Below, piece after piece: positions 1 to 64,000 of a stretch of 64,000 bases of DNA. The DNA is taken from positions 362,462 through 426,461 of the forward strand of contig NIVC01000860.1 in the NCBI GenBank assembly GCA_002269645.1, given 5' to 3'. The position numbers were made by a program, and so were the translations under genes. The DNA is from Macrostomum lignano. Its lineage: Eukaryota. The notes beneath the pieces are model-generated. The model had not been told where the DNA came from, made no database searches, and saw nothing but the letters and a program-made list of their open reading frames with translations. Numbering within the stretch: position 1 is the first letter of the stretch; every line of letters starts with the position of its first letter.

Positions 1-23
1 CTTGAACAATATCACCCTCGAAT

Positions 24-778
24 CTCAATCTCACCCCTGACTCTCAACCAATCTCACCCCTGACTCTCAACCAAGCTCACCCCTGACTCTCAACCAATCT
101 CACCCTGACTCTCAACCAATCTCACCCCTGACTCTCAACCAATCTCACCCTGACTCTCAACCAATCTCACCCCTGACTCTCAACCAAGCTCACCCCTGAC
201 TCTCAACCAATCTCACCCTGACTCTCAACCAATCTCACCCCTGACTCTCAACCAATCTCACCCCTGACTCTCAACCAATCTCACCCTGACTCTCAACCAA
301 TCTCACCCCTGACTCTCAACCAATCTCACCCCTGACTCTCAACTAATCTCACACTGACTCTCAACCAATCTCACCCCTGACTCTCAACCAATCTCACCCC
401 TGACTCTCAACCAATCTCACCCCTGACTCTCAACCAAGCTCACCCCTGACTCTCAACCAATCTCACCCCTGACTCTCAACCAATCTCACCCCTGACTCTC
501 AACCAATCTCACCCCTGACTCTCAACCAATCTCACCCCTGACTCTCAACCAATCTCACCCCTGACTCTCAACCAATCTCACCCCTGACTCTCAACCAAGC
601 TCACCCCTGACTCTCAACCAATCTCACCCCTGACTCTCAAAACCTAATTTCACCCCTGACTCTCAACCAAGCTCACCCCTGACTCTCAACCAATCTCACC
701 CCTGACTCTCAACCAAGCTCACCCCTGACTCTCAACCAATCTCACCCCTGACTCTCAAAACCTAATTTCACCCCTGAC
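24..778. repeat. 23-bp minisatellite (CTCACCCCTGACTCTCAACCAAT)n, intronic
   Basis: About 33 near-identical tandem units, ending next to the donor of exon 957-801. Confidence 0.95.
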
Positions 779-800
779 AGAACCCAATCAATCAACTCAC

Positions 801-8877
<8,077 letters not shown>

Positions 8878-9555
8878 GACTAACGGAAGAACAAACAGAC
8901 ACAAACAAAAAACAGCGGGCCCAACAACGGCAGAGAAATTATGACTGAATTTGGATTCCGACTTTCAGCTGAAGGAAGCCACCCGCTGGGTTTGATGAAG
9001 TATTCGAAAAACAACCCCACTGCACGCGATTAGGGGATGGCACAAGGGAAAAGAATCCTGGCGAATGGGAAGAAGACAACACCTCGCCGCTCGACGGGAT
9101 AAAAATCTGGGAGATTTTCAAGTCCTGCGCCGGCACAGGTAATTGCAGGAATAGTGGCCAGGCTGACAAGCCCAGCGGTGAAAAGTAGTATCTAAGGAAA
9201 TGGGAGAGGGAAGACTTGACGACAACAAGGCAAAGTAGACCCGCAAAGTAAGAAAAAGAAGAAGAATGAACACCCAGCGGGAGCCCCAGACAGCGGGCGG
9301 TGCAGTGTGACATTTTCACAGACATGCGGCCATGCAGGCCAGAAGGAAATTAAAGAAGCGAGGGCTTCGGCTCCTTGTTTTCTGCTTGCAGCCTTGACTT
9401 TTTTAGGGCCCCCTTGGCCAAGGAGAACTTGAAACAGAACTTAAAAAGAGCGCCAACTCTGCCTCTGAAATTTATCTTTCAAACACGATGAGGCACTTAG
9501 ATTGCAGGCAGGCTACGGGTCGAGACAGTAGTGCCGCACCTTACTATGTGGCTTA

Positions 9556-10931
9556 GAGATGAGACCAAGCGGGATCTCACGGTCGTTCAGTAAGCCACAA
9601 AGAGTCCATTTCAATTATGAGATGAGACCAAGCGGGATCTCAAGATCGTTCAGTAAGCCACAAAGAGTCCATTTCAATTATGAGATGAGACCAAGCGGGA
9701 TCTCAAGATCGTTCAGTAAGCCACAAAGAGTCCATTTCAATTATGAGATGAGACCAAGCGGGATCTCAAGGTCGTTCAGTAAGCCACAAAGAGTCCATTT
9801 CAATTATGAGATGAGACCAAGCGGGATCTCAAGGTCGTTCAGTAAGCCACAAAGAGTCCATTTCAATTATGAGATGAGACCAAGCGGGATCTCACGGTCG
9901 TTCAGTAAGCCACAAAGAGTCCATTTCAATTATGAGATGAGACCAAGCGGGATCTCACGGTCATTCAGTAAGCAACAAAGAGTCCATTTCAATTATGAGA
10001 TGAGACCAAGCGGGATCTCAAGGTCGTTCAGTAAGCCACAAAGAGTCCATTTCAATTATGAGATGAGACCAAGCGGGATCTCAAGATCGTTCAGTAAGCC
10101 ACAAAGAGTCCATTTCAATTATGAGATGAGACCAAGCGGAATCTCACGGTCGTTCAGTAAGCCACAAAGAGTCCATTTCAATTATGAGATGAGACCAAGC
10201 GGAATCTCACGGTCGTTCAGTAAGCCACAAAGAGTCCATTTCAATTATGAGATGAGACCAAGCGGAATCTCACGGTCGTTCAGTAAGCCACAAAGAGTCC
10301 ATTTCAATTATGAGATGAGACCAAGCGGGATCTCAAGATCGTTCAGTAAGCCACAAAGAGTCCATTTCAATTATGAGATGAGACCAAGCGGGATCTCAAG
10401 ATCGTTCAGTAAGCCACAAAGAGTCCATTTCAATTATGAGATGAGACCAAGCGGGATCTCAAGGTCGTTCAGTAAGCCACAAAGAGTCCATTTCAATTAT
10501 GAGATGAGACCAAGCGGGATCTCAAGATCGTTCAGTAAGCCACAAAGAGTCCATTTCAATTATGAGATGAGACCAAGCGGGATCTCACGGTCGTTCAGTA
10601 AGCCACAAAGAGTCCATTTCAATTATGAGATGAGACCAAGCGGGATCTCAAGGTCGTTCAGTAAGCCACAAAGAGTCCATTTCAATTATGAGATGAGACC
10701 AAGCGGGATCTCAAGGTCGTTCAGTAAGCCACAAAGAGTCCATTTCAATTATGAGATGAGACCAAGCGGGATCTCAAGGTCGTTCAGTAAGCCACAAATA
10801 GTCCATTTAAATTATGAGATGAGACCAAGCGGGATCTCAAGGTCGTTCAGTAAGCCACAAAGAGTCCATTTGAATTATGAGATGAGACCAAGCGGGATCT
10901 CAAGGTCGTTCAGTAAGCCACAAAGAGTCCA
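9556..10931. repeat. 63-bp tandem array, about 22 highly homogeneous copies
   Basis: Unit GAGATGAGACCAAGCGGGATCTCAAGGTCGTTCAGTAAGCCACAAAGAGTCCATTTCAATTAT; no spacers. Confidence 0.97.
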
Positions 10932-10965
10932 TTCGGCTTTCACGTTTTATAAAAATTTTGTTTGA
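9559..10965 (+). CDS. Possible tandem-repeat protein (MRPSGISRSFSKPQRVHFNYE)n, 468 aa
   Basis: Only one of six frames is open across the array, and the recurrent variants are synonymous in that frame. No homology recognised. Confidence 0.3.
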   Translation: MRPSGISRSFSKPQRVHFNYEMRPSGISRSFSKPQRVHFNYEMRPSGISRSFSKPQRVHFNYEMRPSGISRSFSKPQRVHFNYEMRPSGISRSFSKPQRVHFNYEMRPSGISRSFSKPQRVHFNYEMRPSGISRSFSKQQRVHFNYEMRPSGISRSFSKPQRVHFNYEMRPSGISRSFSKPQRVHFNYEMRPSGISRSFSKPQRVHFNYEMRPSGISRSFSKPQRVHFNYEMRPSGISRSFSKPQRVHFNYEMRPSGISRSFSKPQRVHFNYEMRPSGISRSFSKPQRVHFNYEMRPSGISRSFSKPQRVHFNYEMRPSGISRSFSKPQRVHFNYEMRPSGISRSFSKPQRVHFNYEMRPSGISRSFSKPQRVHFNYEMRPSGISRSFSKPQRVHFNYEMRPSGISRSFSKPQIVHLNYEMRPSGISRSFSKPQRVHLNYEMRPSGISRSFSKPQRVHSAFTFYKNFV

Positions 10966-11596
10966 AAACTTGAAGATCTGTGTGCCATTCCATATTTTAT
11001 TTTAATAGGTCGGTCTCCTTGAGCAGTCGCTGGTGCGCATAAAAAGTCAAGGGAAGGCTAAGGGAGGATGAGGCCGGCCCCATCAGACCCAGAAACAATG
11101 AGTAATGACGAAGTTGATAGCCAGTGAAAGCGAGCATTGCGATATATATAGGGCAAATTCCACTCCACCGAAAACAGAGCGAGGGAAAGGAAAATCTTGC
11201 CGCCAAAGAAAGAATCTTGGAAGATTCCCATCAGCCCCGAGGCCAACAGGACCACAGCACCCCCCAGGCCCCCTATTAGCAAAGTGGGCAGCAAGCACGC
11301 ATGGATGCAAACAGAATAGAGTGGCTTACGGGTGGAACTGGGGTGCAAATTGGGGCCCGTGCTGTGAGGCCGAAATTCTTTAAGAAAGTAAATTGAAAAC
11401 CACCGCGCGTGGACCGACCGACCGTGGAGTATTAAAAATATATTATATAGATTGGATTGCAAAAGGCTGAACTGTGGATTGCAGTCCTTATTATTTACTT
11501 ACTCATCAAGGCCAAGGGGGCTTGGGTATTGGCCCACATGGCACAACCCCCCCCCACCTTGGCAAAATTGCACACAAGCTCCAGACACGCTTTACC

Positions 11597-11844
11597 ATTA
11601 AATAATAGTTATAACAATTGATTACACCTGTCCCAATGGCCGGATGTGCAACTGACATCTCAGCCGGCTTTTGCGCGGCGCATCTGAAGGACTGCGTACG
11701 GCTGCTCAGTCCAAGGACTGCAGAGTGCAGCAATGCAGAGTTAAGTGTCTTGCTCAAGGACACAAATTGTTCCGAGTGGGTCTATAATCGAACCCCTGAC
11801 CTTCAAGTCGTGAGTCCGACGCTCTGACCACTAGGCTACAACCC
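11597..11844 (-). mobile_element. tRNA-derived SINE
   Basis: Minus strand has an A-box-like TAGCCTAGTGG, a B-box GGTTCGATT, a central TCCTTGAGCAAGACACTTAACTC segment and an AT-rich tail after CAGGTGTAATC. Head and centre are shared with 54150-54370. Confidence 0.7.
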
Positions 11845-12454
11845 ACTAAGCTACGACCCCTTTCTTTACAATTAAAAAATGAAAGCATCAAATAAATCGA
11901 GTTTAGTTTCCCAACTCCAGAGTTTTAGAATTGGGACTCCGTGTTGATTCTGCAGATGAAACAGGAGGCGGTCACCGTCGAGGCTGCACCGAGGGTCTTC
12001 TGTCATCGTCGTTAATTTTTTGAAGCAAGAAACTAAAGCCAGACCTCCGAAGGCTTTACCCTGATAGGGAGATATATGAGGATCTCCCGTCCCAACAACA
12101 ATTTCCCAAATCCCTAAAAAGGGAGTGTCGAAATGGCGGGTGAGGTTGTAATCCGGTCGCCACCAGAGTGCCGCCATTGGGTCATTTATCACCGCGGTCG
12201 CTGCATAACCAACCCCATCCGCCTCCACCCCTTCCCGAGCTGCCTCATGGACTACTAAAACTAGCTACCTGGAGGCCATTGGAATTTTTGCCTCGGTGAC
12301 TTTACAATAAGTCTGAGTGACCTTTAAACAGAAAAAAACGGAATGAAAGCAGAAACTTGAATACCATATTTTTCTTGTCTACTATTAGCAAAGTCGTGTT
12401 TTATTTTCGTTTTGAAAATAAAAATTAATTTGATCTTCATATACCCACGAAACT

Positions 12455-13455
12455 TCGGTTACTTCACAATCCCAAAAATTCACAATTCCTAAAATTCACA
12501 ACCTCCAAGTTTAACAACCCCTAAGCTTCACAACCCCTAAGCTTCACAATCCCTAAGCTTCACAATCCACAACTTCAAAATCCCTAAAGATTCATAATCC
12601 CCAACCGTCACAATCCCCAGCTTCACAATTCCCAGGCTTAAAATCTTAAAATCTTCACAATCCCCAAGCTTCACAATCCCCAAGCTTCACAATTCCCAAG
12701 CTTAAAATCTCCAAAGCTTCACAATCCCCAAGCTTTAAAGTCCCCAAACTTTACAACCTCAAAGCTTCATAATCCCCAACCGTCACAACCCCCAAGCTTC
12801 CAAGTCCCAAGCTTAAAATCTCCAAAGCTTCACAATCCCCAAGCTTTAAAGTCCCCAAACTTTACAACCTCAAAGCTTCACAATCCCCAAACTTCACACT
12901 CCCCAAGCTTTACAACCTTAAAGCTTTACAATCCCCAAACTTCACAATCCCCAAAGCTTCACACTCCCCAAGCTTCACAATCCGCAAACTTTACAACCTC
13001 AAAGCTTCACAATCCCCAAACTTCACACTCCCCAAGCTTTACAACCTTAAAGCTTCACAATCCCCAAACTTCACACTCCCCAAGCTTTACAACCTTAAAG
13101 CTTCACAATCCCCAAACTTCACACTCCCCAAGCTTTACAACCTCAAAGCTTCACAATCCCCAAAGCTTCACACTCCCCAAGCTTTACAACCTTAAAGCTT
13201 CACAATCCCCAAACTTCACACTCCCCAAGCTTTACAACCTCAAAGCTTCACAATCCCCAAAGCTTCACACTCCCCAAGCTTCACAATCCGCAAACTTTAC
13301 AACCTCAAAGCTTCACAATCCCCAAACTTCACACTCCCCAAGCTTCACAATCCGCAAACTTTACAACCTCAAAGCTTCACAATCCCCAAACTTCACACTC
13401 CCCAAGCTTTACAATCCGCAAACTTTACAACCTCAAAGCTTCACAATCCCCAAGC
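12455..13455. repeat. About 16-bp minisatellite (CTTCACAATCCCCAAG)n, with higher-order variants
   Basis: Reverse complement of the array at 14225-15400. Confidence 0.92.
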
Positions 13456-14224
13456 ATCTCTATTTGCGTGTCAGTGCGTCGCGAATTTCTCAACTTGCGA
13501 AATCGTTCTGCATGCTTTTTTTAGAACTCTCAGAATTTATGGTGTTCAAATAATTGCCTTTACCCCACCTCTCTATCAATCCCTTGATTCTTCCCAAGCC
13601 GCTGCTTGCCTTTCAATGTCGCGCATTGTGCCCCCAGTGTGTTGTCTTGGGTGTTGAGCAAAAAATGGTCAATTGTCTAAGCATGACTGCAGCCAAATCC
13701 AGAGCTTTTGTCCTCATTTGTCTTCTATGGACTTGAAGTTTATTTAGGCTGTTCAAAAATTTGATTCTTTCTTCTACTAAGGATTAAATTACTTGCTTAT
13801 CATAGATCTTATATTCTATGGGGATTATTCAAGGTAAGAGAAAGTTATTAGAAGACAGACACTGCCTGTTTTTAATTAAAACATTTCACAAGCATTGTGG
13901 AATTGCATTGCAGCAGTTCCCGTGTGAACTGTTTTTTGTTTTATACAGTCAGGCTGTTTCCACAGTTTGAAAATTTCACCATGGCATAAAATATCGCTGC
14001 TGTGTCATCGCTCTGGTATTTCCTGTTAGCTTTTGCTATTTCTAATTTTCACCTTTCTATTCAAGATAGAGAGAAGAAGCCGCATGGATTTCGAAGAAGT
14101 CCAGTGAGGTAGTAATTCGATTTGGTCAATAAAATATTTACGAGAGTTTTTCAACTTGCGGTACTTTTGTAGTTTTTACGGCATTTTAAAGTTTTTTGGA
14201 TTGGGATGTTTAAGGGAGTATAAA

Positions 14225-15400
14225 ACTTGGGGATTGTGAAGTTTTGAGATTGTGAAGCTTGGAGATTGTGAAGCTTGGGGATTGTGAAGCTTGGAGATTG
14301 TGAAGCTTGGGGATTGTGAAGTTTGGAGATTGTGAAGCTTGGGGATTGTGAAGCTTGGGGATTCTGAAGCTTGGAGAATGTGAAGCTTGGGGATTGTGAA
14401 GCTTGTGGATTGTGAAGCTTGGGGATTGTGAAGCTTGGGGATTGTGAAGCTTGGGGATTGTGAAGCTTGTGGATTGTGAAGCTTGGGGATTGTGAAGCTT
14501 GGAGAATGTGAAGCTTGGGGATTGTGAAGTTTGGAGATTGTGAAGCTTGGAGATTGTGAAGCTTGGGGATTCTGAAGCTTGGAGAATGTGAAGCTTGGGG
14601 ATTGTGAAGCTTGTGGATTGTGAAGCTTGGGGATTGTGAAGCTTGGAGAATGTGAAGCGTGGGGGATTGTGAAGCTTGGGGATTGTGAAGCTTGGGGATT
14701 GTGAAGTTTGGAGATTGTGAAGCTTGGGGATTGTGAAGTTTGGAGATTGTGAAGCTTGGAGATTGTGAAGCTTGGGGATTCTGAAGCTTGGAGAATGTGA
14801 AGCTTGGGGATTGTGAAGCTTGGGGATTGTGAAGCTTGGGGATTGTGAAGCTTGGGGATTGTGAAGTTTGGAGATTGTGAAGCTTGGGGATTGTGAAGCT
14901 TGGAGATTGTGAAGCTTGGAGATTGTGAAGCTTGGGGATTCTGAAGCTTGGAGAATGTGAAGCTTGGGGATTGTGAAGCTTGTGGATTGTGAAGCTTGGA
15001 GATTGTGAAGCTTGGAGATTGTGAAGCTTGGGGATTGTGAAGCTTGGGGATTGTGAAGCTTGGGGATTGTGAAGCTTGTGGATTGTGAAGCTTGGAGATT
15101 GTGAAGCTTGGAGATTGTGAAGCTTGGAGATTGTGAAGCTTGGGGATTCTGAAGCTTGGAGAATGTGAAGCTTGGGGATTGTGAAGCTTGTGGATTGTGA
15201 AGCTTGGGGATTGTGAAGCTTGGAGAATGTGAAGTTTGGGGATTGTGAAGCTTGGGGATTGTGAAGCTTGTGGATTGTGAAGCTTGGAGATTGTGAAGCT
15301 TGGAGATTGTGAAGCTTGGAGATTGTGAAGCTTGGGGATTCTGAAGCTTGGAGAATGTGAAGCTTGGGGATTGTGAAGCTTGGGGATTGTGAAGTTTATG
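14225..15400. repeat. 16-bp minisatellite (GAAGCTTGGGGATTGT)n
   Basis: Homogeneous tandem units, each with a HindIII site; inverted relative to 12455-13455. Confidence 0.95.
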
Positions 15401-15844
15401 GATCGTGAAATTTATATTCCTTCAAATCCAGGCACCACCGCAAAGGTCCTTGGATTAGCTGGGAAACTAGGGAAGGAAGACAGGTTTATAAGCCTGACCC
15501 ACTGGGGGAATAGGCTTAAGGGTAATCTGATCTGCCCTGCCGCTCTCCTCCCCTACGGTGTCTTTGCCGAAACTTGAAAACAGACTGGCGTTACGGTCTT
15601 CCTTGCCAGAAGAAAATGCGCCAATTTCTAACGCTGCGGGAAAATCTTCTTTTGCCTTTTCCTAATAAAGAATGACCGAAGGGTTGGGGCTGCTGGCAGG
15701 GGGACAACAGGAGCGGGGAGGGAGGGGGCCGCGAGTCTGCTAAGGCAATTAACGACGTTATAAGACTGACTAACTGGCTTACTGCCTTACTGCCCGGGCG
15801 GTGCTTGTGAATAGAATAAGTCATCGCCACGGGACTGCCACCGA

Positions 15845-16875
15845 GGCGGATTAGGGGCGGATTTAGTGTCATTAGGGGCGGATCTAGTGTGTCATTAGGG
15901 GCGGATCTAGTGTGTCATTAGGGGCGGATGTACGAAAATGGAATTGGACGGATTTGAAGTGTGGATAAGGCGGATTAGGGGCATATTAGGGGCGGATTGA
16001 GAGCGGATTAGGGGAAGATTAGGGGCGGATTGAGAGCGGATTAGGGGAAGATTAGGGGCGGATTGAGGGCGGATTAGAAGAGATAAGGGGCGGATTAGAG
16101 GCAGATAAAGGGTGGATTGACGGCGGATTGGGGGCAGATTAGGGGCGGATTGAGAGCGGATTGGGGAAGATTAGGGGCGGATTAAGGGCAGATAAAGGGC
16201 GGATTGACGGCGGATTGGGGGCAGATTAGGGGCGGATTGAGAGCGGATTTGGGGAAGATTAGGGGCGGATTGAGGGCAGATCAGGGGTGGATTAGGGACC
16301 GATTGGGGGCAGATTAGGGCGGATTAGGGGCAGATTGAGGGCGAATTGGAGGCGGATTAGAGGCAAATTTAGAATGTGGATTAGGGGAGGATCCAGATGG
16401 CGGATTAGGGGAGAATTTACAAAGAGGATTAGGGGAGGATCTACAAAGAGGATTATTGGAGGATCTACAAAGAGGATTATTGGAGGATCTACAAAGAGGA
16501 TTAGGGGAGGATCTACAAAGAGGATTATTGGAGGATCTACAAAGAGGATTAGGGGATGATCTACAAAGAGGATTAGGGGAGGATCTACAAAGAGGATTAT
16601 TGGAGGATCTACAAAGAGGATTAGGGGAGGATCTACAAAGATGATTAGAGGAGGATCTACAAAGAGGATTATTGGAGGATCTACAAAGAGGATTAGGGGA
16701 GGATCTACAAAGAGGATTAGGGGAGGATCTACAAAGAGGATTAGGGGAAGATCTACAAAGAGGATTAGGGGAAGATCTACAAAGAGGATTAGGGGAGGAT
16801 CTACAAAGAGGATTAGGGGAGGATCTACAAAGAGGATTAGGGAGGATCTACAAAGAGGATTATTGGAGGATCTAC
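15845..16875. repeat. TTAGGG-containing degenerate minisatellite grading into a 24-bp unit GAGGATTAGGGGAGGATCTACAAA
   Basis: Directly visible; not a pure telomeric array. Confidence 0.88.
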
Positions 16876-17477
16876 AAGTGGGCTAAAAAATTGAACTGCA
16901 GCAATATTTTACATCCTAAAGGTAAAACTGTTAAAATTGAATAAACAAAGAGCCACATGAAAATCAATATGATAGGCAAAATAAACGGACAAAAATATCT
17001 TATCTAATATATTTAAATATTAATCCAATATTTAATATTATACAATATTAATCGAACGCATGCAAATAGAAGAGAATAGCCAGGATTAACAGTTGTGCTT
17101 AGGAAAAAATTAATAGCTAGCAGTTAATAGCTTTTATTATGAGTTAATTTAGCAGGAAAATCGAAGGTCAAATAAGCTAATAATAAAAGTTACAGAAAAT
17201 ACAATTTGCTCTAGGATATTAATATTAATGCAGTTAGCAATGTCAGCAAGATACATTTATAATAACACATTTATCTATTCTTGTACACAAAATAGGCCTA
17301 TCTGCAGGTAAAAAAGTCGGCTTTTTAAAGTTGCTAAGATGAAAACTAAATAGCACAGAAACACGGGGATATTGCCAAATCAAGGGCGCTTAAGAGACAA
17401 AATTTTCAACTGGTTAATTGTGCCTATGGGTGATGCATTGAAACTGAGCCTGCTTTTGCGCCAATTCGCATGCTGCA

Positions 17478-18170
17478 TTCACTCAGTCACTCCATTAGTC
17501 ACTTAGTCTCCTAATCACTCAGTCACTTAGTCTCCTAACCACTCAATCACTCAGTCTCCTAATCAATCAGTCACTTGTCTCCTAATCAGTCACTTGTCTC
17601 CTAATCAGTCACTTGTCTCCTAATCAATCAGTCACTTAGTCTCCTAATCACTCAGTCACTTAGTCTCCTAATCAATCAGTCACTCAGTCTCCTAATCACT
17701 CAGTCACCCAGTCTCCTAATCACTCAGTCACTTAGTCTCCTAATCACTCAGTCACTTAGTCTCCTAATCACTCAGTCACCCAGTCTCCTAATCACTCAGT
17801 CACTTAGTCTCCTAATCACTCAGTCACTTAGTCTCCTAATCAATCAGTCACTCAGTCTCCTAATCACTCAGTCACCCAGTCTCCTAATCACTCAGTCACT
17901 TAGTCTTCTAATCAATCAGTCACTTGTCTCCTAACCACTCAATCACTCAGTCACTCAGTCTCCTAATCACTCAGTCACCCAGTTTCCTAATCATTCAGTC
18001 ACCCAGTTTCCTAATCATTCAGTCACCCAGTCTCCTAATCACTCAGTCACAGAGTCGCTTAGTCACTCAGTCACTCCGCGGTCACCCACTCAGTCGTTTA
18101 AGTCCATCACTATTTAGTTACTCAGTCGCTCACCAAGTCCCTCATTCAGTCAGTCAATCAGTCGGCTCAG
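17478..18170. repeat. 24-bp minisatellite CAGTCACTTAGTCTCCTAATCACT
   Basis: Tandem units with degenerate ends. Confidence 0.9.
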
Positions 18171-18944
18171 TCAAAGACCCAAATTCGTAACCATTGGGCC
18201 TCACACCAAACGCACTGACACTGGCCTACCGGCGCACACTACTAGTAGTAGTACAATAAAGGTCAAAGACTAGACAAACAAGGCAGAGAAAAAGTTCAAT
18301 AAACTGGTAGCGGGCGGGCGCCATCACGACAGCAGCTTTTAAGCAATTAAATATAATAAAACCTACTAATAAAAACAAGCAGAACTATACAAGGCGCCTT
18401 TGAACATGAATTGTTTTGTTTTAAATTTATACGCTTCAAACAGAACTATAATGATGGTAATAAAAACTAGAAACTGGCGGACCAAAAAATTGATAAATAT
18501 TTTAATAAATGACTCTGGATAAAAAGTTATACAATGCATGAGAATTGAATTATAACAGGACCCAGATAGCAAATGCCAACTTAAAGCTACCAAGAGGGCA
18601 GAGTCGAGCGTTTAAACAAATCATACGAGTATAACACAACCCAAACTGAAATACGCGTGTTACACTACTGCTATTGCTTTGTCAGTCAGTAGAGTTGTCT
18701 GCGCCGTAAATATCGATTTCTTAATAATGAATAAAGAATAATTACTTACTAGACTAATAAAATACTATTATTACGATTTTGCATTACACAGTCGCAGGAT
18801 TCCAGCGCCATCGGCATATCAGCGCACAGTACGGTCGTGTGAGAGACAGAAAAATAAGTGAGGAAGACTGATGGACGCGTACGGCATATGAAGGGTTGAT
18901 ATGATGTAAGAAAAAAAGGTTAAACAGCTAGAGGGATATTGGAA

Positions 18945-19055
18945 AGCAGACAGACAGGCAGACAGACAGGCAGACAGGCAGACAGACAGACAGACAGACA
19001 GGCAGGCAGGCAGACAGGCAGACAGACAGACAGACAGGCAGGCAGACAGACAGGC

Positions 19056-19088
<33 letters not shown>

Positions 19089-19263
19089 GGCAGACAGACA
19101 GACAGGCAGGCAGGCAGACAGGCAGACAGACAGACAGACAGGCAGGCAGACAGACAGGCAGACAGACAGACAGAAAGGCAGACAGACAGACAGACAGACA
19201 GGCAGGCAGGCAGACAGACAGACAGACAGACAGACAGAAAGGCAGACAGACAGACAGACAGGC

Positions 19264-19308
<45 letters not shown>

Positions 19309-19479
19309 GGCAGACAGACAGACAGACAGACAGACAGGCAGACAGGCAGACAGACAGACAGGCAGGCAGACAGACAGACAGGCAGACAGACAGGCAGACA
19401 GACAGGCAGACAGACAGACAGACAGGCAGGCAGACAGGCAGACAGACAGGCAGACAGGCAGGCAGGCAGACAGACAGAC

Positions 19480-19528
<49 letters not shown>

Positions 19529-19675
19529 GGCAGACAGACAGGCAGGCAGACAGATAGACAGACAGGCAGGCAGACAGACAGACAGAAAGGCAGACAGACA
19601 GACAGACAGACAGGCAGGCAGGCAGACAGACAGACAGACAGACAGACAGAAAGGCAGACAGACAGACAGACAGGC

Positions 19676-19728
<53 letters not shown>

Positions 19729-19751
19729 TACATACAGACAGACAGACAGGC

Positions 19752-19812
<61 letters not shown>
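18945..19812. repeat. (GACA/GGCA)n microsatellite
   Basis: Directly visible; source of the 18819-19892 pseudo-ORFs. Confidence 0.96.
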
Positions 19813-19873
19813 GGTTTATTTTTTCCTATCTGGAAGCTGCCGCCTTCCAATCAAACGAATCTCAGTCAGGCAA

Positions 19874-21839
19874 TCAGTCAGCTCTGCATTGAAAATTCGA
19901 AGCAAAATGATTACAGAAATTCTCGATCCCCATGGCAACACAATTTTTCCTTCTCTGTTCAGCACCGAGGCACCCGGGGCAGCAGAGCGCAGGCCCTGTC
20001 TGCGGCTTCATCTTTGGCTTTGAAGTCAACTGACTCGGCGTTGAAAGTGCCGGAGTCGCCGCCGCCCTGCTCAGCCGCCGCTTCTTCATCGTCGTCTCTG
20101 TCGCCGTCGTCCCAGGCGCCGACACAGGCTGGGGAGCCGCAGGCGCAGATTTTCTGCAGCTGTTCGCGCGACTGGGTGAGTGGGGGAAGAAGAACAAGGG
20201 ATTATTTTTATAGATTTTTTAGAAGTTCTAAAAACTCTGGGGTTCTAAAAAATATGATGGATATTCTAAGAAATGAAAATTGCGATTCTAAGAAATGAAA
20301 TTGCGATTCTAAGAAATGAAATTGCGATTCTAAGAAATGAGATTAGGGTTCTAAGAAATGAAAATTGCGATTCTAAGAAATGAAATTGCGATTCTAAGAA
20401 ATGAAATTGCGATTCTAAGAAATGAAATTGCGATTCTAAGAAATGAAATTGCGATTTCAAGAAATGAGATTAGGGTTCTAAGAAATGAAAATTGCGATTC
20501 TAAGAAATGAAATTGCGATTCTAAGAAATGAAATTGCGATTCTAAGAAATGAGATTAGGGTTCTAAGAAATGAAAATTGCGATTCGAAGAAATGAAATTG
20601 CGATTCTAAGAAATGAAATTGCGATTCTAAGAAATGAAATTGCGATTTCAAGAAATGAGATTAGTGTTCTAAGAAATGAAAGTTGCGATTCTATGAAATG
20701 AAATTGCGATTCTAAGAAATGAAAATTGCGATTCTATGAAATGAAATTGCGATTCTAAGAAATGAAAATTGCGATTCTATGAAATGAAATTGCGATTCTA
20801 AGAAATGAAAATTGCGATTCTATGAAATGAAATTGCGATTCTAAGAAATGAAATTGCGATTCTAAGAAATGAAATTGCGATTCTAAGAAATGAAATTGCG
20901 ATTCTAAGAAATGAAATTGCGATTCTAAGAAATGAAATTGCGATTTCAAGAAATGAGATTAGGGTTCTAAGAAATGAAATTGCGATTCTAAGAAATGAAA
21001 TTGCGATTCTAAGAAATGAAATTGCGATTCTAAGAAATGAAATTGCGATTCTAAGAAATGAAATTGCGATTTCAAGAAATGAGATTAGGGTTCTAAGAAA
21101 TGAGATTGCAATTCTAAGAAATGAAACTGCGATTCTAAGAAATGGAATTGTGAATATAAGAAATAGAAACGCTGTTGTAATTAGCTTGATAGAGATTCCA
21201 AGAAGATATGAAAGAACTAAGATTCGAAACTAAATTCCAAGAAAACCGTTATTAGGATTCTAGAAAGTAAAATAGGTATTTCAAGAAGCAGATTGTACAT
21301 ATTGTACAGATTGTAGAGTGTACATGCCTGACAATTAGGAAGTCAGGGCTGCAGATGTACAGGGGTCAGCGAAATAAGTAAGGGATTAATGGATTCTGAG
21401 AAAGAAGATTTTTTCTAAGAAATCTTCAAAAACCGAAGTAGAATGGATCAGTCAGCATGCGGGAACTCACCATGGGCACCGTGGCCCTGTGAGTGGCTGG
21501 CTGACGATCTCTACGCTGCAGTCGGGCTTCAACCGGAGATGCGGCATCAGCGCCGGGCGCCGCAGCCTCCGTCTTGTCCGGCTCCGCGACGTCCGGAGAT
21601 CCCCACAAACTCAAGCCGATGGGATCTGTACACAAGCTTGGAGCGCTCCATCTTGATTGATGATTCTGACCAGGCAACTGCAGAGGATGCCGCTGGTGCT
21701 GCTGCTGATACTGATGATGCTCGGTGGAGGCTGGATGAATTCGAATACGAAGCTGTTCAACCATTGTGGTTGTGACTGCGGCGGCGGCGGCTGCGGCGGC
21801 CGCTGCATTGGCCGCCGAGGCTGCTGGCTGGCCCGTCAT
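19874..21839 (-). CDS. Putative small uncharacterised protein (about 190 aa). Exons 21839-21471 and 20171-about 19960, possible short terminal exon near 19883
   Basis: GC-rich open frame MTGQPAASAANAAAAAAA...ATVPM, strong donor ATG/GTGAGT, and a pyrimidine-rich acceptor at 20171 continuing in frame SREQLQKICACGSPACVGAWDDGDRDDDEE. The intron is filled by a 21-bp minisatellite. AATAAA near 19818. No family recognised. Confidence 0.45.
20265..21150. repeat. 21-bp minisatellite AAGAAATGAAATTGCGATTCT
   Basis: Tandem units. Confidence 0.95.
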
Positions 21840-21993
21840 CAATCTGCCGCGGGATTCGCTGATGCCGCTGGCTGGCTGCAGGTGACGATGCACTTTTGTT
21901 TTTAATTGACTCCGCACTGGCAATGGAGCTGCTGAGGTGCTGCAGGGGGTAGGCCGGTTTTTATAGCATTCGATGCGAAAAGTTTACATAGAT

Positions 21994-22215
21994 GGATTGC
22001 TAGTCTAGCCAAACTGATGTATTTTCAAGATTTGGGATTTGAAAGAGATGAAGGATTAGGGATTATAATAGTGGATTGCTAGTCTAGCCAAACTGATATA
22101 TTTTCAAGATTTGGGATTTGAAAGAGATGAAGGATTAGGGATTATAATGGTGGATTGCTAGTCTAGCCAAACTGATATATTTTTGAGATTTTGAAATTAA
22201 AAGATGAAGGATTAA
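21994..22215. repeat. 79-bp direct repeat, about 2.7 copies
   Basis: GGATTGCTAGTCTAGCCAAACTGAT starts at 21994, 22073 and 22152. Confidence 0.85.
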
Positions 22216-22729
22216 AAAAGTCTCGTGCAGAACTGATGCGATGAAAAATGATGAAATTAATTTTTATTACTTACAATTTTAAAAGAAAGATGAAGAACTT
22301 AAAATCGCAATTGAGTACTTAGATAACAATAATAATAATAATAGTATTCATATTATTTACCAGTAATGAGTTAAAAGCGCATATGGAACACATTAGACTA
22401 AATTGCTTTTAACTGTACCAGAAAATAGACAAAATTAAACAAATAGAAAACAGGGGACACTAATTTCTGAGAGAAACTTCAAACTCCAGATACATGATAA
22501 CTATTTATAAATATGAAGCCAGACTTAACAAAGGAGAACTCGAGACGGGCTGGAGATAAAAAATGCAAACTGACTTTTTCCCCTCTCACTTTGAGTGCAA
22601 CTCAAACAAGAACGCGCGGCAGCAACCTATGGGTACCGTGGGTACCGCCGTTTCGAAATCAACGCACACTGCTATCTGGAAGGGCGAGTGTGGAAGGGCG
22701 ATTTTGTAAGGGTGATTCTAATAGGGCGA

Positions 22730-23750
22730 TTCTAGACGGGCGATTTTGAAGAGCGATTTTAGAAGAGGAATTCTGGAAGGGCGATTCTGGAAAGGCGATT
22801 CTAGTAGGGCGATTCTGGAAAGGCGATTCTAGAAGGGCGATTCTGGAAAGGCGATTCTAGAAGGGCGATTCTGGAAGGGCGACTCTGGTAAGGCGATTCT
22901 AGAAGGGCGATTCTGGAAGGGCGACTCTGGTAAGGCGATTCTAGAAGGGCGATTCTAGAAGGGCGACTCTGGTAAGGCGATTCTAGAGGGGTAATTCTGG
23001 AAGGGCGACTCTGGTAAGGCGATTCTAGAGGGGCGATTCTGGAAGGGCGACTCTGGTAAGGCGATTCTAGAAGGGCGATTCTGGAAGGGCGACTCTGGTA
23101 AGGCGATTCTAGAAGGGCGATTCTAGAAGGGCGACTCTGGTAAGGCGATTCTAGAAGGGCGATTTTGGAAGGGCGACTCTGGTAAGGCGATTCTAGAAGG
23201 GCGATTCTAGAAGGGCGACTCTGGTAAGGCGATTCTAGAGGGGTAATTCTGGAAGGGCGACTCTGGTAAGGCGATTCTAGAGGGGCGATTCTGGAAGGGC
23301 GACTCTGGTAAGGCGATTCTAGAAGGGCGATTCTGGAAGGGCGACTCTGGTAAGGCGATTCTAGAAGGGCGATTCTAGAAGGGCGACTCTGGTAAGGCGA
23401 TTCTAGAAGGGCGATTCTGGAAGGGCGACTCTGGTAAGGCGATTCTAGAAGGGCGATTCTAGAAGGGCGACTCTGGTAAGGCGATTCTAGAAGGGCGATT
23501 CTGGAAGGGCGACTCTGGTAAGGCGATTCTAGAAGGGCGATTCTAGAAGGGCGACTCTGGTAAGGCGATTCTAGAGGGGTAATTCTGGAAGGGCGACTCT
23601 GGTAAGGCGATTCTAGAGGGGTAATTCTGGAAGGGCGACTCTGGTAAGGCGATTCTAGAAGGGCGATTCTGGAAGGGCGACTCTGGTAAGGCGATTCTAG
23701 AAGGGCGATTCTAGAAGGGCGATTCTAGTAGGGCGATTCTGAAAAGGCGA
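22730..23750. repeat. 14-bp minisatellite GAAGGGCGATTCTA with about 42-bp higher-order period
   Basis: Tandem units. Confidence 0.94.
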
Positions 23751-24244
23751 TCCTATAAAAACTTTTATACCGAGAAAACCAATTGCAAGTGCAATATAAG
23801 TGGCTAGAAGGGTCAAGCAGACAACACGCACGCATCACGAGCTATAAAAAAATGCCCACATATATTGAAAAATAGGGACACGGTTAGATTAAAAAGACAC
23901 AAATTGTTGACACATACTAAAGTGAGGGCGCACGGCCCTTCATAAGGGTAGAAAACGAGAAAAAATGAACCATAAGCAAACGTGGCTTACACACAAAAAG
24001 ACACACTGCAGAGAGTGCAGCCGATCAACGCATTTATAAAAGCTGCCAAATGGACAATTTAAGATGAATTGGAGACACCCTGTTTTTATAACAAAAATAA
24101 TATTATTACAATAGTAAATTGAGAGCATTTGCATATACACACACGGGGCATTGATAAAAATGCTTAGAACAAAAAACTTTATTAATTTTCAATACTACCG
24201 CAGTTGCTATCGAAAATTATCATAGCAGTTACTACAGCTGGATA

Positions 24245-24860
24245 TAAAACTACCGCAGTTGGATTCAAATCTACCGCAATTGGATTCAAATCTACCGCAA
24301 CTGGATTCAAATCTACCGCAACTGGATTCAAATCTACCGCAACTGGATTCAAATATACCGCAATTGGATTCAAATCTACCGCAGTCGGATTCAAATCTAC
24401 CGCAATTGGATTCAAATCTACCGCAATTGGATTCAAATCTACCGCAGTTGGATTCAAATCTACTGCAGTTGGATTCAAATCTACCGCAGTTGGATTCAAA
24501 TCTACCGCAACTGAATTCAAATCTACCGCAATTGGATTCAAATCTACCGCAGTTGGATTCAAATCTACCGAAGTTGGATTCAAATCTACCGCAGTTGGAT
24601 TTAAATCTACCGCAACTGCATTCAAATCTACCGAAGTTGGATTCAAATCTACCGCAATTGGATTCAAATCTACCGCAATTGGATTCAAATCTACCGCAAT
24701 TGGATTCAAATCTACCGCAATTGGATTCAAATCTACCGTAGTCGGATTCAAATCTACCGCAATTGGATTCAAATCTACCGCAATTGGATTCAAATCTACC
24801 GCAGTTGGATTCAAATCTACTGCAGTTGGATTCAAATCTACCGCCAGTTGGATTCAAATA
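24245..24860. repeat. 21-bp minisatellite GCAGTTGGATTCAAATCTACC
   Basis: Tandem units; the stop-free unit gives ORFs in most frames. Confidence 0.94.
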
Positions 24861-25035
24861 CACCGCAGTTATTTTCGCCCAGATTTGGCCCTATGCAGAT
24901 GGATTCAAATCAATCGCGGCTAATTTCAAAACTACATCAGTTAGACTCAAAACTACCGGAAATAAGTCTAAAACTACCTCGATGGGATTCAAAGCTGCCG
25001 CAGTTATCTGCGCCGTGACTTGGCCACCGATCAGC

Positions 25036-28000
25036 TCAGTTACGCCGCGACAAAGCTTCGATTGATCGCGACTTGGCGGCTCGGCTCAACCGTCCGCTGC
25101 TGACGCCACTGCCGCTGCCGCTCCCAGGAGTCGGGGTTGTCGACAAAGTCGACGGCGAAGCGACGGCAACGGCTAGGCCGCGTCGGCGCTTCTTCGGCGA
25201 CGGCGACGGAGCCGGCGACGAGGCCTCCTGAGACGCGGCCGACGATTCGTCGGTTGGCGAAACCATCGCAACTGCGCGACGCTTTCGACTAATTACTGTC
25301 GCCTTTGATGTTGCCGCCTTTGACGCCGCCGTCTTTGAAGGCACCGCCTTTGTGTTTGCCGCTTTTGGAGCTACCGCTTTTGAAGCTGCCGCCTTAGAGA
25401 TTGGTCGACTTTTTGCGCCCCTGCGTCGACCAACAGGCGACGGCGATGGCGATGGCGAAGGCGAAGGTGTTGGCGATGGCGACGACGACTTTGTAATAGT
25501 CTTTGTCGCTGATGGCCTAGTCTTTGTAGCAGTCTTTGTTGCGGCGGCTTTTTTAATTTTGCCGGCTTGGACGGCGGCCGAGCGGCCATTCTGAGAGGCG
25601 GCGGCGCCTCGCTGCTGCGCCTGCTTTTTCTTTGTAGCAGCAGAAGTAGCAGAAGCAACTGGCGACTCAGTAGAAGTGGTCGCTGACTTCAACGGCGATT
25701 TTATTGGCGATTTTGCTGGCGGATTTTTGGCCACCGTTGAAGGCTGCTGCTCGTCGCGCTTGCTTTGCTAGATAAAAAACAATTAATAGATTGAGAATGT
25801 TAAAAAAACGTTAAAAATTATTTTAAGCTACTAATAGTAGTGCTAGGTCAACAAAGTTTTTTAGTTTGTGTAATCAGCCTTTAGAAAAAAAATTTATTAA
25901 AGCTTTCCAGAATCAAAACCGGGAGAAATTACCTGAGAGAGTGGCTTAGTAGAAGTCGGCGATGTACTTCTATTAGCCGAAAGGGACACCTGGACGGCCG
26001 GTGTACTTTTAGCAGCCGGCGCCGACGGAGGCGATTTGGCCATAGTTGAAATGTTGCTAAGATTGGCAGCGTTAGCGGCTGCAGCGGCAGCGGCGGCCCT
26101 TTTACCCAATCGGACTCGGTCCTTCGGTATGAGGCCCTGCTGAATTGCGGCTGGATTCTTGGGTGGGCTGAACTGCACACCGGCTGGCAGGCTGGCGAAT
26201 TCCGCTGCCACTGTGGCCTCCCGGTTAGCCGGCAGTAGGAACAGGCGCTTAGGCAGTTGAGGCTCGATAGGATAGTTTGAGATGGAGAAATTTGTACTTT
26301 TAGTCACTATGAGGCCGAGCGCCAGGTCGCAGACTGCGTGCAACTTTTTATTAGCCAATTCGTCGTCTGGGCGTTGGGCGTCGCGAGCGAGTCGCATGGT
26401 CTCCAGCATTCGGCGTAGGAAGCCGAAGTTCTCACCTTTGGCAATCAGCGGCTCCAGGAGGAAGCGGAGGCCGCTCTTTAGTCTGCGGGATTGGTGGCAG
26501 CAGATTGGGGGCATTAATAAGGGCGAGGTAGGGGTGAGATATATAATAAAACGGTGAGAGAGGGAAGACAGGGGTGAGATATATACGAAAACAATGAGAT
26601 AGAGGGGAGAAAGGGGTGAGATATATAAGAAAACGGTGAGATAGAGGGAAGACAGGGGTGAGATAGAGGGGAGACAGGGGTGAGATAGAGGGAAGACAGG
26701 GGTGAGATAGAGGGGAGACAGGGGTGAGATATATAAGAAAACGGTGAGATAGAGGGGAGACAGGGGTGAGATAGAGGGGAGACAGGGGTGAGATAGAGGG
26801 AAGACAGGGGTGAGATAGAGGGGAGACAGGGGTGAGATAGAGGGAAGACAGGGGTGAGATAGAGGGGAGACAGGGGTGAGATAGAGGGGAGACAGGGGTG
26901 AGATAGAGAGGAGACAGGGTGAGATAGAGGGGAGACAGGGGTGAGATAGAGGGGAGACAGGGGTGAGATAGAGGGGAGACAGGGGTGAGATAGAGGGGAG
27001 ACAGGGGTGAGATAGAGGGGAGACAGGGGTGAGATAGAGGAGAGACAGGGGTGAGATAGAGGGGAGACAGGGGTAAGATAGAGGGGCGAAAAGGGGTAAG
27101 ACAGCATAGAAAAGATGGCTTATAGGTTAGTGAAACTCACCTAGCCAATTGTTTGGCATCCTTTGGCGACTCGAACTCGGGATCATTGGCCAGCAGGTGC
27201 ACGGCATAAGGCAGAGTGTAGTCTGGCAGCACGGCAAAGAATGTAACCCGATCGTTGGCAATGACGGACTGCTTGCTGGCCAGGTACTCCCTGCGGGCGG
27301 CCACGCAGCGGCTGTAGTAGGTGCGCGCAGTCTGCAGCAGCTCCTTGTCCTCGGCGGCCTCGGGCACGTAGGCGAACATCGCCATGAACTGCAGGGGCAG
27401 CTTGAACTTCACCAGGCCTCGGTGCAGCTTGCCTGGGAATGAGATGGGATCAGAGTCATCCAGCATTGAAGCAGCTCCCACTATAATAAAAGCAGAAGAC
27501 TCACCCAGCATTGAAGCCGCAATAAAAGCAGAAGACTCATACAGCATTGAAGCCACAAAAAAGCAGAAGACTTACCCAGCATTGAAGCCAATTCCTAACC
27601 AACAATAAAAGCAGAAGAGTCACCCAGCATTGAAGCCACAAAAAAGCAGAAGACTCACCCAGCATTGAAGCCACAAAAAAGCAGAAGACTCACCCAGCAT
27701 TGAAGCCACAAAAAACCAGAACACTCATCCAGCATTGAAGCCACAAAAAAGCAGAAGACTCACCCAGCATTGAAGCCACAATAAAAGCAGAAGACTCACC
27801 CAGCATTGAAGCCACAATAAAAGCAGAAGACTCACCCAGAATTGAAGCCACAATAAAAGCAGAAGACTCACCCAGCATTGAAGCCACAATAAAAGCAGAA
27901 GACTCACCCAGCATTTAAGCTACAATAAAAGCAGAAGACTCACCCAGCATTGAAGCTACTCCCCACCCAACAACAAAAGCAGAAGACTCACCCAGCACAG

Positions 28001-31000
28001 CATGCCGCACCTCCTTGCACGGGTCGCAGACGGTCAAGGCCAGAGTTTGGAATCGCTCGCAGTCCAAGAGCGGCACCAAAGCTTGGCGTTTGCAAACGCG
28101 CAGCAGCGCTTTGGCCGCGCAGACTCGCATCTGCGCCATCTCGCCAGCTTCCAACTTGGCGCCTTTGCCCGAAGAAGAAGAAGAAGACGGATTGCCGTCG
28201 TACAGAATGATCTGGTGGAACAGGTCCACAATGGATTGGGCCGTATCGGAGGTGCAGTCGGCGGCAGCGGACGATGAGGCAGCGGAAGCTGAGGCCAGCC
28301 CGATCAGGTAGTGACAGAGGCAGCGTATGCTGGCCAATTTCACCTGGGCAAGATGCGACAAAGACTCAGTAGGGCTCCAACGGCTCAAGTCTCTGGCTGA
28401 ACTGGCAGCTGTCGATTTGCTGCGACTACCAGCAGCTGCGGCGCCTCCAGCGGATGATGAAGGAGCTTGCCGGACGAATTCGGGCAACCGCTTGGCGACA
28501 AGATTGGCTACTTTGGATTGGTACTTGAGGGCGCTCTGTTTCAGAATCTGTGGGGATTCGTTGTTGAATGAGAGGACTATGAGACTGGGGTGACAATAGG
28601 GGTGAGACTGGATGATGAGATTAGGGTGAGATTGGATGATGAGATTAGGGGTGAGACTGGATGATGAGATTAGGGGTGAGACTGGATGATGAGACTAGGG
28701 GTGAGACTGGGGGCAACATCAGTGAGATTGGATGATGAGACTAGGGGTAAAACTAGGGGTGAGACTGGAGGTTAGGCTAGGGATGAGACTGGAGATGAGA
28801 CTGGATGATGAGACTAGAGATGAGACTGGATGATGAGACTAGAGATGAGACTGGATGATGAGACTGGAGATGAGACTGGATGATGAGACTAGAGATGAGA
28901 CTGGATGATGAGACTAGAGGTGAGACTGGATGATGAGACTAGAGGTGAGACTGGATGATGAGACTAGAGCTGAGACTGGAGGTGAGACTGGATGATGAGA
29001 CTAGATATTACGAGACTAGGATAGAACTGACCGGTGATACTAGAAGCGCCCTCCCCAGCAGACAATTAAAAAAGGCCAGAGTCAGACCTGTCCCAGAGCA
29101 TCCAGCCTGGGCACGCAGAGTTCGCTGCCGGAGCTAATCTTGACGGCATCGGCCACCAGGCTGTCCAGCTCGCCGGCAATCTGCGGCGCCAGATCCGTTG
29201 CCTGCAGCGCTGTCAGACACTTGGCCGCCACTTTGGCAAGCGACGAGCACGACGCCGAAGTTTTGGCGACGTCGCAGATTCGACGAAGACGCGGCACGAC
29301 AGCATCGATGGCTTCTTGTCGATCTTCGGTGAACAGCGGCGTCAAATTCAACAGCAGGCGAAGACAGACCTCGGCGGTGTCCATCTCCATGGACTCGTCG
29401 CCCAGGCATTCGACAACGTAGTCGAAGGTGTCGTCTAAATCGACAGTGTGCCTCAGATAGAAGCTGAGCATGTTGAGCAGCAGCAGGCCCTTGTGCTGGG
29501 TGACTTCGCACGCTTCGCCGGGCAAAATGTTGGCCGGGTCTTCGCGGCCGCTGATTAGCAGGTTCACCAGGCTGGTGACGGATTCGCGGTCGAATAGCAC
29601 CGGGCCAACTCGTTCTAGCAGAGTCTTCACCGTGATGCGATAGTTGATGGCGTTCTCCGTCTCTTTAGCCTGGGAGTGGTTTCAGAGCAAATAGAGTGCG
29701 TCTTCAATGCTGCACAGCAACGGGGATTCGCCTTGGATACAACCTTGGTGAACGGGGGATTCCCCTTGGATACAACCTTGGGAGACGGAGATTCCTCTTG
29801 GATAGGACCTTGGAAAACGGGGATTCCCCTTTGATAGGACCTTGAAAGACGGGGATTCCCCTTGGATACAACCTTGGAAGACCGGATCCATCTTGGATAG
29901 GACCTTGAAAGACGGGGATTCCCCTTGGATAGGACCTTGAAAGATGGGGATTCCCCTTGGATACAACCTTGGAAGACCGGATCCATCTTGGATAGGACCT
30001 TGAAAGACGGGGATTCCCCTTGGATACAACCTTGGAAGACCGGATCCATCTTGGATAGGACCTTGAAAGACGGGGATTCCCCTTGGATAGGACCTTGAAA
30101 GACGGGGATTCCCCTTGGATACAACCTTGGAAGACGGGATCCCTCTTGGATAGGACCTTGGAAAACGAGGGATCCTCTTGGATAGGATAGAACCTTGGAA
30201 AAAGGATTCCCTTTGAAAACAATCAATAAAAACGGGAATTTTCTTTCGATATACCTTGAAAAACGGGGATTCCCTTTGGATACTACTTTGGAAGACAGGG
30301 ATTCCTCTTGGATAAACCGTGGAAAAACGGAGATTCCCCTTGGCTGCGACTTTGGAAAACGGGGTTTCCATTTTGATGCGACCTTCAAAGCTACAGATGA
30401 AAACTTGATCATGACGGGAAGTCCCCTTAAATATAAAACCAATGCGCACCTTCTTGCCAATATGAAGAGCCTGATCGTGGCTAGCCAGCAGGCTTCGCAG
30501 CAGTTCCGCAGCCTTGTCGCACGGACAATCCTTGGACAGAATTTTGGTTAACAGCTGGCGCATCGGCTTCTCGCGGTGTAGAAAATTGAAGAATTTGCGC
30601 AAATACTCGTTGGCCCGTTCGGCGTGTTGGAAATAAATAGACAGAGATCGAAGCTTAGCCATGATGACGGACTCGGATTCTGGAGACAGTTTATCTGGCT
30701 CGGCCGAGATTATCTCTAGGATGGCGCTGGTCAGCTGGGTCACGTGATACTGCGTCTTCAGCATCTCCACTAGTGCCTGCATCGGAAATAATATTGAATA
30801 TTCGTATTAGAGACAAAAGAATACTTCGCTTTTATTACTCATAGTAGTATCCAGCCAAAGCTTATATTTAGTTTATTATTAAGGAGCCTCATAGGGCAAT
30901 TGAACACATTAAGAAATTAGGCCTGTTAGTTCAATTAGGCATCCAATGGAACCAATTGGGCATTCTATGGACACAATTTCGGCACCACATAGACACATTT

Positions 31001-34000
31001 GGGCATCCTATAGACATTCAAGCGCACCATAGACACATTTGGGCATCCTATAGATATTCAGGCACACCATAGACACATTTGGGCACCCTATAGACATACA
31101 TGTATTTTAAGGCACCCGATAGACATTTTTAGGCACCCTATAGACATATTTTTAGGCACTTTATAGACACATTTGGGCACTCTATAGACACATTTAGGCA
31201 CACCAGACACATTTGGACACCTTAGAAACACATTTTTAGGCACACTATAGACACATTTGGGCACCCTATAGACCCTATAGACACATAGTTAAGTCGTGGA
31301 CCCATTTTAGCCCCATATAAAAGTTACTCCCCCACTACGGACCCCAATAAGACCCACCGAAGTGATTATAAATCAAAAGCATAGCAATTTCTAAAACAAC
31401 TCATCCAGACCTTAGTAGACGGATTGCTAAACGAGCAGAAGCAGCGCAGCAGGGCTCGCATCCGATCTTTTGAACCCAGACTGTAGGGCACCAATGAGGC
31501 CTTGAAGTGCCGTTCCACTGCTATGCGATCCCAGTTGCTCTCCTAGAAGGCAGGCGACATGTTTAAAAACGATAAATTATATTATTTTCGATACATATCG
31601 GCAACGTTTTTTATTTACTTATCTTAAAGCCTTTTACTATTTTACATTACTCAAATCTCAACTTTTTAATCTCTATTCACTATAGTCATACACATTTTCT
31701 CGTAAATCTATCACAATAAATCCAATTACAAAAATTTCTTTTTTTGATGCTTTAACTCCATCATAGGGATACAGAACTATTTCACTAATCCCAATAATCC
31801 CACTAAGTTCCCCGCCGAAGTCAAATTATCTCACCTCAGAAATCCCACCATCTCCACGCCCCTTAATCCCATCTCCCTAATTCCCACACCCCTATTTCTA
31901 TCTTCTTAATCCTATTTACCTATTCCTATCTTCCTAATACCATCTTCTTAACCGAATATACATAATGCCATCTCGCAAATCCAATCTCCCTAATCGCATC
32001 TTGCAAATCTAATCCCCCTAATCACATCTCGCAAATCCCATCTTCCTAATCACATCTCGCAAATCCCATCTTCCAAATCACATCTCGCTAATCCATTTCC
32101 CTAATCACATCACGCAAATCCAATCTCCCTAATCACATCTCGCAAATCCCATCTTCCTAATCACATCTCGCAAATCCCATCTTCCTAATCACATCTCGCT
32201 AATCCATTTCCCTAATCACATCACGCAAATCCAATCTCCCTAATCACATCTCGCAAATCCCATCTTCCAAATCACATCTCGCTAATCCATTTCCCTAATC
32301 ACATCTCGCTAATCCATTTCCCTAATCACATCTCGCAAATCCCATTTCCCTAATCACATCACGCAAATCCAATCTCCCTAATCACATCTCACAAATCCCA
32401 TCTTCCTAATCACATCTCGCAAATCCCATCTTCCTAATCACATCTCGCTAATCCATTTCCCTAATCACATCTCGCAAATCACATCTCGCAAATCCCATCT
32501 CCCTAATCGCATCTCGCTAATCACATCTGGCTAATTCCATCTCCCTAATCACATCTCCTTAATCACATCTCCTTAATCACATCTCACAAATCCCATCTTC
32601 CTAATCACATCTCGCAAATCCCATCTTCCTAATCACATCTCGCTAATCCATTTCCCTAATCACATCTCGCAAATCCCATCTCCCTAATCGCATCTCGCTA
32701 ATCACATCTGGCTAATTCCATCTCCCTAATCACATCTCCTTAATCACATCTCCTTAATCACATCTCGAAAATCCCATCTCCATAATTCCCAAACCCCTAT
32801 TCCTATCTTCCTAATCCAAAGCAATCTAATCTCTTACCTGGAAGTACATGTGCATGATAGCATTAACGCACTGGGACAGCCTAGACCACACAGTTTTATT
32901 GCCAGACTTAATCAAATCAGCATTCATAATGTAGGTTTTATAGATGCTGGCGAGGCTGGTAAGGGCAGCCCGGCGCACGCCTTGGTCTTTGTCGCGAGAC
33001 CGATCAATTAAAATCGATAGATAGTCCTCCGGCAGGGACTCCAGCTCCTGCTTGGCCAGTTCAACTACTTGTCCAATCACGCAGTCCCTGATGTCCACGT
33101 GGGCGTCAATACTTCGACCGCGGAGCAGCGCAACCAGGGTGTCACGCAGGTCGGGATTCGTTCGCAGCAGCTGAGGGACGGAGGCCACGCAGATTCGCCT
33201 GACCTCCAAGCTGACGTCAACAAATCTACCGATGAAAGCTTTCCACAGATCCGGCTGAAGCTGCACCAGATTGCCGGTGGTCTCGCTGAATAGCTTCGCC
33301 ATAAGTCGGCAGGCCCGCTTCCGTTCGCGCTCGTGATTTGACAGCAGCTTCAGCTCAAGCATGGGCAGCACGGGACTCACGAACACGTGATCAATCTTGT
33401 GCAGCTCATAGATTAATGAGAATACTAATTCGTCTCTGATGCCAGACTGTTGAGACTTGAGCTGCGGCTGCTCATCGGAGTCCTCGGACGAGAGCACGAG
33501 CATATCCTGCAGCATCTGGTGAATCATCTGATCCAGGTGCTTCACAGTTTCCTGCACAATGATAAGTAAGGGTAGGTAAGTAGTAGATTGTGAAACAAGC
33601 TGGTTGGCAACCAACATTTACTTGCCAGGGGCATTAAAACTTGTTGGCAGGGAACCAAAACCGGTTCCCGTTGCCAGGGCGATTTAAACTCGTAGCCAAT
33701 GACACTAGAACCAGTTGCTAATGACACTAGAACCAGTTGCTAATGACACTAGAACCAGTTGCTAATGACACTAGAACCAGTTGCTAATGACACTAGAACC
33801 GGTTGCTAATGACACTAGAGCCGGTTGCTAATGACACTAGAACCGGTTGCTAATGACACTAGAGCCGGTTGCTAATGACACTAGAACCAGTTGCTAATGA
33901 CACTACAATCGGTTGCTAATGACACTAGAACCAGTTGCTAATGCCACTAGAACCGGTTGCTAATGACACTAGAACCGGTTGCTAATGACACTAGAGCCGG

Positions 34001-37000
34001 TTGCTAATGACACTAGAACCGGTTGCTAATGACACTAGAACCAGTTGCTAATGACACTAGAGCCGGTTGCTAATGACACTAGAACCGGTTGCTAATGACA
34101 CTAGAGCCGGTTGCTAATGACACTAGAACCGGTTGCTAACGACACTTGAACCGGTTGCTTAGGACACTAGAACAGGTTGCTAATAACACTACAACCGGTT
34201 GCTAATGACACTAGAACAGGTTACTAATGACACTACAACCGGTCGCTAATGACACTTGAACCGGTTGCTAATGACACTAGAACAGGTTGCTAATGACACT
34301 ACAATCGGTTGCTAATGACACTAGAGCCGGTTGCTTAGGACACCAGAACCGGTTACTTAGGACACCAGAACTGGTTGCTTAGGACACTAGAACCGGTTGC
34401 TTAGGACACCAGAACTGGTTGCTAATGACACTAGAACCGGTTGCTTAGGACACTAGAACCGGTTGCTTAGGACACTAGAACCGGTTGCTAATGACACTAG
34501 AACCGGTCGCTAATGACACTAGAGCCGGTTGCAAATGACACTAGAACCGGTTGCTTAGGACACTAGAACCGTTTGCTAATGACACTAGAACCGGTTGCTT
34601 AGGACACCAGAACCGGTTGCTTAGGACACCAGAGCTGGTTGCTTAGGACACTAGAATCGTTTGCTAATGACACTAGAACCGGTTGCTTAGGACACCAGAA
34701 CCGGTTGCTTAGGACACCAGAACCGGTTGCTTAGGACACCAGAACTGGTTGCTTAGGACACTAGAACCGTTTGCTAATGACACTAGAACCGGTTGCTTAG
34801 GACACCAGAACCGGTTGCTTAGGACACCAGAACTGGTTGCTTAGGACACTAGAACCGGTTGCTTAGGACACCAGAACCGGTTGCTAATGACACTAGAACC
34901 GGTTGCTAATGACACCAGAACCAGTTGCTTAGGACACCAGAACTGGTTGCTAGTGAAACCAGAACCGGTTGCTTAGGACACCAGAACCGGTTGCTTAGGA
35001 CAGCAGAACCGGTTGCTAGTGACACCAGAACCGGTTGCTTAGGACACTAGAACCGGTTGCTTAGGACACTAGAACCGGTTGCTAATGACACTAGAACCAG
35101 TTGCTAATGACACTAGAACCGGTTGCTAATGACACTAGAACCGGTTGCTAATGACACTACAATCGGTTGCTAATGACACTAGAACCGGTTGCTAATGACA
35201 CTACAATCGGTTGCTAATGACACTAGAGCCGGTTACTAATGACACTACAACCGGTCGCTAATGAAACTTGAACCGGTTGCTAATGACACTTGAACCGGTT
35301 GCTAATGACACTAGAACCAGTTGCTAATGACACTTGAACCGGTTGCTTAGGACACTAGAACCGGTTGCTAATGACACTTGAACCGGTTGCTAATGACACT
35401 TGAACCGGTTGCTAATGACACTAGAACCGGTTGCTAATGACACTAGAACCAGTTGCTAATGACACTAGAACCGGTTGCTTAGGACACTTGAACCGGTTGC
35501 TAATGACACTTGAACCGGTTGCTAATGACACTAGAACCAGTTGCTAATGACACTACAATCGGTTGCTAATGACACTAGAACCAGTTGCTAATGACACTAG
35601 AACCAGTTGCTAATGACACTTGAACCGGTTGCTAATGACACTACAACCGGTCGCTAATGACACTTGAACCGGTTGCTAAAGACACTACAATCGGTTGCTA
35701 ATGACACTAGAACCAGTTGCTAATGACACTACAATCGGTTGCTAATGACACTAGAACCAGTTGCTAATGACACTAGAACCAGTTGCTAATGACACTTGAA
35801 CCGGTTGCTAAAGACACTACAATCGGTTGCTAATGACACTAGAACCAGTTGCTAATAACACTACAATCGGTTGCTAATGACACTTGAACCGGTCGCTAAT
35901 GACACTACAATCGGTTGCTTAGGACACTAGAACCGGTTGCTAAAGACACTACAATCGGTTGCTAATGACACTAGAACCAGTTGCTAATGACACTAGAACC
36001 AGTTGCTAATGACACTTGAACCGGTTGCTAAAGACACTACAATCGGTTGCTAATGACACTAGAACCAGTTGCTAAAGACACTACAATCGGTTGCTTAGGA
36101 CACTAGAACCGGTTGCTAATGACACTAGAACCGGTCGCTAATGACACTAGAGCCGGTTGCAAATGACACTAGAACCGGTTGCTAATGACACTAGAGCCGG
36201 TTGCCAGGGACTAGAGAACCTACAGAATTGCTTGCTTAGAACCTCCAAGCTAAATTACCAGTAGAGATTAGAAATTTTACCCGCAAAAGCCGCGAAGCCA
36301 GCTGATAGCAGCGGGGCTCCTGCATCTTCTTCGGTTGAATAATGAACTCGAGCACGTATTTGACGGTGTCAGAGCCTAACAGTTCCATCTCCTCGTCAAC
36401 AACTTTAACAGCGGCATCTAACAGATAGCGAACGCAATCGTCTGGCGTGTCCTCCCAGCTCCAGATGTCCACAGTGCGCACGATGGTGAACAGGAATCGG
36501 AAGAACTCAAAGCAGGCCCGCTTGCCATCCGGATTGGTGTGGCACACGGAGATGAAATCGGTTTGTATCAGGCTCTGACAGAAGTAGGACAGGTTCTGGT
36601 AGGCCACGTCCTCTTTCGATTGGATCTGCGGTGCGGCGATCAGGGGGAAAGGTGTCAGAAAGAGGATTAAGTTTGTCAGATTAGGACAGTAAGACAGTGG
36701 GGTGCCAGATAAGACAGTGGGATGTCAGGAAAGACAGCGGGATGTCAGATAAGACAGTGGGATGTCAGGAAAGACAGCGGGATGTCAGATAAGACAGTGG
36801 GATGTCAGATAAGACAGTGAGATGTCAGGAAAGACAGTGGGACGTCAGATAAGACAGTGGGATGTCAGGAAAGACAGTGGAGTGTCAGATAAGACAGTGG
36901 GATGTCAGGAAAGACAGCGGGATGTCAGATAAGACAGTGGGATGTCAGATAAGACAGTGAGATGTCAGGAAAGACAGTGGGACGTCAGATAAGACAGTGG

Positions 37001-38244
37001 GATGTCAGGAAAGACAGTGGGATGTCAGATAAGACAGTGGGATGTCAGGAAAGACAGTGGGATGTCAGATAAGACAGTGGGATTTTGGAAAAGACAGTGG
37101 GGCGTCAGATAAGACAGTGGGATGTCAGGAAAGACAGTGGGATGTCAGATAAGACAGTGGGATTTTGGAAAAGACAGTGGGACGTCAGATAAGACAGTGG
37201 GATGTCAGGAAAGACAGTGGAATGTCAGAAAAGACAGTGGGCGTCAGATAAGAAAGTGGGATGTCAGATAAGACAGTGGGATGTCAGGAAAGACAGTGGG
37301 ATGTCAGATAAGACAGTGGGATGTCAGGAAAGACAGTGGGATGTCAGGAAAGACAGTGGGATGTCAGATAAGACAGTGGGATTTTGGAAAAGACAGTGGG
37401 GTGTCAGATAAGACAGTGGGATGTCAGATAAGACAGTGGGATGTCAGGTATGACAGTGGGATGTCAGATAAGACAGTGGGATGTCAGATAAGAAAGTGGG
37501 ATGTCAGATAAGACAGTGGGATGTCAGGAAAGACAGTGGGATGTCAGATAAGACAGTGGGATGTCAGGAAAGACAGTGGGATGTCAGGAAAGACAGTGGG
37601 ATGTCAGATAAGACAGTGGGATTTTGGAAAAGACAGTGGGGTGTCAGATAAGAGTGGGATGTCAGATAAGACAGTGGGATGTCAGCTAAGACAGTGGGAT
37701 GTCAGGTATGACAGTGGGATGTCAGATAAGACAGTGGGATGTCAGATAAGACAGTGGGATGTCAGATAAGACAGTGGGATGTCAGATAAGACAGTGGGAT
37801 GTCAGATAAGACAGTGGGTGTCAGATAAGAAAGTGGGATGTCGGGAAAGACAGCAGAGCGTCAGAGTCTCCCCATCATCATATGCTTCACCTGCTGCATG
37901 CGGGAGGCGGTCTTGAAGAGAAAGACGACCACAGTAACAATGAGTTGGTCCTCGTCGCACAAGCTGACAAACGGGTTGCTGGGGCAGTAGATTTTGAACA
38001 GCTCAATTAAACAGCAGCCAACCAGCAAGCGGATATCTTTATCCGGGTGGTTTAGAAAATGGCTGGCAGCCAGGTGCAAGCTCAGGCCCTGGAAGTCGTT
38101 GTTATTATTGCCTTGTTTGTCCAAACTCACTAGCATAGTGAGGGCGCCCCAAAGCTCTTTGAGACGCTTTTTCAGTTCATCCGGTTTGAGACTCTCGTGA
38201 ATCTCTTTGCATCCGGGTGGATAGAGAATGGAGCAGCTAGACAT
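25036..38244 (-). CDS. PDS5: Sister chromatid cohesion protein PDS5 homolog, 10 coding exons: 38244-37891, 36625-36281, 33551-32838, 31542-31411, 30776-30450, 29669-29088, 28547-27992, 27432-27141, 26482-25933, 25767-25036 (about 1527 aa)
   Basis: All junctions are GT-AG and phase-consistent. PDS5-type HEAT-repeat motifs: YPPGCKEI..RLK, HPDKDIRLLVGCCL, LIYELHKI..VLPMLELKL, RFVDVSLEVRRIC, DRSRDKDQGVR, KTLLERVGPVLFD, EVRHAVLGKLHRGL..KLPLQFMAMF, LPDYTLPYAVHLLANDP, ENFGFLRRMLE. Basic Ser/Pro/Lys-rich C-terminal tail. Confidence 0.93.
26550..27095. repeat. 22-bp minisatellite AGGGGAGACAGGGGTGAGATAG (PDS5 intron 8)
   Basis: Tandem units. Confidence 0.93.
27455..27995. repeat. 36-bp minisatellite containing the duplicated 5' splice site (PDS5 intron 7)
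   Basis: Minus-strand unit ATGCTGG/GTGAGTCTTCTGCTTTTATTGTGGCTTCA repeats the exon 7 end and donor. Confidence 0.9.
28580..29010. repeat. GAGACTGGATGATGAGACTAG-type composite minisatellite (PDS5 intron 6)
   Basis: Tandem units. Confidence 0.88.
29725..30365. repeat. 33-bp minisatellite with GGGGATTCCCC palindrome (PDS5 intron 5)
   Basis: Tandem units CCCTTGGATAGGACCTTGAAAGACGGGGATTCC. Confidence 0.9.
30960..31300. repeat. Degenerate CATAGACACATTTGGGCACCC repeat (PDS5 intron 4)
   Basis: Imperfect tandem units. Confidence 0.75.
31970..32780. repeat. About 28-bp minisatellite CCTAATCACATCTCGCAAATCCCATCTT (PDS5 intron 3)
   Basis: Tandem units. Confidence 0.9.
33700..36205. repeat. 22-bp minisatellite ATGACACTAGAACCGGTTGCTA, about 2.5 kb (PDS5 intron 2)
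   Basis: More than 100 tandem units with variant blocks. Confidence 0.96.
36690..37850. repeat. 20-bp minisatellite GTCAGATAAGACAGTGGGAT (PDS5 intron 1)
   Basis: Tandem units. Confidence 0.95.
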
Positions 38245-39480
38245 GGCTGTATTGGATGAGTTGATTAGGACTGCCAGATAGATACAGCAGTCATAAAAAT
38301 ACAATTATTAAAAAAACACATATAGATATCAATATTGCTTTGTACTTTATATTGATTTTTTAATTGATAAAAAATGAATAATATGCTTGTACATTATATC
38401 TTTAGGAGCCTAAATTGCAGTGCTATCTGCATTCAAGTTCATCAGTAAAGCATTAAAAATAAAATAAAATATCAAACATCCCATACTTTCATAGCACAGT
38501 CTTTTGACCCTCAGAAGTTGCATAACGGTGGTAAGGTAGCATTTACCACTATCAAAGGCTAGATTGAAAAGGAAGGCTTCTCAAAAACCAACTGATGAGC
38601 AGGCTATCACTCTCACAGAAGATCTCATTAAGAATTGGAGATTTTATTACTCTAGAGATTAGTTACTTTTACTTAGACAATACAAGAAAAATATTTGAGG
38701 GGACAGAAGGGAGAGATAAGAAAAGGGGAAGAAAAGAGAGGGGAAAGAGGAGAAAAGGAGGCAGACTCAGAGAAGAAAAGAGGAGAGGGGAAAAGGGAGA
38801 GAAGAGAGATAAAAGTCAAAAAAGGCAATCAAGTTGATATGCATTGAGCACCAGATGCATTCTACAAAATACTACTACATTCCTGCACCTATAATAGCCA
38901 GAAGGTTTCAATGCCTGATGCTGATGGCACACTAAAACCATTACAAGAAAGTTATAGGAAGTTACATAAATTTTACTAGCTTATGGATATGGATATAGAT
39001 ATAGGAAAAATGTTTATGGCAAAACTCTAGCGAATCTTCAATATAAAAAAGTGTATAGCCTATGCCTAAAAATTAGACAGTTAGGATCACTAAGTCTATT
39101 ATTACTCAGTAACATATATTTTGATGTCCTAAATTATGCCTAGCTAGTGTTAATTCTGTGACACTTATAATATGTTAGCTTCAATGTTGCTGCTAGTCCA
39201 TAGTGGAAAGTGGCACAGGTGCACTGGAATTAATTTTAGGAGGGGCAATTTGTACACTTGCCACCTATGTGCTAGCTGTATACCATGTGTATAAGTTCTA
39301 TGTCTTAACCCTAAATACTAACCTTATACAAAAAGCACCATACTATTATCCCTCAAAGATATTTGTGTAAAAAACAAAAATAATATTCAATTTTGCAGTA
39401 ATACTTCTAAAATTGTAAAAAAAACTATAATTAGTCTTTAAACATACTAGTGTAACAAACCATATCAGATGCTATAACCC

Positions 39481-39750
39481 CAAGGTTTTTTGTAGATGCA
39501 GTGGATTCAGTTTAAATACTGTTTTATAACTAATTTTTGTTTTAAGCCTTATTTGCACTGCTTTAAAATAAGATCTGGAAAATGAGACTAGAGGGCAAGG
39601 CATTACCTTTGACACAAGAAAATATGTGTAAATATATCTATATTCCCAGTTTTCTAAAGTAAGAGAAATTGCACTTTGAGCCTTAAAGTCTTACCCTCAA
39701 ATAGGGTACAATTTGTGATTTTGCACCTTGTCTCTTGTGAAAAAACCCAA
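39481..39750. mobile_element. Degenerate short hAT-like MITE, same family as 2564-5425
   Basis: Ends CAAGGTTTTTTG / AAAAACCCAA; shared internal motifs (GCACTGCTTTAAAATA, TATTCCCAGT, AAGAGAAATTGCAC..GAGCCTTAAA); 7/8-matching TSD TATAACCC / AATAACCC. Confidence 0.65.
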
Positions 39751-42395
39751 AATAACCCCATATCTCACATAGACCATACCAAACTATGCCAAACTTGAAC
39801 TCAGTCATTTTTTATATGCTACCTGTGTACACCAAAGTTGGATCTTAAAATTGACATGTAGTAAAAATGGCGAATCTGTAGTGGAATTAGAATGAATTTC
39901 AGATTTTATTAACTTGAAATAGAATGCAAAATATAGGAATAAAAAATTGTAGTTTTTGGAATTAATACTAATATATGTATCAATTTTAAATAAATCTTTA
40001 GAAAATACATGTAGCTATACCAATGTAACTATATAAAAAAAATATAAAAAGAAATTTATAATATGCATCTATATTGAAGCAAACTATACTAGAAATAGTA
40101 GCATTTATTAGGTCTACTTAAAATAGTAAATATAGGTTCTCTCATGAATAATATGGCTGATAGGTATTAAAAATATTAATCATAATTTTCTCTCTAGCAG
40201 TTTTGACAAGTTTTTGAAAGATTTATTATTGTAAGATTTTATACATAGTTCATGGGACTTTTTCATGGTACTTAAAGTTAGTGGAATTCATAGTTTATTC
40301 TGCAATTTACCATTCTATTGATTGCAGATTTTGCATTTTACTTTATTATTCTATTCCAATTATATTATGGATTCTACATTTTACTAGGTACCTTAAAAAT
40401 TCTCTGTTAAATATATATCAAGATTATCAATAAAGACCAAAAATATACTACAAATTTAAAAAAAGGCCACACCTTCTTGACAGGTGCTGATCACTTCAAC
40501 AACTGGCATTTTGTCAAATGGTTGACAAAGTGACTATTTGGCAAAGGTAGCAATATTTGATATTGATGAAATGATCAAGTTTAGAGGTTTTACTGATTGG
40601 TCAATTGACAAAATGCCCTAGGGAGCCCCCTGGTCAATTGAAACAAACAAATTTTGAATTACAGTTACTCAATGCCAAATGTATATAGATCATTAGGCAT
40701 TTGCTCCAAAGTCTTTATTTATAATTAAAATGTTAATCTTTTATTAATTAGTTATTTAATAGTTTATCTTTGTTAATTGTTCTTTTTGTAATAGCCTTTC
40801 CATTGTTATAATTCAATGAGTTTTGTATTAACAAAATTTAAATATATGTATATACATATATTTAGAAACAGTATCTCAATGCAGTATGATACAATTTGAA
40901 ATTAATTAACCTGTTTTACCTACTCAATTTATCTAAGAGTTTAATAAAACAATTCTTGGCATAGATATAGCCATAAACATATATGCACAATATTGTTTTA
41001 CATAATATATATACAATGCACAGTTCAGGAAGTGACCATCATTTTAAAGTGCAAAATTGGCAATTGACAAAGTGACTACATTTAGAGGTCCACTAATTAG
41101 CTAGTTAATAAAGTGAACTAAGAGAAATGGCTCTTCAACTGACAAAATGAAAGTTGATAATTAGACTAGGATCCTGCTTGACTATGGCCCTAGTTAAAAA
41201 CACTTAAAAATATGCTAAATTGTTTACTATATAAAGAAAAAACACTAGTTATTAGCAAAAATATTTTGTGATGCTAATATGCATTTAGCTAGGCCAAAGA
41301 CTAATTTTTTAGGTAGGCATTTGTTATTTGCATGGTACCACATAAATATTGCTAATTTTATTTATATGGTAACTGAAAAAAATACCTTAAAAATAATTAT
41401 CCTATAAAGCAGGGACCTATAGTTCAGAAGGTGACGTATACACCTAGATTTCCCAGGATATAACAAGTGTCCTACTATTTTTCAATATATAGTAGGGTAT
41501 ATCCTAGCATATATAACATAGTAGATACATTGTGTCAAATGACAATTTTTTATATTAGTGCATAAACCTAGTATACAGACAAGGCATTAAACCCAGCATA
41601 CACTAATACATAATCCAGACTATGGGCAAGGACTACTCACTATTTGTCCCAATATCTTGTATTTTGATAATGAGTTTTAATTAAAGTCAATAAATGGAGT
41701 TTAAGCATGATTTATATATTTATAACTTAGCATTTTTTATTAGCTTATAGCTCTTGTATTATTAATAATGTAAAGTACAAAAGGGTGTTTCAAAAGAAAA
41801 GAATGATAGGCTTAATGTAACTTATTTGCTTTCAAAAAGATAGATTTGTAGTAAAATATAATTTGACCATAATTATAAATACTACATAGTATATAAAACT
41901 AGTCTATATAATAGTCTTTATTTTAGTTACTATGTAAATACGAGCGTAACAATAGTACTATTTATATATACTATGCAAATAACAAATATAACAAATATAA
42001 CAAATATTTTTTGGGCTTTATTGCAAAAGTTTTGGCTAGCTAACAAATACATATTATTATTAATATAAAAATATTTAATAAAACAAACTCAAGGTCAAGC
42101 CTAGGCCTATATAAAAATATTTGTAAAGAAACCTAATCATAGCTCGTATATAGTGCCTAATATTAATAGGCAAAATTTATTGTAATATTGAATTTTTCAA
42201 GATAGTCTTAACTTTATATTGCTTGACCAATTTTTAAAAACAGGGACAGGGGTCTTCAGTCTTCTTGCTTAGACAAATATGATTTACTATTGTCTATATA
42301 AAATATAAAAAATACTAAAAAATAACTTTCAAAATCTTACAAGTCTTTAACTTTTACCTTAATTATAGGGGCTTAATGACAAATGTTAAAAGTCA

Positions 42396-42845
42396 GCATA
42401 ATCCTAATTTCCAAATTAAATTATTTTGAGTTAAAAATTGACTTGATAAATTAAAACAAGTTAGTCTATAATCCATAGCATTCAATAGTCCACTGAGCTC
42501 ACTAAATAGCATAATAATGAGCAACCTAAAACTAGTTGGAAACTAAGAACTTTGCATATAAATGCCAATGAAAGGACTTGGGCAAAGTTCAAGTATGTCA
42601 AGGCAAAGTTCAAGAACCAGCAATGACCTATTCAATTTGCACCTGAATGAGTATCTCTGGCGCCAACATTTACCTGGAGAAGTCCTTTGACCTTTAGCAA
42701 CTTCTTGTTCTGGGTTGCCCATTATTATGCCATTTAGTGAGCTTAGTGGACCATTGACTGCTATGGACTAACTTGTTTTAACTAGTTATAGAGTCAATTT
42801 TTAACTTAAAATCATTTAATGTAAGAAACTAAACTAGGATTATGC
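42396..42845. mobile_element. MITE with about 150-bp TIRs
   Basis: GCATAATCC...GGATTATGC termini; 42396-42535 is the reverse complement of about 42705-42845; imperfect flanking duplication of about 9 bp (TAAAAGTCA / TTAAAGTCA). Confidence 0.65.
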
Positions 42846-43705
42846 CTTAAAGTCATGTTTTAATTGCAGTTTTAATTTAAAACAAACTAGGCCTTAGTCT
42901 AAAGTCTTTACATTTTACTATTTAGCCAGTACCCTGCTAACTAAAGTTTGCATCCTTATTTTAGACAAATTTGTCAAATGGATAGTTTTTAACAGATTTT
43001 TTGAGAGTCAAATGTGAAATGTTTAACACTATTTTATTTGCTTGACAAAATGACATATTCGAAAAATATTTAATAAGTGCCTAGACAACATCAACTTCTC
43101 TTCTGTATGCCTAGACATACCCAACAAACATCACTAGCCATTGCCAGCAAAAGATCCACAATTGAATTTAGCTAAAAATTTTATGTGAAGAAACCAGCCA
43201 AAAATCATTATGTACCAAACCACACGAGCTTGAGTATATTTCTCAATACCCGTAATAGTTAAGTGCATGGTCAAGGATAATGTATTTACTCTGGCCTGAC
43301 TAAAGTAGTAAAGGACCTAAAGGTTGGGATTCATTATCATTACTGAATGAATGCATAGTAATTTTTTTAAATTAATCGATTTTTGCATTTTAAAATGTAT
43401 TTCGAATAAAAACGTGATAAAACACATTTATGTACGGTGTCGAGCAGAGAACTTTAACTTCTCTGTGTAATAACCATAAAAACCATAAAATATATTTTTT
43501 AATTGTGCTTTTTTTCAACATTCAATTGCTGGTGCTTTCTATTTTTGGTTAATTATAACTGCTGTACATAGTTATGTACATTATTTGTACAGCAGCATAA
43601 GTACAGGATTATTACAGCTCAAGTTTAATTACTAGAAATTGAGTGAGCCATGAGCGATCGAGTGAGCAATGAATTTATCATAATGTATTAATATTAAACA
43701 TCATT

Positions 43706-44147
43706 CAGGGGCGTCGCCATGGATTTTATGATGGGGGGGGGCGGGGAACAAAGCATTGTTAGAATTTAAACATTTACCTCTACATGATTAAATTCCTACA
43801 TTTCCGTTATTTTGAGAATAGTGTTGTCAGCGCTCAACCTTGGCGCCGCAGGTACTATACTGGCGCCGCAGGCACTCATTTTAGCCCCAAAGGCATATTA
43901 TTCCTTTTGGCGCCGAAGGCATTCCTTTTGGTGCCGCAGGCATTCCTATTGGCACCGCAGGCACTCCTTTTAGCGCCGCAGGCACTCATTTTGGCGCCGA
44001 AGGCGCTATATTTTGGCGTCCTAAAGAATAATTATTGATTTACCACAACTTAACGGGTCACAAGTGGGGTGGGGGGACAATTGCATTGGCATGTCCCCCA
44101 AAGCTTTTACTAAGTCCCCCCTGCCCCCCCTGGTGGTGACGCGCCTG
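43706..44147. mobile_element. hAT-like MITE with internal about 21-bp GGCGCCGCAGGCA repeats
   Basis: TIRs CAGGGGCGTCGCCA / reverse complement CAGGCGCGTCACCA; 6/8-matching flanks ACATCATT / AAATCTTT. Confidence 0.55.
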
Positions 44148-45199
44148 AAATCTTTACAATTTGCATACATGTACATGTATATGCGCTTCGAGATTTAATC
44201 AAGAAATGTACGTCGATCTCGTCCCCCTTGTTGAAAGTTCTATGAATAACAGCCTCGATCAGATCGAGGCCGGGCTGCTGATCATACATGCCATATGATC
44301 ATGAGTCTGTCATATACATGTACATGTAGGTCATGCCCTTGCAGTCATTGCTGCATGTGGCAGGGTCAGCAGTTCAGCTTAGTGCGAGCCTATACTGAAA
44401 AATGTCAGAACGCAGTATACATGTAGCATGTAAATGAAGAAGAGAAATGTCCCTATCATTAAATCTGAACAAAAGAATGCTCAAAACGCCATCATTAGCC
44501 GATATAAATTTTTCTCTTTGAACAGAGAGAAGAATGATCAAAATGATGCACGGAGGCCGGCCTAAATGCGCGGTATTATTCAAGTCCACTGGCCGTGTGA
44601 CCGTGACTGCAGATCAATTAGGGGATACACACACGCATAATCCCTTTCTATATTGCACTAATTTCATGGCATTCTCTAGTATCTAAAAACAGCCTATAAG
44701 AGCTCTGAACGAATTATTTTTCTTTTCAAGTTCCGGCCCGCCGGTCTGCCTGCATGTCCTGCAATTCCGTCCCTAATCAGTTCCTCATCTTCCCCTTTAA
44801 TTCCTTCGATCCTTGCGTATTATTTTGCAGGTTCGAGTTTGTTAGGCATTGAGTTAGGGATGGAGGGGTGAGGGATTTGCATTCTAGTGCTTAAGTGAAA
44901 ACTTTGTTCGTATGCACACCGCTTAATTTGAGTTCACTCATGTTAGAATCCAACTTTGTCGTTTGCATTGATTGCGACTGACTGATCGAGAGTTTTGTCC
45001 TATTTTTGGAGAAGATTTAATGAGGCGCAGTGATGCCAAAGTATCCATTCTATACACTGGGATGAGCAAGAATCTGTGCGTTAGCTGGCTCCATCAGTTC
45101 AATTCTCTGCTCATTGCTTCTGCGTTTAAGCAGAAGAGAAAGCAAACAGTTTTTTGAGCGTTTTTTGTAACGATCAGTTTCTTGTAAATTCTCAGTAAT

Positions 45200-46225
45200 T
45201 GATTCTCAATCAGCGATTCTCAATCGCGATTCTCAATCAGCGATTCTCAATCAGCGATTCTCAATCGCGATTCTCAATCAGCGATTCTCAATCAGCGATT
45301 CTCAATCAGCGATTCTCAATCAGCGATTCTCAATCAACGGTTCTCAATCAGCGATTCTCAATCAGCGATTCTCAATCAGCGATTCTCAATCAGCGATTCT
45401 CAATCAGCGATTCTCAATCAGCGATTCTCAATCAGCGATTCTCAATCAGCGATTCTCAATCAGCGATTCTCAATCAGCGATTCTCAATCAGCGATTCTCA
45501 ATCAGCAATTCTCAATCAGCGATTCTCAACCAGCGATTCTCAATCAGCGATTCTCAATCAGCGATTCTCAATCAGCGATTCTCAATCAGCGATTCTCAAT
45601 CGCGATTCTCAATCAGCGATTCTCAATCAGCAATTCTCAATCAGCGATTCTCAATCAGCGATTCTCAATCAGCGATTCTCAATCAGCGATTCTCAATCAG
45701 CAATTCTCAATCAGCGATTCTCAATCAGCGATTCTCAATCAGCGATTCTCAATCAGCGATTCTCAATCAGCGATTCTCAATCAGCGATTCTCAATCAGCA
45801 ATTGTCAGTAAGCGATTCTCAAACAGCGATTGTCAGTAAGCGACTCTCAATCAGCGATTCTCAATCAGCGATTCTCAATCAGCGATTCTCAATCAGCGAT
45901 TCTCAATCAGCGATTCTCAATCAGCGATTCTCAATCAGCGATTCTCAATCAGCGATTCTCAATCAGCGATTCTCAATCAGCGATTGTCAGTAAGCGATTC
46001 TCAAACAGCGATTGTCAGTAAGCGATTCTCAAACAGCGATTGTCAGTAAGCGATTCTCAATCAACGATTCTCAATCAGCGATTCTCAATCAGCAATTCTC
46101 AATCAGCGATTCTCAATCAGCGATTCTCAATCAGCGATTCTCAATGAGCGATTTTCAATCAGCGATTCTCAATCAGCGATTCTCAATCAGCGATTCTCAA
46201 TCAGCGATTCTCAATCAGCGATTCA
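45200..46225. repeat. 14-bp minisatellite ATTCTCAATCAGCG
   Basis: About 70 tandem units. Confidence 0.96.
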
Positions 46226-46649
46226 CAAGCTCCGACTATGAATCAGTTCGTTGTGGCCTCGCTTCCACGCATTTCATCGGGGCCAGTTTCATCAAAACTT
46301 TCATCACAAAATATTTCATCGACAAACAGGCAGAATTATCTAAGATTTCGAGATGAGCCTTCGATATGCCCTGACAGGGCTTGCGTTCCCGGGGCTGAAT
46401 TTTCGTTCAGCATTAATTAGAGAATGTCTTCCGAACTGAGCATGTCGTCTGTTTCAATTAAGACAAATCTATGGAGATTTTCGGGGGTATTGGACGTGAG
46501 CAGTAATCCGCCTGAGCTGAGGCAGGACGCTAATCGCTGATGAGGCTCTGGCGGTGATGTTGAAAGCGAAATGAAAATCATTTTTCGCTACTCGGGTGGA
46601 GGGATTCCGGAGCTGCTTCATTTGAGATGAGGCTGATTGGGCTGCTGCT

Positions 46650-47411
46650 CGGGGAAGGGGAATGAAAGGGAGTGGAAAAAATGGCTTTTGCAAGGCCTTT
46701 ATGAGCAGCTTTGCGGATTCAGCGGGGAGGCATCCGATGCCTCCATTCCGCTAACCCCTGGCAACCACGGGCAGCTGGTGCTGCGGTGTGGCGCATGGAG
46801 ATCCGGTGGTGCCGGTGTCCACAGCGCGGTCCCACTTCCGGAGAGTCCAGGGGTGGATGGTCGCTCGCCTGGTAGCCCTTAGGTAGCGGACGAGCTGGCA
46901 GAGGTTCTCGGGCCTGAAAACGTCGGAGAGGTCCGGGTTTGGGCCGAGGTAGGTGAGCCTGTCCTGAGTTAAGGCGGGGCACTCACAGATGAAGTGCTCC
47001 GCATTATCGACACCGGAGAGGCAGAATGGGCATTCCTCACTGCGGATTTTTCCCTGGAGGTAACGATGCCTGGAATAACAACTGGAACCTTAAAGAGTCA
47101 TGGACCCATGGTTACCGCTGACGTCCCTGCGGTTGAGTCCAAGCAGGGCCCTGCGGAGGGTGGGGGAAGGACAGGGGGCAGTGGCGCGCGGGATTGCCGG
47201 CAGTCGGGGGCGTTGGCCCACCTCTCCCTGTGCTTAGAAGCCACCCACTGGCTGGGGGTGGGGGCCACGGCCAGGGGACCAGTAAAAGAACCGGTCGAGC
47301 CAGCCTTGGCCAGGCGATCGGCCAACTCGTTGCCGGGGTGGCCCGAGTGCCCGGGGATCCACCTTAGTGACACCTTGTTAGAGGCGCCTAAGCAGTTAAG
47401 CTTAGGTTGGT

Positions 47412-47412
<1 letters not shown>
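46650..47412 (-). mobile_element. 5'-truncated non-LTR retrotransposon 3' fragment (RNase H C-terminus plus CCHC zinc knuckle), frameshifted
   Basis: [32 protein letters not shown] is the conserved RNase H C-terminal motif. Downstream, in another frame, is ECPFCLSGVDNAEHFICECPAL, the C-terminal Cys/His motif of RNase H-bearing LINEs (I/R1/Loa-like groups). 3' end approximate. Confidence 0.85.
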
Positions 47413-48250
<838 letters not shown>

Positions 48251-48704
48251 TAGGTATGAAGAAGTAGAGTGGGAGATCAAACAGGAATATGAAGGCAATG
48301 GCGGTGAGAACGAGATGCAAAGGAAGATGGTCCCAAGGCACACAGAAAGGAGAGGCAATTAGGCAGCAGGATTACAGGGTAGACTCAGGACTAAGCGAGT
48401 AAGACGACAACCAGCCCGCGGCTGAGCGCTAATGATAACCCAGAGCTGCCGCGCAGGCCAACAGGTAAAGCAGCTCATCCACAGGCAGTGGAATGGATTG
48501 CAAAACCTTATTAAACAGAAAGCATTCACGCTAAAAGAAGGAAAGGAAAGACAGCCAAAAAACCTGTGCAACTGTCCCTATTTTTAGCAGCAGGTATCTA
48601 GAGATCTACGTGCCTTTCTCTACTGATTAGTAAATTTCCATTTTTAATTTGTGGGAAAATTAGGCATCACAAGCACGGAAGCTTTAGCTATCAGTGCTAG
48701 CCTG

Positions 48705-49505
48705 TTAGACACGATCTGTTCGACACGATATGTTAGACACGATCTGTTAGACACGATCTGTTAGACACGATCTGTTAGACACGGTTTTTTGAGACACGAG
48801 CTCAAATGAATCTATTGGACACGAACTTGTTAGAATCTGTAAAGCACGATCCGTTAGACACGATCTGTTAGACACGATATGTTAGACACGATCTGTTAGA
48901 CACAATTTTTAGACACGATGTGTTAGACACGATCCGTTAGACACGATTTTTTAGACACTATGTGTTAGACACGATCTGTCAGACACGATCTGTTAGACAC
49001 GATCTGTTAGACACGATCTGTTAGACACGATCTGTTAGACACGATCTGTTAGACACGATATGTTAGACACGATCTGTTAGACACAATTTTTAGACACGAT
49101 GTGTTAGACACGATCCGTTAGACACGATTTTTTAGACACTATGTGTTAGACACGATCTGTCAGACACGATCTGTTAGACACGATCTGTTAGACACGATCT
49201 GTTAGACACGATCTGTTAGACACGATCTGTTAGACACGATCTGTTAGACACGATCTGTTAGACACGATCTGTTAGACACGATCTGTTAGACACGATCTGT
49301 TAGACAGGATTTGTTTGACGCGATCTGTTAGACACGATCTGTTAGACACGATCTGTTAGACACGATCTGTTAGACACGATCTGTTAGACACGATCTGTTA
49401 GACACGATCTGTTTGACGCGATCTGTTAGACACGATCTGTTAGACACGATCTGTTAGACACGATCTGTTAGACACGATCTGTTAGACACGATCTGTTAGA
49501 CACAA
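48705..49505. repeat. 14-bp minisatellite TTAGACACGATCTG
   Basis: Tandem units. Confidence 0.95.
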
Positions 49506-50987
49506 GCTCATATGAATCTGTCAGAAACAATCTGTTAAACACGTGTTCTAGAACCTGTTAGGCACAAGCTTCCGAAACCTGTTAGACTTTCCCTTTAGAA
49601 CTTCCCTTAACCTGTTCGACGCAGGTTCGCTAACTATAACAGACGCAGCTCAAAGCAGACCCAAGCAGATATTTATACAGAAGCAATACATAAGAAGCTC
49701 CCAGTTGAAACAGTTACTAAGCAGCGTAGACACTTCGTACCTTCGGCGTCGACTTACCTGCAGAAGGCTTAAGGAATTCCTTCTGGGGGCCGAGGTGCAG
49801 GACTCGAAGCTCGGGAGCTCGGGAAGGGAAGGGTTCGTTGTGGGGGGGGGGGGGGGGCGAGACTCGGAGCAAATTGGAAAGGAAGGCGAGAGCAGTCTTT
49901 GCAAAAGGAGGAAATTAGGCAGAAGCCTCGAGCCCGTTCGCCCGTCTCCCTCTGCTCAAAAAGACGCCGAGAGCTTGCCGCAGGGGAGGAGAGAGCAGCC
50001 CTGCCTAGCAACTGAAGAAAAATATACATTTTAAAGAAAGAAATCTTGAGCAGACTCGTTTTCAGTTTTTGTCCCGCAGCCTTTTCATCCCATATGTAAC
50101 CGTAATACTTGGATACATCCTTTCAACCAGATTGTCCCTGCCTCTCTAACCTACCGTGCATCCTCGAACCCAGACCTGTAACAATAACAAACTAGGCCTT
50201 GAAGATGGGCAAGCTTTGCTGAGATAAAAATTCAGGTGAGTTCAATTTCGCACATCTACTAAGATTTTGTGCATACAACTGGGGCCATAGCAACCAGGGT
50301 AAAATTTTTGCTGCAATCATTATCTCAACCCATTTGACTTCCGAATCCCAAATGAAGCGAGCACGTGTTTTTTTCCGAGGTGCACTCAAGCTAAAGTCTT
50401 TATGAAATGCTTGATGAAGAGCTGCTCCTGTCTCCTAAGTGTGTCTTTCTCGACCGCGGATTCAGCTAAATGACGATATTCCCTTGCTTCATCCGGAATT
50501 CAAAAGTACAAACAGTCAGATACTAAAGTAGACATTAGGCTTTAGAGTAAGATTGGTGAGATGTCGGAGATTTAGCGCTCTGAAGAAAAACCGAAAAACC
50601 TGCATCCTTCTGCTCCAGCTGACCCAGTTGTCTCAGTACCGGTCGTGAGAAATCCGTGATATTTTATAATTACAGCCTGAGAACAAGGTTACTCATGATT
50701 AATAAAAGCTCCGCTTCTCAAGGTCTCGAGTTCCATTCGAGTGGGAATGCTCCAGTGGATTAGGAAAAGTTTAGTCAAGCGTAGAAGTGTGACTTCGGGA
50801 TTAGGGAACGTGCCGAAAGTAGAAAATCTCGAACACCAGCTGCGGTTGATGCGGAGGAGGCCATGGGGGCGCCAAAATCTTTGATTTTATAACATCACAA
50901 ACGCTCTAAACTCATGAAATTCAATTTTCTGCAGGCATTCCAAAATAAAAAAATCAAAACTCGAAACAGCAATCGAATTACGTTGCT

Positions 50988-56346
<5,359 letters not shown>

Positions 56347-56364
56347 GTGCGGAGTGGCATGGGA

Positions 56365-56949
56365 GGGAGGAGGGAGCGGAGAGGGGAGCGGAGAGGGGAG
56401 CGGAGAGGGGAGCGGAGAGGGGAGCGGAGAGGGGAGCGGAGAGGGGAGCGGAGAGGGGAGCGGAGAGGGGAGCGGAGAGGGGAGCGGAGAGGGGAGCGGA
56501 GAGGGGAGCGGAGAGGGGAGCGCAGAGGGAGCGCAGAGGGGAGCGGAGAGGGGAGCGGAGAGGGGAGCGGAGAGAGGAGCGGAGAGGGGAGCGGAGAGGG
56601 GAGCGGAGAGGGAGCGGAGAGGGGAGCGGAGAGGGGAGCGGATATGAGGGAAGAGAAAGGAGCTGAAAAGGGAGCGGAGACGGGAACGGAAACGGGAGGA
56701 GAGAGAGGGGAACTGGGAGGAGAACTGAGAGGGGAAGTGAGAGGGGAAGTGACAGGGGAAGTGACAGGGGAAGTGACAGGGGAAGTGACAGGGGAAGTGA
56801 GAGGGGAAGTGACAGGGGAAGTGAGAGGGGAAGTGAGAGGGTGAGTGACAGGGGAAGTGAGAGGGGAAGTGAGAGGGTAAGTGAGAGGGGAAGTGAGAGG
56901 GTAAGTGAGAGGGGAAGTGAGAGGGGAAGTGACAGGGGAAGTGACAGGG
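56365..56949. repeat. 12-bp purine-rich minisatellites GAGAGGGGAGCG and GAGGGGAAGTGA
   Basis: Tandem units; interrupted at 56950 by the LTR. Confidence 0.92.
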
Positions 56950-58024
56950 TGTAGAGTGTTCTACCTCCCGTAAGAAGACATAAAAGTGTTAATGTACTAC
57001 TCACACATTTTATTTAGTAGTAAATTGAAGAGCATGAATAAAGGTATGCTTTGAACTATAAGTATATTCGGACTAACCAATAGGAAGAGAGAGACCTCGA
57101 GCATGCTAATTTTAGAAATCACCCAATCACGTGCGACCAACAACTGTCAATTCAAACCCCACCTTCAAGTCATCATTTTGTTTGCACTCGGGTTGCACCC
57201 GGATGAACCAATCAAAGTCTACCAGCTACGGTAACCAATCATGCGCTTTTACAGTAGACTAGTTGCGCAACTTTCTACCCTGTCATGCTTGACAGCCACC
57301 GAATCGTGACCCTTTGACATTTGCGAAGACAGTGATGTACGACCTCGAGAGAGGTCTGAACGCCTATAAATACAAGTGGTCCGGAACGGACCCGGAGCCA
57401 CAGAATCTCCAAGAGAGAGAAGCTCCGAAGAGGAAGCTCTAGTGAAGCCTTCCTGAAGAAACTCGCGTCGTGGACGAGTTCTTGCGGTAAGCCTTACTCA
57501 TTTGCGCCCGTTGGTTGAGACGTCTCGCTCAAGTCTATTGAGACTTGAGTTTATTTGAGTCTGCTGAGACTCTTGAGTCTGTTTAGACTCCACTGGTTGC
57601 AGTCTCCATAAGGACTGCCCCTGATAGATCTTAGAAGACTATCAGTGGTTTCCGGAGCCATACCTAGAGTGCATAGAGGCACTACTAGAAGGAGTAGGCT
57701 TATATTAAACCGCAGTTTGGCGCAGGGATCCCCATTGTTAATTTGGAAGCTTCCGATTGGTCCGAACTACAGATACCGGCCGGCAAGAAGTCAGAGGACA
57801 AAGGAGATAACGGACCAGATCAACTGTTACCAGGCGCCTAAACTTCCTGAAGGACAGGAAAGTTACTGATCGCGATACTACGGACGAGGATTATTACGAG
57901 AGCTCTCATTTAAGGACTCAAAGGTAATTGAATACCTTCATTTGATTACTGGGTTGCCTAGCTACAGAGCTAGAAGTGATTGTTCCTTGATTACAGTTGA
58001 GGACTGGTAATAAGGAACACATCA
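56950..58024 (+). repeat. 5' LTR (about 1075 bp, TG...CA)
   Basis: Begins TGTAGAG at the abrupt end of the minisatellite and ends ACACATCA 2 nt before a TGG-starting PBS. An alternative end at 57644 is less well supported. The partner LTR is not in the window. Confidence 0.65.
57077..57372 (+). promoter_or_regulatory. LTR U3 promoter: four CCAAT boxes and a TATA box
   Basis: CCAAT at 57077, 57123, 57208 and 57235; TATAAATA at 57365-57372. Confidence 0.65.
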
Positions 58025-58026
58025 AT

Positions 58027-58040
58027 TGGTGATCTCGCCC
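58027..58040 (+). other. Primer-binding site TGGTGATCTCGCCC
   Basis: Complementary to a tRNA 3' end ...GGGCGAGATCA-CCA, which resembles tRNA-Val 3' ends by analogy; tRNA identity not verified. Confidence 0.6.
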
Positions 58041-58718
58041 TCTCGGCACTACTCAAACTTTTGAGTAATAGCCTGGCCAAGCTATTGTAAAGTGACGAAA
58101 GAGCGACTTCATTAATTTTGCGCGCACGTGTTAAAGGTAACACTTTTCGACACTTTTCGATTTTTGTACGATTTGAAACTCGAGTAAAAGTTTAGATATA
58201 CAGGCTTGAGTACCTGTCAATTTTGAGTAACGTTTGAGCACGCGTGTTAAATTTTTGTTTTTAACGAGCTCGAGCAAGAGTAAACCTTAAACAAAACCGA
58301 AAACAACGTCCGGTACACTGAAAACAAACCGAAAAATAATCAATACACACTAAAACAAAACCGAAATTAAAAACACTTGACGAAAGCTAAAACAAACCGA
58401 AATTTGATAAAACGTGACAAGGCACGTCACGAAGACAAGAAAGGCCTTTGAAAAAAGCAAGAAGCAGCTGCACTTCAAGCACTTTAAAGATACACTTTGC
58501 GGACGCCGCATAAGTGCGAAAATCAGCCAGCGAATAAGAGGTCCGAAAAAGCAGCCAAAAGCCGAATTCCGTTCAAGGTCAGACATAACAAATTGAGGTG
58601 TCAAAAGCGCGCGAGACAATCAGTTACAACCGAAGTTTATTTCGAAAGAAACACCACACTGGAAGATCCATTACAAATCGACCCAGACCTAGAGCTACCG
58701 TTCTATCCCATCAACAAC

Positions 58719-59700
58719 ATGGCGCGGCGCAATCCAACGGTGCACAGAGATATCAAAGAGACAGTTGGCACCTTTTCTATGGAAAAGACTTTAACACCTT
58801 TGTTGATCATTTTGACCTGGTATGTAGGGAATACAACCTACAAAATCCAGAAAAAGCGCAACTGTTGCCACCACTCCTCCAAGGCACTGCACGAGAGATT
58901 TATGGTAAACTAGATGCGGCAACACAGCAAAACTACCCAGCATTAATCATTCAACTGCGCGCGCATTTCAACCGCTGTGGCACAAACAGATCAGTGCTAC
59001 TGCACAAGTTGCATAACAGAAGGATGCAGCCAACCGAATCCTTCCTGACCTTTGTGGACGACATCCGTCAGATAATTAAGGCACTGCATCAGCCAACACT
59101 GCCAGCTGCAGACCAACCACCTCTGGGTGCGGCAGAATTAGCCGCTAGAGAGCGACAGCGATTGATGGATCGCGAACAAAATCTGATTCTGCACGTAATA
59201 AACAATGCACAGCCGTCACTCCGAGATAGACTTCTACGCGAAAACATTGAAACCGAGGAAGACCTTTTACGGTGCGGAATGCAGTGGGAAGCAAGCGCTC
59301 CACTAATGACAACCGGCAACACAGAAGTGCAGAAATGACACAGCAACTAAACAAACTGATGCAACATCAAACAGCCGTTATCGCCGAACAAAAAAGACGA
59401 AATGAACGAGCCCAAGCCAGATGCTATTACTGTGGACGAGAAGGACACTACCAAATTAATTGTCCTCATCGGTCAACAAGAAATGATATGCCGCGACAGC
59501 CATTCAACAGACGGAAGCCGCAAAAACCATGGCAACAGCATCAAAATTGGCAGCAGCAAAACACGAAACGCTTAGGAAACAATGGCTACAGACCGCGAAA
59601 CACCAGATACATGCCCAAGCAACCAACGCAAGCGATGCAACGATATGCAAACGCCATCACGTACACACCGGAAAGCGAACAGCAAGAGCAGCAAGTCTTC
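58719..59700 (+). CDS. gag: Gag (capsid-like region plus CCHC zinc knuckle), with frameshifts near 58775 and about 59310
   Basis: MARRNPTVHRDIKETVGTF / GKDFNTFVDHFDLVC..KAQLLPPLLQGTAREIY..NYPALIIQLRAHF..LHNRRMQPTESFLTFVDDIR; CYYCGREGHYQINC at 59422-59463. Confidence 0.85.
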
Positions 59701-60351
59701 ACGATAGACGACTTGGAAATGGACTTCACTATCAATGAAATCGACTGGCTCGATGTGGAGAGCAGCGAAAAGACAAAAAACATCAGCATGGTCGAAATGA
59801 AAGAAACTAACATTGACAGCGAAGAAGAAAAGACAGAAGTGAGCACAGAAAAAACATTGCCAAGCGACATCAGTGAAAGAAAAGAAGAAACAAACAAAGG
59901 CAACGACAAAGAACTGGCAACGAAGGATGACAACGAAAGAAGCAACGACGGAAATGCAGAGATGGAAGAAGAACAGCAAGAAGAAAGCAGCGATCACGAT
60001 TATGAGATGCACAATGATGCTGATGACAACCGAGCCGCCGACAAAGAACATGAAGACGGAAGGCACAAAGGAATGGAAGAAAGAAATCTAAGCTCCGACA
60101 GCGATCAATGCTACGAGATCCGCTATAAACGAAATGGTGAAGCCTACATCCAAACGGTCGACTACAAGGCCGAAGTGAGGTACCGCAGACAATGGAGTGA
60201 CACAACTACAACATCGGAAGAAAGCAAGGAAGAAAATGATGAAGACGACAAGCAGCGGAACGAATCGGATGCCTTGCGCTCGGAAACGCCAATGGAACAA
60301 GAGGAAGAATACGATGCGGACGCAGAAGATAACGAATGGCAGCCGCAGCCA

Positions 60352-62298
60352 ATGCCAGCAAAGACAACGGCAACGTTCAGAAAATGGCGATTCTGGATAT
60401 TCTGGATCATCATAATACTACTGACGGCAGTAGTCACCAAAGCAACAGCAATGGAGAAACCAATGATATGTCCAACGGATGCGCATATCCAACCGATGAT
60501 CTACAAGATACCAACCGACATCAAATGCAGCTACTTCAAGACAAATCAGACGAAGCCAAAGAAGATCACAATTGATCTCTACAAAGCTAACATCAAGAAG
60601 CATCGACAACTCGGAATAGTGTGCTTTAGAGACAAGCACCTAGTGGAAAAAGTTTGGCGAGGACAGTGGAACAGAATTCGATTTTGGCAACACGAACTAC
60701 ATGTGTCGCACGCTGAATGTCTACAATGGAACCAAACACTGTTCTCAAAGGATGGTCAGCTAGAACCGGATGAGAAAGTGGGGGAGGCACAACTTTACCG
60801 AACGAAGAACTCAGCAAACGGACGATATGTACACTTTTCGGAAGCATGGACTAACTACATGACACGAAACAGTTACCTAATCAGGAATATTCCATTCTAC
60901 CACAATCCTTTTGAAAAAATGGAGTCGCTACAACTGCAATTAAGTGACTGCCGATACAGCAAAGGATGGTGTCCAACGCCGATACTGCGGAATGAGGAAC
61001 TATACAGCTTACCGTTGAGTCCAACATATCATCAAGACTATCGATGGCAAATTATACGCAGAGGCGACTCACGATATGAAGAACCATCTAAGTCACGACA
61101 ATACTTCTTCGCGTGGGAAGTTGAGCCGGAAATTGACTGCAAGCTTCAAAAGTATCACACAGTTGAAGGAGGTCTACTGTCAAACACGTTTTTGGCAAAG
61201 TCAGGAGACTTGGCACTGACGTTTCAAAAGAAACCAGTCGAGCAAAAACTGAAATGCAAGGATACAGACAAGACACTATTCATCTCGGAACAAGAGATAC
61301 CAGTCTACGTAAAAGAGACGACAAACAAACCTTTCTGGCGATCATCAACGGAACGTATCAACAGCAGGAACAACAGAACAGACGACGACGAGACATCGAA
61401 CGTCCCAAACTGGTGTCAAACCGACTACTGTCAGCAAAGATAACGGCTTTGGATCAAATCTACACAACCAGTTAAACCACTTGCATCGAACACTGGTCCA
61501 GCTAACTTGCAAAATGCACGCAATCAACTTAAATTATGCCAGACAAAACTACTATGTCAACCCTACGATGACTTTTCGTAAAATCACCGGAATGACGAAC
61601 GTTTTGGCAGTTCCAATATACGAGCATCTGTTGATATACAAGTGCACGCCGATACAGCACTTTAACATCTTGCCGTCGAACACGTCAACAACCTGCTACG
61701 ATAAGCCAAGGATTGAAGCGTTCTACGAAGGAAAACGAATTCAAGGATTCTTGGACACGGTACACAACATCATCGTTGGCACCGCAATACGAGACCTTGC
61801 ACCACGGCAGCAAACTACTATCAACTGGACAATGCACTACACGTCATCAAAACAACTGGAACGACAGCAAACATCACAGAACCGGAAGTAATCGTCGACG
61901 AAAACTACGACATGGAGGATTTGAAAATCCGATTCAACAGAACGAAGTATACGCCATTCGCCGATATCCAACTTGACGAGATAACACCAGGATGGACGAT
62001 CAACGACTTCTTGCAAGCGTTCATCACCCAACGCAAGATGATTCACCAGCTGTTCACAAGAAAGGACAAAGGAACCGGGACAGGAAGATTTCCCGTCCTT
62101 GTTTCAATGGACAGCGCCATCAAATCATTTTGGACAAACAGCTTCTGGGAGCTGCTCAATGGAAGAGGCAGTCTCTATCAAGGATTCATCTTCTACGGTG
62201 CTTGCATTGTGTGGATTGTCACGGCAATCTTCATCATTTCGTCGATCGTACGGTGCTTCAGTCAAACTTGTCCAAGAGCTAAGAAGACAGTAATGCCA
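60352..62298 (+). CDS. env: Env-like type I membrane glycoprotein, probably class III viral fusogen-like; frameshifted near 61330, 61470 and 61795
   Basis: Signal-like MPAKTTATFRKWRFWIFWIIIILLTAVVTKATA; Cys-rich ectodomain including DCRYSKGWCP and TCYDKP; several N-x-S/T sequons; polybasic RRRR at 61380-61391; TM segment FIFYGACIVWIVTAIFIISSIV at about 62184-62250. Confidence 0.8.
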
Positions 62299-62521
62299 TA
62301 ATGCAAAGAACGACAACGGAAGGCGACAACAGTTTAGAACTAACAGAAACTGCACATCGTGAGGTTCAAGGGCAACCGACACTAGCAACGCGGCTATATC
62401 CATCGATTCCGACAACACCAACGGCACCAAGAATACAACCACCAACTATCAAGCAGAACAGCAAGACCCAAAATGGCCAGAGAACTACGTATGTACTCTA
62501 CACGCCGAAATTGGCAAAGCA

Positions 62522-64000
62522 ATGGCTCAAGTGGTAATCAACAATCTACCATGTCGAGCGCTACTCGACTCCGGCAGCTCCATCACAGTTATATCAAAAC
62601 AACTGTGCAACAAGCTACGACTTGCTCTACGGCCAGCAACAATCGCAGTTGCAGGAGCAGGAGGACATTCGCTAAACATTCTGGGAAAAGCCGACATTGA
62701 TTTAAGAATCGCTAATAAACATTTGACAGTTCCAACGTACGTCATCGACAGACTCCCAAACCAGGACGTTATTGTTGGCATCGACACGTTCAAGCAGCTT
62801 CGACTACCATTGACCTTCGACTTCAATAAGCAAACGTTCAAGATCGACTCGGTAGAACAACCATTGATCAACCAGATCTCGAGTACTACCAAAAGTAACA
62901 TTGCAACAAGATGTCTCATCCAACCGGAGAGCGCCTGCTGGATAAAGGCAAAGGCAACTAACGCAACGGAGGAAGCAATGATATTCGACCCAAACAGAAG
63001 AGTCACGGCTAAACACCAAATTATAATGCCTACGGCACTAGTGCTGGTTGCAAAAGATAAACAGCTGCCAGTACAAATATTCAACCCGAACACAGAAACG
63101 GTTCATCTACGACAAGGAATGTGCATCGGTCATCTCAACACCCAAGCATCGGTTATGCTGATTGAGCAAGCGACTCCACGACTAACAGAGGAAGAATTTC
63201 AAAAGAAGATCAATTTGGATGACAGCCCGATTACGGAACAGCAAAAGAGGAAAGTTCGACAGCTGTTGTGGAAGTACAACGACGCTTTCTGCCACCATGA
63301 CTACGACATCGGACGAGCAAGGACATCAAACAGGAAATCAAACTTCTGCCGCACACGGAACCAATTCAGTGCAAACCGTACCCGATCGCCAAGCATCTGC
63401 AACAGCACTTCGATGAGATTATCGACAAAATGCTGAAACACGGCATCATCAGCAAAGCCATTTCAGCATACTCCATCACCATGTCTCTTGGTGCAAAAGA
63501 AGGAGACTAACGAAAGACGACTCGTATGTGACTTCAGACTACTGAACAAGTACATACCGACGGATCAGCAAAGCCTACGAAGATCTCCGAACTACTAGCA
63601 AAGCTCAACACGGCAAAATTGTTCACAGTGTTCGACCTACGTCATGGATTTTGGCAAATTGAAATCGAGAAAGAGTCACGACAGTACACGGCTTTAAAAC
63701 CTACAATGGACAAGTATACGAGTACAATCGATCGCCGATGGGACTCAGCAACAGCCCAGCAACGATGCCGACTAACAGCATACATGCTTGCAGGATGCAC
63801 GAACCTGTTGCACTATGTTGACGACATCTTGGCCTACGGAGAAGACTTCAACGACTCTATGAAGCTACGGAGAAGGCCCTAGCGCTCATTCAACGCCAAG
63901 GTCTTAAGCTGCAACCGACGATGCAAATTTCTTCCGAGACAACGTACGTTACCTAGGACACCAAGTGACAGCCAAAGGATTCTCACCGACCCAGACAACG
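62522..64000 (+). CDS. pol: Pol: aspartic protease and reverse transcriptase (partial, frameshifted)
   Basis: RALLDSGSSITVIS (DSG at 62567), VIVGIDTF flap-distal motif, EPIQCKPYP, RLVCDFRLLN, FDLRHGFWQI, YVDD at 63814-63825. Confidence 0.93.

Follow-up and report, generated by a model that had tools for sequence, protein, structure and literature searches.

A Ty3/gypsy element of Macrostomum lignano with a predicted class III glycoprotein between gag and pol and a RING-finger ORF 3' of integrase

Errantiviruses with an HSV/gB-type envelope and the gene order GAG-ENV-POL have been described in Nematoda, Bryozoa, and Platyhelminthes (Chary & Hayashi, PMC13524379), in a set that includes the nematode NERVs of Sacco et al. 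2022 (J Gen Virol 103:1739). PMC13524379 reports that GAG-ENV-POL elements are not monophyletic and argues for an ancient acquisition of env followed by rearrangement. One entry in its Supplementary file 1, Platyhelminthes_Rhabditophora_Mlig_errantivirus_2, has an HSV/gB-type env and 16 listed copies, with LTRs of 863–864 bp and an LTR-to-LTR spacing of 9,727. The words "polyprotein," "single ORF," "fused," and "RING" are absent from the main text, and the 30 of 58 places in Supplementary file 2 that were covered include Schmidtea and no Macrostomum ectodomain (PMC13524379). Literature searches of open-access text returned no further description of the gag-env-pol order. An env between gag and pol is already known and is not new here; a preliminary description of the present locus had taken as its premise that env-bearing Metaviridae carry env 3' of pol, which the published elements contradict. 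In the NERVs, gag, env, pro, and pol reportedly form one continuous ORF, the env is Nyamiviridae-like, and the additional ORFs are said to encode a helicase or a small hypothetical protein rather than a RING protein.

The window, a 64,000-nucleotide stretch of M. lignano contig NIVC01000860.1, ends within a Ty3/gypsy element on the + strand. The window end is also the contig end, and only other copies show RNase H, integrase, and the 3' LTR. The element has the following features in the window:

56946–56949, +, left target site duplication (TSD) AGGG, in a minisatellite within an intron of a host PDE1-like gene
56950–58024, +, 5' LTR, TG...CA, 1,075 bp, matching the 3' LTRs of 10 other copies
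58027–58040, +, primer-binding site (PBS), complementary over 14 nt to the tRNA-Val(AAC) 3' end
58719–59421, +, Gag capsid region and start of the long ORF, with two frameshifts in the window copy
59422–59463, +, CCHC zinc knuckle (nucleocapsid), Pfam zf-CCHC, E 0.0013
about 59690–60340, +, length-variable acidic spacer in frame with gag and env, 33% D/E over 217 aa
60385–60450, +, internal signal/anchor, Kyte-Doolittle 19-mer 2.19, flanked by basic residues toward Gag and ending in A-x-A
60451–62181, +, Cys-rich ectodomain of a predicted class III fusion glycoprotein, frameshifted in the window copy
61380–61391, +, furin-type site RRRR, present in 25/25 copies
62182–62250, +, env TM anchor (stop-transfer), hydropathy 2.43
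62486–62840, +, aspartic protease, DSG at 62567, Pfam Asp_protease_2, E 2.7e-11
63330–64000, +, reverse transcriptase (RT), truncated where the contig ends, with YVDD at 63814, Pfam RVT_1, E 1.7e-7

Pfam and hydropathy place the knuckle (59422), acidic spacer, signal, Cys-rich ectodomain, TM, protease (62567), and RT (63814) where the preliminary description had put them. All lie on the + strand, as it had also stated, with no LTR copy inside 58041–64000 and no internal repeat in 59501–62600.

The element is a genuine, recently active, young, multi-copy, virus-like LTR retrotransposon. The 5'/3' LTR pairs of the 10 other copies are 99.2%–100% identical, and 4-bp TSDs were found in 7/10 and 5/5 LTR pairs in two sets. 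The same insertion site was recovered on another contig (G000:C1363), where AGGG flanks the element on both sides, the upstream flank is 99% identical to the window, and the RT runs on into RNase H-integrase. The exon upstream of the element has PDE1B as its best match (E 5.7e-25). Of the 11 matches in a PBS pattern search, nine were near-identical genes resembling tRNAs, and the control gave 0; ARAGORN identified one of the PBS-matching genes as tRNA-Val(aac). The purine-rich stretch (PPT) 5' of the 3' LTR is present and short. Pol domains in another copy follow the Pfam order RVT_1, RT_RNaseH, Integrase_H2C2, rve, and the best solved match for Pol is Ty3 Gag-Pol (E 1.3e-93), ahead of CaMV and retroviruses. 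LTRs, PBS, PPT, short TSD, and PR-RT-RH-IN order, with the RT placed by similarity ranking, assign the element at the sequence level to Ty3/gypsy (Metaviridae). The capsid assignment comes from a weak match between a profile of homologous polyproteins and the dArc capsid (E 0.004). Bel/Pao elements feature a Peptidase_A17-type RNase H region and multiple Gag knuckles. Placement in Bel/Pao (Belpaoviridae) was rejected, as the element has no Peptidase_A17 Pfam match, a single knuckle, and only sub-threshold DUF1759.

The envelope region is a fixed part of the family. It is colinear and in place in 37/37 scored genomic copies. Its base composition is A-rich, the same as that of gag and pol. The modal distance between each pair of neighboring landmarks is a multiple of three, and each landmark-to-landmark interval is open in 7–16 of 20 copies, including 16/20 for ATG to zinc knuckle and 14/20 for TM to protease. 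From ATG to YVDD, three of 20 close copies are open and the remaining 17 are broken somewhere between. The window copy is itself interrupted, with mostly private frame breaks near 58780, 59330, 61300, 61450, 61800, and 62290 and several in RT; multiple near-identical copies have uninterrupted ORFs. At 12 loci, two of which belong to a family 65%/71% identical, one frame of 2,370–2,538 codons holds both env and integrase matches, and the family is therefore predicted to encode a single Gag-Env-Pol polyprotein of roughly 2,450 codons. The same order, sought elsewhere, occurs in other lineages, where P0003 (2,852 aa; Pol 37% identical to that of the element) and P0016 (2,311 aa) are single knuckle-env-TM-PR-RT proteins. 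The region after integrase was inspected for a second env, and none of the 15 3' ends read has an env-sized ORF between integrase and the 3' LTR.

The glycoprotein is predicted to have a viral class III (gB/nyamivirus-like) fusogen fold. A structural model built for the open ectodomain of another copy from a 10-row alignment (mean pLDDT 66.6, pTM 0.42) matched KSHV gB with a Foldseek E value of 2.5e-21 and Midway nyavirus G with 9.7e-27, and the PDB rows listed were all gB; whole-chain TM-scores to gB were only 0.21–0.35. A single-sequence AlphaFold prediction (pLDDT 28.5) was not usable. By sequence, the ectodomain has a weak match to Pfam PF24664 (E 0.0024) and a best Atlas match of 0.91, P0001 was the sole match to env in word-index protein searches, and no fusogen was matched when the PDB was searched with the ectodomain or its profile. 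Class III fusogens (nyamivirus G, herpesvirus gB, chuvirus G; Pfam PF24664) share the predicted fold and element order, including a furin site that precedes a long central helix; they differ in being only 9%–14% identical in sequence, and the env of this element is embedded in a retroelement polyprotein. A signal/anchor-like segment also occurs in five of nine homologous proteins scanned, R-x-R-R motifs resembling the furin site occur in P0003 and P0016, and the env cysteines are conserved among lineages 22%–29% identical. The two env halves have dN/dS values of 0.087 and 0.059, and Gag capsid 0.024; each dN/dS value in this study comes from a single pair of copies. The env range (0.06–0.09, one copy pair) indicates purifying selection. 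Of the retrovirus-like lineage proposed in the preliminary description, a fixed, selected glycoprotein with a predicted class III fold stands, and the implied novelty does not, the order having been published. Env may have been captured at the Gag/protease junction, as that description proposed, or may have reached it from a site 3' of pol.

With the published GAG-ENV-POL HSV/gB-type errantiviruses, the element shares an env between gag and pol with none after integrase, a Ty3/gypsy pol, and a class III ectodomain between two hydrophobic segments. Mlig_errantivirus_2 has a 12-nt primer site identical to that of the element, and its LTR length and spacing compare with 858–866 bp and 9,716–9,755 in four copies of a sister subfamily found here, the alignment of which drops out at the acidic spacer. 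Going by primer site, LTR length, and spacing, the sister subfamily may correspond to Mlig_errantivirus_2. The window subfamily differs from that entry in LTR length (about 1,075 bp) and spacing (about 9,630). The primer tRNA is given as "others" in PMC13524379 and is tRNA-Val in the present analysis.

Only a small RING-finger gene at the far end of the element looks undescribed. This ORF lies directly 3' of integrase and before the 3' LTR, beyond the contig end, in 15/15 3' ends, and also occurs in a sister family with a 71% identical integrase. A one-off host-gene capture in L024 was ruled out, as all 15 3' ends carry the RING segment. The ORF has an N-terminal myristoylation motif (MGNxxS) followed by a C3HC4-type RING, and the full form is a 222-aa protein with two RINGs and a helical tail; the window-type subfamily has expanded with a 70-aa ORF that lacks the last Cys of the RING. 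Values of dN/dS are 0.17–0.22, and diverged RING paralogues were compared by coordinates only. Pfam returned sub-threshold Sina RING matches only, Atlas matches were all <0.9, and a word-index database search with the 222-aa protein found no match. Searches of open-access text gave no account of an LTR retrotransposon with such a RING accessory gene, and "RING" is likewise absent from the main text of PMC5408684. The extra ORF would set the element apart from the NERVs as described above. The most likely role of the protein, which would be bound to membranes, is that of an accessory ubiquitin ligase or a helper in budding, dispensable in cis. In its motifs, MGNxxS followed by a C3HC4-type RING, it may resemble viral RING E3 ligases and the Z matrix protein of arenaviruses; the two RINGs and helical tail of the full form differ from these.

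The best explanation, which we consider probable, is that the element belongs with the published GAG-ENV-POL errantiviruses of HSV/gB type, with a single membrane-threaded polyprotein, enveloped particles, class III fusion, and a RING accessory. Topology, processing, particle formation, and cell entry are here projected from sequence and structural models. Gag would be synthesized in the cytosol, and the internal signal would thread the ectodomain into the ER, where cleavage by signal peptidase would leave Gag transiently membrane-anchored. The ectodomain would be glycosylated and cleaved at RRRR. The TM helix would bring the chain back to the cytosol, so that Pol would hang from the Env tail and be packaged with Env, not as a Gag-Pol fusion. 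The element protease would then release capsid, nucleocapsid, RT, and integrase, and particles with trimeric Env may bud and enter other cells, probably germline, via class III fusion.

Alternatives were weighed against this reading. A one-off nested insertion or a mis-join between 59.7 and 62.5 kb has a negligible probability and is already refuted: the assembly is indel-rich (25 substitutions plus 26 gaps between the same-site copy and the window in 6,089 nt) and the contig terminates inside the element, but env is present in every scored copy, contigs from two independent runs span 59379–60498 gap-free, two contigs run from the TM into the frame of the protease, as far as 62463, no internal termini surround env, and P0003 and P0016 repeat the order. 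The same anatomy could instead be expressed under regulation, with splicing or recoding giving Gag alone or an Env-less Gag-Pol and the full polyprotein a minor product, which we judge unlikely but deserving of weight. Retroelements usually need excess Gag, and the spacer contains two AAAAAAC heptamers (59775 and 59849). Production of Gag, Env, and Pol in equal amounts would be unusual, so that a spliced or recoded product may exist unseen. Against it, none of the 15 joints listed (of 21) connects gag to protease across env, a weak test on contigs whose RNA status was guessed, and no AGGT(A/G)AG donor occurs in 58041–62600, also a weak test.

It is less probable still that Env has no role in entry and is kept as a membrane assembly anchor and as a frame needed for Pol, with movement being intracellular. 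In a single ORF, any frameshift or stop within env abolishes Pol as well, and this by itself would preserve the frame; an internally deleted form that joins the LTR end to 61213 was found in three of four runs. Frame dependence nevertheless leaves the amino-acid constraint on env unexplained and does not account for the invariant furin site, and the cysteines are kept across the diverged lineages. Beyond the errantivirus reading preferred here, we tentatively entertain, at rather less than even chance, an RNA-virus-like "complex" retroelement, in which a single polyprotein threaded through the membrane would comprise Gag, a nyamivirus-like fusogen, and Pol, the last packaged while attached to the Env tail. 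Fast-evolving, duplicating, myristoylated RING genes would then occupy the position where env normally lies and would act either as an arenavirus-Z-like matrix/budding protein for a matrix-less Gag or in ubiquitin-ligase counter-defence.

The gene order, being published, adds little alone, and what remains of interest concerns mechanism. With a young family present in many copies in one genome, the processing and packaging of a single Gag-Env-Pol chain become testable, matters that PMC13524379 does not address, and the analysis names the primer tRNA, tRNA-Val. The conserved RING accessory gene may serve an invertebrate endogenous retrovirus in budding or in counter-defence.

The preliminary description had proposed an LTR retrotransposon with an env between gag and pol, all on one strand, and all of its landmarks were found on the + strand of the window.

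56950-58024, upstream of gag: LTR, TG...CA, 1,075 bp
58027 (start): primer site
59422, + strand: zinc knuckle
between zinc knuckle 59422 and hydrophobic segment 60385, + strand: acidic spacer
60385-60450, + strand: hydrophobic segment
between hydrophobic segment and TM segment, + strand: Cys-rich region
62182-62250, + strand: TM segment
62567, + strand: protease DSG
63814, + strand: RT YVDD

The primer site pairs over 14 nt with the genome's own tRNA-Val(AAC) genes. The element is uninterrupted, with no LTR copy or repeat within its internal region, and the A-rich bias of env is that of gag and pol. Downstream, as read in other copies, Pol has the order RT-RNase H-integrase, with Ty3 the nearest among solved structures; a second env was looked for 3′ of integrase and none was present. 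Several frameshifts interrupt the window copy, and its sequence stops at the contig end. Upstream of it lie exons of a Ca/calmodulin-dependent PDE1-like gene (~54377-56171), which occurs at four assembly loci (contigs C860, C1363, C714, and C529), with the element at both loci examined. The window also contains a DNA-transposon-like 357-nt inverted repeat (3232-3588 and 4947-5303; 97% identity, 1.36 kb apart) and a long 22-bp minisatellite array (~33500-36000).

The genome was searched using 59400-63400 as the query, and 37 of 102 candidates were scored. Colinearity extends over the whole query in 23 (the window and 22 others at 96-99%) and from the spacer onward in 14 (89-98%). None of the 37 lacks env, making it a trait of the family. 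Among 20 close copies, intervals are open between ATG and knuckle in 16, knuckle and signal in 11, across the ectodomain in 7, between TM and protease in 14, between protease and RT in 16, and over the whole span in 3. Gaps in close copies are mostly single-base and private, and every modal landmark distance in the 20 is a multiple of three. Comparison of the window with the same insertion on C1363 shows 25 substitutions and 26 gaps, which suggests indels introduced in assembly, and at several window breaks the contigs of all four sequencing runs differ from the window in length. A mis-join around env had been considered; contigs of separate studies bridge 59379-60498 and 61384-62463, none covering the whole stretch. 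Integration was recent, with LTR pairs 99.2-100% identical in 15/15 copies, and 4-bp TSDs flank 7 of 10 pairs (of the other three, one has a mismatch and two were not parsed) and, by eye, 5/5 further pairs. Support for a genuine element is strong.

Several variant copies were observed. Two copies on different contigs (L036/L026 and L038/L028) share a 3′ flank start, one without a matching TSD, possibly reflecting mis-assembly or a recombinant. Copies on C2447, C2930, and other contigs have 93-94% DNA identity to the window over spacer-env-protease, and their env proteins match the window-type one at 99-100% identity; together with LTRs of window-type copies that range from 84% to 99.8%, this suggests that subfamilies recombine frequently. 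A form joining 58024 to 61213, without gag and half of env, is probably a non-autonomous derivative and occurs in contigs of three of the four runs, including one guessed to be DNA.

Because env and integrase matches share one 2,370-2,538-codon frame at 12 loci (from 79 env and 103 integrase matches), the family encodes one Gag-Env-Pol polyprotein. A search of 1.84 billion representatives yielded ten relatives, and gene order is the same in every one of sufficient length. The knuckle-env-TM-PR-RT series is continuous in database proteins P0003 (2,852 aa, labelled Macrostomum lignano) and P0016 (2,311 aa), and the knuckle is joined to env in P0001, P0004, and P0007. Sacco et al. 2022 are reported to have found gag, env, pro, and pol in one uninterrupted ORF, with an env resembling that of Nyamiviridae. 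Splicing or recoding may still yield a further product; env was skipped in 0 of the 15 joints listed of 21, on contigs of uncertain type. Two further entries (P0005 and P0015) are a 1,009-aa protein with this env domain from a genome bin labelled 'Kangiellaceae bacterium', likely animal retroelement DNA inside a bacterial bin.

Sequence evidence for the env class is weak (PF24664, E 0.0024, below cut-off; Atlas score 0.91, recognition low), and its fold class comes from a structure model of the open ectodomain of another copy (10-row alignment, pLDDT 66.6, pTM 0.42). Herpesvirus gB alone appears among the PDB matches listed by Foldseek (best E 2.5e-21), and top matches in a viral structure library are the G proteins of Midway nyavirus (9.7e-27) and Beihai rhabdo-like virus 3. 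TM-scores over the whole chain are low, at 0.15-0.40, which is the expectation when a protein has several domains and its hinges are uncertain. A furin motif, RRRR, precedes the long central helix in 25/25 copies. Env is under constraint, with dN/dS between two subfamilies of 0.087 and 0.059 for its halves versus 0.024 for capsid (one pair each).

The first of the two hydrophobic segments has basic residues on its Gag side and an A-x-A end. By standard membrane-protein biogenesis, it would act as an internal signal, and the second segment would stop transfer, so that Gag and Pol would lie on the cytosolic side and flank an ectodomain in the lumen. Alphavirus and flavivirus polyproteins have a comparable topology. 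Pol would be packaged via the Env tail and then freed by the element's own protease, and particles would gain entry to other cells through class III fusion.

Just past the integrase stop, 15/15 of the 3′ ends read have an ORF with an MGNAxS start, of the myristoylation type, followed by a C3HC4-like RING.

L022-L031 and L047-L051 (genomic copies), between integrase stop and 3′ LTR, e.g., L024:2822-3490 and 3545-4183: RING ORFs, outside the window

The window-type subfamily has a degenerate ORF of 70 aa, the 864-bp-LTR subfamily one of 124 aa with two RINGs, and L024-type copies one of 222 aa plus a 212-aa paralogue. The gene is accessory because the window-type subfamily spread with the degenerate version. 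By coordinates, integrase is followed by a RING match no more than 500 nt away in 55/55 listed close copies, 12/14 in the 70-72% family, and 0/8 copies of the 37-40% family. This count entered 77 of 103 integrase rows (mostly partial matches dropped, two ends extrapolated ~30 nt) and 90 of 150 RING rows, with 150 of 240 RING candidates scored. RING genes diverge faster between families (35-42% identity versus 71% for integrase) and have dN/dS of 0.17-0.22. Protein database and Atlas searches found no homologue of the ORF, and searches of open-access text, including PMC13524379 and PMC5408684, turned up no LTR element described as carrying a RING accessory gene. Clustered 3′ ends with repeated integrase-end and RING modules were seen at L052 (G000:C2121:62300-66300, four RING ORFs) and on C87, C1130, and C3033, possibly a tandem amplification or silencing-type cluster.

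The gag-env-pol layout, put forward as potentially undescribed, is already published. Chary & Hayashi (PMC13524379) report errantiviruses of Nematoda, Bryozoa, and Platyhelminthes with an HSV/gB-type env and GAG-ENV-POL order, find them not monophyletic, and credit the first report of the order, in nematodes, to Sacco et al. 2022. Their catalogue row for Mlig_errantivirus_2 gives an 863-864-bp LTR, 9,727-bp spacing, and a 12-nt primer site identical to the one here. Four of five sister-subfamily copies have comparable LTRs (858-866 bp) and spacing (9,716-9,755 bp); the fifth has a window-type LTR. Because primer site, LTR length, and spacing agree, the family is probably already catalogued. 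Modest interest remains in the topology of the polyprotein, the tRNA-Val primer, and the RING accessory gene.

Follow-up and report, generated by a model that had tools for sequence, protein, structure and literature searches.

The Macrostomum lignano element that occupies the last part of the window (the whole stretch of 64,000 nucleotides analysed here) appears to encode a single polyprotein of about 2,450-2,500 residues, a Gag-Env-Pol chain that would be threaded through the membrane, and we put the probability of this reading, together with the topology, processing and budding scheme described below, at roughly 0.7. The family possesses one reading frame in which a gB-fold Env lies between two hydrophobic segments; this frame is under purifying selection and is preceded by an AUG-free leader. 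Topology, cleavage and budding are what we infer from these sequences.

The element is a recently transposing, multi-copy Ty3/gypsy errantivirus (Metaviridae) of the GAG-ENV-POL kind, with a gB-type env between gag and pro-pol. Its features are read on the + strand. The 5' LTR (56950..58024, 1075 bp, TG...CA, with a TATA box at 57365) adjoins the left 4-bp target-site copy AGGG (56946-56949) and is followed, 2 nt past its end, by a 12-nt primer binding site (58027..58038) that is present in 19/19 other copies. The TG...CA LTRs, primer binding site and target-site duplication are those of a Ty3/gypsy element, as is the pol order. Within the window pol comprises an aspartic protease (L-D-S-G at 62564) and a reverse transcriptase (YVDD at 63814) at 62501..64000, where the contig end cuts the copy inside the reverse transcriptase (RT); RNase H and integrase come next in other copies, which show the full order protease-RT-RNase H-integrase and a GPF/Y motif behind the integrase core. 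Placement with the GAG-ENV-POL errantiviruses follows from the position of env between gag and pol and of an HSV/gB-type ectodomain between the signal and the transmembrane segment (TM). The closest named proteins are from Macrostomum lignano, with 97% identity across the env part.

A search of the genome returned 21 near-full-length places (96-100% identity), 20 of which make up the copy set of the window's subfamily; this set includes two duplicated insertions and is not wholly independent. The 96% matches were considered as a deleted form, in which the LTR is joined to 61213 (a joint seen in short-read contigs), and turned out instead to represent a full-length sister subfamily. The latter is ~90% identical and accounts for 19 of the 40 matches of a second genome search, and the counts given for it rest on 9 copies. 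The LTR spacing is 9594-9632 in most of the window's subfamily, 9742-9759 in the sister subfamily and, where copies contain additional ORFs, about 10,790-10,810. Since the LTR pairs of 17 other copies are 99.2-100% identical (5/17 without a difference along their entire length) and most are accompanied by 4-bp target-site duplications, these insertions are young.

GAG-ENV-POL errantiviruses with an HSV/gB-type ENV have been reported in nematodes, bryozoans and flatworms (Chary & Hayashi, eLife 2026, PMC13524379), and the gene order is already published in that paper, according to which these elements do not form one clade. One of them, Platyhelminthes_Rhabditophora_Mlig_errantivirus_2, is listed with 16 copies; its LTR spacing is given as 9727, and it has a 12-nt primer binding site (PMC13524379). 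It resembles the window element in gene order, gB-type env, Ty3/gypsy pol and its multiple copies in Macrostomum, and the 12-nt primer binding site, 2 nt past the LTR, is identical in the two; the spacing of 9727 is close to those of both our subfamilies and equal to neither. On the basis of the same primer site, gene order and near LTR spacing, listed features rather than sequence being compared, the window element is this family or a close sister of it. The main text of PMC13524379 contains no wording on a single ORF, polyprotein, frameshift, in-frame, splicing or fused arrangement, whilst its figures might show the frame, and it cites the nematode endogenous retroviruses (NERV) as having Env ahead of pol. 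The window element is not described in the portion of PMC4604429 consulted, and the whole word 'RING' is absent from that of PMC5408684.

In the window copy the frame 59251-61443 is stop-free over 730 codons, and leads from a CCHC knuckle through an acidic spacer and a hydrophobic segment ending in A-T-A into the N-terminal half of the ectodomain. This bears out the uninterrupted ORF of the original prediction, apart from its beginning at 59272, a GTG codon that is no start. The knuckle-to-signal linker is stop-free in 0/20000 base shuffles, so the open frame is not due to chance, and the other two frames carry 6 and 17 stops. About the first 28 and the last 40 codons of the 730 are off-frame read-through beside breaks of this copy. 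The two hydrophobic segments said to bracket the ectodomain are indeed present, at 60397 and 62182, as is the furin-like RRRR at 61380, but in this copy RRRR is outside the 59251-61443 frame, in a separate piece (61167-61475), and a third piece (61717-62301) holds the hydrophobic segment at 62182 (KD19 2.43), so that the whole chain is not visible from the window alone.

Comparison of the copies restores the chain. The original prediction had named conserved stops between gag, env and pol as the observation that would count against it; across the 20 copies we found 52 broken intervals (0.525 per kb), comprising 51 frame changes and one same-frame stop, which are scattered, with no break common to most copies. 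The knuckle-to-signal stretch is open in 12/20 copies, compared with 12.0 expected from the break rate, and gag-to-RT lies in one natural frame in 2/20 (1.4 expected), a count from which one copy (L009) was left out that has no counted break but two unresolved intervals and two frames. Between TM and protease, breaks are commoner than average in the subfamily of the window (12/20 copies open, 16.4 expected). In the sister subfamily this stretch is in one frame in 9/9 copies, as are gag-to-RT in 5/9 and gag-to-integrase in 4/9. The assembly contains a second version of the window's own insertion (L002, matching at 98.8% across 1202 nt of the left flank), which has only 1 of the 7 broken intervals of the window copy. 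At several of the window's breaks, moreover, the short-read contigs from 4/4 runs are of another length than the window; together these observations point to assembly error as the source of the window breaks. Changes between copies are mostly synonymous throughout the frame (pN/pS 0 to 0.33). Distant relatives agree with the natural and sister copies in joining Gag, Env and Pol as predicted: 53 were found, and in 10 of the 24 long ones scanned a single chain unites env and protease with a gag marker, joined in 6 of those 10 by RT. One of these is a nematode protein, and some database entries among the relatives may be gene models with hidden introns.

The AUG-free leader extends from just past the TATA box to the start of gag (57395..58718). 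In its 1324 nt there is no ATG, where shuffles give 22.6 (in the upstream U3 there are 8, where shuffles give 7.0), so 58719 is the first start, and this ATG is kept in 20/20 copies. Gag (58719..59658, with two breaks in this copy) consists of about 235 residues followed by one CCHC knuckle (59422), and at its end has a candidate site for the viral protease (59647-59658). No separate matrix domain was recognised in Gag, which shows 30 synonymous and 0 non-synonymous changes between copies; YPAL is also present within it. An acidic spacer of ~230 residues (59659..60351, pN/pS 0.33) would lie on the cytosolic side of the candidate internal signal sequence (60352..60450), which is composed of Met 60352, a basic n-region, a hydrophobic core (KD19 2.19 at 60397) and an A-T-A that ends at 60450. 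The cytosolic side of this signal is positively charged in 13/15 relatives; a P-M-I-C-like start follows the signal in relatives. The gB-type (class III) ectodomain (60451..62181, with three broken intervals in this copy) has a pN/pS of 0.07 in its N-terminal half. It matches PF24664 below the cut-off of that family, and a profile of the relatives matches gB by sequence. In the predicted structure of the unaltered ectodomain of copy P0003 (mean pLDDT 78), for which the best match is KSHV gB (E 4.9e-22, 13% identity), it is modelled with the fold of herpesvirus gB. The transmembrane anchor (62182..62238) is followed by basic residues and cysteines.

The long frame contains the motif [VIA][NC][AQT][IL] five times, in each case at a domain junction: behind the nucleocapsid, a short way past the TM, on either side of the protease, and at the boundary of RNase H and integrase. 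Its strict form [VA]NAI occurs 3 times compared with 0.06 in shuffles, the pattern having been defined after viewing these same sequences. The sister subfamily retains all five. At the RT start of the long frame we found no match to the pattern. The recurrence of the motif at junctions suggests that these are sites for the viral protease. The second and third sites delimit a tail piece of 67 residues (62283..62500) that contains LYPSI (62394), PTAP (62418) and PPNY, representing three late-domain motif classes within about 25 residues; in the window copy a break falls within the PPxY that other copies have. PTAP, LYPxL-type and PPxY motifs are the three retroviral late-domain classes, and late domains with multiple motifs exist (PMC8402826). 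The TM-to-protease segments of 30 relatives, with limits set by a heuristic and one Pao element among the 30, contain P[TS]AP 6 times (0.25 expected), [LI]YPx[LI] 4 times (0.14 expected) and PPxY 3 times (0.63 expected), compared with 5, 0 and 4 occurrences respectively in the remaining 33,333 residues of the same proteins. Control linkers gave 1 late-domain-like motif in 12, where 1.0 is expected. With looser patterns 11/30 relatives carry a late-domain-like motif and 19/30 segments have none. The motif-carrying relatives are pairwise mostly 18-33% identical, with one pair at 48%.

The arrangement suggests the following scheme. Ribosomes would scan to 58719 and produce a cytosolic Gag, after which the internal signal would open ER translocation and signal peptidase would cut after A-T-A. 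The TM would then stop transfer, and the tail, protease, RT and integrase would be made in the cytosol. Two membrane-bound chains would result, Gag-spacer-signal anchor and Env-tail-Pol, and Pol would thus sit on the Env chain rather than on Gag once signal peptidase had acted. The signal anchor may hold the capsid, with no recognised matrix domain of its own, on the membrane, and the LYPxI/PTAP/PPxY piece on the Env chain may recruit ESCRT for budding, as retroviral p6/p9 do. Cleavage of the junction motif by the viral protease would free Gag, trim the Env tail to ~20 residues and release the enzymes, while a furin-type cut at RRRR would prime the fusogen. Any env frameshift would cost the element its Pol as well, which would keep selection on env. 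The reading put forward originally, with Pol tethered to the glycoprotein tail, is supported by the single frame, by the gB fold of the ectodomain and by the charge of the internal signal (13/15), with the refinement that the tie between Pol and Env is probably transient, as protease-like sites flank the tail piece. We are more tentative about the assembly plan itself as one for GAG-ENV-POL elements in general, in which the signal anchor of Env holds the capsid on the membrane while Pol and the ESCRT-recruiting late domains ride on the Env tail, and which we rate at somewhat less than even odds; in the literature searched no such plan is reported for reverse-transcribing viruses. If it is true, budding, enzyme packaging and the fusogen could not be separated, and no transposition would proceed except by way of an enveloped particle. 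An output of Gag, Env and Pol at 1:1:1 is awkward for a capsid.

It is conceivable, though in our judgement unlikely, that the frame is real but that most Env or Env-Pol is translated from an RNA which begins at Met 60352 through splicing or an internal start, with the complete polyprotein a minor product or mainly a source of Gag. Both the sister subfamily and 20/20 copies of the window's own keep this methionine, which lies 33 residues ahead of the cleavage site; its use would yield an ordinary signal peptide of 33 residues, and an Env RNA beginning there would relieve the problem of stoichiometry. The LTR donor at 57487, which had been proposed to generate a subgenomic env RNA, does work in one short-read contig, but is joined to 57772 inside the LTR and not to env. 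The putative GT..AG intron so defined (57487..57772) spans ATTAAA at 57704, has a side of 22 nt in that contig and comes from one run presumed to be RNA, the remaining 3 of 4 runs lacking the joint. A joint between this donor and env was not found among those listed from the short-read contigs, which are unbranched across 59379-60498 and 61384-62463; as such contigs drop rare forms, neither observation is counted as evidence. In relatives a Met within 30 residues ahead of the hydrophobic core is seen in only 5/15, where 6.9 are expected by chance, and none of the AG sites ahead of 60352 stands out (1-7 pyrimidines in 15 nt, compared with 7 for the LTR acceptor). The knuckle-to-signal linker, furthermore, remains open and under selection.

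Late-domain motifs bind the ESCRT machinery, which also sorts cargo for degradation. The topology could be as proposed and the late-domain-like motifs nevertheless route surplus Env-Pol to multivesicular bodies for destruction, or support internal budding only, such that no infectious particles exit. Equimolar production would leave a surplus of Env and Pol, and the 19/30 relatives without motifs are compatible with this possibility, yet we think it improbable given the strong selection (pN/pS 0.07) on a complete gB fold with a furin-like site, and three motif classes together in ~25 residues, in the manner of multi-motif retroviral late domains (PMC8402826). It is highly improbable that a programmed frameshift just past the TM separates env from pol and that the read-through copies are variants. 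The TM-to-tail interval is broken in 7/20 copies, the top share of all intervals, but it is open in the other 13/20 and in 9/9 sister copies, at that place the short-read contigs of 4/4 runs, at full depth, do not have the window's length, and the interval contains no slippery heptamer of the scanned pattern.

In the flavivirus/hepacivirus and alphavirus polyproteins and the foamy virus Env leader, a capsid is anchored by the signal of the next protein, and host signal peptidase acts together with a viral protease. The membrane-threaded Gag-Env-Pol chain would work in the same way; no homology is claimed. Atlas virus (Belpaoviridae) likewise has one polyprotein with Gag, Pol and a viral fusogen, but differs in that Env is last and Pol is on the Gag chain, in its class II fusogen and in its Pao lineage (bioRxiv 10.64898/2026.03.22.711591, in the portion consulted). 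Retroviral p6/p9 late domains lie in Gag (PMC8402826), whereas the late-domain-like piece of the window element follows the Env anchor. An arrangement with late domains on the Env tail was not found, judging by titles and abstracts, in the literature searched on late domains in gypsy elements and retrotransposons, nor was the recurring junction motif found in the papers searched; the predicted processing of the chain and the placing of a late-domain piece behind the Env anchor may be new. A young multi-copy family in the laboratory flatworm Macrostomum lignano makes natural RNA, proteins and particles directly examinable, with regard both to the production of infectious particles by retrotransposons with a gB-type env outside insects and to the expression of the gag-env-pol order, and the predicted cleavage map and late-domain piece name the exact peptides and interactions to seek.

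The single frame, on the other hand, is probably already known for nematodes, as Sacco and colleagues reportedly described a continuous gag-env-pro-pol ORF for NERV in J Gen Virol in 2022, in a paper that may deal with topology too. The window element shares this trait, but the NERV hosts are nematodes and ours is a flatworm, so we have not filed it as NERV. The same single-chain order is present in a Globodera rostochiensis protein (P0063) among our matches.

The long terminal repeat (LTR) end at position 58024 was found joined to mid-env position 61213 in contigs from three of the four short-read runs, DNA among them. This joint represents a deleted form of the element that lacks the primer binding site, gag and half of env; none of the genomic loci that were inspected carries it. 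Within the LTR itself, an ATTAAA motif at 57704 falls inside the putative intron 57487-57772, and we speculate that splicing of this intron could prevent the 5' LTR from terminating transcripts early.

Variation among the genomic copies is also observed 3' of pol, where those with an LTR spacing of approximately 10.8 kb carry additional open reading frames. For example, copy L026 encodes two cysteine-rich proteins, of 222 residues (L026:4572-5240) and 212 residues (L026:5295-5933), each with a weak, below cut-off match to the RING family PF21362. Both are also present in L038, and the first occurs in L072, L076 and L084 as well, while shorter copies retain just a remnant of this first frame. 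The 222-residue protein begins with Met-Gly, which resembles a myristoylation signal. Other rearrangements include two copies arranged in tandem with one LTR common to both (G000:C669:4791-22619), a single copy represented by L015 and L036 with approximately 1 kb of additional sequence within pol, and L016, in which both LTRs lack approximately 125 nt near the 5' end.

A domain of approximately 160 residues (window 62800-63300) separates the protease from the reverse transcriptase. A Pfam search of this region gave no convincing match; its position resembles that of dUTPase-like inserts. Among database relatives, P0013 is 54% identical, and P0014, a single chain of 2852 residues, represents a more distant family (approximately 30% identity) named from the same species, Macrostomum lignano; in P0014, PSAP and LYPTL motifs likewise follow the transmembrane segment.

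A cyclic-nucleotide phosphodiesterase gene (PF00233) has exons at 55213-55530 and about 55900-55970; the element lies downstream of these, in the same orientation and within a purine-rich satellite. Elsewhere in the window, a 22-nt unit is tandemly repeated approximately 114 times (33540-36000).
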